64,000 nt of DNA, from positions 271,465-335,464 of the forward strand of contig CAYWUX010000001.1 of assembly GCA_964461525.1 (NCBI GenBank). The letters are read 5' to 3'. Below the pieces are notes generated by a model. The model was not told the origin of the DNA. It made no database searches and saw nothing but the letters and a program-made list of their open reading frames with translations. Positions 1-64,000 of the stretch are shown here, piece by piece. Numbering within the stretch: the first letter of the stretch is position 1; every line of letters starts with the position of its first letter. The stretch is from an uncultured Hyphomicrobiaceae bacterium (GTDB lineage: Bacteria > Pseudomonadota > Alphaproteobacteria > Rhizobiales > CAYWUX01). The translations under genes were made by a program, and so were the position numbers.

Positions 1-625
1 CTCCGACGATATACTTAATCGCTGCCGTTGCGATCGTAGTTCTCGGCCAGAGTGCGTTTACTGCTATTCCAAACTTTTTAAATTCATCAGCCATTCCCAG
101 AACACAGAGGCTCATCCCGAATTTGGCAAGGGCGTAGGCAACATGCCCCGAAAACCATTTGGGGTTCATATCCACAGGTGGGGCGATCATCAAAATATGC
201 GGATTACTCGATTTCATTAAATGCGACAGACAATATTTTGACACCATGAATGTTCCGCGCGTATTGACCTGATGCATCAAGTCGAAACGTTTCATTTGTG
301 TTGAAGCCGTATCGCTTAACTGTATGGCGCTAGCATTATTGACACAGATGTCGATGCCCCCGAATTGTTCCACCGTCCGCTCAATCGAGTGAGACACCTG
401 GTTTTCATCCCTGACATCGACGATCATGGGCAAACTTCTGCCGCCCACCTTTTCTATCTCCTCTGCCGCAGTGTATATCGTCCCCGGCAGTTTGGGATGC
501 GGTTCGCCGGACTTGGCGGCTATCGCAATATTCGCACCGTCTCTGGCGGCCCGCAGTGCAATAGCCAATCCGATACCGCGGCTGGCACCTGTGATGTATA
601 ATGTTTTACCCTTTAAATCGCCCAT
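1..625 (-). CDS. short-chain dehydrogenase/reductase (HSDL2-like); 3' end runs off the window
   Basis: Absent from the ORF track because it is open at position 1. My minus-strand translation from the ATG at 625-623 gives MGDLKGKTLYITGASRGIGLAIALRAARDGANIAIAAK (TGxxxGIG Rossmann motif). Near the edge it reads NALWPRTTIATAAIKYIVG. Confidence 0.85.
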   Translation of the reverse strand, partial: MGDLKGKTLYITGASRGIGLAIALRAARDGANIAIAAKSGEPHPKLPGTIYTAAEEIEKVGGRSLPMIVDVRDENQVSHSIERTVEQFGGIDICVNNASAIQLSDTASTQMKRFDLMHQVNTRGTFMVSKYCLSHLMKSSNPHILMIAPPVDMNPKWFSGHVAYALAKFGMSLCVLGMADEFKKFGIAVNALWPRTTIATAAIKYIVG

Positions 626-689
626 GGAATTATTCCATTCCCTTAAAGCTATAACCGATCTAAATTATCCTGGCCGAGATCACAGAAAT

Positions 690-2486
690 TTAAGCTTTGA
701 GCAGTTCTTCCACTTCATCAGACAGAATAGTTTCGGAACCTCGCATAACGGTTTTTGCAAGAGCCGCAGATTCCCCGATCAGATTTTCGGCAAAAAACCG
801 GGCCAGCAGCATTTGATCCGATAATTCCTTCAAATCCGAACGCTGAATTTCCAGAGCCCCCTTTGCCAGATAGATGCCACCTGTCACCACGCCAAACAGG
901 CGCAGGTATGGAGTGGCCCCGCACAACGCAGCATCAGGTCTGGACACCAGTTGTTCCAGCATCCAGTCCGTAGTGCGTTCCAGCAGATTCACAGCATCAG
1001 ATAGATAATCACCAATATTTTTCAACGCCCTGTGATTGGAGTTAGAGACTTCCTCGGAAACTTTTGTTAGCTCGTTAATATGACACCGGGCTACAGCACC
1101 GTTCTTGAGTGGCAGTTTACGGGTGACGAGATCAATGGCCTGAATGCCGTTCGTTCCTTCGTAGATAGGTGTAATCCGGGCATCTCGAAATAGCTGCGCG
1201 GCCCCCGTTTCCTCTATATATCCCATACCGCCGTGCACCTGGATATTGCAGGATGAGACTTCTACGCCGATATCGGTACTGTAGGCCTTGGCCACCGGGG
1301 TAAGAAGCCCGGCCTTTTCGCTTGCGGCGGTCCTTTCATCTTGATCGGAACCGCAACGGGACAAATCCAGCGCCGCGGCGGTCGTATAGCAGATGGCCCG
1401 GGCTGCCGCGGTCTTCGCCCGCATCGTAAGAAGCATCCTGCGAACATCAGGATGATTTACGATAGGTTGCATCTCCTTTGCAGAATTGCCGGTCGCACGA
1501 GAATCGGTGTGTCCCTGTTTTCGCTCATTCGCATAAGCCATGGCCTGCTGAGTAGCGCTTTCAGCTAATGAAACGCCCTGAATGCCGACTCCCAGACGAG
1601 CCTCATTCATCATTGTGAACATTGCAACCAGTCCCTTATGCTCCTGTCCCACAAGCCACCCGACGGCACCTCCTTTTTCGCCGAAATTCATAACGCATGT
1701 CGGACTGGCATGAATTCCAAGCTTGTGCTCGACTTTTGTGCAGATCACATCATTGCGCCGGCCCGGGCTTCCATCTTTATTCAACAGGTACTTTGGCACC
1801 AGGAACAGGGAAATTCCCTTGGTGCCGGGAGGGCTTCCGGGAGTTCGGGCAAGCACCATATGGATGATATTTTCAGTCAGTGAATGCTCACCGTAGCTGA
1901 TAAAGATCTTTGTGCCTTTAATAAGATATGAACCGTCCGCCTGTGGTGCCGCGGAAGTATTGATACTGTTGAGATCAGAACCCGCCTGGGGTTCGGTAAG
2001 TTGCATCGTTCCCGACCAGGTACCGCTTACCATTTTTTCCAGATAGAGAGACTTAAGCTCGTCGCTGGCAAACCTGTAGATGGCATTGACAGCCGCCTGG
2101 GTCAGCAAAGGGTTCAGAGCAAACGACAATGAAGCTGCTGTCCAGATTTCCACACATGCCATTGCAACCGAAATCGGCAATTCCTGGCCACCATAGGCCT
2201 CAGGACCCGATACGGCGGCCCATCCTGCTGAAGTCCAGTCACGGTATGTCTCCCTCCACGACGCTGGCAGACTGACTTCACCATCCTTCAGAGACGCACC
2301 CACCAGGTCGCCCTCGCGGTTAATCGGCGCGATACGTTCTTCTGCAAATTTTCCAGCTTCTTCAAATATTGCAGCTAATAGGTCTCGATCCAGGTTTTGA
2401 AAAAGGCCACGCTCCACCAGTTGGTCAAATCCGGCAACTTGATTCAGGGTGCAATTAATGTCAACTAAGGGCGCACGAAAACTCAT
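690..2486 (-). CDS. acyl-CoA dehydrogenase, long (~600 aa) form
   Basis: 619-aa ORF 690..2549. ACAD-like blocks include TEPQAGSD, GEHKLGIHASPT and IYEGTNGIQAIDL. I prefer the internal ATG at 2486 (MSFRAPL) because GAGGA sits 7-8 nt upstream. It is 64 nt upstream of the SDR gene on the same strand. Confidence 0.9.
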   Translation of the reverse strand: MSFRAPLVDINCTLNQVAGFDQLVERGLFQNLDRDLLAAIFEEAGKFAEERIAPINREGDLVGASLKDGEVSLPASWRETYRDWTSAGWAAVSGPEAYGGQELPISVAMACVEIWTAASLSFALNPLLTQAAVNAIYRFASDELKSLYLEKMVSGTWSGTMQLTEPQAGSDLNSINTSAAPQADGSYLIKGTKIFISYGEHSLTENIIHMVLARTPGSPPGTKGISLFLVPKYLLNKDGSPGRRNDVICTKVEHKLGIHASPTCVMNFGEKGGAVGWLVGQEHKGLVAMFTMMNEARLGVGIQGVSLAESATQQAMAYANERKQGHTDSRATGNSAKEMQPIVNHPDVRRMLLTMRAKTAAARAICYTTAAALDLSRCGSDQDERTAASEKAGLLTPVAKAYSTDIGVEVSSCNIQVHGGMGYIEETGAAQLFRDARITPIYEGTNGIQAIDLVTRKLPLKNGAVARCHINELTKVSEEVSNSNHRALKNIGDYLSDAVNLLERTTDWMLEQLVSRPDAALCGATPYLRLFGVVTGGIYLAKGALEIQRSDLKELSDQMLLARFFAENLIGESAALAKTVMRGSETILSDEVEELLKA

Positions 2487-2582
2487 AGTATGATCCTCAA
2501 TAAAAATGCCTTCGTTCAGATCTTGACCTGTTCCGGATGTCTGCGCCAATAATGTTCATGAATTTTTGTATAAATAAACCCC

Positions 2583-3548
2583 ATGAAGATCAATTCTATA
2601 CTATCTGAACAAATCTCTGCGGCCGCGGTCCGCCTAAAAGCGGGAGATCTGGTTGCATTTCCTACGGAAACTGTTTATGGACTGGGCGCCGACGCGACCA
2701 ATGACACCGCCGTTGGTAAAATTTTCGAGGTAAAGCGGAGGCCGCAGTTCAACCCGTTGATTGTACATATTCCCAATATGGACATGGCGAGAACTGTTGC
2801 GAAATTCACACCGGCAGCGCAAATTCTTGCCAAATATTTCTGGCCCGGACCCCTTACACTCGTGCTGCCGCTAAAGTTATCAGCTAATTTGTCGGCGCGG
2901 GTTACCGCAAATTTGGACAGTATTGCCCTGCGAATACCCCGCCATCCTGTAGCTCAGAACCTGCTTAATCAGGTAGGGCGTCCAATTGCTGCGCCGAGTG
3001 CCAATATATCGGGAAGCGTCAGCGCTACGAAAGCGTCACACGTTCGTGATGATTTCATTGAGAATAATATAACAATTCTGGATGGTGGAGATGCGGAATG
3101 CGGTCTGGAGTCAACGATTGTCGGACTCATAGACAAAAAAATCAGTTTGTTACGCCTTGGCGCCGTGGACAGAGCCTCGATTGAAGAACGACTCGGTACC
3201 ACTTTGGAAACATCAGAACAAATTGGGTCCCGGCCCAATGCTCCGGGACAGCTGGCCAGCCACTATGCGCCGAAAGCCCGCTTGCGTCTTGATGCAACGG
3301 AGGTAACCAGCGATGAGGCGCTATTGGCGTTTGGTCCGAATCCATTGATAGGAGCACGATATTCATTGAACCTTAGTCCCAAAGGGGATCTGAACGAAGC
3401 TGCGGCTAAACTGTTCTCCCTGTTAAGGGAACTTGACCAAAGCGAATGCGAAACAATAGCAGTCATGTCCGTGCCTGATTTTGGACTTGGTGAGGCTATA
3501 AATGACCGGCTTAGACGGGCGGCAGCCCCCCGCCCTTCAAATAAGTAG
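2583..3548 (+). CDS. tsaC: L-threonylcarbamoyladenylate synthase (Sua5/YwlC/TsaC long form)
   Basis: 321 aa. Carries the AFPTETVYGLGADA and APSANISG motifs plus a C-terminal Sua5 domain. Confidence 0.9.
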   Translation: MKINSILSEQISAAAVRLKAGDLVAFPTETVYGLGADATNDTAVGKIFEVKRRPQFNPLIVHIPNMDMARTVAKFTPAAQILAKYFWPGPLTLVLPLKLSANLSARVTANLDSIALRIPRHPVAQNLLNQVGRPIAAPSANISGSVSATKASHVRDDFIENNITILDGGDAECGLESTIVGLIDKKISLLRLGAVDRASIEERLGTTLETSEQIGSRPNAPGQLASHYAPKARLRLDATEVTSDEALLAFGPNPLIGARYSLNLSPKGDLNEAAAKLFSLLRELDQSECETIAVMSVPDFGLGEAINDRLRRAAAPRPSNK

Positions 3549-3726
3549 ATGTTTAACTCGAAGGATGTAAAAATTGTCCCCGGTTTTACCGGAATGACCT
3601 AAAGGTTTCATATTTGAAACTGTTTAAAACTCTTTGATACTAACGACCGGTCTGCAAAACTGTTCAAAACAGTTGCACCAATCCGGCAACCGCTAACCGG
3701 TACCAGAAAGCCCTGGACGAATTAGG

Positions 3727-5169
3727 ATGAAAGACAAGCTAACTCCCGGACTGAAATCGCCGTCCAAAGAGACGTTAAAACGCCTGGCCGAAATTGTTGG
3801 TGACAAATACGCATTGCGCAATGATACCGAGATGGCTCCTTATCTGGTTGAACGGCGTGACACCTATTTCGGCAAAGCTGCAATGGTTTTGCGCCCCGGA
3901 ACCACCAGGGAAGTATCCGAAATCCTGTCACTGGCCAATCAAACGCGAACTGCCATTGTTCCCCAGGGCGGGAATACGGGACTTGTGGGGGCTCAAATCC
4001 CGTTTGAGAGTGGTAATGAAATAATACTGTGTCTGGACCGTCTTAACCGAATTCGCGACATCGATCTCGACAGCAACAGTATAACTGTGGAAGCTGGCGT
4101 TATATTGCAGAACATTCAAAGTGCTGCAAGTGATGTAAACCGTCTTTTCCCACTGAGTTTGGCCGCTCAGGGCAGTTGTCAAATCGGCGGAAACATCGCC
4201 ACCAATGCGGGCGGCGTTGGCGTTCTTGCTTATGGAAACACCCGGTCTCTGGTTCTCGGGCTGGAGTTCGTTCTTCCGGATGGACGTATCATAGACGACC
4301 TGAAATGCCTCAGAAAAGACAATACGGGGTATGATCTTAAAAATCTCATGGTCGGTTCGGAAGGTACATTAGGCGTAATTACAGCGGCCGCGCTCAGACT
4401 GTTTCCCAAGCCAACGTCCAGGGCAACTGCTTTCGCAGGACTTGAATCACTCGAGCAAACTCAGAAATTTTTTAACCTGGCGATGGAGATTGGAGGTTCA
4501 CAGCTCACTTCCTTTGAAGTAATGGTAAATCTCTGCCTGGATATAATTATGACCCATGTCGAAGGAGCAGTTGATCCGCTGGAGCAACGTTATCCTTGGA
4601 ATGTTCTTTTGGAGATTTCGTCAACGGGTAAGTCGGAAAAAGCGGAATCCATTGCTCAAAACATTTTGGAAACAGCATTCGAACAAGAGCTGGTGTCCGA
4701 TGGAACACTGGCCTCATCACTGGCTCAGTCAGACAATCTCTGGCACATTCGGGAGGAGTTATCGGAAACTCAGCGGCTGGAAGGCGCAAGCCTTAAATGT
4801 GACATTTCGATACCCATAGCCCGAATTCCCGAATTTATCAAAAAAGCAAGTTCGGTTGTAACTGAACTTTGCCCAAATTGCCGCCCCATTCCATTTGGTC
4901 ACTATGGTGACGGAAACATTCATTTTAATGTTCTCCAACCAGTTGAGATGAATAAAAATAATTTCCTGGAATTGGTGCCTCAATTAGCTGCAGCTGTAAA
5001 CGAAATCGTCATATCTCTCGACGGATCAATCAGTGCTGAACACGGTATCGGCCGTCTGAAACGCGAGATGCTCCAAAGCTTTCGCAGCGAGGCCGAACTC
5101 GACCTTATGCGGGGTATAAAAAATGTCTTCGATCCCAATGGAATTATGAATCCTGGAAAGGTAATTTAA
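3727..5169 (+). CDS. FAD-linked oxidase (GlcD / D-2-hydroxyacid dehydrogenase family)
   Basis: 480 aa. FAD_binding_4-type blocks VPQGGNTGLVGA and GSEGTLGVIT, with C-terminal SAEHGIGRLK. Confidence 0.85.
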   Translation: MKDKLTPGLKSPSKETLKRLAEIVGDKYALRNDTEMAPYLVERRDTYFGKAAMVLRPGTTREVSEILSLANQTRTAIVPQGGNTGLVGAQIPFESGNEIILCLDRLNRIRDIDLDSNSITVEAGVILQNIQSAASDVNRLFPLSLAAQGSCQIGGNIATNAGGVGVLAYGNTRSLVLGLEFVLPDGRIIDDLKCLRKDNTGYDLKNLMVGSEGTLGVITAAALRLFPKPTSRATAFAGLESLEQTQKFFNLAMEIGGSQLTSFEVMVNLCLDIIMTHVEGAVDPLEQRYPWNVLLEISSTGKSEKAESIAQNILETAFEQELVSDGTLASSLAQSDNLWHIREELSETQRLEGASLKCDISIPIARIPEFIKKASSVVTELCPNCRPIPFGHYGDGNIHFNVLQPVEMNKNNFLELVPQLAAAVNEIVISLDGSISAEHGIGRLKREMLQSFRSEAELDLMRGIKNVFDPNGIMNPGKVI

Positions 5170-5408
5170 GCTCAGCGCTGCAATCCAGAATCAGTTTTGT
5201 CGTCCCCCAAAAATTATCAAAATATTTTGCATTGAATTTGTGCTATCGTAATCCTTTGGAAACCAAATGCACTCACACTTTATTAAAGTGGATTGAAGTC
5301 GAACAACAATTCGTTTCCAAACGGATAAACCGCCGGTTGGGAACACTGAGTTTTTTCACCACGCCTCTCAATTTAACAGAATATTGCCCTAAAGAAGAAT
5401 ATCCTAAA

Positions 5409-5900
5409 ATGTCGACAGTACCAGCTAAACAAAATTCTAAGCCCAGACATACACCGTTAAAAATCTATCAGTCTCTTATGCGCGAGCATTTCAGGAAATT
5501 GGCCCGGGCCGGAGCCAAAAACAGTGTAGGTCATCACAAACATGAACTGGCCAAATGTTATTTGATTCAAATATCAGCTCTCGTCATGTTGCTGGAGCAA
5601 ATGCCACAGGCACCTGAAGAATTTGCACTTGATATCCTGGCATGGACGCCGGAACCAAGAGTCGAACGACAGATCGAGGCCGGTTCGGGAAAAAATAATG
5701 ATCACAACGGAATGTTCGCGTCAGTCATAGAAGATTTACAGGCCACCTCTGTAAGGCTGGTGGAAAATTTAAGACGTGCGATGGAAATTGGTGAGTTGGG
5801 CACGCTGTTTAAATTGTGCGAAGAGAAAGCTCCCATCCTTCGCAAACGCGTTGCGGAAATAGAGGATCGGATGATGCCAAATAGTATGGTTATTTATTGA
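5409..5900 (+). CDS. hypothetical protein with no recognisable domain, predicted helical
   Basis: ORF 5232..5900 opens at a TTG. The first in-frame ATG is at 5409 (MSTVPAKQNSKPRH). I recognise no motif. It is called a gene only on length and strand context. Confidence 0.5.
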   Translation: MSTVPAKQNSKPRHTPLKIYQSLMREHFRKLARAGAKNSVGHHKHELAKCYLIQISALVMLLEQMPQAPEEFALDILAWTPEPRVERQIEAGSGKNNDHNGMFASVIEDLQATSVRLVENLRRAMEIGELGTLFKLCEEKAPILRKRVAEIEDRMMPNSMVIY

Positions 5901-6044
5901 GAATTGAATCCCGGAGATTCGAATTTGCGCGATGCTGGACAAACAGCGAGAGAATAGCTATCAGCAAGAGCGGTGGTGTAATATCTAGTTAACCTGTCAG
6001 GATGCTCTGTAAATGTTGCACAATTCCGGTTTCTGAGACGCACT

Positions 6045-6506
6045 ATGCCCAGGGGAAACGACAGCCCAGGAATTACACCCGTCCCCGCAGCCAGCATAGC
6101 TGTATTCAGGGAAAATTCCGTATTGCTCGCAAAGCGTGGTAGAGGGCATCTGAAAGGCCTCTGGAGTCTTCCGGGTGGACATATAGAGCCCGGTGAAAAA
6201 GCCCGGGATGCGGCATTAAGGGAATTAACAGAAGAGACGGGAGTAACCGCCCGGGGCGTGAAACACCTGACCTGTCACGATATGATACTCCGGGACAGCC
6301 ACGGGATGTTGTCAGCCCACTATGTTTTAAATGTTTATTACGGGCATTGGGAGGCGGGCCAGGCTAAAGCAGCAAGTGATATCATTGATGTTTGTTGGGC
6401 TGCCCCCGAAATTCTTTCGCAATTTTCTTTAACGCCGGGCGCAAAGGATCTGATTTTTACAGCTTGGAATTTGATTTTGAAACAAGGTCGTCACAACGAA
6501 AAATAA
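6045..6506 (+). CDS. NUDIX hydrolase
   Basis: 153 aa. Nudix box GGHIEPGEKARDAALRELTEETGV (GX5EX7REUXEEXGU). Confidence 0.85.
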   Translation: MPRGNDSPGITPVPAASIAVFRENSVLLAKRGRGHLKGLWSLPGGHIEPGEKARDAALRELTEETGVTARGVKHLTCHDMILRDSHGMLSAHYVLNVYYGHWEAGQAKAASDIIDVCWAAPEILSQFSLTPGAKDLIFTAWNLILKQGRHNEK

Positions 6507-6707
6507 CTCTGCATACAACAATGATCACAAAGATTTCACTTGCCGTGTTTGGGATTTATACGAGCTTCAGGGCAAGATGACTGAGATTGTTTTTCAATTT
6601 CGGGTGTATTTGGACCTCAGCTGATCTCCGGAATTGGAACAGAAGGTAATAGACCGGAGTTGTCGATTTCAGCATCAAGGCATCAGGTTATGAGTATTTC
6701 CGATCCC

Positions 6708-7706
6708 ATGAAAAAAATTTCCGCCATCGCACTCGTTGTTGTTTTCGCTGTCCTGTCAGGGACGACGTGGACCAATGCTTCTCCGAGTGTGTGGAAAGGT
6801 CAGGGATGGACAAAGACAAATTTTGACAAGAAAATTATAGAATTTGAAGCGATCTTGTCAGGGGGGCCGCCGAAAGACGGTATCCCATCAATCGACAATC
6901 CCAAGTTTATTGCTGCAGCAGAGGAAAAGGATCTCGGGGAAATGGAACCCGTGATCGGCCTCGAAGTGAATGGTGAGGCCAAAGCTTATCCGCTCAGAAT
7001 TCTGATATGGCACGAGATTGTAAATGACGTCATCGGCGGTAAACCTGTTGCAGTCACATATTGTCCATTATGCAATTCCGCGGTTGTGTTCGAGAGGGAG
7101 TTCAATGGCCGCGTTCATGACTTCGGTACCACCGGTAAGCTTCGCAATTCTGATCTAGTTATGTATGACCGGCAAACCGAAAGTTGGTGGCAGCAATTTG
7201 AAGGCAAGGGAATTGTCGGCGAGTATACCGGCAGGGAACTGGTAACTATTCCTGCAAGACTGGAATCGTTCGCGAAATTCAAAGCCAGACAAGCCGACGG
7301 CAAAGTTTTAACGCCGCGCAAACGGCGAATTCGACAGTATGGTTTCAATCCCTATGTTGGTTATGATTCTCGGAATGCACCCTATCCGCTGTTTCGCGGT
7401 GATCTGCCAACGGACATCAACCCGATGTCAAGAGTTATCGTCGTGAAATCCAAGGGCAAACCTGTTGGTGTCACTATGGATCTCGTGCGCAAATCCGGTC
7501 CCATTAAAATCGATGACATAACAATTTCCTGGGAGAACGGCCAGAATTCAGCGCTCGATGATTCTTCTATCAAAAAAGGACGGGATGTCGGCAATATCAC
7601 CGCTCAGAGGATGCAAAATGGAACAATGGTGGATCATGTCTATGACGTAACATTCGCCTTTGTTTTTAAAGCCTTTTACCCGGACCAACAAATCAGGCAG
7701 TACTAG
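6708..7706 (+). CDS. DUF3179-family exported protein
   Basis: ORF 6660..7706. The ATG at 6708 gives MKKISAIALVVVFAVLSG, a signal-like N-terminus. DUF3179-like blocks include DGIPSIDNPKF, TYCPLCNS and GKLRNSDLVMYDRQTESWWQQ. Confidence 0.8.
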   Translation: MKKISAIALVVVFAVLSGTTWTNASPSVWKGQGWTKTNFDKKIIEFEAILSGGPPKDGIPSIDNPKFIAAAEEKDLGEMEPVIGLEVNGEAKAYPLRILIWHEIVNDVIGGKPVAVTYCPLCNSAVVFEREFNGRVHDFGTTGKLRNSDLVMYDRQTESWWQQFEGKGIVGEYTGRELVTIPARLESFAKFKARQADGKVLTPRKRRIRQYGFNPYVGYDSRNAPYPLFRGDLPTDINPMSRVIVVKSKGKPVGVTMDLVRKSGPIKIDDITISWENGQNSALDDSSIKKGRDVGNITAQRMQNGTMVDHVYDVTFAFVFKAFYPDQQIRQY

Positions 7707-7871
7707 CAATACCCTGTTCTCAGCCGATACAGAATTCCAGTTAACCGTAAATCTGTACCTAATCTGTTGCTGTAAAGAGCGCCTTTCTGGAAAAAATTAA
7801 TCGTTCTCTCCTATTGGGACTTGTCAAAAACATCTGCAAAAAGCAGACTGATACCGTTAATACCAATTGTG

Positions 7872-8309
7872 ATGCCGAGAATGCAGTTAACACCAGTTTG
7901 CCATCAAGCAAAATTCAGCCGCTATTCAATAGCGATATTCGTGAGCATAATGCTCATTTTGGCAACGGCGGGAGCAAACTCAGCGAACAGTCAGTCCTTA
8001 AACGAAGATTTGCGCCCGTATGACACTAAATTGAATCGGCTGTCTGAAATTCTGGGGGTTATTCATTACCTTCGCGGACTTTGTGGTGCCAATGAGGGTC
8101 AATTGTGGCGGCAGCAGATGGAGGAAATACTGAAATCCGAGGGAACTTCAGCAATTCGACGTGTCAGGCTTGCGCTGAATTTCAACAAGGGATATCGAAG
8201 TTTCCGCAGGACTTACCGCCATTGTACCGATTCTGCCAGGGTCGCCCTCGACAGATTTATGACTGAAGGCACCACTATTGCGCAAAATCTAGTCGCTGAA
8301 AATAAATAA
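7872..8309 (+). CDS. TIGR02301-like conserved alphaproteobacterial protein, exported
   Basis: ORF 7821..8309 opens at a TTG, with ATGs at 7872 and 7881. A hydrophobic stretch IAIFVSIMLILATAGA is followed by RLSEILGVIHYLRGLCG, WRQQM, FNKGYRSFRRTYRHCT, which is the pattern I associate with TIGR02301. The start is uncertain. Confidence 0.65.
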   Translation: MPRMQLTPVCHQAKFSRYSIAIFVSIMLILATAGANSANSQSLNEDLRPYDTKLNRLSEILGVIHYLRGLCGANEGQLWRQQMEEILKSEGTSAIRRVRLALNFNKGYRSFRRTYRHCTDSARVALDRFMTEGTTIAQNLVAENK

Positions 8310-8320
8310 AATCCCTTTAT

Positions 8321-8377
8321 TTTGCCATAATAGTTGCCCTTCTTTGCCATAAAAATTGCAAAGGTAAAGTTTACCTT
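8321..8377. repeat. phased TTTGCCATAA direct repeat followed by a 17-bp perfect palindrome
   Basis: TTTGCCATAA occurs at 8321-8330 and 8343-8352, with a TTGCC core also at 8334-8338. AAGGTAAA-g-TTTACCTT lies at 8361-8377. All sit in the AT-rich spacer after the TIGR02301-like gene. The sequence observation is certain; the function is unknown. Confidence 0.4.
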
Positions 8378-8491
8378 ACTTACAGATAGATCGATACCGA
8401 TTCGGTTCCTGTGATAATAAATAATGTTGACGTTTGAGACTCGAACGAAGAAAAACTTCGCGAATTTGAACACAAACTACAGGTCAGTTGA

Positions 8492-8737
8492 ATGCAGGAT
8501 CTAGAAAGCTCAATCGAGAAACGGCTAAACCACGTCGCTCTGCGTTATATTCAGGAGGCTTGGGAAGAAGCGATTCTTGATGGTCTGGAACCACAAATGC
8601 TCGTTAATGCCGCGCTATATGCAGCGATATCCGACCTTGTTGACAGCTATGGGGAAGAAGCCGTCGCGTCAATGGCTGAAGGCTTGTCCAAGCGCATTCA
8701 GCATGGTGAATTTACGGTTATCAGAACCACACAGTGA
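8492..8737 (+). CDS. small acidic hypothetical protein (81 aa)
   Basis: ATG-initiated ORF on the same strand as its neighbours. No recognisable motif and a weak RBS. Confidence 0.45.
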   Translation: MQDLESSIEKRLNHVALRYIQEAWEEAILDGLEPQMLVNAALYAAISDLVDSYGEEAVASMAEGLSKRIQHGEFTVIRTTQ

Positions 8738-9049
8738 TACCAGCACCCGCCGTCAAAATATTATCCGATCATAGCTTATGAAATTATTGAATTAAGACAA
8801 ACATTGTAACGTGTCTGCAATCCTATGAAGCTTGTCAGGCCAGAAATGAGTTCTTCGTGGTTGACGGATAAATAATATCGTCCAATGCAGAGCTCCAGTT
8901 GTAATTTCATTGCAATTTTAGACATGATTGTCAAAAAATATTGACCGAAGCTTGCCAATTCTGGATATTATTATCTGAAGCACACACTTAAAAATGGCAG
9001 CTGTCGATCCAAATCAACATTTTATTAATTGGGAATTATTGGGACGGGA

Positions 9050-9649
9050 ATGAAGACTTTCTACTCTTTAGGAGTGACGTTATTTTGTGCTGCAATGATT
9101 GGTTTGTTTTTTGTCGTCAAAGGTGTAGAAATCGGCGCCATGCCGGGTCAAGAGAAAAAGCAGACACAGCAGTCGCCGCAAGCATTGCCTGAAGTTATCT
9201 ATGATCCGGAGTTGCTCCCGGAAAGTGTTGCCAAAACTCGAACATCGATCTTGGAAGCCGCCCGCTCTGGAAATATAGAGAACCTTCGCCCGATACTTGA
9301 ATCAAACGAATTACTTCCCGTGATCAGTCCGGAAGGTGTTGATGATGCGATCGCGTATTGGAAATCCCAATCCGCTGACGGCAAGGGATATGAAACTCTG
9401 GCCAGCATGGTACAAATATTCAAGGCGGGCTTTGTCCGGATTAACAAGGATACGCTTGAAGAGATATATATCTGGCCATATTTTGCCGAAATTCCACTTG
9501 ATAAATTGACTCCGTCTCAAAAAGTTGAGCTTTATCAACTGTTGCCGCATTCAGAAATCAAGGCGATGGAACGTAATGGAAAATACAATTATATTCGGGC
9601 GGGTATAGACCGCTCTGGCGTCTGGCACTTTTTTGTTTCCGGCGGCTAG
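9050..9649 (+). CDS. hypothetical exported or membrane-anchored protein
   Basis: ORF 9029..9649. The ATG at 9050 gives MKTFYSLGVTLFCAAMIGLFFVV, an N-terminal hydrophobic helix. No known domain recognised. Confidence 0.55.
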   Translation: MKTFYSLGVTLFCAAMIGLFFVVKGVEIGAMPGQEKKQTQQSPQALPEVIYDPELLPESVAKTRTSILEAARSGNIENLRPILESNELLPVISPEGVDDAIAYWKSQSADGKGYETLASMVQIFKAGFVRINKDTLEEIYIWPYFAEIPLDKLTPSQKVELYQLLPHSEIKAMERNGKYNYIRAGIDRSGVWHFFVSGG

Positions 9650-9799
9650 ACCAAACCATCCCATTGGCGAATAGGTTACATTTCAATTTTTTAATTTTGC
9701 AGTAATTCTCTTAAATCCGGTTTCCAAATTGAAATCCGATCTTGAACCCCGCGCATTGCTCTCGTAAATCTAATTCATCTGATTCACCGGATCCGACAA

Positions 9800-10717
9800 A
9801 TGAACAGCAAATTTGCAATTCTAGACGATCGATCAATACTTTTTATCTCGGGGAAAGACACCTACTCATTTCTGCAAGGTCTGATAACAAACAACGTACC
9901 AACTTATGATCCGGTTTTACAGGCAAATGCCAAATTCTCAGCTCTTCTTACTCCACAAGGAAAAATCTTGTTTGATTTCTTTCTGATCACAACGGAAGGC
10001 GGTTATCTCATTGATGTCTCATCACAATTGGCTGAGGAATTGCTGACCAAGCTGCTCTTCTACCGGTTACGGGCAGATGTTCAGATTCGCGACATCAGTG
10101 AGAGTATGAAAATCGTCGCGGTATGGGACGGGAAAGCGGATTTAAGGAGTTCGGGATTGTGCTTCGAAGATCCCCGATTTGCGCCGCTGGGTCAGAGGCT
10201 TGTTTTAACTCAGAATGAGTTCGAGGAATACAAGTCCGATACCAGCGATGTTCAGCAGTCGGGATCAGACTATCGTCGGTACAGAATTTCATTTGGAATA
10301 CCGGAGTTGGGCCAAGATCTGGCGCCCGGAAGCACCTTTCCACATGACATGTGCTTAGACCTATTAAATGGTGTCGATTTTAATAAAGGGTGCTTTGTTG
10401 GTCAGGAAGTCGTCTCACGAATGCGTCACAGGGGAACAGCCCGCAAACGAATTGTCCTGGTTCGGGCACAGACGCCATTGGACAAATCTCAACCTGACAT
10501 AATGTCGGAAAATCGCGTTCTTGGAACCGTGATTTCCATTAATGATACGGATGGGACCGGCATCGTACGACTGGACCGTGTTCGTGAAGCGCTGGAGAGA
10601 AAAGCGCCCATATATTGCGGCCCTGTCGAATTACAACTCAGACCGCCATCTTGGTCCAACTATGAACTTAATCATGACGGTAACAGATTGATTCTCGATG
10701 AAGACTCAGAGATATGA
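9800..10717 (+). CDS. ygfZ: folate-binding YgfZ/CAF17 family protein (Fe-S cluster and tRNA modification associated)
   Basis: 305 aa. Diagnostic KGCFVGQE motif (KGCYxGQE) and GcvT-like fold signatures. Confidence 0.85.
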   Translation: MNSKFAILDDRSILFISGKDTYSFLQGLITNNVPTYDPVLQANAKFSALLTPQGKILFDFFLITTEGGYLIDVSSQLAEELLTKLLFYRLRADVQIRDISESMKIVAVWDGKADLRSSGLCFEDPRFAPLGQRLVLTQNEFEEYKSDTSDVQQSGSDYRRYRISFGIPELGQDLAPGSTFPHDMCLDLLNGVDFNKGCFVGQEVVSRMRHRGTARKRIVLVRAQTPLDKSQPDIMSENRVLGTVISINDTDGTGIVRLDRVREALERKAPIYCGPVELQLRPPSWSNYELNHDGNRLILDEDSEI

Positions 10718-10920
10718 AGCTCTTATGAACGATCCAAATATTGTACGGGACAGATTAAAAATTGAATCCGGCAAAAGGTTCGGGCTTACCTCAAACTGCG
10801 TGGCTTTAAATTCTGTGGACCAGCTATTGTCTAAGCCTTTATGCGGTCGGTCTAAATGATTAATGATCATCTGGCATCCAGCCACCCGCATTAAGCCTGT
10901 TTAGGCTTCGTGGAAAATTT

Positions 10921-11601
10921 GTGCCCCGGAGAACCAGCCTGAAAATGACATCGAACCATAGGAACAGATCTCACACTGTGAACGATGACCTGCCTCGAGC
11001 TTGGCAGAGAATGCTGTCAGGACGGAGGTTGGATTTGCTGAATCCCTCCCCCGCAGATATCGAAATCGAGGATATCGCACACGGTTTGGCAAGGGTTGCC
11101 CGCTGGAATGGACAGACGATTGGCCAAAACGCGTATTCCGTGGCACAGCACTCAGTTTTTGTCCTGGATATTGTTAATTCAATTGGAAATGATCTGTCCA
11201 GTAAATGGCAACTGGCGGCACTGCTACATGATTCTGCAGAATATGTTATAGGTGATCTTATCAGCCCCTTCAAAGCGGCTATCGGTCTGGATTACCGTGC
11301 GTTCGAAAAACTTCTTCTGGAGACCATACATATCCGATTTGGGTTGGAACAAAACGGACCAGATCCACTGAGGGCACTGATCAAACGTGCCGACACGATC
11401 GCAGCATATTATGAAGCTACCGGATTGGCCGGTTTTGATGAACAGGAGGCCCGGCAATATTTTGGAAACCCGGATGATTTTAAAAACCATTTAAACATTC
11501 AGCTCAACAGTTTAACTCCATGGTCCGTGTCACTTGCACAGAAACAGTTTCTCAGGAGATTTCGAGAGCTCTATGGTGACAAATCCATGGTCCCGGATTA
11601 A
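10921..11601 (+). CDS. HD-domain phosphohydrolase (YfbR / COG1896-like)
   Basis: 226 aa. Contains VAQHSVFV and LLHDSAEYVIGDLISP (H...HD...D). GTG start at 10921, with an alternative ATG at 10945. Confidence 0.75.
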   Translation: MPRRTSLKMTSNHRNRSHTVNDDLPRAWQRMLSGRRLDLLNPSPADIEIEDIAHGLARVARWNGQTIGQNAYSVAQHSVFVLDIVNSIGNDLSSKWQLAALLHDSAEYVIGDLISPFKAAIGLDYRAFEKLLLETIHIRFGLEQNGPDPLRALIKRADTIAAYYEATGLAGFDEQEARQYFGNPDDFKNHLNIQLNSLTPWSVSLAQKQFLRRFRELYGDKSMVPD

Positions 11602-11753
11602 CTTTCGTAGCGATGGCCAATGATTGAGGAAAACAAAGAAATTGACATTTAATGTTCACGAGAGATTCTTATATTTATTCTGTACTCATGTGAACGCGTG
11701 ATTCGCTCAGATGACAAACTGCACTTAATCCATGCAGGCTTGGATATGAGAAT

Positions 11754-12311
11754 ATGATTGCAGCCAAACAAACAACCGACTCAGGAATACGTGACAGATT
11801 AATTTATGTCTGCTCCCTGAGCAAAGTAAACGACATCGTTTCCAGAGTCAGTGCAAGTCATCTGATTACCCTTATCAACAATGAAGCCATGATCGACACG
11901 CCGCAATGTATTGATAATGCAAATCATCTTAGACTCGCAATGAATGATATCTCAGAACCGGCCGAAGGCTTGGTTTTGCCAAACCATGGTCATGTGTCCG
12001 AGCTGATTGAATTTACAAAGGCCTGGCACAAACAGGCGCCTATCGTTATCCACTGCTGGGCCGGCATCAGCCGGTCAACAGCTGCCGCCTTCATTTCTCT
12101 TTGTGTTTTGAATCCAGGCGCCGACGAATTGACGATTGCGCGGATGCTAAGGAAGGCCTCGCCATCAGCGCAACCCAACCGAAGATTGGTCAGTATTGCA
12201 GATCAAATCCTCACGCGAAATGGCAGAATGAACAAAGCGATCGAAGACATAGGTCAAGGGGTCCTTGTCCACGAAGGAGCGCCGTTTTCTGTCTCGCACA
12301 GAATTGGTTGA
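11754..12311 (+). CDS. cysteine-based protein tyrosine / dual-specificity phosphatase-like protein
   Basis: 185 aa. CX5R(S/T) P-loop in VIHCWAGISRST. Confidence 0.75.
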   Translation: MIAAKQTTDSGIRDRLIYVCSLSKVNDIVSRVSASHLITLINNEAMIDTPQCIDNANHLRLAMNDISEPAEGLVLPNHGHVSELIEFTKAWHKQAPIVIHCWAGISRSTAAAFISLCVLNPGADELTIARMLRKASPSAQPNRRLVSIADQILTRNGRMNKAIEDIGQGVLVHEGAPFSVSHRIG

Positions 12312-12489
12312 CCCGCAATCGACTTGTATATAACCGAAGTTTGGGTAGGCATTTAACTTCCCACCGAATTATAATAAACCTATTATTCTCAAGTTGGGGC
12401 TTGTATTCTTCAAATTGCAAACCTAGTTCCAACGGTGTGCAACAAAAGGCGCGAACAGGTCAATCAGTTATCGGCTATTGGGAGCGACT

Positions 12490-12720
12490 ATGCCAAAGCT
12501 TATTTTAATTTATGGAATTGTCTGTCTTGCCAGCGCTTTTCTGGCAATTCTTGTTGCAAAATTTAAAAAGCGGAGCGCTGATCATTGGGGCTTTTCCAGT
12601 TTTATCTTTCCACCTGCACTGCTAATTTTATTGCTTCTCTCAAAAAACACAGCACCAGCCGAAAAATCTGCCCTCACAGAAAAAGATATTCGGAAACTTA
12701 AAGAAAGTATGTGGGATTAA
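12490..12720 (+). CDS. small two-helix membrane protein
   Basis: ORF 12478..12720. The ATG at 12490 is preceded by GGGAG. MPKLILIYGIVCLASAFLAILVA and FIFPPALLILLLL are hydrophobic segments. Confidence 0.5.
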   Translation: MPKLILIYGIVCLASAFLAILVAKFKKRSADHWGFSSFIFPPALLILLLLSKNTAPAEKSALTEKDIRKLKESMWD

Positions 12721-12814
12721 TATTCGGCTTATGGCGCCAATATTCCCGCTTCGACAAATAATTCTGGTTTCCACTGGAACGACAGACCTAGATCTGCATT
12801 GAGACCTAAGTTGC

Positions 12815-13894
12815 CTATCTCGCCGACACTCTTTCAAATTCCGGCCTCAAATAAAACTTGTGATTTCCAATGGTCGTTATCTTCCGCATGGTACGCGCCC
12901 AGTCAGGATTTACCGAACTGGCATGATACTGATTTGCATTCCCAATCTCATTCAGCCAAATTTTGCCATCAAAAACCTTTTTCGCCAGAGCTTGAACCTC
13001 CCTCCATTTCTCTGCGTCCCTGATAACATCGGGAATTCCATCACAGGCAAATGAGAACTGGCATTTGTTGCGCAAGTGTTCACCTTCGAGGACCACGCCG
13101 CAAACGGTATCCGGATGGAAGCTATTTCTGACCCTGTTCATAATGACCTGAGCCACGGCCTTCTGTCCGCGTTCGGGTTCTCCACGAGCTTCAAAATAAA
13201 TCGCTTTGGAAAGACAGCTTAGATCCCTCTGTCTTGCTTCTTTGCTTAATCTGGTGCCGTAAATAAGATTATGGGGACCGGAAAACCTGTAGTGTTCCGG
13301 AAGATTCGGTATCTCAGAAATCGTCTCACCCGTTGTCGGATCAATAATTCTGAACCTGCCCCGCTCAATTTCGGACGCAGCATCTGATCTAACCTCCACT
13401 GGTTGAGCGCCGGCTGAAACAAACCGGTTTTTCCAGTTCGAAAGCCGAACAGGTTGCTGCCAGCTCTCCTCCGCAAAGCCGGGCTTGAGCGCCTTGTGAA
13501 CCATATCCAGGGATGAGATCTGGTTACTTTCGGTAGCAGGTCTTTGTTGCGAATGGTTCTTTGGGGTATGAATGGCAGCATCAAAAGGCTCAGATGTTAA
13601 AGATACTAAAACAGGTGCAGACCGGGACTGCCGGTCCGGATGATCGCCGGAAATTTGAGTGTGGATTGCTCCCGTATGTTCCTGGTTAAGAGACAGAGAC
13701 TTGCCTGGGGATATTGATTTTTTAAAGAAGCTGTGATTAATCCCGTCGGCCAAACGCACCTGCTCAATAACGGACATTACTTCAACTCCAACAAAAAAGA
13801 AGGCGACCAAGCACATTGCTGACTTGAAGCGATCTGATCCGATAAGCCTTCTCATTATCACTAATACTCCGACTGAAATAAAATGATCTTCCAA
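12815..13894 (-). CDS. cell wall hydrolase, SleB/Hydrolase_2 family, membrane anchored
   Basis: 359 aa. C-terminal CLSKAIYFEARGEPERGQKAVAQVIMNRV and QFSFACDG match SleB-type hydrolases. The N-terminal helix is AMCLVAFFFVGV. The start could be the ATG at 13855. Confidence 0.8.
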   Translation of the reverse strand: MEDHFISVGVLVIMRRLIGSDRFKSAMCLVAFFFVGVEVMSVIEQVRLADGINHSFFKKSISPGKSLSLNQEHTGAIHTQISGDHPDRQSRSAPVLVSLTSEPFDAAIHTPKNHSQQRPATESNQISSLDMVHKALKPGFAEESWQQPVRLSNWKNRFVSAGAQPVEVRSDAASEIERGRFRIIDPTTGETISEIPNLPEHYRFSGPHNLIYGTRLSKEARQRDLSCLSKAIYFEARGEPERGQKAVAQVIMNRVRNSFHPDTVCGVVLEGEHLRNKCQFSFACDGIPDVIRDAEKWREVQALAKKVFDGKIWLNEIGNANQYHASSVNPDWARTMRKITTIGNHKFYLRPEFERVSAR

Positions 13895-14075
13895 ATTTAA
13901 AATGGGTAAATAATTGCTTAAAAGCTTTGATTTACAGCGAAATCAGAGCATGCCGGATCTTATGTACTTGTTGTCGTCATTTGATATATTACAAGTTATA
14001 TAGTTGATAGTTTATTAAATAGAGCTTCAATTCTCTTGTGCTTTCCCAAATTTCCAAAAAAAAACTGTGTTCTGG

Positions 14076-15041
14076 CTATTTGAACCGGAAATCGAATTTT
14101 TTCATGATTGAATATTCTGATTGGAAAGGCTTGTCGCAAAATTCTGCGAGATCGAATTTGGTTTCAATTACCTCGATCCCCCTCCGTCCGAACCTTTCTC
14201 GAAGACTCGAACGAAGCCAGTCTTGAGACTTCCGCATTCGACTGGACACTATTATATTCCTGGCACCGAGTGACGCATAGTGATCTGAAATGGATTGGCT
14301 GAGTTCGCCAATACCTTCCACGCGCACAACTGAAGTTCCAATAACCGGAACATCCCAGTCGCCCCCTAACGGTTTGGTCAGGCTCAATGAACTTCTGACA
14401 TCGTGGAGGGCCCGTTCGGCGACCATTCCAAGATCGGTTTTTGTTACGACAGCTATATCGGGAATTTCTATTGCACCGGCCTTGATATATTGCAACCCGT
14501 CTCCCGACGCCGGTTGTATGCACAGAACAACCGAGTCGGCTACCGAAGAAATATCCACCTCAGACTGTCCAATTCCAACGGTCTCGACGATTACCCGATC
14601 AAAAATTGCCTGGAGCAAGACGACAGAAGGGTAAGTAAATTCTGAGAGACCTCCCAATCTGTCTCTGCTGGCCATGGAGCGTACAAATACACCTTCGTCA
14701 TCCGGATTCAGATCGAAACGCGCGCGATCACCGAGCAATGCCCCGCCGGATATCTGAGACGATGGATCAACAGCAATTATTCCAACGCTTAGATTCTGAC
14801 CACGGTAAATCTGTGCCAGTGCACTAATGAGAGTTGATTTTCCTACCCCGGGCGGCCCGGTAATGCCGACGACGTGGGCGCGTTCCAGCTCAAACGCACG
14901 ATCCAAGAAAGCCCGTGTTCGGGATTCGCTCCAGGAAGTCTCAATTTTCGTTAGTGCTTTTGAAATCCTGGCTTTATCGACAGTTCGAAACTGGGCTAGT
15001 TCGGTGCAGAAATCAAACATTGCATCCTCGCTCCGCATCAT
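14076..15041 (-). CDS. MeaB/ArgK-family G3E P-loop GTPase
   Basis: 321 aa. Contains GITGPPGVGKST, DPSSQISGGALLGDR and ETVGIGQSE. The base-specificity motif reads VVTKTD rather than NKAD. An alternative ATG at 15020 has a better SD (GGAGCGAGGA). Confidence 0.85.
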   Translation of the reverse strand: MMRSEDAMFDFCTELAQFRTVDKARISKALTKIETSWSESRTRAFLDRAFELERAHVVGITGPPGVGKSTLISALAQIYRGQNLSVGIIAVDPSSQISGGALLGDRARFDLNPDDEGVFVRSMASRDRLGGLSEFTYPSVVLLQAIFDRVIVETVGIGQSEVDISSVADSVVLCIQPASGDGLQYIKAGAIEIPDIAVVTKTDLGMVAERALHDVRSSLSLTKPLGGDWDVPVIGTSVVRVEGIGELSQSISDHYASLGARNIIVSSRMRKSQDWLRSSLRERFGRRGIEVIETKFDLAEFCDKPFQSEYSIMKKFDFRFK

Positions 15042-15066
15042 CGCGAAGGCACGGAGTTAAGTAGGA

Positions 15067-17763
15067 CTAGATCTTGCTGGCTATCGCGGATTGTGCAGCG
15101 GCCAACCTGGCCACAGGAACCCGATATGGCGAGCACGAAACATAGTCAAGGCCGACCTGGTGACAGAATTCAATGGATTTCGGGTCTCCCCCATGCTCAC
15201 CACAAATTCCCAGTTTCAAGTTTCCGTTTGTGCTTCGACCTCGTTTCACACCAATTTTCACCAGTTCCCCCACGCCCTCAACGTCAATTGAAATAAATGG
15301 GTCCGTATCGATCAATCCTTTTTCAACATATTCTGTGAGGAAACTTCCGGCGTCATCTCTGGAAATTCCAAGACCGGTTTGCGTTAAATCATTGGTGCCG
15401 AAAGAAAAGAAGTCCGCTGACTGCGCAATTTCATCCGCCTTAAGACAGGCTCTCGGAAGTTCGATCATCGTACCGATGGTATATTCAATTTTTGTACCGG
15501 TTTCGCTCTCCACCTGTTTCGCCACTTCGCGCACACGTCCGGCCAGAAAATCAAACTCAGGCCGGCCGATTATCAGAGGAATCATAATTTCGGGCTCCAC
15601 CGGCTCGCCTGTTTTTTTAGACATACTGACGGCAGCTTCCAGTATCGCCCTTGCCTGCATTTCGGTAATTTCCGGATATGTAATAGCGAGACGACATCCG
15701 CGATGACCGAGCATTGGATTGAACTCTTGAAGTTCCTGAATGCGATTATGGAGAGCCTTAGGTGTAACGCCGATGGCAGACGAAACATCTTCAATCTCCG
15801 CATCCCCGTGGGGCAGGAATTCATGCAGTGGTGGATCCAAAAGGCGAATTGTCACCGGCATGCCGGCCATAATTTCAAACAAAGCTTCAAAATCACTGCG
15901 CTGCATCGGAAGAAGCTTGGCCAATGCTTTGCGGCGGCCTTCCTCAGTTTCAGACAAAATCATTTGTCGAACAGCGAGTATTCTTTCTTCGTCAAAAAAC
16001 ATATGCTCTGTGCGGCAGAGACCTATACCTTCACAACCAAATTTTTTCGCCGTCGAAGCATCAACCGCTGTGTCGGCGTTGGCTCGCACACCGAGTACCC
16101 GGACTTTGTCTGCCCAGGCCATCAACTTGGCAAAGTCTCCCGACAATTCAGGCTGCTTCATTTTAACGCTACCCAGAATGACTTGCCCTGCGGTGCCATC
16201 GATTGTGATCAGATCGCCTTTTTTCAGGGTGTGAGTACCAGCCTTCATTGTCTCATCTTTGTAGTCGATTCGAATTGTTCCGGCCCCGGAAACGCATGGC
16301 CTGCCCATACCACGCGCGACCACCGCCGCGTGACTTGTCATGCCACCCCGGGTAGTCAAAATTCCAACCGCAGCATGCATACCATGAATATCTTCAGGAC
16401 TCGTCTCCACACGAACCAGAATGACATCCTTACCATTTGCTTTCATCGCCTCGGCTTCATCGGAATTAAATACAATTTCACCCGATGCAGCTCCTGGTGA
16501 GGCCGGCAATCCCGTCGCAATCACATTACGGTCGGCATTAGGATCAAGCGTGGGATGGAGTAGCTGGTTGAGCGCGGCCGGTTCAATGCGCATAACAGCC
16601 TGCTCCTGGGAAATTACCCCCTCTTCGGCCAGATCAATTGCAATTTTGAGGGCGGCTTCAACTGTCCTCTTTCCGGCCCTGGTCTGCAGCATCCACAAAT
16701 TACCGTTCTGGACGGTAAATTCGATATCCTGCATATCCTTGTAGCGGGCTTCGAGTTTCTCGCAAATCGTTTTGAACTCCGAAAAGACCTCCGGCATTAA
16801 AGCTTCAAGTGAGGGGAGTTCGTCTCCGGCCTGAATGCGCGCTTGTTCGGTTAAGCTCTGAGGCGTTCTGATACCGGCAACGACATCTTCTCCTTGCGCA
16901 TTTACCAAAAATTCTCCATAGAGCTTTTTCTCACCGGTGGAAGGGTTTCTGGTAAACGCAACTCCGGTCGCACTATTGTTACCCAGATTACCGAACACCA
17001 TCGCCTGAACGTTAACCGCCGTTCCCCAATGTGCTGGGATATCATGCAGTTTCCGATAAGTGATTGCACGAGCGTTCTGCCATGAGCCGAACACAGCGCT
17101 GATAGCCCCCCACAACTGCTTGTTGATATCCTGTGGAAAAGGCTCACCGAGTTCCTGCTCCACGCACTTTTTGTAGGACTCAACAATTCCGACCCAATCA
17201 TCCGCATCAAGTTCGGTATCATTGAATAATCCGGTCTCATTTTTAAATGATTGCAAAATGTCCTCGAACAAATGATGATCGACGCTCAGGCAAACATCTG
17301 AATACATCTGAATAAAGCGCCGATAGGAATCGTATGCAAATCTGCGATCGGACGATCGTTCGGCCAGCCCGTCAACTGTCTGATCATTGAGGCCCAGATT
17401 CAATACCGTGTCCATCATGCCCGGCATGGAAGCCGGCGCGCCGGAGCGGACGGATACGAGAAGCGGATTGTTCCGGTCGCCGAATTGAGCCCCGACAGCC
17501 TTGCCGACCTCCGCGACCGCCAGTTCCACTTGGTCAATCAGTCCTTCAGGTAACTTTCGGCCCAGGTCATAGTAAGCCGAACAGACCTCTGTCGTGATTG
17601 TGAACCCCGGGGGAACCGGCAACCCCAGATTTGCCATTTCAGCCAAATTGGCACCCTTGCCGCCTAACAGTTCCTTTAATTCGGCAGAACCATCAGCCAA
17701 TCCAGATCCGAATTTGTACACCCACTTGTGTTTAACATTGTCCGTTGCCAAAGCCTGGCTCAT
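15067..17763 (-). CDS. ppdK: pyruvate, phosphate dikinase
   Basis: 898 aa. Phosphohistidine loop GGMTSHAAVVARG and PEP-utilising C-terminal block GLCRTEHMF. Confidence 0.97.
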   Translation of the reverse strand: MSQALATDNVKHKWVYKFGSGLADGSAELKELLGGKGANLAEMANLGLPVPPGFTITTEVCSAYYDLGRKLPEGLIDQVELAVAEVGKAVGAQFGDRNNPLLVSVRSGAPASMPGMMDTVLNLGLNDQTVDGLAERSSDRRFAYDSYRRFIQMYSDVCLSVDHHLFEDILQSFKNETGLFNDTELDADDWVGIVESYKKCVEQELGEPFPQDINKQLWGAISAVFGSWQNARAITYRKLHDIPAHWGTAVNVQAMVFGNLGNNSATGVAFTRNPSTGEKKLYGEFLVNAQGEDVVAGIRTPQSLTEQARIQAGDELPSLEALMPEVFSEFKTICEKLEARYKDMQDIEFTVQNGNLWMLQTRAGKRTVEAALKIAIDLAEEGVISQEQAVMRIEPAALNQLLHPTLDPNADRNVIATGLPASPGAASGEIVFNSDEAEAMKANGKDVILVRVETSPEDIHGMHAAVGILTTRGGMTSHAAVVARGMGRPCVSGAGTIRIDYKDETMKAGTHTLKKGDLITIDGTAGQVILGSVKMKQPELSGDFAKLMAWADKVRVLGVRANADTAVDASTAKKFGCEGIGLCRTEHMFFDEERILAVRQMILSETEEGRRKALAKLLPMQRSDFEALFEIMAGMPVTIRLLDPPLHEFLPHGDAEIEDVSSAIGVTPKALHNRIQELQEFNPMLGHRGCRLAITYPEITEMQARAILEAAVSMSKKTGEPVEPEIMIPLIIGRPEFDFLAGRVREVAKQVESETGTKIEYTIGTMIELPRACLKADEIAQSADFFSFGTNDLTQTGLGISRDDAGSFLTEYVEKGLIDTDPFISIDVEGVGELVKIGVKRGRSTNGNLKLGICGEHGGDPKSIEFCHQVGLDYVSCSPYRVPVARLAAAQSAIASKI

Positions 17764-18022
17764 TGACGTTGCTCCTTAGCAATTCTGTCGACGCCGTGCC
17801 CAAATTGCGCCTTAGAGTGTGTTAGGGCGGGCAGTCCAATGTCATAAATCCGAAGATTTTCCTGATGAACTGGCACACCGAATTACATTAATGAGAATCC
17901 CTTTTACAGGCATTGATTTAGCACCTAAATGGCAGCCCTATAATCGAAATTTACACACGTGGTGAAAAATGTTGAAAGAGAAAGCGACATATTGGTTTTT
18001 AACAATTATTCCAATAAGTTAA

Positions 18023-20137
18023 TCATCGTTCTCCACCCATGATCACGCTGTAATCAGCGATATCACCGGCAATGCTTCGCACGGCGGATAGTAAATTTAA
18101 CCTATTTTCCCGAATCGAAGGGTCGTCGGTGTTCACAATGACATGTTCAAAAAAGGAATCAACGGGATCCCGCAGCTCTGAAAGGGACTGCATCGCGGAT
18201 TTGAAATCTTCATTTTGAACAGCCTTTCTGGTGTCTTCTGCAACCCTGTTTATGGCTGCATATAGCAGTTTTTCATCCATTTCTTTAAGAAGTTGAGGCT
18301 CGATCGAACCGTCGTAAGAGCGGTTGTCCTTTTTCTCCTCAATTTTGAGGATGTTTTCAGCCCGCTTAATCCCGGCAATAAGGTTAATTCCGTCACTCGT
18401 TACCAAGCATTCTTCAACGGCCCGGATGCGCTTGACAATCATGAGCAGATCTTCCCGATCACCGGCGGTGATGACCGCCTCGATTACGTCATGGCGCACG
18501 CCTTTGTCCCGCAGGTAAATTTTCAGCCGTTCAGCAAAAAATGAAAGCAAGTCCTTGGTAAGCTCCGCTAATTTGCGGTCATCCATTTTACGCAACAGAT
18601 CTGACGCCCCCGAAACGTCCCGATAGTTGTCGATCGCCTTGTCAAATACCGAACGCAATGGAAGCCGGATTTCATTTTCCAGCACCAGCCTGATAATCCC
18701 CAAAGCCGCCCGTCTTAACGCGTAGGGGTCTTTTGAACCCGTTGGTTTCTCGTCAATTGCCCAGAATCCTGCGATGGTGTCCAATTTATCCGCCAGAGCG
18801 ACAATCGTTGATACAGGCCGCTCCGGGATGTCGTCATTGGGACCGGCTGGCTTGTAATGTTCTCCTATGGCAAAGGCAATTTCCTCGGATTCTCCCTGCT
18901 CCAGAGCCAGATAATAACCCATCAAACCCTGCAGATCGGGAAACTCCCCCACTATCTCCGACACCAGATCAGCCTTACAAAGTTTTGCCGCTCGCGTGAC
19001 CACCTCCAATTCGGCGTCGATATAAGTCGCCAGCACGCGCGCCAACTTAACGATGCGGGAAACGCGTTCAGATTGGCGCCCGAGTTTCTCGTGGAATATC
19101 ACGCCATCGAGTTTTTCAGTCTGGTCCTCGAGCGGTTTGCGGCGATCCTGGTCCCAAAAAAATCTAGCATCGGCCAGTCGAGCGCGAATGACCCGCTCGT
19201 TGCCATGGACGACGGCTTCGCCCCCATCCGCCGCAATCAGATTTGAGACAAGCAGGAACCGATTGGCAAGTTTATCGTTTTTTCTGTCCACCAGTGAGAA
19301 ACATTTCTGATGTTTCTTCATCGATGTAATCAGGACTTCTGGAGGCACCGCCAGATAGTCCTCATCGAATATTCCCAACAAAACCGTAGGCCATTCGACA
19401 AGACCACATGTCTCAGACAAGAGGCCCTGATCCTCCACGAGATTGAGTTTTTCCGAGTTTGCCAGTTTTTTGGCTTGTTCGATGATTGCCTCTTGTCGCG
19501 TGTTGGCATTTAACATCACAAATGCCGCCTCGAGTTTCGACTTGTACTCGTCTATTTTATCAATGACTATTCGTTCCGGTGCGAGGAAACGGTGACCCAG
19601 AGTCTCATTTCCAGATGAAATGCCATCGACTTCAAACGACACCACCTCATCGTCAAACAGACAAACAATTCTGTGAAGCGGCCGCACCCAGCGCAAACTG
19701 CCGTCGCCCCAGCGCATCGATTTCGACCACGGAAACTTCCGAACGACATCCGGCACCAATTGTTTAATTATCTCTTGCGCTGTCTTGCCCGGCCTTTCAA
19801 TGGTCGCGACATAATATTCACCCTTTTTGTCGCTGCCGATTTTGCACTGTTCCAAGCTCTGCAGCCCGACAGATTTTAAAAATCCCGAAATTGCTTTTTC
19901 TGGCGCTCCTAGACGTGGTCCTTTGCGCTCTTCGCGAAAATCAGGAGAATTCGAAGGCACTTCCTTCACAATGAGCGACAGACGTCTGGGCGTCGCGAAT
20001 GACGATACCTCACCCCAAGTGAGATCTTCGGCGCCGAAACCTTGCAGGATCAGCCGTTCAAGATCCTGTACAGCCCGGCTCTGCAATCCGGCAGGAATTT
20101 CCTCGGAAAAAAGTTCCAACAAAAAATCAGCCATCAA
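18023..20137 (-). CDS. glyS: glycine--tRNA ligase beta subunit
   Basis: 704 aa. The N-terminus [15 protein letters not shown] is typical of GlyS. It overlaps the glyQ stop by 11 nt. Confidence 0.95.
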
Positions 20138-21083
20138 AACCGCCCGCCTCAGTTCTTAGCCACGCCGAACAACAGGCCTTGGCCAATTCCCGTACACGTA
20201 GAATATATGACTGCCGTTCTGTCACCGATATAACGCCTCTTGCATCCAGAAGATTAAAAATATGAGACGCTTTTATGCACTGGTCGTAAGCTGGTAGCAC
20301 ACACTGATGCGGCCCGGACTCTCCAACGTCGCCAGCCTCCAGAAGTTGCCGGCATTCCTGTTCCGCGTCACGAAAATGCCGAAAGAGGATATCGACATCG
20401 GCAAGCTCAAAATTGTACCGGGAGAATTCCTTCTCAGATTGAAGATATACGTCACCATAGTTGAGCGCTCGGTCGTCATCACGTCCATTAAAAGACACAT
20501 CAAATACGCTATCTACGCCCTGACAATACATGGCCAGGCGTTCAAGGCCATATGTAAGTTCGCCGGATACTGGCCTGCAGTCAAATCCTCCTACCTGTTG
20601 GAAATAGGTGAATTGAGATACCTCCATACCATCGCACCAGACTTCCCAGCCAAGGCCCCACGCACCGAGCGAAGGACTCTCCCAATCATCTTCAACAAAC
20701 CTTATGTCGTGATGTTCTGAATCGATTCCGATTGCGTGGAGACTTTTCAAATAGAGTTCCTGTATATCATCAGGCGATGGTTTCAGGATGACCTGAAACT
20801 GATAATAATGTTGTAGTCGGTTGGGGTTTTGCCCGTAACGCCCGTCACTCGGTCGTCTCGAAGGCTGAACATAAGCGGCGTTCCATGGTTTTGGACCTAA
20901 GGCTCTCAATGTTGTCGCCGGATGGAATGTACCGGCTCCGACTTCCATGTCATAGGGTTGCAAAATCACACAGCCATATTTCGCCCAATAAATTTGCAAC
21001 GTCAGTATGAGGTCCTGGAAAGACGTTTGCGGATTAAGGCTCCGATTTGCCACATGATCGGTTGCTGAAAATTTAATGGACAT
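20127..21083 (-). CDS. glyQ: glycine--tRNA ligase alpha subunit
   Basis: 318 aa. Contains [13 protein letters not shown] and [26 protein letters not shown]. Confidence 0.97.
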
Positions 21084-21336
21084 TGGACCAAGTCATTACC
21101 GTTTTGTCATTTTTGTCGAGTGCCAATTTTAGAGGAAATCCGGAAACCGATCCCTGACCTGATTTATCAAAAAATGGTTTTTCCCTTTTGGAACTGAGCG
21201 AACGACTGTTCGCGATGAGGACCCTAAATATGCAGCTCAGTTGGGTCAAGTTCACTTTCCCGAAAATATCCGATCGCTGGTTGGCTGCCATTTTATGAAT
21301 AACCGGCCTCATGGATTTTGGATCAATGCTGACAAC

Positions 21337-21537
21337 TTATTGCTTGGGCTGATAAATGCCTGTAACGGGGTTTTTCTCTAGAACGACTGCATCGTCCGGC
21401 TGATGTTCGCTTCGTCCGGGATCCTGTTCACGGATTTGCCTTAAATAATCAGAAATCCGATCCTGCTCCCGTTTCAACCACCCGGAAACGATCCATACAG
21501 CAATACCGGAGGCTGCAGCTACTAAGATCTGAGGCAT
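21337..21537 (-). CDS. small single-helix membrane protein (66 aa)
   Basis: MPQILVAAASGIAVWIVSGWL followed by a charged tail. It lies 51 nt downstream of sppA on the same strand. No family recognised. Confidence 0.4.
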   Translation of the reverse strand: MPQILVAAASGIAVWIVSGWLKREQDRISDYLRQIREQDPGRSEHQPDDAVVLEKNPVTGIYQPKQ

Positions 21538-21588
21538 CTGTTGATCTCCACGATCAGATTTTCCAGCTCTCCATCCGAAGAGTCAATC

Positions 21589-22455
21589 TCAAAGTCCAAA
21601 TCTTGACCATAATGCTCGAGATTCGATAGAAGCCACGACATCTTCAACAAGTCCCGGCGGCAGGTAACCATGTAACGTCTCACCGGGTTCGCCCCCTCGA
21701 CCGAGGGGTAGTCGGAATCTTCTTCTGAAAAAACCGCGCTCGGATGTGATGAGTTTCAGTTTCACTTTTTCTCCATAGACTTCGCGCATTTTTGAACGCA
21801 GATCGCCAATTCCATCAATGAGACCCAATTCAACCGCCTTCTCTCCGCTCCAGAATTCTCCAGTAAAAAGCATTTCCTCTGACTTCTCAATCCGGTCGCC
21901 CCGCCGGGTCTTTACCAGGTTTATGAAATGTCCATGGATGTCTTCCTGAATTCTGCGAAGTTTGGCTACGTCTTCCGCTTTTTCCGGAAGGAATGGATCC
22001 AGGACGGATTTACTCTGACCGGAAGTGTAAACGCGACGATCGACGCCATACCGCTCTATGAGCTTGTCGAACCCAAAGCCTGCCGAAATGACACCGATTG
22101 AACCTATCACTGAACTTTTATCTGCATATATTTCATCGCCGGCCAATGACAGCAGATAACCTCCCGATGCCGCGACATCTTCGGCAAATACATAGACGGG
22201 GATCTCTTTTTCTTCTGCTAACGCCCGAATTCTCTTGTAAATCAGAAATGACTGCACCGGCGAACCACCCGGAGAGTTTATCTGCAATGCGACTGCCTTG
22301 ACCCGCTTAATGGAAAATGCACGTTCGATTGCGTCGGCCAATTCTGAGAGATTTAATCCCGGCCGCAATGTAGAGCCTATACCGATAGCTCCCGACAATC
22401 GCAGGATCGCTACAACCGGAACCCGCCCTGATCGTCTGAATGGCCAAATTCTCAC
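21589..22455 (-). CDS. sppA: signal peptide peptidase SppA (S49 family, 36K type)
   Basis: 288 aa. Contains INSPGGSPVQS and DVAASGGYLLS. Confidence 0.9.
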   Translation of the reverse strand: MRIWPFRRSGRVPVVAILRLSGAIGIGSTLRPGLNLSELADAIERAFSIKRVKAVALQINSPGGSPVQSFLIYKRIRALAEEKEIPVYVFAEDVAASGGYLLSLAGDEIYADKSSVIGSIGVISAGFGFDKLIERYGVDRRVYTSGQSKSVLDPFLPEKAEDVAKLRRIQEDIHGHFINLVKTRRGDRIEKSEEMLFTGEFWSGEKAVELGLIDGIGDLRSKMREVYGEKVKLKLITSERGFFRRRFRLPLGRGGEPGETLHGYLPPGLVEDVVASIESRALWSRFGL

Positions 22456-22679
22456 AGTAATTCACACCTCGTATCCGTTTATATTTCGTCAACCACAACT
22501 TACCCAAACTCCGTCAGCCAAACAATCTCCGGCAACTGGCATTGTCGTTAATCAAGTAACCATGATCAGCCGCATTAATTTGCATCTCATTTGTCTGGCA
22601 TGGAGTTCAAGTTAAATGTGATCGACATTTCTACGGTTGCAACATAAAGCGCATCCTGCGGAAATCAAGCCGCAATAGG

Positions 22680-23501
22680 TTAACGGACCACCGAATTAAG
22701 GGAAAGCGCTTGACCATCCCTTAAGATTTCCTGAGCTCGCACGGTGTACTCACCGTTGCTTTCATGCAGAACCAGACCCGGCATCAAAGTTAGTGGTGCT
22801 CGGCTGGCCTTAACGCCTTGAACCAGAATTCGCGAAGCTTTCCTCCCCTTCTTTGGGAAAAGCGGAAAAACTGAAAGGCTACCGAATCGACCGTCCAGAC
22901 AATTTAACAGCTGGGTCAATATTTCGGGCACATGGATCATGGTCAATGTACCTTTTGCCCGCAAGGCGCTGGTAAGAAATCGCACCCAAGCATCCAGTTC
23001 ATCAGTGCCTTGAAAATGGGCCCGATCTTTAAACTTATGCGAAGATTTGCGTGCCGATCCGTCTATATAATAAGGTGGATTTGCAACCACATGATCAAAT
23101 CCCTCTCTCGTCAAAGCGGTATTGCGCCCCATTAAACTCGACTGCCTTACGTCACCGACCAGGAACCGGACACGATCCGACAAACCATTGCGCTCGGAAT
23201 TGAATTTCGCCAATTCTACCAGCTGTGGCTCCAGATCGATCCCGATACAGGAAATGCCTTTTAGTCTGCAGGCCAGAGCCAGACTGACCACTCCGCTGCC
23301 CGCACCCGCATCCAATACCAAGGAATATTGATCCAAACGGCCCGGAACCGCCGACGCAAGAAAAATCGCATCTATGGCCGCCCTCGGACCGTTTCTGGGC
23401 TGCAAAATCGAGAGTTTACCGCCAAGAATCCGGTCATCGGTAGTCTCAAAATCAAAATTAAATTTATTGTTTTGCGAATTCACTACGGCTCCACATATCA
23501 T
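22680..23501 (-). CDS. SAM-dependent N6-adenine methyltransferase (TrmN6/YfiC-like)
   Basis: 273 aa. SAM motif LDAGAGSGVV and catalytic VVANPPYY (NPPY). Confidence 0.8.
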   Translation of the reverse strand: MICGAVVNSQNNKFNFDFETTDDRILGGKLSILQPRNGPRAAIDAIFLASAVPGRLDQYSLVLDAGAGSGVVSLALACRLKGISCIGIDLEPQLVELAKFNSERNGLSDRVRFLVGDVRQSSLMGRNTALTREGFDHVVANPPYYIDGSARKSSHKFKDRAHFQGTDELDAWVRFLTSALRAKGTLTMIHVPEILTQLLNCLDGRFGSLSVFPLFPKKGRKASRILVQGVKASRAPLTLMPGLVLHESNGEYTVRAQEILRDGQALSLNSVVR

Positions 23502-23556
23502 ACATTTCTGGCTCTAAGCGGACACCGAACACAACGGGCCATTCAACTTTTCAATA

Positions 23557-23763
23557 TCAATGAATACCCGCATCTTTCAGAATTTTCTGAGCATGGAGAA
23601 ATTCGTTGTCATCGACCATTACCCGCCGGGGCAGAATACCTAAAGACCCTTCAACAACGCTCATGTGGCTGTCGAGGACAATATAATATATGCTACATTC
23701 ATCCAGCAATGCCTGGACAAAACTAACAAGCACCAAATCATTGGATCGAAGTAATTCTTTCAA
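23557..23763 (-). CDS. DUF2007-like small protein
   Basis: 68 aa. MKELLRSNDLVLVSFVQALLDE...FLHAQKILKDAGI resembles the DUF2007 fold family. It sits between the methyltransferase and ispB. Confidence 0.6.
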   Translation of the reverse strand: MKELLRSNDLVLVSFVQALLDECSIYYIVLDSHMSVVEGSLGILPRRVMVDDNEFLHAQKILKDAGIH

Positions 23764-23937
23764 TCACGACACCTATTCTCTAATTAGCCAGTTATGCTAT
23801 TAATAGATAGTGGAATTTACAGCAACATTAACGGCAAGTCGCAGAAGAAAACGCGTTTACTGCGGCTATGTGGCTCTGAAACGAATTTAAAAGCCTGTTA
23901 ATATTGTCGCGATTCTTATTACTGAAGGAGAATAATA

Positions 23938-24954
23938 TTGGGCGTTGTTGTACCGTTTGATGGAACTCATAATCCTGAGGCTACACTTACTCCGTTGATG
24001 AAACTGGTCGAAACGGATATGACGAAAGTCAACCAGATCATCTTGGACAAAGCGAGATCCGATGTTGATATGATCCCCGAGCTGGCCCATCATCTGATAT
24101 CTTCAGGGGGAAAACGGCTTCGCCCCATGCTAACTCTCGCAGCCTCTCAAATGTGTGGTTATACCGGTTCCGGACATGTCATGCTCGCAGCAAGTGTAGA
24201 GTTTATGCACACAGCAACATTGCTTCATGATGATGTCGTTGATGAAAGCGACCTCCGCCGTGGACGGAAAACGGCACGCATGCTGTGGGGTAACGAGGCC
24301 AGCGTGTTAGTGGGGGACTATCTGCTCGGTCAAGCCTTCAAGATGATGGTCGAGGTCGAATCCATTGAAGCTCTGCGGATCCTGTCCAATGCCGCCGCGA
24401 TCATTGCTGAAGGGGAAGTTATGCAGCTTTTGGCTGCACATAATACGGCAACTACCGAAGATGAATATTTAGCCGTCATAAATGCAAAAACCGCTGCACT
24501 GTTTTCTGCGGCAACTGAAATAGGCGCCGTCATATCCCGGCGGTCAAAAGCTGAACAGTCTGCGCTGCTGTCATACGGAAAAAATCTCGGACTGACTTTT
24601 CAACTCGTTGATGACGCTCTTGATTATTGCGGAGAGGAAACCACTCTCGGCAAGACCATCGGGGATGATTTCAGAGATGGCAAAATTACACTGCCTGTCG
24701 TGCTGTCATACCGACGGGGATCGGATGCTGAACGCAAGTTCTGGAAGCGAACTCTGGAACATGGGGAGATTTCCAACAGTGATCTGGACAGGGCACTCAA
24801 GTTGATGTCCAAGCATCAAGCATTGGAAGATACCATAGGCCGAGCTAAACATTATGGATCGATTGCGCGAGATGCGCTGGCAATTTTTCCTGAAGGTCGC
24901 CACAAATCGGCCCTTCTGGATGTCGTATCATTCTGTATAAATCGCCTGTTTTGA
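23938..24954 (+). CDS. ispB: polyprenyl (octaprenyl-type) diphosphate synthase
   Basis: 338 aa. Contains both aspartate-rich motifs, LLHDDVVDESDLRRG and FQLVDDALDY. TTG start preceded by GAAGGAG. Confidence 0.92.
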   Translation: MGVVVPFDGTHNPEATLTPLMKLVETDMTKVNQIILDKARSDVDMIPELAHHLISSGGKRLRPMLTLAASQMCGYTGSGHVMLAASVEFMHTATLLHDDVVDESDLRRGRKTARMLWGNEASVLVGDYLLGQAFKMMVEVESIEALRILSNAAAIIAEGEVMQLLAAHNTATTEDEYLAVINAKTAALFSAATEIGAVISRRSKAEQSALLSYGKNLGLTFQLVDDALDYCGEETTLGKTIGDDFRDGKITLPVVLSYRRGSDAERKFWKRTLEHGEISNSDLDRALKLMSKHQALEDTIGRAKHYGSIARDALAIFPEGRHKSALLDVVSFCINRLF

Positions 24955-25015
24955 ACTACGCAATCTCAGGCCCAACATAACTGGCACGGAAGTGAACTTC
25001 GAGTCCAACACGCCG

Positions 25016-25906
25016 TTAGCTCAGTTTAACCCGCTTAATCCACCAATGCCCATTTATTCCAATGAGCCGGTCAGCTGCTATAATTGCGGACTCTTCGCAT
25101 CTATAGAGTCCGAATACAGTCGGCCCACTGCCACTCATTGCCGTTATCACACAGTTTGTGTCGTCTGCAATAATGGACTTTATGCGTCTGATTTCGGGGA
25201 CATGACGCACGGCTGCATCCTCCAACTGGTTGGGGTGTTCGGACATAAATTCAGCCAACACCTCTAACGAGTGAATACCCTGTTGGGCAGTAACACGGTA
25301 TTTACTAATTTTATACCGGTGTTCCGCCATTTCGGAGTCGAAGGGATTAGCCGATAAGTCCTCAAAAACGTCCCGAGTAGAGAGATGGACCAGGGGATTA
25401 ACTAGAATGGCATTGACTGGCTCAAACACGGGTAAGATAGAGATCTTTTCACCAATCCCTGAAATCGCGGCTGCTTTCTGCAGAAGGCAAACAGGCACGT
25501 CGGCGCCTATCTTCTGGGCAATATCCCGCCAGTCATCTTGGGACAATAGATCGGGATGCGCCTTATTCAGCAGCCTAATGGAGGCAGCGGCATCGGCAGA
25601 CCCGCCACCAAGTCCGGAACCAACAGGTAGGTTTTTTTTTAGCACAAATTGACCAATTGTCGCGCCAGGCAATTTGTTTTTAACGGCAGCTACGACATCG
25701 AGAACGAGATTTTCTTCATTTAGCCCGGCCGCGAACTCACCTTCCACGATCAGTCCGCCCTGAACGTCGGGTCTATAAGACACGGAATCGCCAATGTCCG
25801 CGAAAGCAACCAGACTTGACAGTTCATGGTAACCGTCAAACCTTTGCCCATATACGTCCAGGGTTAAATTAACCTTGGCTTTAGCAATTTCGGACAATTC
25901 ATTCAT
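25016..25906 (-). CDS. ispE: 4-diphosphocytidyl-2-C-methyl-D-erythritol kinase
   Basis: 296 aa. Contains KVNLTL and the GHMP kinase loop PVGSGLGGGSADAAA. Confidence 0.93.
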   Translation of the reverse strand: MNELSEIAKAKVNLTLDVYGQRFDGYHELSSLVAFADIGDSVSYRPDVQGGLIVEGEFAAGLNEENLVLDVVAAVKNKLPGATIGQFVLKKNLPVGSGLGGGSADAAASIRLLNKAHPDLLSQDDWRDIAQKIGADVPVCLLQKAAAISGIGEKISILPVFEPVNAILVNPLVHLSTRDVFEDLSANPFDSEMAEHRYKISKYRVTAQQGIHSLEVLAEFMSEHPNQLEDAAVRHVPEIRRIKSIIADDTNCVITAMSGSGPTVFGLYRCEESAIIAADRLIGINGHWWIKRVKLS

Positions 25907-26017
25907 TATTGAAATGTCATTCCAGAAACTGCAATTGGCTTGTGAATGAGGCGGTATGACGTCGAATCCGGAATACCATTATCGAATAAATGAACTGCCG
26001 TTGTTCAAACAGCCTGC

Positions 26018-27769
26018 TTACTTCTTGGCTTTTTTGTTTTTGATTTCTGCTGCCTTTGTTTCACCTTCCGTTCGAAGACCCGAAGCCAGCTTTTCATTGA
26101 TCGTTTTTGCGACATCGTCTGCGGGCTTCAATGAAAGTGACAGGATCCACTGATATCGCGCCTCCAGTCTCCGGCCAACCTGCCAGAATGCATCACCAAG
26201 ATGATCATTGATTACCGGATCCTCGGGGAGCAATTGAACGGCAGTTTCCAACTGCCTTACTGCGTTTTCATAGTCACCGAGCCGATAATATGCCCAACCC
26301 AGACTGTCTACAAAATAACCATCCTTCGGTCTGATCTTAACAGCCTGTCGTATGAGTGACATTGCCTCATTCAGGTTCTTGTTCTGATCGACCCAAGAGT
26401 AACCGAGATAATTGAGAACTAACGGTTGATCAGCGTCCAGCTTTAGCGCCTGTTGAAAGTCCGCTTCCGCCTTATCCCACATTTTCATGCGGTCATAACA
26501 CACTCCGCGTGAGTAGAACTGAGACCAATTTTCCTTATTGGGATTTGGCATGAGTTTTATGGATTGACTGTAATACTTTTCAGCCTCCTCATATTTCATC
26601 CGCGAACGGAGAATATTGCCTAAAGAATCTAGCGGCAGCATATCTTGGGGATTTTCCTCGGCCAGCGACAACAACAGTGTCCTAGCTTCATCAAGGCGTT
26701 CGGCTGCATTTAATACAAATGATTTCCTAATCTGAACCTGTTTCCAAATAGCGGAACTTTTTGGAATCTGATCGTAAGCAGCAATAGAAAGATCATACTT
26801 GTCTGAATGTTCATAGACTTGCCCCAAAGCGTTATAAACAAGCGGAAAGTCAGGTTTTAAAATCAAAGCCAATTTGAGATAGATAATTCCGTAATCAATT
26901 CCGCCTTCCGCAGTGAGGGCTTCGCCAAGGCCGTAAAACACCTCTGCCAGTCCCTCCGTCGGGTTCTCAATCAGTCTGCTGATCTTCTTTCCTGACACAA
27001 TCTGTTCCAGTAGCGCAACGGATTCCGGGTGATTTCGTGTCAAGGCGATGTGACGCTGCAACACCTTGCGAGCCTGTTTCCTTAAGCCGCGCCGGGCCAG
27101 ATGGCGCGAATAGGCAATTGCAACGCGCAATGATCTGGGGTCCCTCTCATACAATAACGAATAACGCGATTCTGCGTATTTGTTGCGGCCCTTCAGATCC
27201 GAAATCAAAGCCTGGTGATAGGTTCGATAAAATACAGCCCATTCAGGAGAATTTTTTGCGTTAAGTGAATTGCGCGCCTGGTCGTAACGGCCTTTAGCTG
27301 CCAATGTCCAGGCCTTGGCAAGAGAAGTTATAAGCCCGGCAATCTGGCCTTTCCCAACAGCACTGAACTGGGCTTCAGCTTTGCCATATTCACTTTTTTT
27401 AAACGCATCAATTCCCAGAAAAATTCTGGCGATCCGATGATTTGGCTCTTTTAGGACGAGTTCATTTGCATGTAGTCGGGCGGCATCCCACTCCCCGTTT
27501 GAAGTTGCAAGCAAAAAGGCCTGCTCCAGGATGATCTCGTTTCCCGGATCCTTATCCAGTGCCCTCTGATAGTATTCCGCGGCCTTGTCGACATCCCGTT
27601 GAGATTTTGCAAATCTGCCTGACAAATAGTTACCGAGCAGGGAATCATTTCCCTCCTCTAACAAGTCTTTACTCCGAATATCGTTGATGCCACCGAAACC
27701 CAGCACAAAAATTAGTGTCAATGGAACTATTTGGCCGAATTGCCGCATTCGGGAAGATAATCTTTTCAT
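26018..27769 (-). CDS. tetratricopeptide-repeat protein with N-terminal signal or anchor
   Basis: 583 aa. Repeated A/Y/L-rich 34-aa TPR-type units, a hydrophobic N-terminus IVPLTLIFVLGFGG and a lysine-rich tail. Confidence 0.8.
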   Translation of the reverse strand: MKRLSSRMRQFGQIVPLTLIFVLGFGGINDIRSKDLLEEGNDSLLGNYLSGRFAKSQRDVDKAAEYYQRALDKDPGNEIILEQAFLLATSNGEWDAARLHANELVLKEPNHRIARIFLGIDAFKKSEYGKAEAQFSAVGKGQIAGLITSLAKAWTLAAKGRYDQARNSLNAKNSPEWAVFYRTYHQALISDLKGRNKYAESRYSLLYERDPRSLRVAIAYSRHLARRGLRKQARKVLQRHIALTRNHPESVALLEQIVSGKKISRLIENPTEGLAEVFYGLGEALTAEGGIDYGIIYLKLALILKPDFPLVYNALGQVYEHSDKYDLSIAAYDQIPKSSAIWKQVQIRKSFVLNAAERLDEARTLLLSLAEENPQDMLPLDSLGNILRSRMKYEEAEKYYSQSIKLMPNPNKENWSQFYSRGVCYDRMKMWDKAEADFQQALKLDADQPLVLNYLGYSWVDQNKNLNEAMSLIRQAVKIRPKDGYFVDSLGWAYYRLGDYENAVRQLETAVQLLPEDPVINDHLGDAFWQVGRRLEARYQWILSLSLKPADDVAKTINEKLASGLRTEGETKAAEIKNKKAKK

Positions 27770-28085
27770 GAACGTAAGCTCTTTCGTTCAACAGGGAAAT
27801 GACGACCAGTCTAAGTTACAAGATGTACCCAAATTGCCTTATCCTGCAAGGAATTATAGGCAACAATATTGTCCAAAAATAACAAGTTAAGATTTTATTG
27901 TATGAATTCCAAGACTTATAATTTCAGTTGGCGTTCATAAATTCGTCAAAAATGCGTCACCAAACCTCAAATGCTGTTTTGTGAAGGTTTTTCCAATCGA
28001 AAATCTATCAAACCCGACTCAAATCGATGTGTAGAACTGTCACTTGGACAATAATTTTAAACACGTCCGACCGACGGCCGGGAAA

Positions 28086-29762
28086 CTACATATTTGGATA
28101 ATTGGGTCCGCCACCGCCTTCGGGACAAACCCAATCTATATTCTGTGCCGGGTCTTTGATATCACAGGTTTTACAATGCACACAATTCTGCGCATTTATT
28201 TGAAATTTCATTTCCCCATCCGCCCCTTCTATAACTTCATAGACAGCGGCGGGACAATAACGCGTAGCAGGTTCTGCATAGAGTGGAAGGTTCTGTTTTA
28301 TCGGAATTTCCGGATCCCTCAGCCTAAGATGAACAGGCTGATCCTCCTCGTGATTTGTTGACGATAAAAATACCGATGAAAGCTTGTCAAATGTTACTAT
28401 ACCGTCCGGCTTGGGATACCTAATTGGCTCGCATTTCGCTGCGGGGCTTAGCGTAGCGTAATCGGGCTTGCCGTGTTTCAAAGTATATTTAAGGAATGGA
28501 AGTAGACTGTTGAGCCACATATCCATTCCGCCCAGAGCAACGCCCAAGATTGTCCCAAATTTTGACCATAACGGCTTCACGTTACGTACACGCTTCAGAT
28601 CCTTGGCCACATGACTCGCTTGAAACGCTGATGTGTAAGCACGCAGCATGTCGTTCTGCCTTTGCTCAACAATGGCCTCAAAAACTGCTTCAGCAGCCAT
28701 CATTCCACTGGCCATCGCGTTATGTGAACCTTTGATTTTGGGTACGTTGACAAAGCCTGCGGAACAGCCGATCAACGCGCCACCTGGAAAGATAAGTCGC
28801 GGAATTGATTGCCACCCACCCTCGGTTATCGCCCGGGCTCCATAGGCAATTCTTTTGCCGCCGACAAACAAGTTTCGGATCAGCGGATGAGTTTTAAATT
28901 TTTGGAACTCGTCAAACGGGGAAAGATATGGATTTTGATAATTGAGATGAACGACAAAGCCCACTGATACCAGATTTTCACCGAAATGGTATAAAAAAGA
29001 CCCGCCGCCTGTCCGGTTATCCAGCGGCCATCCCATCGTATGCTGTACCAGTCCAGGAGAATGCTTTTCCGGATCAACTTCCCACAACTCCTTAAGGCCA
29101 ATACCATACTTCTGAGGTTCGGTATCCTTATCCAGATCGAACCTTTTCATCAGTTCCTTGGCAAGAGACCCCTTGGCCCCCTCTGCGATCAGAATATATT
29201 TTCCGTGCAGTTCCATGCCTGGCATAAATGAGTCTTTGAGCTCGCCATCCCGACTGATCCCCATATCGCCAGTTGCAACACCCCGAATACTACCATTGTC
29301 ATTGTAAAGAAGTTCGGCAGCCGCAAACCCGGGATAGATCTCAACGCCAAGTTCTTCCGCTTTGGAAGCCAGCCAGCGGCACAAGTTTCCCAGGCTTATA
29401 ATATAGTTCCCGTGATTGCTCATGAGAGGGGGCATAAGAAAATTGGGAATTCGGAGCGAACCTGCAGGTCCAAGAAAATAGAACCTGTCCACCGTAACCG
29501 GTGTATCAACGGGTGCCCCTTCTGCTTTCCAGTCAGGTAGCAGCTGATCCAGAGCTATGGGATCGAATACGGCACCTGACAGGATATGGGCTCCGACTTC
29601 TGAGCCCTTTTCAAGTACAACGACGCTGAGCTCCCGACCGTTCCTGTGAGACAGTTGCTTCAGACGAATGGCGGCTGACAGTCCCGCTGGTCCTGCCCCA
29701 ATGATTACTACGTCAAATTCCATTGACTCTCGTTCAATATTCATCTCGTTTGGTTGGGTCAT
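28086..29762 (-). CDS. electron-transfer flavoprotein:ubiquinone oxidoreductase
   Basis: 558 aa. Contains DVVIIGAGPAGLSAAIRL and a C-terminal 4Fe-4S ferredoxin-like CVHCKTCDIKDP. Confidence 0.95.
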   Translation of the reverse strand: MTQPNEMNIERESMEFDVVIIGAGPAGLSAAIRLKQLSHRNGRELSVVVLEKGSEVGAHILSGAVFDPIALDQLLPDWKAEGAPVDTPVTVDRFYFLGPAGSLRIPNFLMPPLMSNHGNYIISLGNLCRWLASKAEELGVEIYPGFAAAELLYNDNGSIRGVATGDMGISRDGELKDSFMPGMELHGKYILIAEGAKGSLAKELMKRFDLDKDTEPQKYGIGLKELWEVDPEKHSPGLVQHTMGWPLDNRTGGGSFLYHFGENLVSVGFVVHLNYQNPYLSPFDEFQKFKTHPLIRNLFVGGKRIAYGARAITEGGWQSIPRLIFPGGALIGCSAGFVNVPKIKGSHNAMASGMMAAEAVFEAIVEQRQNDMLRAYTSAFQASHVAKDLKRVRNVKPLWSKFGTILGVALGGMDMWLNSLLPFLKYTLKHGKPDYATLSPAAKCEPIRYPKPDGIVTFDKLSSVFLSSTNHEEDQPVHLRLRDPEIPIKQNLPLYAEPATRYCPAAVYEVIEGADGEMKFQINAQNCVHCKTCDIKDPAQNIDWVCPEGGGGPNYPNM

Positions 29763-29908
29763 CCCAAATCCTCTTACTCCAGTAACTTTGGATAGAGCGT
29801 AGTTGCTGTTCCGTCAATGACCTGAGAGCGTTTTCCTCTATCGCGCAATGCCGGCAATCATGTTAGACTTCGCCAACCTCTGAAACGTATTTTTTGGAAA
29901 ATTTGCGT

Positions 29909-30787
29909 ATGAACGGGACTAGTCGAGCGGCAAGCTCTATACTTCAAATATATCTGGAAGCCGGCGTCGATGAAATCATAAGCGATGAGCCTGTCAACTG
30001 GTTTGACGTTGACGAAAAAACCAATTCAGCCGAGTTGGCACAGATGTCACAATTGAGTGGAACATCCAGGCAAACGCCGACTGATTGGTCTGGTACTGAT
30101 CAAAGACGCGAACCCGTCCGCTTGGAAAATAAACCCGCCGCGCCGCATCCGATCCCCGCTAAATCACCTCGACAACCGCCAATGGCTCCCTCCCAAGCTA
30201 ATTTTATCGCGCGAGAGTCTGCTCAGACATGTCAAAGTCTCGATGAGTTGGAGGCGGCAATCCGAAGCTTTGAGGGATGCGCGCTTAAAATGACGGCAAA
30301 ATCAACGTGCATTGCCCGGGGAAACCCACACGCCGAAATCATGCTGATTGGTGAGGCACCAGGCCGCGACGAGGATATTCAAGGCAGACCATTTGTTGGC
30401 CGGGCCGGTCAATTACTTGATAGAATGCTCGCCTCGATCAATCTCAGCGAGGAAAATGCCTACATCACAAATATTGTCTATTGGAGACCACCGGGCAATC
30501 GAACCCCTTCCGCCCACGAAGCTCAGTCCTGCCTGCCATTTACCGAACGTCAAATCGAGCTTGTCGCACCTCGAATTCTGGTTTTTCTGGGTGGCGCGGC
30601 CGCAAAACTGATGCTTGACAGTAGCCAGGGTATCATGAGGTTACGCGGGAAATGGCAAACCTATAATGTTGGTTCTCACCAATGTCAGGCCATTGCGACA
30701 CTGCACCCGGCATATCTGTTGAGGACACCCGCAGCAAAACGCCTTGCCTGGCATGATTTACTGTTGATCAAGGATCAACTCGACTAA
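29909..30787 (+). CDS. uracil-DNA glycosylase, family 4, with N-terminal extension
   Basis: ORF 29894..30787 opens at a TTG, and the first ATG is at 29909. Motif A reads GEAPGRDEDIQGRPFVGRAGQLLD, and HPAYLLR lies near the C-terminus. Confidence 0.88.
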   Translation: MNGTSRAASSILQIYLEAGVDEIISDEPVNWFDVDEKTNSAELAQMSQLSGTSRQTPTDWSGTDQRREPVRLENKPAAPHPIPAKSPRQPPMAPSQANFIARESAQTCQSLDELEAAIRSFEGCALKMTAKSTCIARGNPHAEIMLIGEAPGRDEDIQGRPFVGRAGQLLDRMLASINLSEENAYITNIVYWRPPGNRTPSAHEAQSCLPFTERQIELVAPRILVFLGGAAAKLMLDSSQGIMRLRGKWQTYNVGSHQCQAIATLHPAYLLRTPAAKRLAWHDLLLIKDQLD

Positions 30788-30999
30788 TTAAGGACTTGTT
30801 CGGTCGCATACGGCAAATGCGTTAAATGCAGACCTTCAAGAACAAAACGACGATCTAAACGGGATAACGTTTTTTCTTACTTTACACATTGTAAAAACGG
30901 GGCAGTTTTGCTGGCGTCAGTATTTTTAATATTTATCAAATTCCGGATAAGATTGAATTTGCTCTGATTTTTTTGAATTCCAGTTTTTACAGAACGATC

Positions 31000-31860
31000 A
31001 TGGCGGAAATACTAATGAAAGATATACTTGAACTCCTGAACCATCGATTTGGTTGCAGTCTTGCAGACCCTACATTATCAACAGCTGCCCGAACCGGCAT
31101 TTCAAACCGGACCGCCGTTGAAGTAATGGCCCGCCACGCTTCGTGCCGCAATTACACCGACGAGCCTGTCAGCCCCGAGTTGATTGAGCTTGCCTGCGCC
31201 CTGGCATTCGCCGCCCCCACCAAAAGCGACCTTCAGCAGAGAGACATTATCGTTATTGAAGACAAAACAAAAAGAGACCGCATAAACCAGCTCATGCGCC
31301 ATGATTGGATTGCCAACGCCCCGGTATTTCTGGTGTTTTGCGCCAACAACCGCCGTCAGACTCTGCTTCATGAGTGGCGGCATATTCCGTTCGCCAACGA
31401 TCATCTCGATGCATTATTCAATGCATCAGTGGACGCCGGCATTGTGTTGGCCAATTTTGTAGTCGCCGCACAGGCCCTCGGCCTTGGCTGCTGTCCACTC
31501 AGCGCATTGCGCTTTCATCTTGACGAAATCAATGAACTGCTCGAACTTCCGGATCGTGTATTTCCGGTTGCCGGAATGACTGTCGGTTGGCCAAATACAG
31601 AAACTGAAATCAGTTTAAGGCTGCCACTTGATATAACACTGCACAAGGATGTTTACCGGGAAACAGAACTGAAACGGCGGATTGACGAATACGATTCCAG
31701 ACGCGATGCTATTCAGCCGATGTCCGGACAAAGATTTGCGGCGGAGTATGGAGAGGTCGAAAATTATGGCTGGTCGGAAGACAAGGTTCGACAATATTCA
31801 AAACCAGAAAGAGCGGACTTTGGCCGCTACATCAAAGCAAAACGGTTTAATCTCGAATAA
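31000..31860 (+). CDS. nitroreductase-family NAD(P)H oxidoreductase (NfsA-like)
   Basis: ORF 30973..31860, with ATGs at 31000 and 31015. Contains RHASCRNYTDEPVS and DAGIVLANFVVAAQALGLG. The start is uncertain. Confidence 0.8.
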   Translation: MAEILMKDILELLNHRFGCSLADPTLSTAARTGISNRTAVEVMARHASCRNYTDEPVSPELIELACALAFAAPTKSDLQQRDIIVIEDKTKRDRINQLMRHDWIANAPVFLVFCANNRRQTLLHEWRHIPFANDHLDALFNASVDAGIVLANFVVAAQALGLGCCPLSALRFHLDEINELLELPDRVFPVAGMTVGWPNTETEISLRLPLDITLHKDVYRETELKRRIDEYDSRRDAIQPMSGQRFAAEYGEVENYGWSEDKVRQYSKPERADFGRYIKAKRFNLE

Positions 31861-31951
31861 GACGCATAACTGCGATCTTATCCACCAGCGGACCGAGAAA
31901 CGCAACAATTCGATGCAGAGACAAAAATAGAAAGCTAAATCAGGATTCTCC

Positions 31952-32488
31952 ATGTCCAGAATAGATGAAAATTTACCATTTATAGCCGTCAGGATTGCTG
32001 TACTGACGGTTTCCGATACCCGTACCGCCAAAGAAGATAAATCAGGTCGCATTCTCGGTGAAATGTTAACCGAGGCAGGTCACGAACTGGCAGAACATGC
32101 GGTTGTGAAGGATGACGTTCCTGCTATCCAGGCCCAGGTAAAGGCCTGGATCGAACATCCCGATGTCGATGTTATTATCACGACAGGTGGCACGGGGTTT
32201 ACCGGCCGTGATGTTACGCCTGAAGCCGTTCGCCCTCTTTTTGAAAAAGAAATCGACGGGTTCTCGGTTTTATTCCACCAGCTGAGTTACGACAAGGTGG
32301 GCACATCGACAATACAATCCCGCGCCTGCGGCGGTGTCTGCCGGGGGACATACATATTTTGTGTTCCCGGTTCCCCGGGAGCCTGCAGAGATGCCTGGCA
32401 CGGTATTTTGAAATTTCAGCTCGACTATCGCCACAGACCATGCAATTTCGTTGAAATTATGCCGCGCCTGGAGGAGCACAGGAATTAG
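31952..32488 (+). CDS. moaB: molybdenum cofactor biosynthesis protein B
   Basis: 178 aa. MoaB/Mog block [20 protein letters not shown]. Confidence 0.88.
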
Positions 32489-33128
32489 CTTTGCCTGTCC
32501 TGACCAGCACGAACCGTCCCTCAACTCCGGAAAGTCTGCGAAAGTCCGCCAGTTCATCAACATCATTGAGCGTTTCGCAGAATCCGACGTCAAAATTTTT
32601 GAGATTTTCAAGTGTGTCGTCGAGTGTTGTCGAACTTGACCAGTCTACATTGTCAAATATTCTGAGCAGGCGTGGCGCGCGCCTGAGGCCGATTAACCAG
32701 TAGCCACCATCTCCAGCAGGACCTATTACAGCGTCTTTTTGCCTCAATATTCGGAATGCCCGATCTACATGTGACGGAGTAATCTCGGGAATATCTGTTC
32801 CAATAATTATGATCGGACCCTTAAAGTCCAGATTAAAGATCCTCTGCATTCTGTGGCCGAGATCTCCCCGGCCCTGCGCAACCAGTTCGCCCCCGAAAAT
32901 CTTATCCCCGACGAACCTCCAGTTTCTCCGGTTAAGCGCTGAATCCGGGGACACGGCCAGTTTCGTAGTCCAGCGCCTGTCGAAAGTCAGCCGCCGGATG
33001 ATGTTTGATGCTGTTACCCTGAAAAATCTGGTGGCGGCTACCTCACCAATATCTTTCGCCAAACGGGTCTTAACGGCTCCCGCAACCGGATATTTGACCA
33101 TGATAACCAGTGTGCAGATTGTTCTCAT
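32457..33128 (-). CDS. DUF2064 / TIGR04282-like nucleotidyl- or glycosyl-transferase
   Basis: ORF 32457..33173. I prefer the ATG at 33128 because [24 protein letters not shown] matches the usual N-terminus of the family. Also contains [11 protein letters not shown]. Confidence 0.75.
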
Positions 33129-33179
33129 GTGCGTATTTTTATTGAGCGGATCCGTTTTCTTCCAAGCCGGCAAACCTGA

Positions 33180-33872
33180 CTAGCCATAAATGCGATCAAT
33201 ATATCGGGGCGGCACTCGAAGATAATACAAGGCCAGGCAAGAAAGATTACGCATCATGCGCATGACGTACCCTTCTTTTTTATATCGCTTGGCACTTGTG
33301 ATTGCCCGGCTTTGAAACATCACCAGTCTTTTGCGCCCCAAACGCCTGACGATATCGACATCCTCCATAAGTGGCAGCGTTTTAAATCCTCCGAGTTCCC
33401 TGTAAAGCGACTTGGGCAGCAATAACCCCTGGTCTCCATAAGGCAGCGCCAATACGAAACATCTCACATTGACAACAAACTCCAGAAATCGGGGCATATA
33501 GCCGAAATCATCGAGCGAGAATTTGAAGGCCGCGGCAGTTTCATTTAATTCACCATTTTCAACACGTTCTATGAAACGTGCCGCTTCCTTTTCCCAGCCA
33601 TTTTCCAGAATAGTGTCCGCGTGCAGAAACAGAAGCCACTCACCACGGGCAAAATCGGCTCCGACCGCAAGCTGCGAGCCCCGTCCCTTGGGCGACTGAA
33701 TATAGTGAGCCCCGCCCTGCTCCGCGAGATCCGCGGCGTCACAGGTTGTTGACCCCCCGTCCACCACTATAACCTCTTTTATCAGGCCAATGACGACAGC
33801 CGGTACCAATGCGGCCATCACACCGGCGAGGCGCTTATCAGGATTGAACGTCGGAATAACAATCGAAATCAT
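33180..33872 (-). CDS. family-2 glycosyltransferase, TIGR04283-like
   Basis: 230 aa. Contains MISIVIPTFN, VVDGGSTT, LFLHADT, YGDQG and PLMEDVDIVRR. Confidence 0.8.
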   Translation of the reverse strand: MISIVIPTFNPDKRLAGVMAALVPAVVIGLIKEVIVVDGGSTTCDAADLAEQGGAHYIQSPKGRGSQLAVGADFARGEWLLFLHADTILENGWEKEAARFIERVENGELNETAAAFKFSLDDFGYMPRFLEFVVNVRCFVLALPYGDQGLLLPKSLYRELGGFKTLPLMEDVDIVRRLGRKRLVMFQSRAITSAKRYKKEGYVMRMMRNLSCLALYYLRVPPRYIDRIYG

Positions 33873-33920
33873 GGGTCAGGTTTTTACCATGGAGCGATAA
33901 AATTCAACAAGAGGGTGAAT

Positions 33921-33951
33921 TTGACTTCCCTTAAATGTTCATGTTATGTTC
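33921..33951 (+). promoter_or_regulatory. candidate sigma70-type promoter overlapped by an alphaproteobacterial LexA (SOS) box
   Basis: TTGACT at 33921-33926, an 18-nt spacer, then TATGTT at 33945-33950. GTTC-atgttat-GTTC at 33937-33951 is an exact GTTC-N7-GTTC direct repeat. It lies 123 nt upstream of the radical SAM start and 65 nt from the divergent GT2 start. Confidence 0.6.
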
Positions 33952-34073
33952 TAATCAGCTTTTAACCGTAGATATCTGATGAGATATCAGATGTTCGACC
34001 GTATCAAGGATCTGAAGAAAGTTATTCTATTTACAGCAGCAACCCAAAATGGAACAGGTTTTTCAACAAAACA

Positions 34074-35150
34074 ATGGCAGATCTCCTTCCCCCGAACTTT
34101 CGTCGTGGACGCGGCAGCCAATCCAACAATTCCGGTCGTTACGAAACGTTGACCCGCGACTGGTTTGATGATGGCTGGTCAACCCTTGAGGAAATAGATA
34201 CCCTGCGGAACTCCGTCAGGCTAGAGCAGGCAAAAAACATTATATCGACCAACAAGTCGCCCGATATCAGTTTCGATCAGTCAATCAATCCTTATCGGGG
34301 CTGTGAACATGGCTGCATTTACTGTTATGCCCGCCCGACGCACGCTTATCTCGGACTATCGCCCGGTCTCGATTTTGAGTCCAAATTGGTGGCCAAGCCC
34401 AATGCGCCGGAAAGATTGCGATGCCAGTTGGCCGCACCGAATTATCATCCTAAAACTATAGCGCTCGGGACCAATACAGATCCCTACCAGCCGATTGAAC
34501 GACAATTTGGCATTACTCGTCAACTCCTTGAAATCATGGAGGAAACCAATCATCCCGTTGTCATCGTAACAAAATCGTCTCTGGTCCTGCGGGACCTGGA
34601 TATTCTGGAGAGGCTGGCTTCCCGCGGTTTGGTCAAAGTGGCAATATCCATTACCTCGCTAAACCACAAACTATCGAGAAAAATGGAACCAAGGGCCAGC
34701 ACACCTAAAAAGCGCGTTGTGGCGCTTAGAAAGTTGGAACAAAGGGGTATACCAACGGCTGTTATGGTCGCACCTATTATTCCCGCTTTAAATGAGTTCG
34801 AAATAGAAAATATTCTAACCAGGGTAGCAAATCAGGGCACGCGGGAGGCCGGTTATGTCATTCTGCGATTGCCCCTGGAAGTAAAAGACCTTTTCCACGA
34901 ATGGCTGACAGCGGAGTTTCCCAACAGGGCGAAGCGTGTTTTATCCCTGGTTTACAACATGAGAGACGGGAAGGCCTATAAATCTGAATGGGGGGAGAGA
35001 ATGCGTGGCCGCGGACCATACGCAGATCAGATTGCGCGAAGATTTGAGATGGCCATGAAGCGGTTGAACATGAACAACCGCCAACTTCCGCTTCGCACGG
35101 ATTTGTTCCGGCCACAGGAGCGTTCGGGACAACAGTTACCCCTGCTCTAG
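34074..35150 (+). CDS. PA0069-family radical SAM protein (COG1533, SplB-like)
   Basis: 358 aa. Contains RGRGSQSNNSGRYE, NPYRGCEHGCIYCYARPTHAYLGLSPGLDFE (CxxxCxxC cluster) and TNTDPYQPIE. Confidence 0.88.
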   Translation: MADLLPPNFRRGRGSQSNNSGRYETLTRDWFDDGWSTLEEIDTLRNSVRLEQAKNIISTNKSPDISFDQSINPYRGCEHGCIYCYARPTHAYLGLSPGLDFESKLVAKPNAPERLRCQLAAPNYHPKTIALGTNTDPYQPIERQFGITRQLLEIMEETNHPVVIVTKSSLVLRDLDILERLASRGLVKVAISITSLNHKLSRKMEPRASTPKKRVVALRKLEQRGIPTAVMVAPIIPALNEFEIENILTRVANQGTREAGYVILRLPLEVKDLFHEWLTAEFPNRAKRVLSLVYNMRDGKAYKSEWGERMRGRGPYADQIARRFEMAMKRLNMNNRQLPLRTDLFRPQERSGQQLPLL

Positions 35151-35229
35151 CTGGATCTGCCTAGGATTCCTCCATCAGCTTTGGATTTTTAAAATATTGC
35201 AGGGGTTATGGAGTTGACAGGCATTCATT

Positions 35230-35907
35230 ATGCCATTCAGTCTTACACCATCTTCCAAACTGATTCGGTTCAATACAAATCCAATGAACCAACTGCGACC
35301 CTCATTTGATGAAGAAACAAAATTAGCCGGGAGTTTCGGTTCTCGTATTGCTGGCATTGACGAGGCCGGACGCGGACCGTGGGCTGGTCCGGTGGTGGCT
35401 GCCGCCGTAATTCTGGATCCCGATAATATTCCGGATGGGTTGAACGATTCAAAACAAATAAAAGCCGGCGACCGGGACCGTCTTTTCGATCAGATTTTGA
35501 ATGGTTCTGACGTTGGTATTGGAATAGGGCACGTCGGACAGATTGACAGAGATAACATCCTGCAGACGACGCTTTGGACGATGGGCCAAGCGGTTGCAGA
35601 TCTCACCGCTGCCCCGGACGCCGCATTAGTGGATGGTAACAAATGCCCCGAATTGAACTGCCCGGTACAGGCCCTCGTCAAGGGAGACGGCCTGTCGCTA
35701 TCAGTCGCTGCGGCCTCAATTATTGCGAAGGTCACCCGCGACCGGATCATGGTGGATCTGGCCCGGAACCATCCGGGCTATGGATGGGAACGCAATAAGG
35801 GGTACGGTACGGCCGAACATCATCGGGCGATATACCGCCTTGGTGTTACAGCTCATCACCGCCGCTCGTTCAAGCCTGTCCGCGCAGTGCTCAACAGACA
35901 AACATAA
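35230..35907 (+). CDS. rnhB: ribonuclease HII
   Basis: 225 aa. Contains GIDEAGRGPWAGPVVAAAV and DSKQ. An alternative ATG lies at 35284. Confidence 0.92.
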   Translation: MPFSLTPSSKLIRFNTNPMNQLRPSFDEETKLAGSFGSRIAGIDEAGRGPWAGPVVAAAVILDPDNIPDGLNDSKQIKAGDRDRLFDQILNGSDVGIGIGHVGQIDRDNILQTTLWTMGQAVADLTAAPDAALVDGNKCPELNCPVQALVKGDGLSLSVAAASIIAKVTRDRIMVDLARNHPGYGWERNKGYGTAEHHRAIYRLGVTAHHRRSFKPVRAVLNRQT

Positions 35908-36151
35908 AATTAATCGTGTTGGGTCCACTCTTGGTTTAACATTCGCTATGAAAGCATCCCGCCGGGCACTCCAATTTCTATTCCGCAATGCTCAGACCAC
36001 AAATTTATGGGCTATGGAAAAGGCTGTAGACTTCCGGACTCTGGAGCTGTAGGAAGTACGGTGAGGGTCCCACGGGGGGTGCATCGCGATTGCTGAGTCA
36101 GGTGAGACAGAACAGTCCGTGAGCGGTTCCGTTGTTTGAATTGTAGAGTGA

Positions 36152-37285
<1,134 letters not shown>

Positions 37286-37357
37286 GGTCACAGGGCAAAG
37301 CATGGGGTAAAATACGGCTGCTCTTCTCATAATGCTGTTCGTCACATTATATTGTCG

Positions 37358-38431
37358 TCAATTGTGTTCCATAGCGTGGGCTATGACTTTCCGCATGACG
37401 CTTGGCAGCGCCTGATCTTTAAGTTCTGATCTGTGCACCCAAATACAGTGTTCCGGCTTTGCCCATAAATTCAACGTTGTCTCCAACGGTACGACGGCCC
37501 GGTAGACCAACAATTCCAGCCTGAAATGCGTGAATGTGTGGTGGACCTGCCCAGGCACAAGCCACCAATCGCCGTGAACCGGAGCAATCTGCGACAATTC
37601 ATCTAACGAGGGTGGAATATCGAGCCAGTCCGAGGACGGAATTTCCATCATTCCCCCCAGCAAACCCTCCCGGGGACGGGTTCGCAATAACACACAACCA
37701 TCTTCCCGCAACGAAAAAAACGCCGCGCCACATCTGAGAGGGCGCTCGCCTCTGGGGGCTCTAGCTGGCAGCTGTCCCTGAATTCCCTGTTCATAGGCCT
37801 GACAATGAGACTTGATCGGGCAAAGCATACAGGATGGTCTTTTGGGAGAACAGACAGTCGCACCCAGATCCATTATGGCCTGGGCATAATCTCCGGGCCG
37901 GAATTGCGGCGTCAGGGTTTCTGCCCGTTGCTTTAGTTCTGCTTTTGCCTGCGGCAAGGGTGTTTTTACCGCAAACAGCCTGCTGATGACCCGTTCAACA
38001 TTTCCGTCCACGACCGTTGCCGGCACATCAAATGCGATAGCGGCAATAGCAGCAGCCGTATAAGGCCCGATCCCCGGCAGCTTCAAAAGTTCCTCTTCCT
38101 GGGATGGAAACCGGCCCTTAAATTCGGAGACGACCTGTCGGGCACATTTGTGCAGATTTCTGGCGCGTGAATAATAACCTAGGCCGGCCCAATTTCTCAG
38201 AACGTCTTCCAGCGATGCCGCGGCCAGCTTTTCCACTGTCGGCCATTTTGTGATGAATTTCTCGAAGTAAGTTGTAACTGATTTTACGGTTGTCTGCTGC
38301 AACATAACCTCTGAAAGCCAGACTTTATAAGGATCAGCAGCGATACCGGGAGCATATCTCCAAGGCAGATCCCGTCTGGCCCGATCATACCAACGGGTTA
38401 ACTGTTCTGATAAATCAATGCTTTGTGTCAT
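37358..38431 (-). CDS. mutY: A/G-specific adenine glycosylase
   Basis: ORF 37358..38461 opens at a GTG, and the ATG at 38431 gives MTQSIDLSEQLTRWYDRARRDLPWR. It has an HhH-GPD region, the Fe-S loop CSPKRPSCMLCPIKSHC and a C-terminal NUDIX-like domain. Confidence 0.93.
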   Translation of the reverse strand: MTQSIDLSEQLTRWYDRARRDLPWRYAPGIAADPYKVWLSEVMLQQTTVKSVTTYFEKFITKWPTVEKLAAASLEDVLRNWAGLGYYSRARNLHKCARQVVSEFKGRFPSQEEELLKLPGIGPYTAAAIAAIAFDVPATVVDGNVERVISRLFAVKTPLPQAKAELKQRAETLTPQFRPGDYAQAIMDLGATVCSPKRPSCMLCPIKSHCQAYEQGIQGQLPARAPRGERPLRCGAAFFSLREDGCVLLRTRPREGLLGGMMEIPSSDWLDIPPSLDELSQIAPVHGDWWLVPGQVHHTFTHFRLELLVYRAVVPLETTLNLWAKPEHCIWVHRSELKDQALPSVMRKVIAHAMEHN

Positions 38432-38605
38432 TTCAACAACAGATTGGATCGCGTGTTTCACGAATTTAGTCCCAATTTCCTGCGAATCAATAATATGATG
38501 CTATTCTCTTTTTGGGTTGGATAGCGAATCCAAGTACCGAGTTCCCACAACAGATCTTTAGATTCGGGTCAAAAACTGAGGCCCCGCCAGGAAGGACAGC
38601 TCGGT

Positions 38606-39181
38606 ATGTCATATATATCAGACCATGGTTCAAGGCCTGCTCACCCATCTAGAGTTTCCAGCAAACCAACTTTCAGAACGGTTGGCTCCCTGTTACCGAA
38701 ACTGACCAAACCTGTATTCGAAAAATACGGTTTTTCCATTACGTCAATCATTACCGAATGGACAGTGATTGTTGGTCAGGATTTGGCGAATTTCACCCAG
38801 CCAGAGAAACTGAAGTGGAATAGGCAAAAGGCTGATGCGCACGGAGAAAATTTTAATTCCTCGAATTTGACTGGCAAATCGGGAGTTTTGGACGGTGCGA
38901 CTCTGGTATTAAGAGTAGACGGGCCTCGTGCCATTGAAGTCCAGTTTCAGTCCGAGCAAATCATTGAACGCATTAACTGTTTTTTCGGTTACAAAGCCGT
39001 AACCGAGATAAGAATCCTTCAGGCCCCATTGAGCAAAAACGAGAATTCTAAGCAGTTCCCACCCCCTCTTCGCCCGGCGTCGGGAGTTACAGGTCTTAAG
39101 GAAATCCGGGATAAGCACCTTCGTCTCGCCCTCGCTCGCATGGCCAGCGGCGTCAAAAGGGAGCAAACGGCTCGAAACTGA
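38606..39181 (+). CDS. DUF721 (DciA-like) protein
   Basis: 191 aa. Contains IITEWTVIVGQDLANFTQPEKL, ATLVLRVDGPRAIEVQFQSEQIIERINCFFGYKAVTEIRILQ, the typical DUF721 pattern. Confidence 0.75.
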   Translation: MSYISDHGSRPAHPSRVSSKPTFRTVGSLLPKLTKPVFEKYGFSITSIITEWTVIVGQDLANFTQPEKLKWNRQKADAHGENFNSSNLTGKSGVLDGATLVLRVDGPRAIEVQFQSEQIIERINCFFGYKAVTEIRILQAPLSKNENSKQFPPPLRPASGVTGLKEIRDKHLRLALARMASGVKREQTARN

Positions 39182-39421
39182 AGGGATCATCAGATTGATA
39201 TCAGTACAGGTTCTGGAAAATTTGGCGTCGGCAAGAAGATTATGCCCGCACGTCAATTTGGACATATTCGTGCACAATTCTGCAGCTATGCAGAGACTTC
39301 TTGCAACAAATTTCCGGGTTCACAATCTTATGTACGAAAATTGTCTGTATCAGCTGGTTGATAAAAGATAGAAAATGTTATTCAAACAATCTGAGTTTAA
39401 AGATCAGAATTGGAGATTGTT

Positions 39422-40138
39422 GTGCCGCAGGATAATCTACTAGATAAGCTACCGGTGTCGCGTCGAAACGCGCTGATTGGGGGCCTGTCCGTGGTCGCAG
39501 TAGCAGCTCTTGTCGGTGGTTATATATTCAGTGGGTCGCCGTCATCTCCTCCACAGGTGGTCAAAGCTGATCAGACTGATGCTAAATTCGCAGATTTGAT
39601 GCAGCCCGGCCAATTACCAGAAAATTCAACCGGAAATGAGAAAGCTCCGGTCACAATCATTGAATACTCGTCCATGAGTTGCCCGCACTGCGCAGCTTTC
39701 CACAAAAATACACTTCCGAACCTCAAGAAAAAATACATAGACACCGGAAAAGTTCGTTACATCATACGGGAATTTCCTTTGAATAACCCGGCTCTTGCCG
39801 CGGCAATGCTTGCACGCTGCACCGGTAAGGAAAAGTTTTTTCCTTTCGTCGAGGTTCTGTACGATAAACAGGAACAGTGGGCATTTGGACAACAGGGAGA
39901 AGTCGAAAATCAGTTGTTTGAAATCTCAAAACAGGCCGGATTCACCAAAGATGAGTTTCTTGAGTGTTTCAAGAATGATACTCTCTTTAAGGGTATAATG
40001 GCCGTAAGGGAACGGGGCTCCAAGCAGTTCGGTGTAAATTCCACCCCTACATTTTTTATCAACGGCAAAATGATGACGGGGTCTCAAAATTTTGACGACT
40101 TTGAGAAGATAATTGAGCCCATATTGTCAAACAGCTGA
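39422..40138 (+). CDS. DsbA-family thiol:disulfide oxidoreductase, membrane-anchored or Tat-like N-terminus
   Basis: ORF 39410..40138. I prefer the GTG at 39422, which lies 6 nt after GGAG. Active site SCPHC. N-terminus VSRRNALIGGLSVVAVAALVGG. Confidence 0.85.
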   Translation: MPQDNLLDKLPVSRRNALIGGLSVVAVAALVGGYIFSGSPSSPPQVVKADQTDAKFADLMQPGQLPENSTGNEKAPVTIIEYSSMSCPHCAAFHKNTLPNLKKKYIDTGKVRYIIREFPLNNPALAAAMLARCTGKEKFFPFVEVLYDKQEQWAFGQQGEVENQLFEISKQAGFTKDEFLECFKNDTLFKGIMAVRERGSKQFGVNSTPTFFINGKMMTGSQNFDDFEKIIEPILSNS

Positions 40139-40259
40139 ATGGGTCGCTTGAACCAAACAACAAGAGAGCTTTGGATATATCTGTGGTCATCGGCTTGCGG
40201 CAATTTTGATAATTAATGACAAAGATTTTTGGTTGGACATAAAGAGCTGGTTTTGTGCG

Positions 40260-41003
40260 ATGCCTGAATCAAACAGCAGACGTTTGGTCATTCATGGCCT
40301 ATTTGCCACAACCTTAGTTGGCCTTGCGGGTTGTGGTAACGGTTCCAATGGCGTCGCTGTCAGTCCGGTCAACTTTTCGGATGACGATCCCATCAGCGGT
40401 GACCCAGCCAATGCAAATAAGAGCAAACTCACCCTGCAGGCGGATGGAACGCCAAAACCTGAAGAACTGATGAAAGCTGGCCCCCTTGGGGAAAAGTCGA
40501 TGGGTTCGGACGCGGCCCCCGTTACACTAATAGAATATGCCTCACTGACCTGCCCTTATTGCAGGGCCTTTCATATGCAGACCTGGCCGACACTGAAGCG
40601 TAACTACATCGATACCGGAAAAGTCAGGTTCATATTGCGGGAATTTCCCATTGGTCACGCATCGGGCGCCGCCACAATTGCCATGCGCTGTCTTGGCCAG
40701 GACAACACTGCACGCTATTTCGAACTCTACCACAAATTTATTACCCAGCAGAAAAAATGGGTGTCCTTGGAAGTTCGACGGGACAAAATATTCAGTATTG
40801 CGGCTCAGACCGGAATTTCGCGACAGCAGTTCGATGCGTGCTATGCGAATCAGGAAATTTTGGAAGGGCTTAAATGGGTGAAACAGAGAGGCCGTGATCT
40901 CGGTGTTTCGGGCACACCTACGTTTTTCATTAACGGCAAGAAAGCCCGGTCCGTGTTATCGATGGAAGAAATTAAAAAAATGGCCGCCCCAATGTTATCG
41001 TGA
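40260..41003 (+). CDS. DsbA-family thiol:disulfide oxidoreductase, lipoprotein
   Basis: ORF 40206..41003. The ATG at 40260 gives MPESNSRRLVIHGLFATTLVGLAGCGNG (lipobox LAGC). Active site TCPYC. Confidence 0.85.
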   Translation: MPESNSRRLVIHGLFATTLVGLAGCGNGSNGVAVSPVNFSDDDPISGDPANANKSKLTLQADGTPKPEELMKAGPLGEKSMGSDAAPVTLIEYASLTCPYCRAFHMQTWPTLKRNYIDTGKVRFILREFPIGHASGAATIAMRCLGQDNTARYFELYHKFITQQKKWVSLEVRRDKIFSIAAQTGISRQQFDACYANQEILEGLKWVKQRGRDLGVSGTPTFFINGKKARSVLSMEEIKKMAAPMLS

Positions 41004-41032
41004 ATTGCCATGCAGCCCCAACATGGCAATTC
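41002..41032 (+). other. perfect 11-bp inverted repeat overlapping the dsbA stop codon
   Basis: GAATTGCCATG (41002-41012), a 9-nt loop, then CATGGCAATTC (41022-41032). No U-tract follows, so either a factor-dependent or stabilising hairpin or a protein-binding palindrome is possible. Confidence 0.45.
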
Positions 41033-41245
41033 ACAACCAAATTTATGTTATGATCGTCTTCGAAATCTGAGGAAACCCGGTGTTTTGCGTCTATGAAATG
41101 TACGGGTTACCGCCTATAAGCCTATAGGGTGTATTAAGGTACAGTTCGATCATCACGTCATTTTCTACATTTCCCGGCTTTTATTTTCTCGGGTGAAGTA
41201 AACAGTAAATTCTGAAAAATACCGCAGCTAAGCAGAGAGCTATAC

Positions 41246-44200
41246 TTGCAGATAGACCGGTTGAGATTATTGGGATTCAAATCCTTTGTTGAACCCACGG
41301 AATTAATTGTCAAAGACGGATTGACCGGTGTGGTTGGCCCGAACGGTTGCGGTAAATCCAATTTACTGGAAGCACTGCGATGGGTGATGGGGGAAACTTC
41401 CTACAAGACAATGCGTGCCTCGACCATGGATGACGTCATATTTTCGGGAACGCAAAACCGCCCGGCACGAAATTTTTCGGAAGTCACAATTTTCATCGAT
41501 AATTCTTCACGAAAAGCTCCGGCGGCATATAATAATGAAGATGTCCTGGAGGTCACCAGGAGAATTGATCGGGAAGCAGGTTCCGCATACAGGATTAATG
41601 GCAGGGATGTACGGGCCAGGGACGTGCAACTCCTGTTCGCTGACGCATCGACCGGAGCCCATTCGCCGGCCCTTGTGCGACAAGGTCAGATAGGACAGAT
41701 TATTAACTCCAAACCGCAGGCCCGGCGTCTGGTTCTGGAGGAAGCGGCCGGAATAACCGGGTTGCACGGCCGGCGCCATGAAGCTGAACTCCGATTACGC
41801 GCCGCCGAAAACAATCTACAGCGCCTTATGGATATTCAGGCTCAAATCGGTGCTCAACTGGGAAGTTTGCAAAGACAGGCGAGACAGGCCATTCGCTACA
41901 GGGAAATTTCCGGTAAACTGAGAGAGGCCGAGGCTCTGCAATACCACCTGAAGTGGTTGGAGTTAGGTGAACGCGTGCAAGCAGAAGAGGCCTCGGTTAA
42001 GGATGCCCTGCTGGAAATCGCTCAACTGACCAAAACCGAAAGTGAAGCGTTACGCAAACAGAACAACAGCTCCAATGCGATACCTCCCTTGCGTAGACAG
42101 GAAGCAGACAAGTCCGCCGCCTTACACCGTTTGATTGTTGAACGTGAAAATCTTGAACGAGAAGAAGCCCAAGCCAGAATTAGAGCCGCAGAACTGGAAA
42201 GCCAGATTGCTCAACATAGCAACGATATAAGACGGGAAGAGGAGCTTATTGTTGAAGCCAATGCCGTTGTGGAACAACTTCTTTCTGAAAGGTCTGAATT
42301 GCTTGATGCCTCAGCGGGCCGCGAGAGGACGGAACAGGCGGCGCGGCGGACACTCGAAGAGATTTCATCGAAACTCACAGAAAACGAAAATCTCTACTCG
42401 TCGAAGACCGGCAGGGTTGCCGAGTTGAGAGCAAAACGCAACCAGTTCAGTCAGATTGTGGTGGAGCAGACAGGGATCATTGAAGAGTTGGACAGGCAAA
42501 AAACCGAAATTGCGACAGAACTTCAACGGCTGAACCAGAGTGACGATATCGGTGAAATGATTGAAAAATCTTTGAAGGATATTGAAATACTCACAGTTGC
42601 CCTGGACAAAGAAAAAAAATGTATGGAAGAAGCTGAATTCATCAGCCGGCAGGCCCGCACTGATTTGCGGGCCAAGCAGGACTTGGTGACAATCGCGCGT
42701 CAAAGTGCAAGCGGACTCGACATCGAAATTGAGACACTTTCAGGACTGCTGATTTCGGAAACTCCGGGGGAAAATCGAAAAATTATTGATCTTCTGGAAG
42801 TTGAAGAAGGATACGAACTGGCACTGGCGGCCGCTCTTGGAGATGATCTCGAGGCTCAGGATGCCCGTGACGCACCCGTTCGCTGGACGCTTTCGCCAGA
42901 AACAGACGAAATTGCAGGCCATCCAGGAAGTGGGCACAAAAAACGACTGGAGCCGCTGCCAGCCGATGCGATTCCTTTAGCCAACTTTGTCAAGGGACCA
43001 TCCCTGTTATCTGATAGATTACATAGCATCGGAGTTGTGGATGAGACCATAGGTCCGAACGCGCAAATTTTACTTCATGCCGGTCAAAGACTGGTTTCCA
43101 AAAGTGGCGATCTCTGGCGTTGGGACGGTTATGCGGTGTCCGCGGGCGCTTCGACGTCCGCAGCAAAACGGCTCACAGAGAAGGCGCGGCTCAAATCCCT
43201 GATGATTGAACGGGACCGCGCAAGATCCAATCGAGCGGCTGCGGAAGCCGAATATGTCAACGCGGAACAAAAAGCCCAGATGGCTGATGCGCGCGAAGCC
43301 CAAACCCGGAAGAACTGGATGGAACTGCAGGATAGGTTAAGCTCCATCCGTGAGAACCTGTCGAATTTGGAACGTCAAAAACAGGCTGGCCTGCATAGGC
43401 TTGGCGCACTAAACGAATCCATTCAAAATTTGTCCTCCGGATTACAGGAAGCAAGATCCCGAATAGCGCGCGCGCAGACTGAACTTGAGCATTTGCCGCA
43501 ACTGAAGGAACTTGAGGACGAACTTGAACAACACGCTCACCAGCTGAAAAATTATAGGAACCAGTTCACTGAGGCACGCGCGACCATGGCTGGGCTGGAG
43601 CAGGAATGCCGTATCCGGAAAGATCGTATTGACTCGATTGAGACTGAGCTCACGCGCTGGAAAAATCGATTTGACGACGCGCGCGTTCAGATTGAAAGCC
43701 TTAAGACCCGAAAGGAACAAGCTGAAAGTCGGCTCAATGAACTTGAGAGTCTGCCTGCCGATATCGGGGAACGACGCAACAAAATACTGACCGCTATAAG
43801 CCAGGCTGAACAAAACAGGAAGCAGTCAGCCGATGACTTAGTTAAAGCTGAATCGGAACTCAAGGAACTTACCAAGGCTCTTGGCGAAGTGCAGTCCATT
43901 CTTGCTGAAGCCCGGGAAATGCGGGCCGCATCCGAAGCGCGACTTGAAAACACACGCGAGCGCCGGGCTGAACTGGCTCGTCAGATACGCAGTGAACTGG
44001 ATTGCGCCCCGGATGATTGTTTAACGATGTCCGGCTCAATGGGAGCTTCTGATCTGCCTGACCTGACAGAGGTAGAGGCCACCCTGGTGAAACTCCGAGC
44101 AAATCGGGACCGGTTAGGAAGTGTCAATTTGCGCGCTGAAGAAGAAGCTGCCCAACTTTCCGATCAGTATGAAAGCATGGAAAGCGAATGCACTGATTTA

Positions 44201-44740
44201 AACGAAGCCATACTGCATCTGAAACGTGGAATCGAGGATTTGAATAGGGTGGGCAGAAAGCGGCTGCTTTCGGCTTTTGACGAAGTAAATGGGCATTTCC
44301 AGCAGCTGTTCAAAACATTGTTTGGAGGCGGAGAAGCTCAATTGCAGCTTGTGGAATCTGAAGATCCGCTGCAGGCCGGGCTCGAAATTCTGGCCCGGCC
44401 TCCAGGCAAAAAACCTCAAATATTGACTTTGCTTTCCGGAGGAGAAAAGGCTCTCACGGCCCTTTCGCTGATTTTTGCCGTTTTTCTGACAAACCCATCT
44501 CCGATATGTGTCCTTGATGAAGTCGATGCTCCGCTCGACGACACCAATGTAGAGCGCTTTTGTCAGCTAATGGATGAAATGACCGGCAAAACCGATACCC
44601 GTTTTCTGGTTATAACGCACCATCCCACCACAATGGCCCGCATGGATCGCCTGTTCGGCGTGACAATGGCGGAAAAAGGGGTTAGCCAGCTGGTTTCAGT
44701 GGATCTTGCAACTGCGGAAAGTTTTAGGGCAGCGGGATAA
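41246..44740 (+). CDS. smc: chromosome segregation protein SMC
   Basis: 1164 aa. Walker A GPNGCGKSN, long coiled coils, signature LSGGEKALTA and Walker B VLDEVDAPLD. The TTG start gives MQIDRLRLLGFKSF. Confidence 0.95.
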   Translation: MQIDRLRLLGFKSFVEPTELIVKDGLTGVVGPNGCGKSNLLEALRWVMGETSYKTMRASTMDDVIFSGTQNRPARNFSEVTIFIDNSSRKAPAAYNNEDVLEVTRRIDREAGSAYRINGRDVRARDVQLLFADASTGAHSPALVRQGQIGQIINSKPQARRLVLEEAAGITGLHGRRHEAELRLRAAENNLQRLMDIQAQIGAQLGSLQRQARQAIRYREISGKLREAEALQYHLKWLELGERVQAEEASVKDALLEIAQLTKTESEALRKQNNSSNAIPPLRRQEADKSAALHRLIVERENLEREEAQARIRAAELESQIAQHSNDIRREEELIVEANAVVEQLLSERSELLDASAGRERTEQAARRTLEEISSKLTENENLYSSKTGRVAELRAKRNQFSQIVVEQTGIIEELDRQKTEIATELQRLNQSDDIGEMIEKSLKDIEILTVALDKEKKCMEEAEFISRQARTDLRAKQDLVTIARQSASGLDIEIETLSGLLISETPGENRKIIDLLEVEEGYELALAAALGDDLEAQDARDAPVRWTLSPETDEIAGHPGSGHKKRLEPLPADAIPLANFVKGPSLLSDRLHSIGVVDETIGPNAQILLHAGQRLVSKSGDLWRWDGYAVSAGASTSAAKRLTEKARLKSLMIERDRARSNRAAAEAEYVNAEQKAQMADAREAQTRKNWMELQDRLSSIRENLSNLERQKQAGLHRLGALNESIQNLSSGLQEARSRIARAQTELEHLPQLKELEDELEQHAHQLKNYRNQFTEARATMAGLEQECRIRKDRIDSIETELTRWKNRFDDARVQIESLKTRKEQAESRLNELESLPADIGERRNKILTAISQAEQNRKQSADDLVKAESELKELTKALGEVQSILAEAREMRAASEARLENTRERRAELARQIRSELDCAPDDCLTMSGSMGASDLPDLTEVEATLVKLRANRDRLGSVNLRAEEEAAQLSDQYESMESECTDLNEAILHLKRGIEDLNRVGRKRLLSAFDEVNGHFQQLFKTLFGGGEAQLQLVESEDPLQAGLEILARPPGKKPQILTLLSGGEKALTALSLIFAVFLTNPSPICVLDEVDAPLDDTNVERFCQLMDEMTGKTDTRFLVITHHPTTMARMDRLFGVTMAEKGVSQLVSVDLATAESFRAAG

Positions 44741-44876
44741 ATGGGGTTTTGTTTGCCCGTTAAGCGGCTAATTTCTGGTTCCAATTCGCCTTTATGGAAC
44801 AGGACCTTTCGACGCACCACTGCCCTAAGCCAATTATTGCATATATAACATAGGGTTAGTTTTACATTAAGCCTCC

Positions 44877-44905
44877 TTGACACGTTATTCCCGCACGCCT
44901 ATTGT
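44877..44905 (+). promoter_or_regulatory. candidate sigma70-type promoter for the F0 operon
   Basis: TTGACA (44877-44882), a 17-nt spacer, then TATTGT (44900-44905). It lies about 100 nt upstream of the atpI GTG. This is a pattern match only. Confidence 0.4.
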
Positions 44906-45008
44906 GCCGCCCGTTCGAGGTGTGTCGTGTGTGTACAAAATGTCTCAAACTCCGGGTGATTGATATCGGCTGATCCGGCGAATTGAATACCGCTCATGGA
45001 GAAAGCTT

Positions 45009-45377
45009 GTGAGGGATCATGATGATCTGAAGAAAAGATTGTCAGAGCTGGATGACGATATTGATCAGGCACGGGGGCGCAGGACGAATGAAGAAAGTAA
45101 CCGGCAACGAAGTAGCGCCATAGGATATGCATTCAGATTGGCGATTGAGTTGGTTGTAGGGGTGTGTTTTGGAGGATTTGTCGGGTGGTTGCTTGACAAG
45201 TGGTTTGAAACAACCCCCATATTTTTGTTGGTCTTTTTTATATTGGGGCTGGCCGCGGGTATCATGAACGTGATACGCACAGCTCATCAGATGCAAACAG
45301 AGTTTTCGGACGATCCGGGAAGTAGCGAAACAAGGGACAAATCAGCGAAACGCGATCAAGATGAAGATGAAGATTAA
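45009..45377 (+). CDS. atpI: ATP synthase protein I (AtpI/AtpZ family)
   Basis: 122 aa. GTG start 5 nt after GGAGAA. Two hydrophobic helices (LAIELVVGVCFGGFVGWLL, IFLLVFFILGLAAGIMNVI). It sits directly upstream of atpB. Confidence 0.75.
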   Translation: MRDHDDLKKRLSELDDDIDQARGRRTNEESNRQRSSAIGYAFRLAIELVVGVCFGGFVGWLLDKWFETTPIFLLVFFILGLAAGIMNVIRTAHQMQTEFSDDPGSSETRDKSAKRDQDEDED

Positions 45378-45397
45378 AGGATTTGAAGGAGAAGGCT

Positions 45398-46165
45398 ATG
45401 GCGGCCGCAACCGGCGCTGATCACGGGGGAGGGGGATTTCCAGATCCGATGCATCAGTTCGAAATTCATCGTCTGGTGCCATTGAAGATTTTCAACATAG
45501 ATGCCTCATTTACAAACTCATCTCTGTTTATGGTCATCGTCATTCTTTTGATCAGTCTTTTTTTGTTCCTGAGCGTCAAAAGCCGGTCACTTGTACCCGG
45601 ACGAATGCAGTCGGTTGCCGAGATCGCTTACGAATTTGTCGCCAATATGATCCGCGACAATGTGGGCACCGCAGGAATGAAATATTTTCCCTTTATTTTT
45701 ACGCTGTTTATGTTTGTGCTTGGTTGCAACATCATGGGGATGGTTCCTTATTCATTCACCGTAACCAGCCACATCATCATCACATTTGCTCTGGCAGCGG
45801 TCGTATTCATTGGGGTTACCATTATTGGGTTTGCCAAACATGGCTTCAGTTTCCTGAAGTTCTTCGTCCCATCCGGCATCCCGGTATTTTTATTGCCTCT
45901 TCTGGTCGTTATCGAAGTCATTTCTTATCTGACCCGGCCTATAAGCTTATCCGTCCGCTTGTTCGCCAATATGATGGCGGGACACACTATGCTCAAAGTG
46001 TTCGGTTCATTCGTTATTGCCATGGGGTTTTGGGGAGGATGGGCTCCTCTAATATTCCTGGTGCCCTTCACCGGACTGGAAATACTGGTCGCATTTTTGC
46101 AGGCCTACGTGTTTGCCATATTAACTTGTATCTACCTCAATGATGCCCTTCATATGCATCACTAA
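45398..46165 (+). CDS. atpB: F0F1 ATP synthase subunit a
   Basis: ORF opens at a TTG at 45383, and the ATG at 45398 follows GAAGGAGAAGG. Contains RPISLSVRLFANMMAGH with the essential Arg. Confidence 0.95.
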   Translation: MAAATGADHGGGGFPDPMHQFEIHRLVPLKIFNIDASFTNSSLFMVIVILLISLFLFLSVKSRSLVPGRMQSVAEIAYEFVANMIRDNVGTAGMKYFPFIFTLFMFVLGCNIMGMVPYSFTVTSHIIITFALAAVVFIGVTIIGFAKHGFSFLKFFVPSGIPVFLLPLLVVIEVISYLTRPISLSVRLFANMMAGHTMLKVFGSFVIAMGFWGGWAPLIFLVPFTGLEILVAFLQAYVFAILTCIYLNDALHMHH

Positions 46166-46204
46166 CCCACCTTCATATTATAAAATCATCTCAAGGAGAA
46201 AAAA

Positions 46205-46432
46205 ATGGATCCAGCAGCAGCAAAACTTATTGGGGCCGGTCTTGCTTCAATCGCCCTGGTCGGTGCAGGTATCGGCATCGGTATAATTTTTGGTAATTAT
46301 CTGGCCGGAGCTCTTCGCAATCCATCCGCCGCTCCCGGGCAATTTGCCAACCTCCTGCTGGGCTTTGCTCTAGCCGAGGCAACTGGACTGTTTGGTCTGG
46401 TTGTTGCACTCATTATCTTGTTCGTATTTTGA
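46205..46432 (+). CDS. atpE: F0F1 ATP synthase subunit c
   Basis: 75 aa. GLGAIG-like [11 protein letters not shown] and the proton-binding [19 protein letters not shown]. Confidence 0.95.
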
Positions 46433-46621
46433 CTTTCCAATACTACTACTGATGGAGTTGTTAGAACGGGATAAATCCTGGCGTAAACCATGGTGCAATT
46501 GTGGTCCCGATTCGTGCTATATCAATTTGCGATGTCAAATATTGCACTTGCACATTGAAAGCTAGCAGACACCAAACGACTTAATTGACTCGGAAATCAG
46601 GATGTTAACTGGAAATCTGTT

Positions 46622-47107
46622 ATGCCCCAACTCGATCCATTGAACTTTTCGTCACAGCTCGTTTGGCTGGCCATAAGCTTTGTTGTACTTTACCTGTTTT
46701 TAGCTCGGGTCGCACTGCCACGAATAGCAAACGTTATCGAACAACGTCAGGATCGTGTCAGCCGTGACCTTGATGAAGCTGAAAAACTGAAAACGGAAAC
46801 AGAGAACGCAATTGTGGCTTATGAACAATCCATGGCCGAAGCGCGATCCAAGGCTCATGCCATTGCGCAGGAAACTAGAGACAAGCTAAACGCGGAAGTT
46901 GAAGACAAGCGCATTTCTGTCGAATCCAAACTCTCGGAAAAAATGGCGGAAGCGGAAAATCGCATCATGGCCGCGAAGGAGGCCGCTTTAACTCAAATCA
47001 ATGAAGTCGCTAGTGATACGGCTGGGGCCCTGGTTGAAGCTCTGATCGGCAAAAAAATTCCCGGAGCTGAAATCGAAAAAGCTGTTCAAAATGAAATCGG
47101 CAAGTGA
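46622..47107 (+). CDS. atpF2: F0F1 ATP synthase subunit b'
   Basis: 161 aa. Single N-terminal helix plus a long charged helix. It is the first of two paralogous b-type genes, as in alphaproteobacteria. Confidence 0.88.
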   Translation: MPQLDPLNFSSQLVWLAISFVVLYLFLARVALPRIANVIEQRQDRVSRDLDEAEKLKTETENAIVAYEQSMAEARSKAHAIAQETRDKLNAEVEDKRISVESKLSEKMAEAENRIMAAKEAALTQINEVASDTAGALVEALIGKKIPGAEIEKAVQNEIGK

Positions 47108-47123
47108 TTGAAGGACAATAATC

Positions 47124-47609
47124 ATGTTTAGGGATCCGACATTCTGGGTTGGAGTTTCATTCCTTTTCTTCATGGCGCTGCTGATCTATTACAAAATTCC
47201 AGGAAAACTGGGAGAAGCGCTTGATAACCGCGCGGAAAAAATCAGGCAGGAACTAGAAGAAGCGCGTAAACTCCGGGAAGAGGCTCAGGCAATACTCGCA
47301 GAGTATCAGCGGAAACAAAGAGAAGCTGAAAAAAGTGCAGAGGAAATAATTTCTCTGGCAAAACAGGAGGCGGTATTTTTTGCGGACGAAACGCACAAGG
47401 CACTGGAAGAATCCCTCGAACGCAGAACGAGAATTGCAGAAGAAAAAATAGCCCGCGCTGAGGCTCAGGCCCTGGAAGAGGTTCGTGTTACAGCCGTTGA
47501 TATTGCCGTTGCAGCTGCCAATAAGCTCATATCTGCAAATATGAGCGGCGACGTCGCCGCGAATTTGATAGACAAAACAATTCAAGATTTAAAAACAAGA
47601 CTCAACTAA
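47124..47609 (+). CDS. atpF: F0F1 ATP synthase subunit b
   Basis: 161 aa. Same architecture as b', starting 16 nt after it. Confidence 0.88.
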   Translation: MFRDPTFWVGVSFLFFMALLIYYKIPGKLGEALDNRAEKIRQELEEARKLREEAQAILAEYQRKQREAEKSAEEIISLAKQEAVFFADETHKALEESLERRTRIAEEKIARAEAQALEEVRVTAVDIAVAAANKLISANMSGDVAANLIDKTIQDLKTRLN

Positions 47610-47650
47610 GAGTCGACCTGGGTTGGATAAGCTTCACATGTCATAACCGA

Positions 47651-47681
47651 AAAACCGAGCCAGACAAGGCTCGGTTTTTTT
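47651..47681. terminator. bidirectional intrinsic terminator between atpF and gcvH
   Basis: AAAA-CCGAGCC-agacaa-GGCTCGG-TTTTTTT. A 7-bp GC-rich stem is flanked by an A-tract and a T-tract, and it sits between convergent genes. Confidence 0.8.
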
Positions 47682-47740
47682 CTGCTATCTTGCTGCTACG
47701 GACAACAAGTTTCAGCCCATCAGAATGTTGTTTGAAAGTT

Positions 47741-48118
47741 CTAATCCAGAGAGTCCGTATAAATCTTATAGTCCTCGGCACTCATGAGATCGTTGAGTTG
47801 GGTGCCGTTTGCAATCCTTATTTTATAGAACCATGCAGCACCCTCGGCATCTTCGTTGACTATTCCGGGATTATTCTCGAGGTTATTGTTTACTTCGACA
47901 ACTTCACCATCAACCGGAGCTAGAACCTCGCTTGCTGCTTTAACAGACTCAACGACCGCCACCTCGTCACCTCTGATAATCTGTTTTCCGACTTCCGGCA
48001 GTTCCACGTATACGACATCTCCCAATTGCTGTTGAGCATAGTCCGTAATGCCAACGATGCCGACATCTCCATCCACCAGGATATACTCATGGTCTTTTGC
48101 AAAATAACGATCGGCCAT
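47741..48118 (-). CDS. gcvH: glycine cleavage system protein H
   Basis: ORF 47741..48154. The ATG at 48118 gives MADRYFAKDHEYI. Lipoyl-lysine motif VESVKAASEV. Confidence 0.93.
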   Translation of the reverse strand: MADRYFAKDHEYILVDGDVGIVGITDYAQQQLGDVVYVELPEVGKQIIRGDEVAVVESVKAASEVLAPVDGEVVEVNNNLENNPGIVNEDAEGAAWFYKIRIANGTQLNDLMSAEDYKIYTDSLD

Positions 48119-48150
48119 ATTGCTGTCCCTTTTTCTTAATCCATGCTTTA

Positions 48151-49299
48151 TCAAGTTCTGTAATATCTGTGAGGCACAAAAGGTAGTTCGGTTACCGCAC
48201 CATTCATAAGCCGGTTCCTGACCCGCAGTTTAACAGTTCTCCCTTTTTGCGCAAATTCGGATTGTATATATCCCATGGCTATTGAACCGCCAAATGTGGG
48301 CCCAAAGCCACCGCTGGTAATGCTTCCGATTTCATCTTCGTCTGATGACAGAATTCCGGTTCCTTCGCGGGCGATTCCGCGGCCTTCGACAATTATACCC
48401 ACTCTTTTTCGAGACGCTCCTCTGCCGAGTTCATTCAGGATTCTCTGATGCCCGGGAAAATCACCAGCTTCTCTGCGTTTTTTCCCAATTGTCCAATTCA
48501 AATCCGCTTCGATCGGCGATGTAGTTTCATCGATGTCATGTCCGTACAGACATAAGCCCGCCTCTAACCTGAGTGTATCGCGGGCGCCGAGACCAATTGG
48601 TGCGACATCAGGGTGGGACAACAATTTACGTGCGAGGTTCTCAGCATGGTTAGCGGCGAGAGAAATTTCAAACCCGTCTTCGCCTGTATATCCGGCTCGA
48701 CTGACAATGCACACCACGTTGTCAATTTCAGTCTGAATGGCCGACATAAAACGAAGCTCCACTGCGTCGGGACACCAGGTTTTGATGACAGACGAACTTT
48801 GCGGCCCCTGCAAAGCGAGCAAAACCCGATTTGAACCGGCAACCAGTTCAGCTTCGCTGTCCAATCCTGACTGAATGTGCGCGAAATCCACTTTCTTTCT
48901 GGCTGCGTTTACAACCAGAAAAAGCAAGCCATCAACTTCATCGGGCAATGTCGGTCTCGTTACCATAAAATCATCTATGATACCTCCACCTTCATTGAGC
49001 AAAAGAGTATACCTCATGCCACCTGGAGCGAGAGACTGGATTGCCCCCGGTGTCAATTTCTCCAAAGCTTTGGCAGTCGTCAGGTGGTCGGGACCTCTCA
49101 AAATCGCCTGCCCCATATGGGACACGTCAAACAAACCTGCCTTCGCTCTCGTGTGATTATGTTCGGAAATTATGCCTTGTCTGTATTGAACCGGCATTTC
49201 GAATCCCGCAAAAGGAACCATTCTGGCGCCGAGTTCCAAATGCAAATTGTGAAGCGGCAATTTCTTCAGTTTTGTTTCTTCCTTACTTTCGCGGGGCAT
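48151..49299 (-). CDS. gcvT: glycine cleavage system aminomethyltransferase T
   Basis: ORF 48151..49308 opens at a GTG, with the ATG at 49299. Contains LPLHNLHLELGARMVPFAGFEMPVQY and FDVSHMGQ. Confidence 0.93.
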   Translation of the reverse strand: MPRESKEETKLKKLPLHNLHLELGARMVPFAGFEMPVQYRQGIISEHNHTRAKAGLFDVSHMGQAILRGPDHLTTAKALEKLTPGAIQSLAPGGMRYTLLLNEGGGIIDDFMVTRPTLPDEVDGLLFLVVNAARKKVDFAHIQSGLDSEAELVAGSNRVLLALQGPQSSSVIKTWCPDAVELRFMSAIQTEIDNVVCIVSRAGYTGEDGFEISLAANHAENLARKLLSHPDVAPIGLGARDTLRLEAGLCLYGHDIDETTSPIEADLNWTIGKKRREAGDFPGHQRILNELGRGASRKRVGIIVEGRGIAREGTGILSSDEDEIGSITSGGFGPTFGGSIAMGYIQSEFAQKGRTVKLRVRNRLMNGAVTELPFVPHRYYRT

Positions 49300-49550
49300 C
49301 TGGGACACTGTTTTAGTTTCAGATCGATAACAACCAGCTGTTTGAATTCATGAACATTGCTGTCAGACCGAGAACACATGTTCCCATCAATATGCCTCCA
49401 TCTTTCATTTAATCCAAATAAATTTCTCTACTGCGAGCCCGGCAAGCGTCCCAAATCAGGGATAAACCAGCACTGCAGCACGGTCAATCCGGGATGAACG
49501 TATGGTGGGTTTTAATAAAAAATTTAAGGAATCCGTTAAACCCGAACGGC

Positions 49551-50210
49551 TTAACTTAGTTTTTCCAATGATTTGTCGAACGATACGAAAACCTTGAAGT
49601 CCTGCATTTGAGCACCTTCGGGTATATCAAATGTTACGCGACGAACCATGGAAAAAAAGCCGGTCGAATTGTTCGGCTCTATAATAACCGGAACAGTTAG
49701 CTTTTCTTCTTTCAGTTTACCACGGGACTTTGCGGTTACGGTCAGAACCACGGGCAGGTTGTATTGATCCGACTTGGCCTTAGGCCCTAATATCAATCTG
49801 CCAGCAAAACCATACTTTACGGTAATGCGGCCGGGAGCCAATTCGCATTCGCGAGCGATCTTTGTAATTTCGCCGCGATATTTAATATTTAGAGGATTCT
49901 TATTGAAATCATCTGAATATTGCGTGAAGTGCCGGCCTTTTGACCAAATAACGAATTTTGGACACCCCTTTTCGGCAGTCATCAATTGCGACAGATCTGT
50001 GTTTTGTTTTGCCGCCGCCAGCAGTGACCCTTCTGAGACGGAGGGCGCCCATTCACTTGCCGTCTGACTGTCTTTCTTTTTCGCGCCTAATAGGTCAGAA
50101 CCGAAACCCGACGTTACATTAGACATAGAGCAGCCCTGCAGAAGAAAAGCCAATCCTGAATAGAAGATTATATTACGCAATAGCAGTGATTTTTGATGCC
50201 AGCCTCTCAC
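49551..50210 (-). CDS. hypothetical lipoprotein
   Basis: The 329-aa ORF runs up to 50540 across the ispH start. The GTG at 50210 gives MRGWHQKSLLLRNIIFYSGLAFLLQGC (lipobox LQGC). No domain recognised. The start is an inference. Confidence 0.55.
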   Translation of the reverse strand: MRGWHQKSLLLRNIIFYSGLAFLLQGCSMSNVTSGFGSDLLGAKKKDSQTASEWAPSVSEGSLLAAAKQNTDLSQLMTAEKGCPKFVIWSKGRHFTQYSDDFNKNPLNIKYRGEITKIARECELAPGRITVKYGFAGRLILGPKAKSDQYNLPVVLTVTAKSRGKLKEEKLTVPVIIEPNNSTGFFSMVRRVTFDIPEGAQMQDFKVFVSFDKSLEKLS

Positions 50211-50424
50211 AATCGCCCCAATTCGGTACTTGACAAGCCCTCCCCAAGACCGCCATCTGATGTGTCTATTCAATTGCACACTTTGAAACCAGCGCGCGAA
50301 TTTGCAGTTCGTCCTAATTAGGCATAAATAAAGGCCAGAATAGGTCGCAACAAGCTCAATGTTTTTGATTTTAATCCCAGTATGCATATTTAACCCATAT
50401 GTCATTCTCATGGCGAGAACTTGA

Positions 50425-51429
50425 ATGGACAAGATACTGAAAAATAAAGAAAATCCCTTTTCGCGGGACGGTACTAAAAGCCTACTGACTATTAAGCTTT
50501 GTGCCCCTCGCGGCTTTTGTGCCGGGGTCGACCGCGCCATTCAAATTGTAGAGTTAGCTTTACAGCGATTCGGGCCCCCAGTTTATGTTCGGCACGAAAT
50601 TGTACACAATAGATTTGTCGTAAAGTCGTTGCGAAACCAGGGAGCCGTTTTTGTAGAAGAATTGGATGAAATTCCCGACACAGATGCTCCCGTTATATTT
50701 TCGGCTCATGGTGTCCCCAAATCGGTACCTGCTGCAGCCCGCGAACGCAACTTCTTCTTTCTGGATGCAACATGTCCACTTGTTTCTAAAGTACACATTG
50801 AGGCAGACCGGCTTTACAAGAAAGGATACGAGATTATATTGATCGGTCATGCCGGACACCCTGAAGTCATAGGAACGATGGGGCAGCTGCCGGCCGGGGC
50901 GGTCAGGCTGATTGAATCGGCGGAAGAAGCCCGCTCGTTCGAACCCAGGCACCCCGATAGAATTGCCTATATCACGCAAACCACGCTTTCTGTTGATGAC
51001 ACGCAGGAGATTGTCGATATTCTCAAATCACGATTTCCGGAAATAGTGGGGCCGCGCAAGGATGATATCTGTTACGCCACCACCAACAGGCAGGCGGCCG
51101 TTAAAGCAATAGCCAGTGAATGCGATGCATTAATCGTCGTTGGTGCCCCCAACAGCTCAAATTCGAAAAGACTTGTTGAGGTCGGTGAGCGGGCCGGTTG
51201 CCAATTTTCGCAACTGCTGCAGTGTGCTGACGAAATTGATTGGAAACTGTTTGAAAATATTTCGGTTGTTGGCCTCACCGCCAGCGCGTCCGCACCGGAA
51301 ATTCTCGTTGAAGAAATCATCGACGCCTTTTCGGAACGCTTTGACGTGACCGTTGACACAGTGGTTACAGCCGATGAAAAAATTTCTTTCAAACTCCCGA
51401 CAGAACTTCGCGATATGATAACCGAATAA
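50425..51429 (+). CDS. ispH: 4-hydroxy-3-methylbut-2-enyl diphosphate reductase
   Basis: 334 aa. Contains [14 protein letters not shown] and SAHGVPKSV, with conserved Cys in [11 protein letters not shown]. Confidence 0.95.
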
Positions 51430-51626
51430 GCTTTGGCGGCAATCCGGATTGACCAATTCTAAAACATTCTAGGCATGGCCAGATGACATGACTTGACGAT
51501 GCCCAAGTTGAAGTCTACTAGACCAATCAACACAGGAACAGGATCCATTGATTCTGAATTTTCCGACTGAAAAAAAACATGCCGTTTTGGATAGCTAATA
51601 TTTGAACATTTACTGATACTATTAAT

Positions 51627-52595
51627 ATGGCCGTTTATACCGAAGTTCCCGATGTTGAACTGCAGTCCTTCATAACTAGCTACGGACTTGGACAGCTACT
51701 GTCCTACAAAGGTATTGCCGAAGGTGTCGAAAACACCAATTACATTATTCATACGGATTCCGGTCCCTTCATTTTGACGCTCTATGAAAAACGGGTCAAA
51801 AAAGGAGATCTGCCGTTTTTTCTGGGACTTATGGAACATCTCGCTAAATCCGGTTTTTCCTGCCCGACGCCTGTCCGTGACCAAAGCGGTGTAATGCTTC
51901 GTGAACTGTCAGGACGGCCTGCGGCACTGATTAGTTTTCTTGAAGGCTTTTGGGTGCGAAGACCGCAGCTAAATCATTGCTCAGCACTTGGCCGGAGCCT
52001 CGCCGAACTGCATTTGGCTTGTTCCAATTTTAACATGAGCCGTAAAAACAGTCTTTCGGTCACAAGCTGGCCGGGCCTTTTCGAAAGCTTCCGTTCGGAG
52101 GCCGACAATATTGCTCCGGGTCTTTCCAATCTGATACAGGAAGAACTTGAACATCTACAGCAGAACTGGGCAACGGACCTGCCCAACGGTATTATTCACG
52201 CTGATTTGTTTCCAGATAACGTCTTCTTTCTGGGGGATAAAATATCAGGACTGATTGATTTTTATTTCGCCTGCAATGATCTCTTGTCCTACGACATTGC
52301 AGTTTGTCTGAATGCCTGGTGCTTTGAACCGGATAATTCATTCAATATTTCGAAAGCCCGAGCGCTTCTAAATGGATATCAGCAGGTCCGGAAACTTAAA
52401 AAAGTTGAGCTGTCAACCCTCCCTTTACTGGCACGGGGAGCAGCCATAAGATTTCTGCTGACGCGTTCTTATGATTGGCTGAATAAAGAAATGGATGCTT
52501 TCGTCAAACCTAAAGATCCATCCGAGTATCTCCGGAAGCTCCGGTTTCACCAGAGCGTGAAGGATGTCCGTGAATACGGTTTAGGAGACGGATAG
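51627..52595 (+). CDS. thrB: homoserine kinase, APH-fold type II
   Basis: 322 aa. Contains [12 protein letters not shown] and the catalytic loop [13 protein letters not shown]. Confidence 0.9.
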
Positions 52596-53068
52596 TGTCC
52601 AGCGATAAAAATCAAAATAACAGGGTGATAATCTTCACTGATGGAGCTTGTTCGGGCAACCCGGGTCCTGGTGGTTGGGGGGCCATACTTATCTATGGAA
52701 AACATCGAAAAGAACTTTATGGTGGAGAGAGAGAAACCACCAACAACCGCATGGAACTCACTGCAGCGATCGAAGCCCTCAAAGCATTGACCAAAGAATC
52801 GTGTCAAATCGATTTATATACGGATTCTAATTATGTAAAGCAGGGAATTACGGAGTGGATATCAAAATGGCAAAGTAACGGCTGGAAAAACGCCCAGAAA
52901 AAACCCGTGAAGAATGCCGACCTCTGGCAAAGTCTTGAAGCGGCCCAGAGCAAGCATCACGTTAACTGGCAATGGGTTAAAGGACACACGGGACATCCGG
53001 AAAATGAACGGGCAGATGAACTGGCCCGGTTGGGTATTTCTTCAATAATGGACTCTCAAAACGAGTAG
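52595..53068 (+). CDS. rnhA: ribonuclease HI
   Basis: 157 aa. Contains [22 protein letters not shown] and [14 protein letters not shown]. The GTG start shares one base with the thrB TAG (TAGTG). Confidence 0.93.
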
Positions 53069-53106
53069 TGCCCGGAAAGCCTGGTTCGATTCCTGTTAAT
53101 GGCGGA

Positions 53107-53592
53107 TTATAACAGCTCCAGCATATGCTCGGCTGAAGACTCGTTTACTTCTCCACGGGCTTCATCGATATTCAGGATCTTGACGATACTGTCTTCGACC
53201 AGCATGGAGTACCGCTTTGAACGAAATCCCAAACCCCCACTGGTTAAATCATTTTCCAGACCGATTGCTTTGGTGAAAAGACAGCTTCCGTCCGCGAGAA
53301 ACAGCAACTGGTCCTTTGCGCCTGTAACCTTGGACCAGTTATCGAGGACGAATATATCATTGACCGATATACATGCGACGTCATCAACACCTCTGGATTT
53401 AAATGTATCAAAATTTTTGATAAATCCAGGTAGGTGTTTCATGTGACAAGTCGGCGTGTATGCTCCGGGGACCGCAAAGAGGACTATTTTCTTCTGTCCA
53501 AAGATTTCCTCGGTTGACTCCGAAGCCGGGCCGTCGGCTGACATAATTTGAAAGGTTGCGTCGGGGAGCCTGTCCCCCACTGAAATTACCAT
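53107..53592 (-). CDS. peroxiredoxin, Prx5/PrxD type
   Basis: ORF 53107..53604. The ATG at 53592 gives MVISVGDRLPDATF. Peroxidatic Cys in PGAYTPTC. Confidence 0.9.
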   Translation of the reverse strand: MVISVGDRLPDATFQIMSADGPASESTEEIFGQKKIVLFAVPGAYTPTCHMKHLPGFIKNFDTFKSRGVDDVACISVNDIFVLDNWSKVTGAKDQLLFLADGSCLFTKAIGLENDLTSGGLGFRSKRYSMLVEDSIVKILNIDEARGEVNESSAEHMLELL

Positions 53593-53660
53593 GTGCACCA
53601 CCATCTTTTTGGAATAAGTTCTTTAGAACTAGAAAGCTGTAATAAATAGCGATGTTTAAG

Positions 53661-54551
53661 TCAATTAAGCTGTCGCTTGATTTCAACCTGCCCATCCGTA
53701 GAAACCATCGTAAATGTGAGGACTTTGCCATTGAGAAGTTTTGGATCGTCTCCCCCCTTCAGATCCACACGGTATTCATCAAGATTCGTAGAAATTTGCT
53801 TTGTCAAACTTGGTATCGGAATGTAAAAATCGTTAGGCCCTTCAATAAATAGATCTCTTTTGCGCGCGTCTTCCGGATAGCGCGCCTCGACAATGATATG
53901 CGGCTTGTCTCCATCCAGGACAGCGCTTACGCTCCGGATGGAATGCGTTGAACTTGCGGTGGGGTGAATTACTTCTGGAACTTTGGATACAAAACGGTTC
54001 AACAGAATATTGTAGATAGACTGCCGTGCATCATCCTCAGAAACACTTAAATCTAGATTGGCTACGGCAAAAATACATATGTCCTGACAAACACCAAATT
54101 CCAACTTGACATTTAGATCAATCGGTTGACCGGCACTACGGGGACTGACCGCGACCGGGAATACAATTTCATCCTTATAACCAATGGTCGTGCTATAAGG
54201 GTCTTTGAATCGCTGGGGGGCCGGCCACAGGATTTTTGAGTCCTTGAGATTGTTCGAATCCTGCCAGTCGAACTGGGGCGGCACACCCGAATCACCCGGA
54301 AATCGCCAGTATGTTTTCCACCCTTTTTCAAGCTTAATATGCACCCCCACAAGAATTTGTTCTCTCCCGGATGGCGATTTATAAACTCCGGAAATAAGAC
54401 GTACCTTGTGATGGGCACCACTTGACCACGGTGAGGCCCCACCACCCGCGTTGGCATCACCACAATTAAGCTGAAGCAAAATCAATGCAGACACGACTGC
54501 AAGTACGGGAGCCAACACCCTGTATTCAAATAATTTTCTTTTAATTAACAT
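53661..54551 (-). CDS. exported protein with a DsbD N-terminal-like (thiol:disulfide interchange) domain
   Basis: 296 aa. Signal peptide VLAPVLAVVSALILLQL. Contains GWKTYWRFPGDSGVPPQFDW and FGVCQDICIF, as in DsbD-alpha/ScsB-like domains. Confidence 0.7.
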   Translation of the reverse strand: MLIKRKLFEYRVLAPVLAVVSALILLQLNCGDANAGGGASPWSSGAHHKVRLISGVYKSPSGREQILVGVHIKLEKGWKTYWRFPGDSGVPPQFDWQDSNNLKDSKILWPAPQRFKDPYSTTIGYKDEIVFPVAVSPRSAGQPIDLNVKLEFGVCQDICIFAVANLDLSVSEDDARQSIYNILLNRFVSKVPEVIHPTASSTHSIRSVSAVLDGDKPHIIVEARYPEDARKRDLFIEGPNDFYIPIPSLTKQISTNLDEYRVDLKGGDDPKLLNGKVLTFTMVSTDGQVEIKRQLN

Positions 54552-54792
54552 ATAACTCCACCTGAATTGGCGACAAGACCAGTGAATAGTATATTTTTAA
54601 AATGGTTTAAACATAATTCCTGCTCAATATGCCTCAAGGTTAATCAACGAAATGTGAGATATTATGGACGCAATGCCCTTAAACTTTTTCATCAGGTCTT
54701 CACATTACCCCGCTAGCAGGGCTAAGATTACTCTTGAATCTGTAAAACATGTGACAAGATCATGATAATGCGATTTGAATCAGGCGAATAGA

Positions 54793-55386
54793 ATGATGGG
54801 TGATTCTGGCGGATATTTAGATGGACAGCTTCTGATTGCGATGCCATCGATTTCGGACCCACGTTTTGATCGTTCGGTCGTCTACATCTGCGCCCACTCG
54901 GCTGATGGTGCAATGGGTATTGTCATAAATCAGCAAGCGACCAATATTAACTTTCTCGATCTTCTCAAACAACTTGATATTGTCCCGGAAAATAACAAAA
55001 TGGAGGTTTCGTCCGGACTGTCAACTCTGAACGTCCATTTAGGCGGTCCGGTTGAGGCGGCCCGGGGCTTCGTCCTGCACAGTTCGGACTATTTTGTCGA
55101 TGAAAATACTCTCCCAATAGACGGTTCAATTTCTCTCACCGCAACTATTGATATCCTGCGTGCCATAGCCCGAGGTTCCGGGCCTGACAAAGCACTGTTG
55201 GCATTGGGATATGCAGGATGGGCACCAGGACAACTTGAGGATGAAATTCGCTCCAATGGCTGGCTGATTTGTCCTGCCAGCAGCGAACTGATCTTTAACC
55301 CGGAAATCGATAAAAAATACAGTCAGGCACTGGCGAAACTCGGGGTGGACCCCTCTCATCTGGTAAACACCGTTGGCAATGCCTGA
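54793..55386 (+). CDS. YqgE/AlgH family protein
   Basis: ORF 54775..55386, with ATG ATG at 54793. Contains [24 protein letters not shown] and [13 protein letters not shown]. Confidence 0.88.
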
Positions 55387-55413
55387 AACTGTTGAAGGGC
55401 CGGTAGATATTAG

Positions 55414-58400
55414 TCAGCCGGCACCAGATTGAGCTTTCGTGGGATTTGGCAAATTCAATAAAGGACGTCCGGTGCTTGCCCCTGGACGGGTATCCGGGCT
55501 CTTGAAGAGAGGTTTTCCAATTGGCTTCCCGGTCTTTTGACTATCGGATACTGGTGATTCCTGTAAATTTTTGTTACTTCGCCTGAGAAGCGACAATTGA
55601 CGTTTTTCCTGTTTCTTGTTGGCTTTGGCAATTGCTGATAGCAGAGACATTACCTCTTTGTCTGTCATGGGTTCGCCATACAGGTAGCCTTGCCCCATTT
55701 GACACTTTATGGATCTCAAATATGAAGCATCCTCTACTGACTCAATGCCCTGCGCAATGACGACCTTGTCAAGTTCATGAAGCATTGCGACCATTGAACG
55801 CACGACCGCCAAATCTTTTTGGCTGGAACCAATCTGCTGAATAAAAGAGTTGTCAATTTTTACGGATTCAAAAGGAAACCTGCTCAAATAGCTTATAGAC
55901 GAAAATCCTGTTCCGAAGTCATCCAGTATGAGTGAAGCACCGGCCCCCCTCAGCCATTCCAGAATTTCAGCAGACTGCTCTGGATTTTCCAGAACAAGCG
56001 ATTCCTTTACTTCTAGGCGAAGTGTTCCCTTGGGAATGGCATCACGTCTTAGAATTAATCGAATATCCTGGACAAGGTCATATCGAAAGACTTCACCACC
56101 CGTGATATTCACGGTTACAAACAACGGGTTTTCTCTTCCCGGGAATGCCTTGTGCCAACGAGCGACCTGTCTTGTTGCCTGGTCCAGTACAAATGTACCT
56201 AGATCCCTTAGGTAGGCTGTATCTTCAGAGATCCGATTAAAATCTTCCGGCATCAGTATGCCAAAACTTGGATGATTCCACCTCACCAACGTCTCGAATC
56301 CAACAACTTCTTCATCCTCCAGATCGATGATCGGTTGATAAAAAATTTGCAACTGACGGCGATCGATCGCTCGTTTGAGATCACTTTCAAAGTTGGCGCG
56401 ATTGTCCTTATCACTTCTCATTTCCGGCCTGAATATTTCCACGCGGTCTGCGCCGGACCGTTTCGCAGCATACATGGCTAATTCAGCTTCTCGGAGAACA
56501 TCGGCCTGGGTGGGCTGCGAACCGTCATAAACGGCAATTCCGATGCTGCTTGTAAGGATGATTTCTTTACCGCTAAATTTCATCGGGCTGCGCAATGACC
56601 GTCTGGCACGTTCAGCAAACATGGCGATTTGCCGAGGTTCGGTTTCGGTAACCAGAAGGATACCAAACTGATCCCCCCCTATCCTTGCGATGGTGTCCAA
56701 AGGATTCAAATGGCGAGCCAGCCTGCGCGCCACGGTCAAGAGCATACTGTCACCAACCGCAAGGCCCATACTTGTATTGACATTCTTGAACCGGTCAATA
56801 TCGATAAACAGGACCGTAGGTCGGTTCGCGCCTTCTTCATTGGATCGCGTAATTGCTGTTCCCAGACGATCCAGCAATAATTCTCGATTGGGCATTCCTG
56901 TCAAGCTGTCATGAACAGCATCATGCAGTAGTCGCTCATGAGCCCGTTTCGAATTCGTGACATCGCGCATCAGTCCAATGCATTTGAGGGATCTATATTG
57001 ATTGCTAGGCACGGAATGAGCCCTGAGCTCGAACCATAAATAACTGCTATCAGACCGCCTTATTCTGAAATCCAGATTAAATTCGCCGCCGTTTTGCTCC
57101 TGCAAGGTCCACAGCAGAATCCGAAATCTTTCCTGGTCGGCTGGATGTAAGTGGATAAGAAAGTCATCGACCCGGCAATTCAATGACCCCGGTGCAAGCC
57201 TCAACGCCAATTCAACATCTTCACTTACACTGATTTCATCGCGCCGGGCATTCCATTCAAATACCGCAGCGTTGGCGCCTTCGATAGCAAGCGATCTTTG
57301 CTGCAATTGCCCTGGAAGGCCTCCCCCATACATCGGCTCGAAAGAATGGAATGCATACTGGGTTACAGTAAAGCCAAGTAGAATGACTATTAAGACAAGA
57401 CCGGAAATAACTCCCGCAACGGCTATATCACCCGAAAGCTGGCCAATAATTGTCACCGAAGCGCCAAAAATCCATACCAAAAACAGCAGCCAGCTCGGCA
57501 CCAGGGCCAAGGCCCGATCCTGCCCGCGAACAGACAAATAAACAATAAGCAGTGCGCCAACAACACTAATAACCAAAAAAGATACCCTGGCGAAACCAGC
57601 CGCCAGGACCGGATCAAGTATGGCTAATATAATCAGGGAAAGTTGCGCAATGTACCAGCCGAGAAATGTCAGCCGAATCCATCCATGCCACAATGACAGT
57701 CTGAGAAACGTATAGAGAAACAGTACAAAGTTGGCGGCAATAGCCGACTCTGCCGCTGCCCGATAGATGGCATTATTGTCGGCAACGAGCTGGAAAAGTT
57801 TATGCCAAAATCCAAAGTCGACGCACAAATAAGCCACAACACTCCAGGCAATCAATGCAGCGGACGGAAAGATTGCCCTGTGATTGGCTACAAAAATAGC
57901 CGTCAGAAAAACCGCAAGCAGGCCGGTCACGCCCAGTAAAATACCCTTGAAAAGCGTAAAGTCCCGAGCCCGTTTTTCGAACGCTTGAGGTTGCCATACA
58001 TAAATCCGCGGGAAATTGCTGGAGTTTATCTCGGCAATGTATGTCACAGTGGCTCTTGGTGCGAGCTCGATTCTGAATATATCCACACTGTCATTTTCAA
58101 TACGTTCCGGGCGGAAACCGAGTGAAGGCGTAATCTGCGATATATGTCTTGAGTCAAGCGTCGGCCAGAATACCCCGGAACCGATCATGCTGTATCGTTC
58201 AGCTGTAATCCAACGTTCTATTTTTGATTCAGTCGGATTGTTGAGGGCAAACACAACCCAGTTCGGATTGGTTCCGGCATTGAGAGCCGTGATTTCCATG
58301 CGGCCCGCAATACCGTCTATTCCCGGCGCCGTTTCAACCTGCAAACGGTCACCGCGCCCTTCATAAAATTCTCCCAGATGCGTTATCTCTATCTGTTCCT

Positions 58401-58593
58401 GTCCAGGAACGATTTGTATAGGCTCCAGTGCACTTACGGATTTAGGCAGGACGATAAAAAATACGCAGCACAAAATAAATATGAGGCGGATGAACTCGAC
58501 CTGCTTGATAAGCTGATGAAAAGAGGAGATGCCCGCCGCACTCTTTCCGGCTTGAAGCAACGTTCTGCGATCAGTCTCCAATAGTAAGCCCAT
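55414..58593 (-). CDS. membrane sensor: periplasmic domain, 7TM region (7TMR-DISM-like), PAS, degenerate GGDEF and EAL
   Basis: 1059 aa. About seven hydrophobic helices lie between residues ~215 and ~415. The GGDEF-domain motif reads RIGGDQFGIL. The EAL domain has FETLVRW, DDFGTGFSS and VKIDNSF. The Pro/Lys/Gly-rich C-terminal tail is about 80 aa. Confidence 0.88.
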   Translation of the reverse strand: MGLLLETDRRTLLQAGKSAAGISSFHQLIKQVEFIRLIFILCCVFFIVLPKSVSALEPIQIVPGQEQIEITHLGEFYEGRGDRLQVETAPGIDGIAGRMEITALNAGTNPNWVVFALNNPTESKIERWITAERYSMIGSGVFWPTLDSRHISQITPSLGFRPERIENDSVDIFRIELAPRATVTYIAEINSSNFPRIYVWQPQAFEKRARDFTLFKGILLGVTGLLAVFLTAIFVANHRAIFPSAALIAWSVVAYLCVDFGFWHKLFQLVADNNAIYRAAAESAIAANFVLFLYTFLRLSLWHGWIRLTFLGWYIAQLSLIILAILDPVLAAGFARVSFLVISVVGALLIVYLSVRGQDRALALVPSWLLFLVWIFGASVTIIGQLSGDIAVAGVISGLVLIVILLGFTVTQYAFHSFEPMYGGGLPGQLQQRSLAIEGANAAVFEWNARRDEISVSEDVELALRLAPGSLNCRVDDFLIHLHPADQERFRILLWTLQEQNGGEFNLDFRIRRSDSSYLWFELRAHSVPSNQYRSLKCIGLMRDVTNSKRAHERLLHDAVHDSLTGMPNRELLLDRLGTAITRSNEEGANRPTVLFIDIDRFKNVNTSMGLAVGDSMLLTVARRLARHLNPLDTIARIGGDQFGILLVTETEPRQIAMFAERARRSLRSPMKFSGKEIILTSSIGIAVYDGSQPTQADVLREAELAMYAAKRSGADRVEIFRPEMRSDKDNRANFESDLKRAIDRRQLQIFYQPIIDLEDEEVVGFETLVRWNHPSFGILMPEDFNRISEDTAYLRDLGTFVLDQATRQVARWHKAFPGRENPLFVTVNITGGEVFRYDLVQDIRLILRRDAIPKGTLRLEVKESLVLENPEQSAEILEWLRGAGASLILDDFGTGFSSISYLSRFPFESVKIDNSFIQQIGSSQKDLAVVRSMVAMLHELDKVVIAQGIESVEDASYLRSIKCQMGQGYLYGEPMTDKEVMSLLSAIAKANKKQEKRQLSLLRRSNKNLQESPVSDSQKTGKPIGKPLFKSPDTRPGASTGRPLLNLPNPTKAQSGAG

Positions 58594-58662
58594 TTTAGAT
58601 ATCCGCCGGTTCTTGGGTTACTGTCAACTGCGACAGCACTAAGAACGACAATCACCAATCAG

Positions 58663-59244
58663 CTAGATTTCATTCTCTAACAAAGCAAACAATATGTGAT
58701 CCTGCCAGACGCCATTGATTCGCAAATATTTTTTGGCCAGACCTTCCCGCTGGAAACCAACTTTTTCAAGCAAACGCATGGAGGCAATGTTGCTTGGCAA
58801 GCATGCCGCCTCCAATCTATGCAATCCCAGCGTTTCAAACACAAATGGCACGACAGCCTGTACGCCTGCCGTCATTAGCCCCTTTTTTGCGTAAGGCATA
58901 CCGATCCAATAACCCAAAGAGCAGGATTGGGTTACCCCGCGACGAACGTTGGAAAGGGTAATGCCACCCTTAAGGCAATTGTCACTTTTGTCAAAGATAA
59001 AAAAAGCATATCCGGATTCTTCGCGCAAATCCCGTTGATAATGTCTAATTCGACGTCGGAATGATGAGCGTGTAAGCTCGTCTCGCATCCAGGTTGGCTC
59101 CCAGGGAATTAAAAATTCCCGGCTTTGGTTTCTAAGTTCTGCCCATTCGCCATAGTCAGACATTTGCGGCAACCGCAGTGTAACCCTGTCTCCATCCAAG
59201 ATAGGACCCAGATCTGAAGTGGAGACGGATCTAAGAAATGCCAT
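58663..59244 (-). CDS. GNAT N-acetyltransferase (RimJ/RimL-like)
   Basis: 193 aa. Contains LGYWIGMPYAKKGLMT and HRLEAACLPSNIASMRLLEKVGFQREG. Confidence 0.82.
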   Translation of the reverse strand: MAFLRSVSTSDLGPILDGDRVTLRLPQMSDYGEWAELRNQSREFLIPWEPTWMRDELTRSSFRRRIRHYQRDLREESGYAFFIFDKSDNCLKGGITLSNVRRGVTQSCSLGYWIGMPYAKKGLMTAGVQAVVPFVFETLGLHRLEAACLPSNIASMRLLEKVGFQREGLAKKYLRINGVWQDHILFALLENEI

Positions 59245-59298
59245 AGATTTCGCCCTTTCTCATGATGTTTAAACCTATCCGCATTTTTTACTCCATCT

Positions 59299-60561
59299 TC
59301 AATTGAATCTGTTGACCAATTCGTCATAAGTTTCAAGCAAATCCAGCGAACCGGTCCCGGAGCAAATCGGACCGGCCCGGCTTATCAGCAGCTGCGTTAA
59401 ATCTCGAATCTGATCGCAATCAACTCGTTCAACCTTTTGAATCAGTTCATCAACTTCCAGAGGGCGGCCATGAACAATCATCTGGCGCGCCAGCTGTTCC
59501 GCCCTGGCTCCTGAACTTTCCAGACTCATCACCAAGCCGGCTTTGAGCTGAGCCTTAGCTCGTGCTAATTCTTGTTCACTTGGCCCTTGAGCGCTCATTT
59601 TTTTCAGTTCTATTGCCAGCACATCCAGAAGTTCAGGTACCATATCCTTGCCTGTTGCGGCGTGTATACCGAACAGACCAGTATCCGCCAATCCCCAGCT
59701 GAAAGAGTAAATCGAGTAACACAATCCACGTTTCTCCCGGATTTCCTGAAATAGTCGTGATGACATTCCACCGCCAAACAGGCTTGAAAAGACCTGTGCG
59801 GCATAAAAATGTTCATGTTCAAAAGAAAACCCCTCAAAACCGACAATGATATGACTTTGTTCAAAGGATTGTTTTGAAATTCGCATTCCCCCTTGATATT
59901 TCGCCGGTTGACTAAAATACTTCCCACCACCGGCAATTTTGCTTAAATATTGCTCGGCCTTTGCCACAAATTTATCGTGATCGAGACCACCAGCGGCCGC
60001 CAGAACCATTCTGTTGGCGCGATAATTTTCGTTCTGATACTTTCTGAGTGCGGCCGAATCAAAACTGGCCACACTTTCCTGGGTTCCCAAAATTGAACGG
60101 CCAAGAGACTGTCCTGGATAAGCAGCTTCCTGTGCCAGATCAAAAACAATTTCATCGGGGCTGTCCTGAGCTGCGGCAATTTCCTGAAAAATCACGTCTT
60201 TCTCCCGGGCAAGTTCGTTCTCATCAAAACGGGGATTTTTCAGAATATCGCTGAGAATTTCCAAGGCTAGAAACAAATCACCCTTAAGCACCCGGGCATA
60301 ATAGGCTGTCATTTCCAGACTCGTAGCTGCATTGAGCTCGCCACCAACGGACTCGATCTGCTCCACAATTTCCCGGGCAGTGCGAAGTTTTGTCCCCTTG
60401 AATGCCATGTGTTCCAACAAATGCGCAATGCCATGCTCATCAGGCCTTTCCGACCTGGCTCCGACATCGACCCAAATTCCCAAGGAGACCGTTCTCAGAT
60501 GCGGCATCTCATGGGTTACGATGCGCAGTCCATTGTGCAGTATACTTGTTTTGACGCTCAT
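59299..60561 (-). CDS. M16-family zinc peptidase
   Basis: 420 aa. Inverted zinc motif HLLEHMAFKGT (HxxEH). It overlaps the thrC stop by 4 nt. Confidence 0.9.
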   Translation of the reverse strand: MSVKTSILHNGLRIVTHEMPHLRTVSLGIWVDVGARSERPDEHGIAHLLEHMAFKGTKLRTAREIVEQIESVGGELNAATSLEMTAYYARVLKGDLFLALEILSDILKNPRFDENELAREKDVIFQEIAAAQDSPDEIVFDLAQEAAYPGQSLGRSILGTQESVASFDSAALRKYQNENYRANRMVLAAAGGLDHDKFVAKAEQYLSKIAGGGKYFSQPAKYQGGMRISKQSFEQSHIIVGFEGFSFEHEHFYAAQVFSSLFGGGMSSRLFQEIREKRGLCYSIYSFSWGLADTGLFGIHAATGKDMVPELLDVLAIELKKMSAQGPSEQELARAKAQLKAGLVMSLESSGARAEQLARQMIVHGRPLEVDELIQKVERVDCDQIRDLTQLLISRAGPICSGTGSLDLLETYDELVNRFN

Positions 60562-61970
60562 TGCGGAACTGCCTCCAGATGTCTTGCATGTTCTCTAATA
60601 AACTCTATGACTTTGTCAGGATTGTTTTCCAAAATCGAAAATTCCTCAGGGCTTTGCTGCTGATGGATCAGTTGCTCAGGAATATCTGGTGTTCGACCGA
60701 TGGTTGCTTCAATCGTCTCGGGAAATTTTGCCGGATGAGCTGTTGCCAGCGCGATAACAGGTGTTCCGCCACTGTCAACATTCTGTCGCGCAGCACCTAA
60801 ACCAACCGCAGTATGCGGATCAACCAGATAACCGGTCTTCCTATAGACGGCGTCTATGATGTCTAAAGTTTCCGCTTCCCCTATCGATGTCGCGGAAAAT
60901 AGTTCTCTCAATGGTTTAAGTTCATTTTGTGAGAGTTCAAATGCACCATTGTCAGCAAGGTCCTTCATCAATCCAATAATTCGAGTGCTGTCCCGGCCTG
61001 AATTTTCAAAGAGAAGACGCTCAAAGTTGCTTGAAATCTGGATATCCATACTGGGGCTTCGGGTCGGAATGACAGTTTGGGGCCGGTAACTACCGGAATC
61101 CAGGGCGCGAACCAGAATATCATTGACATTCGTAGCAATATGCAGCGCAGAGATATTAAGACCCATTTGCTTTGCAGCATAGCCCGCGAACACATCTCCA
61201 AAATTTCCTGTCGGAACGCTGTAGCTGACTTCCCGATAAGGCGCGCCAAGAGACACGGCGCTCGAAAAATAATATGCAGTTTGCGCCATTATTCGAGCCC
61301 AGTTAATGGAATTGACACCTGTCAATCTGACTTCATCTCGAAACTCATGTCTGTTGAACAGCTCCTTAACGATAGATTGGCAGTCATCAAAGGTGCCCTC
61401 AAGTGCTATCGTAAAGACATTGTCCGCGTTAACCGTAGTCATTTGGCGGCGCTGAACGTCGCTTACCCGTCCGTGCGGATAAAGAATAAAAATATCTATG
61501 GCGTCACGCCCCTTGAACGCGTCAATTGCCGCACTGCCCGTATCACCCGATGTTGCGCCAATGATGGTTACGGTCGACTTTCTTCTTTTAAGAATATGGT
61601 CCATCAACCGGGACAATACCTGCATGGCAAAATCTTTGAAGGCAAGTGTCGGTCCATGGAATAATTCCAGGAGCCAGAGATTACTCTCCAGTTGAACAAG
61701 TGGTGCAACAGCCTGGTGACTGAATTGATCGTAGGCATCGTGGACGAGTTCGGAAAATTCTGCGCGGGCGAAATCATTCTCTACATATGGCCACATTACT
61801 GTCTGAGCCAACTCGGCATAGGAGTGACCAGCGAGGTTTGCAATTTCCCGGTCGGAGAATTGAGGCCAGGTCTCCGGCAAATACAAACCACCATCCCGCG
61901 CCAATCCAGCCAGCAGCACATCCTCAAAATCGAGAATCGGCGCCGAGCCCCTTGTGCTGATATATTTCAA
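60558..61970 (-). CDS. thrC: threonine synthase
   Basis: 470 aa. Contains MKYISTRG and the PLP lysine in HGPTLAFKDFA. Confidence 0.95.
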   Translation of the reverse strand: MKYISTRGSAPILDFEDVLLAGLARDGGLYLPETWPQFSDREIANLAGHSYAELAQTVMWPYVENDFARAEFSELVHDAYDQFSHQAVAPLVQLESNLWLLELFHGPTLAFKDFAMQVLSRLMDHILKRRKSTVTIIGATSGDTGSAAIDAFKGRDAIDIFILYPHGRVSDVQRRQMTTVNADNVFTIALEGTFDDCQSIVKELFNRHEFRDEVRLTGVNSINWARIMAQTAYYFSSAVSLGAPYREVSYSVPTGNFGDVFAGYAAKQMGLNISALHIATNVNDILVRALDSGSYRPQTVIPTRSPSMDIQISSNFERLLFENSGRDSTRIIGLMKDLADNGAFELSQNELKPLRELFSATSIGEAETLDIIDAVYRKTGYLVDPHTAVGLGAARQNVDSGGTPVIALATAHPAKFPETIEATIGRTPDIPEQLIHQQQSPEEFSILENNPDKVIEFIREHARHLEAVPQ

Positions 61971-62089
61971 ATCGCCTGTCCTCCAAAATTAGCCCGGCAA
62001 TAAAACGGCAAACTGAACTCATTTACTCATTTACGATGATGAAACCTGCTGAAATTATGTGGCAATCTTGATCAGGAGAAGATCATGCT

Positions 62090-62851
62090 TCATTCATTCA
62101 TTCTATTTCTCATATAATAAAGATATATAATTAACAATGTTCCTGCGAGAGCGAACCAGGTGATGGCATATTCCAAATGCCGATTTGGTAATCTTATTCT
62201 CGTTACTCCGCCTCGGGGCCAACCACCCCGGTTTCCCATATCATCACTTTCAACGAAAAAGGGAGCGATCTGAACCGGCTGTTCTCCAAATGAGTATTTT
62301 GCCATTTGAATCAGTGACTTCCAATACCACTCGTTTTTTTCTGGATCATTATCTGGCACAAACAAGCCCTTTGTGTCCGTAAAATGGCGGACCAGCCCTG
62401 AAATTTCCAGGGGGTGTCTGAATTGTGCACTATCCCGGGTCTCCGCATTCTTGTGGGTCAGCGGAACAAAACCCCGATCCACAAAGATGCGCTTACCATT
62501 ATCCATTTTAAGAGGGGTCACAATTCGCCATCCTGGCAGTGACTTGTCAACGGTGTAAAAATGGATCTCCTTATCGTGTTCAAAAATACCTCTAACGCTT
62601 ATTCTGTAGTATTCAACGTCTTTTTTGTTTTCCCATAAACGATAAATTTCCGGGAATGTTTTTTGCTCAGACAATGTCCTCAGTTCAATTTTTGCTATCA
62701 GATCCTGCTTCCAGGATAATCTTTGCAACTGCCATATTCCCAAACCAGTCAAGCAGACCAAACCTGCAAGGGTGAACAAAGTTAACAGAACCTTGTTTGA
62801 TGCGAAAAATTTTCCAGTGTACTGTTTCGATCCTGACTTTTCGGACATCAT
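62090..62851 (-). CDS. SURF1-family cytochrome oxidase assembly protein
   Basis: 253 aa. Two terminal TM helices. Contains GIWQLQRLSWK and HLEYAITWFALA. Confidence 0.88.
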   Translation of the reverse strand: MMSEKSGSKQYTGKFFASNKVLLTLFTLAGLVCLTGLGIWQLQRLSWKQDLIAKIELRTLSEQKTFPEIYRLWENKKDVEYYRISVRGIFEHDKEIHFYTVDKSLPGWRIVTPLKMDNGKRIFVDRGFVPLTHKNAETRDSAQFRHPLEISGLVRHFTDTKGLFVPDNDPEKNEWYWKSLIQMAKYSFGEQPVQIAPFFVESDDMGNRGGWPRGGVTRIRLPNRHLEYAITWFALAGTLLIIYLYYMRNRMNE

Positions 62852-63297
62852 TCGTTGTGCGAAGCGTTATCGTCAATCCGACCTTGTCGAGCATCATTTT
62901 GATATTGAAGCGCAACCAAAGTCGCCTTGAACGGCCGGAGCAGAACAAGACACAAAACCGTTGTGATTGGCAACCATAATATTCCATGAACCCAATAGGG
63001 TGGCTGATACATTATTTCCACGGCCAAAACGCCTCCCACAACCAGAAACCCAACAATCATTATAATGAAAATAGCGGGGCCATCACCAGAATCCGCAAAA
63101 CTAAAATCGAGACCACATGAACTGCAGCTTTTGGATGTCGATAAAAATCCTTCAAACAATTTGCCCTGACAACATCTGGGGCATCTCCCCAGCATACCGG
63201 CCTTCAGAGCAAATACCGGCGGAAACTCCTTTTCAGATACCATCAAATCGCGGTTCCCCAATGATACAGGCATTCGATTAGATAGACTTGGGTTCAA
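62848..63297 (-). CDS. DUF983 membrane protein
   Basis: 149 aa. Zinc-ribbon-like CPRCCQGKLF...CSSCGLDF followed by two TM helices. It has a 4-nt overlap with SURF1. Confidence 0.8.
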   Translation of the reverse strand: MNPSLSNRMPVSLGNRDLMVSEKEFPPVFALKAGMLGRCPRCCQGKLFEGFLSTSKSCSSCGLDFSFADSGDGPAIFIIMIVGFLVVGGVLAVEIMYQPPYWVHGILWLPITTVLCLVLLRPFKATLVALQYQNDARQGRIDDNASHNE

Positions 63298-63530
63298 TTG
63301 CAGTCTCGCAGACCAATTTGACCATTGGATAATTCAAATTCTTTAGTCACATCAAGAACCCAGAGTTTATTGGTCCAATAATTCCGACAACTCGGTTATG
63401 TAATTCAACCGGCCTCAACAGTTGCATGCTGTGCCCGAGCTATCGAAACGATCAATAAAATATCTGGACCAGAATTCAGGAAAACAATTACCGTTCGTGG
63501 ACAAATCCTCAGCAAAGTTTTCCATCTCCA

Positions 63531-64000
63531 TCAATGATGAATCACTCCCGCACCCCAGACATAAATGCAGGCGAACAAAAACAGCCATACAACATCGACA
63601 AAATGCCAGTACCAGGCTGCAGCTTCAAAGCCAAAATGCTGCTTGGGCGTGAAATGGCCAGCCATAGCCCGAAAAAGCATTACAGTCAGACAAACTGTTC
63701 CGACAATGACATGAAATCCATGAAAACCAGTAGCCATGAAAAAAGTCGCCCCATAGATATTACCGGAAAATTTAAATGCGGCGTGAGCATATTCATAGGC
63801 CTGCGTTACCGTGAATAGAACACCCAGGATGATTGTTATAAACAATCCCCAGATCAGCCCTTTGCGATCATTTTTCAGCAAAGCATGATGGGCCCAGGTT
63901 ACAGTCGTTCCCGAAGTTAACAGAATTAGAGTGTTAACCAGCGGCAATTCCCATGGATTGAACGTCACGATGCCCTGGGGCGGCCATTGTCCGCCTGTTA
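63531..64000 (-). CDS. ctaE: cytochrome c oxidase subunit III; 5' end beyond the window
   Basis: The frame stays open to the window edge, so the tracked M at 63968 is internal. Contains [21 protein letters not shown]. Confidence 0.92.

Follow-up and report, generated by a model that had tools for sequence, protein, structure and literature searches.

A LexA box between a PA0069-family radical SAM gene and a divergent transferase pair in Alphaproteobacteria

Which gene does a LexA box serve when it lies between two divergent genes, and can such a box join the genes on both sides into one response to DNA damage? The question is raised by a locus in a 64-kb stretch of DNA (the window), where a radical SAM (rSAM) gene and a pair of transferase genes, encoding a GT2 glycosyltransferase and a DUF2064 protein, are transcribed away from one another across a short spacer. 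An earlier note on this DNA proposed that LexA bound in the spacer could gate both directions. The analysis presented here favours a simpler arrangement. We consider it likely that these are two independent, back-to-back transcription units, one an SOS-regulated rSAM gene and the other a transferase operon with its own promoter. The comparison set consisted of about 90 related genomes, including 80 related alphaproteobacterial loci and outgroups; the 80 loci were those most closely related to a single GT2 and so represent one inherited arrangement, not independent samples.

The divergent genes and their spacer

The rSAM gene (34074..35150, forward strand) encodes a PA0069-family protein (SplB-like, COG1533-type; NF033668, PF04055). 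Its family assignment, made from the letters of the sequence in the earlier note, is borne out by an HMM search, in which the protein scored 532 bits against NF033668/PA0069 (cut-off 360) and covered model positions 1-348. A secondary match is to the Rv2578c family (217 bits), and a sequence search among solved structures found none for this protein. The rnhB gene (RNase HII, NF000595; 35230..35907, forward strand) begins 79 nt downstream of the rSAM gene, and no terminator is predicted between the two in the window. In relatives the shortest gaps between these genes are 10-28 nt. The arrangement suggests that rSAM and rnhB are probably co-transcribed.

On the opposite strand, the transferase operon begins with the GT2 gene (33180..33872, reverse strand; TIGR04283 family, PF00535). 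Its second gene is the DUF2064 gene (32457..33128, reverse strand; TIGR04282 family), which encodes a CofC/MobA-like nucleotidyl- or glycosyl-transferase. The DUF2064 reading frame spans 32457..33173 on the reverse strand, being open up to a TTG at 33173. Gene calls give lengths of 214 and 223 aa; the ATG at 33128 is the preferred start, on the evidence of gene callers and the TIGR04282 alignment, and yields 223 aa and a gap of 51 nt from the end of GT2. The reading frames lie where they were first placed, and the peptide motifs quoted for the proteins are all present.

The spacer between the rSAM and GT2 genes (33873..34073) measures 201 bp. It carries an alphaproteobacterial LexA (SOS) box, the direct repeat GTTC-N7-GTTC with the sequence GTTCATGTTATGTTC, at 33937..33951 on the forward strand. 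In the window 65 nt separate the box from the GT2 ATG and 123 nt separate it from the rSAM ATG, and the spacer length and the GT2 distance agree with the earlier figures. We interpret the box as the putative operator of the rSAM promoter, its binding by LexA in the source organism being a prediction. A sigma-70-like promoter directed toward the rSAM gene, recognized as a consensus match only (33921..33950, forward strand; TTGACT, 18 nt, TATGTT, with an extended TG), has its -10 within the box.

What lies between the box and the rSAM start? In the window there is an upstream open reading frame (uORF) of 57 codons (33979..34152, forward strand), which is out of frame with the rSAM gene and overlaps its first 79 nt. 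The uORF begins with an ATG 27 nt after the box, at the position of the leaderless rSAM start in relatives, and the sequence of this region is identical in four independent assemblies. As the leaderless start codon is out of frame in the window, a leader of about 95 nt and the 57-codon uORF precede the rSAM gene. A fold of 33960-34085 indicated no significant RNA structure in this 5' leader (z = -1.33).

On the other side of the box, a candidate GT2 core promoter may tentatively be placed, by eye and by analogy with relatives, at 33881..33910 on the reverse strand (TTGTTG, an 18-nt spacer and TAAAAA). Its -35 lies 26 nt from the box start, with the box upstream of the -35. The candidate -10 ends 8 nt before the GT2 ATG, which would imply a leaderless or very-short-leader mRNA; in relatives, CTATAGT is found about 7 nt before this ATG. 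A TAnnnT hexamer occupies the -10 position in only 40 of 77 loci, and a consensus promoter scan of the window did not recover the promoter.

The transferase pair and its arsenosugar annotation

What might the transferases make? The earlier note described them as annotated only as transferases 1 and 2, with an unknown product. This is outdated, as NCBIfam names both of them arsenosugar biosynthesis glycosyltransferases, a naming that rests on the association of TIGR04282 and TIGR04283 with ArsS. It is conceivable, though on the whole unlikely, that the pair belongs to a true arsenosugar pathway whose ArsS and ArsM are encoded elsewhere in the genome, the neighbouring rSAM gene being irrelevant to it. 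Both proteins exceed the curated cut-offs in HMM searches: GT2 scores 196.8 bits against TIGR04283 (cut-off 182, a small margin) and the DUF2064 protein 155.2 bits against TIGR04282 (cut-off 134), a model of the 'hypoth_equivalog' type. The earlier recognition of a TIGR04282/TIGR04283 pair therefore holds. We take the two models to have been built on whole-genome co-occurrence with ArsS, not on adjacency, and this also counts in favour of such a pathway.

The ArsS-linked clusters themselves can be compared with the window. They are found on Acinetobacter portensis pJNE5-X3, on plasmids of Burkholderia glumae and B. thailandensis and on a Hymenobacter volaticus plasmid. Like the window, they have GT2 followed by DUF2064 as a tight pair of the same two families, a shared gene order that again speaks for an arsenosugar role. 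Their members, however, score 231-275 bits (GT2) and 172-198 bits (DUF2064), compared with 197 and 155 for the window pair, which thus falls 35-80 bits below them, and identity is only about 30%. Unlike the window, these clusters also carry arsS and genes for MTA phosphorylase, DUF547, TVP38/FAD oxidoreductase and a methyltransferase, and they are located in accessory DNA, whereas the window pair is part of a conserved housekeeping block, syntenic in the core chromosome, and not of an accessory island.

Nor are the partner genes near the pair. When partner proteins from the plasmid clusters were used as tblastn queries, no homologue of ArsS, MTAP, DUF547, TVP38/FAD oxidoreductase or the methyltransferase was found either in the window or, for the 80 loci, at distances of up to 8 kb, and the association with ArsS and an arsenosugar cluster that characterizes TIGR04283 is missing over the same range. 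The earlier observation that the usual Cys-rich rSAM partner (ArsS) is lacking from the window was correct: the rSAM protein gives no match to the TIGR04167 (ArsS) HMM, and its own gene, with the cluster motif CEHGCIYC (Cx3Cx2C) at residue 77, is the sole open reading frame with a Cx3Cx2C motif in the window. When all open reading frames of 220 aa or longer in the 80 loci were screened for another Cx3Cx2C protein, the matches were spurious high-GC frames only. In about 16 loci a gene of about 1.2 kb is inserted between GT2 and DUF2064. It was considered as a candidate ArsS and rejected, as it encodes an exported MBL-fold protein, nearest to AidB-type lactonases (181 bits, cut-off 360).

With near-threshold scores and none of the usual pathway neighbours, the label 'arsenosugar biosynthesis' may be an over-annotation here. 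Arsenosugar production in the clade of the window hinges on an ArsS elsewhere in the genome. If the pair is ArsS-independent, it would represent a housekeeping pathway of small-molecule metabolism that is new and is shared by many alphaproteobacteria of soil and sediment. Literature searches on TIGR04282, TIGR04283, DUF2064 and 'selenodomain' yielded incidental mentions only.

Some hints of the chemistry come from the proteins. The DUF2064 protein matches PF09837 (101 bits) and, in a sequence search, the solved DUF2064 structure PDB 3CGX (E 8e-20), which is annotated as a putative nucleotide-diphospho-sugar transferase; there are also weak matches to PF01983 (CofC) and TIGR03552. The weak CofC matches and the 3CGX annotation suggest a nucleotide-activation step. 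A CofC/MobA-like DUF2064 protein would couple a nucleotide to a phosphorylated sugar or acid, and GT2, with a GT-A fold (a sequence search among solved structures gave weak GT-A matches only), would pass the activated group to an acceptor. We hold this scheme of activation and transfer with low confidence. The DUF2064 protein differs from CofC in that it scores 26 bits against a cut-off of 105, its partner is a GT2 instead of CofD, and an F420 context is lacking. By analogy, a scheme of this kind for 5-deoxy-5-dimethylarsinoyl-ribose is suggested by the ArsS-linked clusters, which encode MTA phosphorylase as well.

The LexA box and the two promoters

The locus belongs to a conserved alphaproteobacterial block with the order mutY-ccrM-rnhB-rSAM<>GT2-DUF2064-moaB-udg-etfQO, and the position of the transferase cassette beside the rSAM gene would be an old, vertically inherited part of it. 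As the earlier note had proposed to check, the gene neighbourhood is indeed conserved: of 73 loci that could be evaluated, 65 retain the divergent rSAM<>GT2 junction. This junction is conserved no less well than the pairing of GT2 with DUF2064 (65/70), and better than rSAM-rnhB (45/59) or rnhB-ccrM (27/43). Such strong conservation of the junction could reflect selection for linkage.

To which gene, then, does the box belong? The bare motif GTTC-N7-GTTC occurs in the window at chance frequency (2 found, 1.99 expected), and the spacer copy is the only perfect one in intergenic DNA. With one mismatch allowed, the intergenic DNA of the window showed no other convincing SOS box before udg, mutY, ccrM or other genes. 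The significance of the box lies not in its frequency in the window but in its conservation in 62 of 67 orthologous spacers, in the same orientation throughout (GTTC..GTTC on the rSAM strand). The consensus is aT-GTTC-TTG-n-TTT-GTTC-t, where the T at -1, the TTG at +4 to +6 and the TTT at +8 to +10 are conserved beyond the search pattern. About 78% of 63 sequences have the 'TA' of the rSAM -10 at +27/+28; on the GT2 side of the box, no element is at fixed spacing. An in-frame rSAM ATG follows the box by 22-27 nt in 42 of 62 loci. Between the box and GT2 there are 46 to 131 nt, except for outliers of 237, 514, 517 and 1311 nt; in these outliers (L036, L041, L044 and L083) GT2 is 237-1311 nt off and the box is still directly upstream of the rSAM frame.

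Loci where the two sides have come apart are also informative. At ten loci where the rSAM gene is not adjacent to GT2 and upstream sequence is usable, there was no box within 600 nt upstream of GT2. A box is present upstream of the rSAM gene in six of seven outgroup alphaproteobacteria, and S. meliloti, Shinella, M. aquaticum, M. bullatum, Azospirillum and Paracoccus have both box and rSAM gene with no intact cassette, the cassette being lost or reduced to a remnant. In one locus (L064) the cassette is present and the rSAM gene is missing, with rnhB directly flanking GT2.

These patterns are consistent with the two-unit arrangement. In the first unit, a LexA-repressed PA0069/SplB-like rSAM gene would share its transcript with rnhB. 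In relatives, the rSAM -35 (CTTGnT) lies inside the box, a CTATAT-type -10 follows the box by 11-12 nt, and the ATG about 7 nt past the -10 would give a leaderless mRNA. LexA on the box would block RNA polymerase; following DNA damage, RecA-stimulated cleavage of LexA would free the rSAM promoter. This predicted control draws on comparative sequence analysis and on published work on the family. In the second unit, GT2 and DUF2064 would be transcribed from a promoter beside the GT2 ATG, with the box upstream of its -35.

Could one LexA box nevertheless repress both divergent promoters, the rSAM and the two transferases forming one damage-inducible module? We regard this as improbable. The divergent junction is the best kept of the block, the box is close to the GT2 ATG (58-66 nt in the common spacers of 165-180 bp), and in one locus (L070) DUF2064 is found on the same strand as rSAM-rnhB, downstream of both; S. 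meliloti uvrA-ssb, discussed below, offers an alphaproteobacterial precedent. But the box overlaps the rSAM -35 and is separated by about 25 nt from the inferred GT2 -35, upstream of which it lies, its spacing is fixed to rSAM and variable to GT2, and SOS regulation of the rSAM family also occurs in taxa where no such cassette adjoins the gene. Of the earlier proposal, the LexA box and the divergence stand, and the adjacency is conserved; the gating of both directions by one box is not supported, as the box is phased to the rSAM gene only. A joint damage module is likewise not supported, since the box is missing at separated GT2 genes and is kept by rSAM genes whose cassette has decayed or been lost. 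The locus is better described as an SOS gene of known type with an orphan pair of transferases next to it. With just 58-66 nt between box and GT2 ATG in the common spacers, the box could still influence GT2 through an UP element, alpha-CTD contact or divergent-promoter supercoiling coupling.

Very improbable, too, is a functional partnership, where an ArsS-independent core-chromosome pair in Hyphomicrobiales, Parvibaculales and some Rhodospirillales would reside beside the SOS rSAM gene because both work together, indirectly coupled to damage via the divergent promoter region. The transferases might, for example, process an rSAM product derived from 5'-deoxyadenosine or 5-deoxyribose, or glycosylate a repair intermediate. 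Finally, the chance frequency of the bare motif and the conserved interior TTG, which could be a -35 element, would fit a repeat that is merely the conserved rSAM -35 region or the operator of another regulator, but there is hardly any likelihood of this, as the two GTTC half-sites are both conserved, at a distance of 11 bp, in Hyphomicrobiales, Parvibaculales, Rhodospirillales and Rhodobacterales, far beyond what a -35 requires, the motif matches exactly the SOS box defined by experiment in alphaproteobacteria (GTTCN7GTTC, the Caulobacter SOS box), and the rSAM family occurs in LexA regulons with unrelated operators in gamma-, beta- and Gram-positive bacteria. The box of the two-unit arrangement has the features of an alphaproteobacterial LexA operator, namely a direct repeat, conservation upstream of orthologues and, as read from sequence, overlap with the core promoter.

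Comparison with known SOS systems

The S. meliloti uvrA-ssb genes, with divergent SOS promoters (Tapias & Barbe 1999, as cited in PMC1839093), provide a precedent for a shared operator. According to that citation, they resemble the window in being alphaproteobacterial divergent genes whose common spacer contains a box of the GTTC-N7-GTTC type, and differ in that both are DNA-damage genes and both respond. In the window the operator is phased with one promoter only, and the comparative data detach the box from GT2. Where a uvrA-ssb-type operator would be phased with both core promoters, the GT2 spacing takes values between 46 and 1311 nt, and where both genes would keep the operator once separated, the rSAM gene keeps the box and GT2 has it in 0 of 10 loci.

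The rSAM gene itself has published counterparts. PA0069 is one of 15 SOS genes in P. aeruginosa, LexA regulation is predicted for splB in alpha- and beta-proteobacteria (PMC3323433), and a radical SAM gene is part of the core Gram-positive SOS regulon (PMC7739468). An SOS-boxed rSAM gene of this family is therefore already on record, as PA0069 of P. aeruginosa and as splB of alpha- and beta-proteobacteria. What the locus offers is mainly a tidying of annotation, whereby a LexA box becomes assignable to an splB-like rSAM gene. A regulon membership that was only predicted before for alphaproteobacteria gains about 60 species and a clear layout of the promoter, in which the -35 falls within the operator and the start is leaderless. 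The rSAM gene of the window is like the SOS-regulated splB/PA0069/Rv2578c-type genes, being of the same family and having a class-typical operator that overlaps the promoter; nothing essential sets it apart from the known splB/PA0069 genes, and in the window it has in addition the leader and uORF described above.

The divergent genes and their neighbourhood

The locus most likely represents an SOS gene of known kind, a PA0069/SplB-like radical SAM gene (rSAM) with a LexA box and a predicted promoter and leaderless-type start, facing away from a transferase operon that is transcribed independently and is most likely an old syntenic neighbour. The genes, families, spacer and box described in the earlier note are confirmed, but its interpretation is only partly supported: a damage module in which one LexA box gates both directions is not supported. 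The coordinates hold for the DUF2064 ORF (32457..33173, minus strand; the start preferred by both gene callers and TIGR04282 alignment is the ATG at 33128), the GT2 ORF (33180..33872, minus) and the rSAM ORF (34074..35150, plus), and for the 201-bp rSAM/GT2 spacer (33873..34073). In NCBIfam scans, all three proteins pass the curated cut-offs of the families proposed for them: DUF2064 scores 155.2 bits with TIGR04282 (cut-off 134), GT2 196.8 with TIGR04283 (cut-off 182) and rSAM 532 with the PA0069 family model NF033668 (cut-off 360). Pfam matches are consistent (DUF2064 plus a weak CofC; Glycos_transf_2; Radical_SAM).

Neighbouring genes in the window are core housekeeping ones: etfQO, family-4 udg, nitroreductase, moaB, rnhB, ccrM, mutY, smc and atpB. 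The moaB (plus) and DUF2064 (minus) genes are convergent and overlap by 32 nt at their 3' ends (32457..32488). Between a DUF721-like ORF and smc lies a tandem pair of thioredoxin-fold paralogues (39410..41003, plus) with weak likeness to the Rcas_1661 (seleno)lipoprotein family (98-106 bits; cut-off 190). The locus sequence was recovered independently in assemblies from several sediment metagenomes, and the nearest GT2 relatives are in Methyloligellaceae and Methyloceanibacter MAGs.

Is the adjacency conserved in relatives? A scan of species-representative genomes with the GT2 alignment gave 80 loci, mainly from Hyphomicrobiaceae, Methyloligellaceae, Parvibaculaceae, Rhodobiaceae, Tepidamorphaceae and Lutibaculum, with a single MAG from Rhodospirillales. 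Ten proteins of the window, aligned to these loci by tblastn, reveal a conserved block, mutY-ccrM-rnhB-rSAM<>GT2-DUF2064-moaB-udg-etfQO. Counting only loci with enough flanking DNA, and bearing in mind that nearest relatives of one GT2 protein reflect one inherited arrangement and not independent samples, the divergent rSAM/GT2 adjacency, regarded as the best-kept junction of the block, is conserved in 65 of 73; DUF2064 lies within 2.2 kb after GT2 in 65/70, rnhB follows rSAM in 45/59, ccrM lies beyond rnhB in 27/43 and moaB directly follows DUF2064 in 14/67. About 16 related genomes (L008, L015, L017, L025, L026, L029, L033, L034, L037, L038, L043, L057, L074, L077, e.g. L077:8753-9724, L081 and L082) carry a gene between GT2 and DUF2064 for a ~320-aa exported MBL-fold hydrolase with a Tat-like signal, whose top match is an AidB-type N-acyl-homoserine lactonase (181 bits, under the cut-off of 360). 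The full alphaproteobacterial block, mutY through etfQO, is also present in L078 (DASQHM010000089.1), a contig labelled Candidatus Cybelea (phylum Vulcanimicrobiota) and probably mis-binned.

The LexA box and the rSAM promoter

The box, GTTCATGTTATGTTC, is at 33937..33951 (plus), 65 nt from the GT2 ATG, as the earlier note had it, and 123 nt from the rSAM ATG. It matches the Caulobacter SOS box, GTTCN7GTTC (PMC9578287). The bare motif occurs in the window as often as chance predicts (2 observed, 1.99 expected) and is thus by itself no proof. The other exact copy, GTTCCCCCGGGGTTC at 17602..17616 (minus), is most likely a chance match, as it is GC-rich, palindromic and inside a long coding ORF (15067..17763); the copy at 33937..33951 is the sole perfect one in intergenic DNA of the window. 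Exact GAAC-N7-GAAC, in constant orientation relative to the genes, is found in 62 of 67 rSAM/GT2 spacers, where about 0.006 per 200-bp spacer is expected by chance.

When 63 sequences are anchored on the box, positions in and beside it that were left free in the search prove conserved (T at -1, TTG at +4 to +6, TTT at +8 to +10), and 76-79% have 'TA' at +27/+28. This 'TA' is the start of a predicted CTATAT-type -10, with the CTTGnT -35 then falling inside the box. An in-frame ATG opens the rSAM frame 22-27 nt past the box in 42/62 loci, a leaderless arrangement. At that position in the window, an ATG 27 nt past the box begins a 57-codon ORF (33979..34152, plus) in a different frame from rSAM, covering the first 79 nt of that gene. 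Four independent assemblies agree exactly on this sequence, which excludes an assembly error. The rSAM start at 34074 has no obvious Shine-Dalgarno sequence. The rnhB ORF begins 79 nt beyond rSAM, and since the gap (35150..35230) has no predicted terminator and several relatives have gaps of merely 10-28 nt, RNase HII may be co-transcribed with rSAM; rnhB is perhaps part of the SOS-controlled unit.

For this family, a damage-inducible radical SAM gene is nothing new. As cited in bioRxiv 10.1101/2022.03.14.484287, Cirz (2006) counts PA0069 among 15 SOS genes defined in P. aeruginosa; LexA control of 'splB', of the same family, is predicted in alpha- and beta-proteobacteria (Sanchez-Alberola et al. 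2012, PMC3323433), and core LexA regulons of Gram-positives and Balneolaeota include a radical SAM gene (PMC7739468).

Does the box also control the transferases?

Gating of both promoters by the single box is compatible with the geometry of the compact spacers, but three lines of evidence contradict it and make it improbable. The box spacing is fixed to the rSAM side and not to GT2: no GT2-side column of the 63-sequence alignment reaches 0.5 bit, and the distance from box to GT2 ATG spans 46-131 nt, apart from four outliers (237, 514, 517 and 1311 nt) where the box stays directly 5' of the rSAM frame. Secondly, none of the ten loci with GT2-DUF2064 apart from rSAM and usable upstream sequence (L008, L015, L026, L029, L037, L038, L051, L061, L064 and L067) carries a box in the 600 nt that precede GT2.

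The third line comes from outgroups in PLSDB, where several alphaproteobacterial chromosomes and chromids are filed as plasmids: in most of these the box is kept with rSAM and the intact cassette is missing. S. meliloti (L086) and Shinella (L093) have GTTCTTGC(T/A)(T/A)TGTTC upstream of the PA0069-family gene and, divergent from it, a 183-aa 'glycosyltransferase' (L086:4163-4714 in S. meliloti) that aligns to the window GT2 over no more than its first ~120 residues (29-30% identity). It seems to be a decayed or truncated TIGR04283 relative. Together with a GT2 remnant in M. bullatum (L092), these proteins are 29-34% identical across ~100-120 N-terminal residues and have no HAD/YGDQG motifs, NCBIfam match or DUF2064 partner. 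In Methylobacterium aquaticum the boxed rSAM directly adjoins moaB, with no cassette; in Azospirillum and Paracoccus the box is directly upstream of rSAM in unrelated contexts; in Pseudorhodobacter the exact box was not found. Conversely, rnhB directly flanks GT2-DUF2064 in L064, an AT-rich MAG (GC 38%) labelled Hyphomicrobiaceae, with neither rSAM nor box between. The two units are thus separable in both directions.

Independent transcription of the transferases is the reading retained. A -10-like hexamer immediately precedes the GT2 ATG in about half of all loci, including some lacking rSAM, so GT2 appears to have its own putative promoter, less well defined than that of rSAM. In one MAG (L070:5388-8684) DUF2064 follows rSAM and rnhB in the same direction, with GT2 still divergent, the only arrangement that would put a transferase gene into the LexA-controlled transcription unit.

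The transferase pair and arsenosugar clusters

The view that the transferases are annotated only as transferases 1 and 2 is outdated, as NCBIfam now names both TIGR04282 and TIGR04283 'arsenosugar biosynthesis glycosyltransferase'. ArsS adenosylates dimethylarsenite to 5'-deoxy-5'-dimethylarsinoyladenosine, the first committed arsenosugar step (PMC13598754; bioRxiv 10.1101/2022.09.23.509062). In annotated plasmid clusters, GT2-DUF2064 is surrounded by arsS, MTA phosphorylase, DUF547, TVP38/FAD oxidoreductase and methyltransferase genes; the ArsS-linked clusters of Burkholderia and Acinetobacter plasmids (L087, L095, L096) consistently have MTA phosphorylase (mtnP), DUF547 and a TVP38/FAD-oxidoreductase fusion. 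The phosphorylase suggests arseno-nucleoside phosphorolysis before both transferases act. From these clusters, the arseno-nucleoside would be phosphorolysed to a ribose-1-phosphate analogue, which the CofC/MobA-like DUF2064 might activate with a nucleotide, and GT2 would transfer the activated group. One DUF2064 structure has been solved (3CGX) and carries the annotation nucleotide-diphospho-sugar-transferase-like.

The usual ArsS-type partner is indeed missing from the window: rSAM has no match to the ArsS model TIGR04167, and no other ORF of the window encodes a Cx3Cx2C protein. Homologues of the canonical arsenosugar-cluster partners are absent from the 64-kb window and from the 8 kb searched around the pair at each of the 80 loci. 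The arsenosugar label is tentative for this clade, whose transferase pair is an orphan. On the TIGR models, proteins of the ArsS-linked plasmid clusters reach 231-275 bits (GT2) and 172-198 bits (DUF2064), and they share ~30% identity with the window proteins, whereas the alphaproteobacterial clade, at 197-210 (GT2) and 155 (DUF2064), lies barely over the cut-offs.

What the first reader, a model, noticed from the sequence alone, without database searches (positions are those of the whole stretch)
33921..33951. Exact alphaproteobacterial SOS box on the promoter of a PA0069-family radical SAM gene
GTTCatgttatGTTC (33937-33951) is a perfect GTTC-N7-GTTC direct repeat, the operator form described for LexA in Rhodobacter, Rhizobium and Caulobacter. 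It overlaps the spacer and -10 of a plausible promoter (TTGACT-N18-TATGTT). That is the geometry expected for repression.

The downstream gene is a COG1533/SplB-like radical SAM of unknown substrate. From memory (to be verified), the namesake PA0069 belongs to the P. aeruginosa LexA regulon. If so, damage-inducibility would be conserved across classes despite different operators.

I found no second perfect box in the other intergenic regions I read. A given 8-specified-base motif is expected about twice by chance in 64 kb counting both strands, so position and context are what make this one credible.
Basis: partly seen in the sequence, partly recalled or inferred. Interest (0 to 1): 0.55.

Follow-up and report, generated by a model that had tools for sequence, protein, structure and literature searches.

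The report
LexA SOS box before radical-SAM gene
A real, strongly conserved binding site for the DNA-damage repressor LexA sits on the promoter of a radical-SAM "repair-like" gene, but this regulatory link has been predicted in print for alphaproteobacteria since 2012, so it is a sound annotation, not a discovery.

Summary
GTTCATGTTATGTTC lies at 33937-33951 (+), 122 nt before the start codon of a PA0069-family radical SAM gene (34074-35150). It overlaps a promoter-like TTGACT-N18-TATGTT.

The bare 8-base pattern is not above chance: 2 matches found, 1.99 expected. The extended site is. A matrix built from 79 published LexA sites of canonical SOS genes in other alphaproteobacteria scores it at 24.9 bits. 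The chance expectation for that score in the window is 2e-4, and the next best site scores 14.5 bits.

The site is also conserved. 76 of 80 orthologous loci carry a perfect GTTC-N7-GTTC on the coding strand upstream of the same gene.

The best explanation is a LexA operator that represses this gene until DNA damage occurs, possibly together with the downstream rnhB.

It is not new. Sanchez-Alberola et al. 2012 predicted LexA control of this "splB" gene in alpha- and betaproteobacteria. Related genes are SOS-regulated in P. aeruginosa and M. tuberculosis, and are reported or predicted as such in Streptomyces, Bacteroidetes and Balneolaeota.

LexA binding, damage induction and the boxes on this genome's own recA and lexA could not be tested. 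The enzyme's substrate remains unknown.

The parts
33937..33951 (+). LexA operator core: two GTTC half-sites in direct repeat with a 7-nt spacer (GTTCATGTTATGTTC)
   Evidence: Sequence read and pattern match. A perfect box lies at the orthologous position, on the coding strand, in 76 of 80 related loci.
33933..33955 (+). Extended 23-nt LexA site AAATGTTCATGTTATGTTCTAAT, with T at -1 and a T-rich 3' half of the spacer
   Evidence: It scores 24.9 bits with a matrix built from 79 sites of canonical SOS genes (PMC3323433 Additional file 4). The chance expectation in the window is 2.2e-4. Its 18-mer ATGTTCATGTTATGTTCT is identical to the site listed in what appears to be the imuA column (SMc03790) for S. 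meliloti.
33921..33926 (+). Predicted -35 element TTGACT
   Evidence: Found by the consensus scan. Comparative support: an upstream TTGAC occurs only where the box lacks an internal TTG, in 5 of 16 such boxes against 0 of 61 others, Fisher p = 2e-4. It is predicted; no transcription start site is known.
33945..33950 (+). Predicted -10 element TATGTT, lying inside the spacer and second half-site of the operator
   Evidence: 18-nt spacer and TG before the hexamer. Predicted only.
33952..34073 (+). Leader between the operator and the start codon (122 nt), containing a tandem 12-mer at 33970-33993
   Evidence: No start codon is possible upstream of 34074 in this frame. The fold is not unusual, z = -0.8. 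No Rfam family matches. Repeat found.
34074..35150 (+). PA0069-family radical SAM gene (358 aa, CX3CX2C at C77/C81/C84), the regulated gene
   Evidence: NF033668 scores 532 bits against a cutoff of 360. Pfam PF04055 matches. The three cysteines are invariant. The closest solved fold is spore photoproduct lyase, TM 0.53-0.55 at 17-19% identity.
35230..35907 (+). rnhB (RNase HII), a possible co-transcribed partner; inferred, not shown
   Evidence: The gap to the radical SAM gene is 79 nt, with no terminator-like or promoter-like site on the + strand. rnhB follows the radical SAM gene on the same strand in 66 of 80 loci, and the projected gap is at most 150 nt in 34 of those 66.
33180..33872 (-). 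Divergent TIGR04283-family glycosyltransferase gene whose start codon lies 64 nt from the box. It may be affected by the same operator, but this is not supported as the main target.
   Evidence: Family assignment. The adjacency occurs in 50 of 80 loci. The box persists in 28 of the 30 loci that lack this gene.

Best explanation
The 15-mer is a LexA operator of the alphaproteobacterial direct-repeat type, sitting on the promoter of a PA0069-family radical SAM gene. In undamaged cells a LexA dimer bound to the two GTTC half-sites would cover the spacer and -10 of the TTGACT-N18-TATGTT promoter and block RNA polymerase. After DNA damage, RecA-stimulated self-cleavage of LexA would free the promoter. 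The radical SAM gene would then be transcribed, and possibly rnhB behind it.

Shown here:
- the site and its extended match to LexA sites of canonical SOS genes;
- its conservation and fixed orientation upstream of orthologues;
- the gene family.

Inferred:
- LexA binding in this organism;
- the transcription start site;
- repression and damage induction;
- the extent of the operon.

The enzyme has a fold like spore photoproduct lyase, so a radical-based DNA repair reaction is the most likely role. Its substrate is unknown.
For: - **Independent matrix.** A matrix from 79 non-redundant LexA sites of lexA, recA, uvrA, ssb, dinB, ruvC, uvrD, imuA and similar genes in 12 alphaproteobacterial genomes scores the window site at 24.9 bits. 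The leave-one-out median for those canonical sites is 19.7 and the 75th percentile is 22.6. The next best site in the window scores 14.5 bits and lies in a coding sequence. The chance expectation for 24.9 bits or more in the window is 2.2e-4.
- **Identical published site.** 18 nt of the window site are identical to the site listed for S. meliloti SMc03790, which appears to sit in the imuA column.
- **Conservation.** 76 of 80 orthologous loci from different species have a perfect box on the coding strand within 350 nt upstream. Six perfect boxes occur elsewhere in 512 kb of those loci.
- **Conservation, independent matrix.** 76 of 80 score at least 18 bits and 79 of 80 at least 15 bits, with no hit of 18 bits or more elsewhere in the loci. 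L061 and L077 have one-mismatch boxes.
- **Target gene.** The box follows the radical SAM gene even where the divergent glycosyltransferase gene is absent, in 28 of 30 such loci.
- **Promoter overlap.** The box overlaps the predicted promoter. In 61 of 76 orthologues the box itself carries the TTG of a -35 element, and in 48 of those 61 the best-matching -10 hexamer lies 17 nt downstream. Operator-promoter overlap is therefore the rule for this gene.
- **Literature.** LexA regulation of this "splB" gene was predicted for alpha- and betaproteobacteria (PMC3323433). PA0069 is listed as an SOS gene of P. aeruginosa. A LexA ChIP-seq peak with RecA-dependent induction lies at Rv2578c in M. tuberculosis (PMC3381160). 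COG1533 radical SAM genes are reported or predicted as SOS-regulated in several phyla.
Against: - There is no experimental evidence for this organism.
- No lexA, recA, uvrA or imuA gene was found among the 35 window ORFs scanned. It is therefore not shown that this genome encodes an alpha-type LexA, or that its canonical SOS genes carry the same box.
- The promoter is only a 9-of-12 consensus match, and about one such match is expected by chance in that region.
- The window box lacks the internal TTG that serves as the -35 in most orthologues, so its promoter geometry differs from the majority and rests on weaker comparative support (5 of 16).
- Many of the 79 reference sites are themselves computational predictions.
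Confidence: 0.87

Rival explanations
1. Chance occurrence: the 8-base pattern is expected about twice in 64 kb and this copy merely happens to fall in an intergenic region.
For: 2 matches are observed against 1.99 expected, and 63 of 100 shuffles give at least 2. The other copy, inside ppdK, is evidently chance.
Against: The extended site scores 24.9 bits, with 2.2e-4 expected by chance in the window. A box lies at the orthologous position in 76 of 80 species, against 6 perfect boxes in 512 kb of flanking DNA.
Confidence: 0.01
2. The conserved element is a promoter feature or the site of a regulator other than LexA, and its resemblance to the SOS box is coincidental. An example would be a -35 element plus T-rich spacer peculiar to this gene.
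For: In 61 of 76 orthologues the box contains the presumptive -35 TTG, so part of the conservation could reflect promoter function. No binding data exist.
Against: Both GTTC tetramers are conserved at 11-nt spacing, which a -35 element does not need; because the 76 aligned sites were chosen for having both GTTCs, the non-circular measure is that 76 of 80 loci have a perfect box. A matrix built only from other SOS genes recognises 76 of 80 of these promoters at 18 bits or more and nothing else in the loci. The window box lacks the TTG yet keeps both half-sites. The same gene family carries class-specific LexA boxes in betaproteobacteria and mycobacteria.
Confidence: 0.05
3. The operator is bidirectional. 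It also, or mainly, controls the divergent TIGR04283/TIGR04282 glycosyltransferase-like operon, whose start codon lies 64 nt from the box.
For: The intergenic region is compact at 201 nt. The glycosyltransferase gene lies divergent to the radical SAM gene in 50 of 80 loci. In the 12 loci I compared by hand from the coordinates, its start is 52-87 nt from the box.
Against: The box persists in 28 of 30 loci without that gene, and its orientation is always that of the radical SAM gene. No promoter-like site was found on the minus strand. The adjacency is confined to some lineages, which fits inherited synteny.
Confidence: 0.12
4. Relic site: the organism has lost LexA or carries a LexA of changed specificity, and the box is an unselected remnant.
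For: No lexA gene can be seen in the window. The lineage is isolated: the closest radical SAM homologues from other organisms are about 66% identical.
Against: An unselected 23-nt site would not stay at 24.9 bits over the divergence implied by 66% protein identity. 76 of 80 related species across several families keep a site of at least 18 bits.
Confidence: 0.03

Closest known systems
Predicted LexA regulation of 'splB' in alpha- and betaproteobacteria (Sanchez-Alberola et al. 2012, BMC Genomics 13:58, PMC3323433)
   Same: The same gene family (SplB-like radical SAM, COG1533), the same GTTC-N7-GTTC operator in the alphaproteobacteria, and the same inference of SOS control.
   Different: That study covered about a dozen genomes with multiple chromosomes. 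This is a different, uncharacterised lineage. Here the conservation is measured over 80 species, and the operator overlaps the -10 and spacer, whereas in most orthologues it overlaps the -35. The alphaproteobacterial splB column of their table was truncated in the held copy, so their exact sites could not be compared.
P. aeruginosa PA0069, a member of the 15-gene LexA regulon (Cirz et al. 2006, as cited in bioRxiv 10.1101/2022.03.14.484287)
   Same: It is the namesake of the protein family the window gene belongs to (NF033668), and it is listed as an SOS response gene.
   Different: The gammaproteobacterial LexA recognises a palindromic CTGT-N8-ACAG operator, not a direct repeat. The primary paper was not readable here, so this rests on a secondary citation.
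M. tuberculosis Rv2578c (LexA ChIP-seq peak, RecA-dependent induction; Smollett et al. 2012, PMC3381160)
   Same: It is a related SplB-like radical SAM gene under experimentally shown LexA control.
   Different: It belongs to a sister family. The window protein scores 217 bits on NF038135, whose cutoff is 430. The operator is of the Gram-positive type.
Predicted LexA site listed for S. meliloti SMc03790 (apparently the imuA column)
   Same: 18 consecutive bases, ATGTTCATGTTATGTTCT, are identical to the window site.
   Different: It precedes a different gene in a different organism. It is listed as a predicted site in the supplement, and the column assignment in the flattened table is not certain.
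Spore photoproduct lyase (SplB; PDB 4FHC, 4K9R)
   Same: It is the best structural match for the predicted model: Foldseek E = 2e-8, TM 0.53-0.55 over about 306 columns, roughly a thousand-fold better E-value than the next radical SAM enzyme. Both have the CX3CX2C radical SAM cluster.
   Different: Sequence identity is only 17-19%. There is no sequence-level match to any PDB chain or to an SPL model in NCBIfam. The organism does not appear to be a spore-former, which I infer from its being an alphaproteobacterium. The substrate is unknown, and the 'photolyase' label is an annotation habit, not a result.

Membership tests
Alphaproteobacterial LexA operator (SOS box) | Two GTTC half-sites in direct repeat separated by 7 nt | tested here: met
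   GTTCATGTTATGTTC at 33937-33951.
Alphaproteobacterial LexA operator (SOS box) | Extended sequence resembles LexA sites at canonical SOS genes (T before the first G, T-rich 3' half of the spacer) | tested here: met
   24.9 bits with a matrix of 79 sites from lexA, recA, uvrA, ssb, dinB, ruvC, uvrD and imuA promoters. This is above the 75th percentile (22.6) of those sites.
Alphaproteobacterial LexA operator (SOS box) | Lies in a promoter region and overlaps core promoter elements | tested here: inconclusive
   It is intergenic, 122 nt before the start codon, and overlaps the predicted TTGACT-N18-TATGTT promoter, with comparative support. No transcription start site is known, and the promoter match alone is at chance level.
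Alphaproteobacterial LexA operator (SOS box) | Conserved upstream of orthologous genes | tested here: met
   76 of 80 loci have a perfect box and 79 of 80 score at least 15 bits. No hit of 18 bits or more occurs elsewhere in those loci.
Alphaproteobacterial LexA operator (SOS box) | The same genome encodes an alpha-type LexA, and its lexA, recA and uvrA carry the same box | not testable with these tools
   No canonical SOS gene was found among the 35 window ORFs scanned.
Alphaproteobacterial LexA operator (SOS box) | Bound by LexA, and the downstream gene is derepressed by DNA damage in a RecA-dependent way | not testable with these tools
   Needs EMSA or footprinting and expression measurements.
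PA0069-family radical SAM protein (NF033668) | Full-length match above the curated cutoff | tested here: met
   532 bits against a cutoff of 360, covering residues 11-358 on model positions 1-348.
PA0069-family radical SAM protein (NF033668) | CX3CX2C motif for the radical SAM [4Fe-4S] cluster | tested here: met
   C77-EHG-C81-IY-C84. All three cysteines are invariant in 14 homologues. PF04055 matches.
Spore photoproduct lyase (SplB proper) | Sequence-level membership in the SPL family | tested here: not met
   No SPL model appears among the NCBIfam hits at E <= 1e-3. No PDB chain is matched by sequence at E <= 0.01.
Spore photoproduct lyase (SplB proper) | SPL-like three-dimensional fold | tested here: met
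   The top six Foldseek hits are SPL structures, E = 2e-8 to 1.5e-7, TM 0.47-0.55. The model is of moderate quality, with mean pLDDT 71.
Spore photoproduct lyase (SplB proper) | Catalytic hydrogen-donor cysteine and tyrosines of SPL, and activity on 5-thyminyl-5,6-dihydrothymine | not tested
   No residue-level structural alignment was made. Activity needs biochemistry.

The most novel reading that the evidence does not exclude
The LexA-controlled unit may be larger than the radical SAM gene. rnhB (RNase HII) may be co-transcribed from the same promoter, which would make ribonucleotide excision damage-inducible in this lineage. That could serve to clean up after SOS-induced error-prone polymerases. 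The compact divergent region may also put the TIGR04283/TIGR04282 glycosyltransferase-like pair under the same operator. Neither is excluded. rnhB follows on the same strand in 66 of 80 loci, often within 150 nt, and the window has no terminator-like or promoter-like site in the 79-nt gap.
Probability: 0.3. Interest if true: 0.4.

Novelty: new member of a known kind. Interest (0 to 1): 0.2.

Why it matters
The result gives a confident regulatory annotation for one gene in an uncharacterised alphaproteobacterium.

It also adds breadth to a published prediction. The LexA box upstream of the PA0069/SplB-like radical SAM gene is close to universal across Hyphomicrobiales and neighbouring orders, at 76-79 of 80 species. 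That makes this gene one of the most reliably SOS-linked genes in the group.

The open question is the enzyme, not the regulation. A radical SAM protein with a fold like spore photoproduct lyase is kept under LexA control in several phyla, yet it still has no known substrate. This locus adds no direct lead on that.

Tried and rejected
- **Canonical SOS genes in the window.** I annotated 35 ORFs with Pfam or NCBIfam. None is lexA, recA, uvrA, ssb or imuA, so the same-genome operator test could not be run.
- **Rest of the source genome.** The GTDB scan returned only relatives at 65% identity or less. The exact-protein look-up returned three short contigs with an identical intergenic sequence, which add no information.
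- **Closest homologue.** P0002 has no DNA held, and its 559-aa sequence carries an internal duplication, so it could not be used for footprinting.
- **Circular matrix.** A matrix trained on the orthologous promoters gives 24.4 bits. I did not rely on it and replaced it with the independent matrix.
- **Leader RNA element.** There is no Rfam hit and the fold z-score is -0.8, so I rejected this idea.
- **Alternative promoter in the window.** I tested the geometry seen in most orthologues, with the -35 inside the box. The hexamers would be ATGTTA and AACCGT, 5 of 12 matches, so I rejected it in favour of the upstream TTGACT.
- **UDG gene under LexA control.** No site lies upstream of the family-4 UDG gene at 29894.
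- **Primary papers.** Erill et al. 2004 and da Rocha et al. 2008 are not held. No paper characterising PA0069 biochemically was found.

Full report
**1. The observation**

GTTCATGTTATGTTC occupies 33937-33951 on the + strand, TTGACT occupies 33921-33926, and TATGTT occupies 33945-33950. The consensus scan reports this one promoter-like site in 33700-34300: TTGACT-N18-TATGTT, 9 of 12 matches, with TG before the -10. About one such site is expected there by chance.

The site lies in a 201-nt divergent intergenic region:
- 64 nt from the start codon of a minus-strand gene (33180-33872);
- 122 nt before the ATG of a plus-strand gene (34074-35150). No earlier start is possible in that frame.

The bare pattern GTTC-N7-GTTC is not above chance. 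It occurs twice in the window against 1.99 expected. The second copy, at 17602-17616 (-), lies inside the pyruvate,phosphate dikinase coding sequence.

**2. The genes**

| Coordinates | Strand | Identification | Evidence |
|---|---|---|---|
| 34074-35150 | + | PA0069-family radical SAM protein, NF033668 at 532 bits (cutoff 360) | |
| 33180-33872 | - | TIGR04283-family glycosyltransferase | |
| 32457-33173 | - | TIGR04282-family partner | |
| 35230-35907 | + | rnhB (RNase HII) | |
| 36155-37285 | + | CcrM-type DNA methyltransferase | |
| 37358-38461 | - | probably mutY, judged by eye from its translation and by tblastn synteny; not run against Pfam or NCBIfam | |

The radical SAM protein has the CX3CX2C motif at C77/C81/C84, and all three cysteines are invariant in 14 homologues.

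The order glycosyltransferase / radical SAM / rnhB / ccrM / mutY recurs in Hyphomicrobiales and related genomes. That places the window in the Alphaproteobacteria. The lineage is isolated, because the closest radical SAM homologues from other organisms are about 66% identical.

**3. Is it a LexA site? An independent motif test**

Additional file 4 of Sanchez-Alberola et al. 2012 (PMC3323433) lists LexA sites upstream of lexA, recA, uvrA, ssb, dinB, ruvC, uvrD, imuA and other canonical SOS genes. It covers 12 alphaproteobacterial genomes. From these I built a 23-column matrix of 79 non-redundant sites. None of them comes from the radical SAM gene.

Results:
- The window site AAATGTTCATGTTATGTTCTAAT (33933-33955) scores 24.9 bits.
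- Leave-one-out scores of the canonical sites have a median of 19.7 and a 75th percentile of 22.6.
- The next best site anywhere in the window, on either strand, scores 14.5 bits and lies inside a GGDEF/EAL coding sequence.
- The exact score distribution gives 2.2e-4 expected sites of 24.9 bits or more in the window.

Eighteen consecutive bases of the window site are identical to the site listed for S. meliloti SMc03790, which appears to sit in the imuA column of the flattened table.

**4. Conservation upstream of orthologues**

A scan of one genome per species returned 80 orthologous loci. They include Bradyrhizobium, Rhizobium, Agrobacterium, Mesorhizobium, Hyphomicrobium, Methylocystis, Aurantimonas, Tepidicaulis, a Dongiaceae MAG and others.

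| Measure | Result |
|---|---|
| Perfect GTTC-N7-GTTC on the coding strand within 350 nt upstream | 76 of 80 loci |
| Perfect boxes in the remaining 512 kb of those loci | 6 |
| Upstream site of at least 18 bits (independent matrix) | 76 of 80 |
| Upstream site of at least 15 bits | 79 of 80 |
| Hits of at least 18 bits elsewhere in the loci | 0 |

Of the four loci without a perfect box, L061 and L077 have GTAC-N7-GTTC. L050 has three half-sites, one degenerate. L010 has no credible site.

The box follows the radical SAM gene. It is present in 28 of the 30 loci that lack the divergent glycosyltransferase gene, and it always has the orientation of the radical SAM gene.

**5. Promoter geometry**

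In the 76 aligned sites the consensus is wwT-GTTC-TTG-n-TTT-GTTC-t, followed by a conserved TA at +27/+28. This means that in 61 of 76 orthologues the operator itself contains the TTG of a -35 element. In 48 of those 61 the best-matching -10 hexamer lies 17 nt downstream. This is an operator laid over the -35.

The window box reads ATG where most orthologues read TTG. The corresponding hexamers there are poor: ATGTTA and AACCGT.

An exact TTGAC at -30 to -10 occurs in 5 of the 16 boxes that lack the internal TTG, counting the window. It occurs in none of the 61 that have it (Fisher p = 2e-4). Either geometry is what repression requires. No transcription start site is known, so the promoter remains a prediction.

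**6. Mechanism**

The best explanation is classical SOS control. LexA bound to the direct repeat blocks the promoter. RecA-stimulated self-cleavage of LexA after DNA damage releases it.

- Shown here: the site, its match to canonical sites, its conservation, and the gene family.
- Inferred: binding, repression and induction in this organism.

The transcription unit may include rnhB. The gap is 79 nt and holds no terminator-like or promoter-like site. rnhB follows on the same strand in 66 of 80 loci, and the projected gap is at most 150 nt in 34 of those 66. This is a possibility, not a result.

The divergent glycosyltransferase gene could also be affected, since its start lies 64 nt from the box. 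The comparative data do not point to it as the main target.

**7. The enzyme**

No solved structure matches by sequence, and no SPL model in NCBIfam matches.

An AlphaFold2 model (mean pLDDT 71, pTM 0.75) finds spore photoproduct lyase as its best structural matches. The top six hits have E = 2e-8 to 1.5e-7 and TM 0.47-0.55 at 17-19% identity. The next radical SAM enzyme is about a thousand-fold weaker by E-value.

"SplB-like" is therefore fair as a description of the fold. The protein is not a member of the SPL family, and its substrate is unknown. I found no paper that characterises PA0069 biochemically.

**8. Comparison with what is known**

The regulatory link is already in the literature:
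- Sanchez-Alberola et al. 2012 reported apparent LexA regulation of splB in both alpha- and betaproteobacteria, and stressed that two divergent operators precede the same gene.
- PA0069 is cited as one of the 15 SOS genes of P. aeruginosa.
- Rv2578c has a LexA ChIP-seq peak and RecA-dependent induction in M. tuberculosis.
- A radical SAM protein is listed in the S. venezuelae LexA regulon.
- A radical SAM protein belongs to the core SOS regulon of Gram-positive bacteria and to the Balneolaeota regulon.

**9. What could not be done**

- No canonical SOS gene was found among the 35 window ORFs scanned, and the rest of the genome could not be reached. Whether this genome's lexA and recA carry the same box is therefore untested.
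- The primary papers on the alphaproteobacterial regulons were not held.
- The alphaproteobacterial splB column of the 2012 supplement was truncated.

**10. Verdict**

This is a real and very probably functional LexA operator on a PA0069-family radical SAM gene. It is a further instance of a published regulatory link. What this analysis adds is the breadth of conservation and the two alternative operator-promoter geometries. Interest is low, at 0.2.

Noticed in passing
window 33970-33993: The radical SAM leader contains a tandem 12-mer, AGATATCTGATG / AGATATCAGATG. It can also fold into an 11-bp hairpin. It is not conserved in orthologous leaders, and the leader as a whole does not fold unusually well (z = -0.8).
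   Followed up: partly
window 32457-33872 (-): A TIGR04283/TIGR04282 pair, which NCBIfam names 'arsenosugar biosynthesis glycosyltransferase' families, lies divergent to the radical SAM gene. The glycosyltransferase adjacency recurs in 50 of 80 orthologous loci. In the 12 loci compared by hand, its start is 52-87 nt from the LexA box. Whether this is functional coupling or inherited synteny is unknown.
   Followed up: partly
window 35151-35907 (+); L001-L080: rnhB follows the radical SAM gene on the same strand in 66 of 80 loci, with a projected gap of at most 150 nt in 34 of them. The window gap is 79 nt and has no terminator-like or promoter-like site. RNase HII could therefore be co-transcribed under LexA control.
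   Followed up: partly
L001-L080, positions 0 to +33 relative to the box start: In 61 of 76 orthologues the LexA box contains the TTG of the -35 element, and the best-matching -10 hexamer lies 17 nt downstream. Where the TTG is missing, an exact TTGAC appears 10-30 nt upstream in 5 of 16 cases, against 0 of 61 otherwise. The promoter appears to have moved relative to a fixed operator.
   Followed up: yes
window 29894-30787 (+): A family-4 uracil-DNA glycosylase with an N-terminal extension of about 110 aa lies 3 kb upstream. [quoted passage not shown]
   Followed up: partly
window 17602-17616 (-): The only other perfect GTTC-N7-GTTC in the window, GTTCCCCCGGGGTTC, lies inside the pyruvate,phosphate dikinase coding sequence. 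It does not appear among the top-scoring sites of either LexA matrix, so it is a chance match.
   Followed up: yes
L050 (about 206 nt before the match start) and L010: L050 (Filomicrobium MAG) has three half-sites at 11-nt spacing, GTTC-N7-GTAT-N7-GTTC, where other loci have a simple box. L010 (Hyphomicrobiaceae MAG) has no credible box on the coding strand, which may reflect loss of LexA control in that lineage.
   Followed up: partly
protein P0002 (JGI 3300048101, no DNA held): The closest non-identical homologue is 559 aa long. It contains an internal duplication of roughly the last 150 residues of the radical SAM protein, plus an N-terminal read-through. This is either an assembly or gene-calling artefact or a real tandem duplication.
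   Followed up: no
window 38606-39181 (+), 5232-5900 (+), 49551-50540 (-): Three ORFs of 191, 222 and 329 aa have no family match (the first against NCBIfam, the other two against Pfam) at E <= 1e-5. They may be lineage-specific genes or non-coding ORFs.
   Followed up: no
window 58211-58233 (+) and 36187-36209 (-): These are the second- and third-best matches to the LexA matrix, at 14.5 and 13.4 bits. They lie inside the GGDEF/EAL gene and inside the 5' end of ccrM. Both have degenerate half-sites and are probably not functional.
   Followed up: partly
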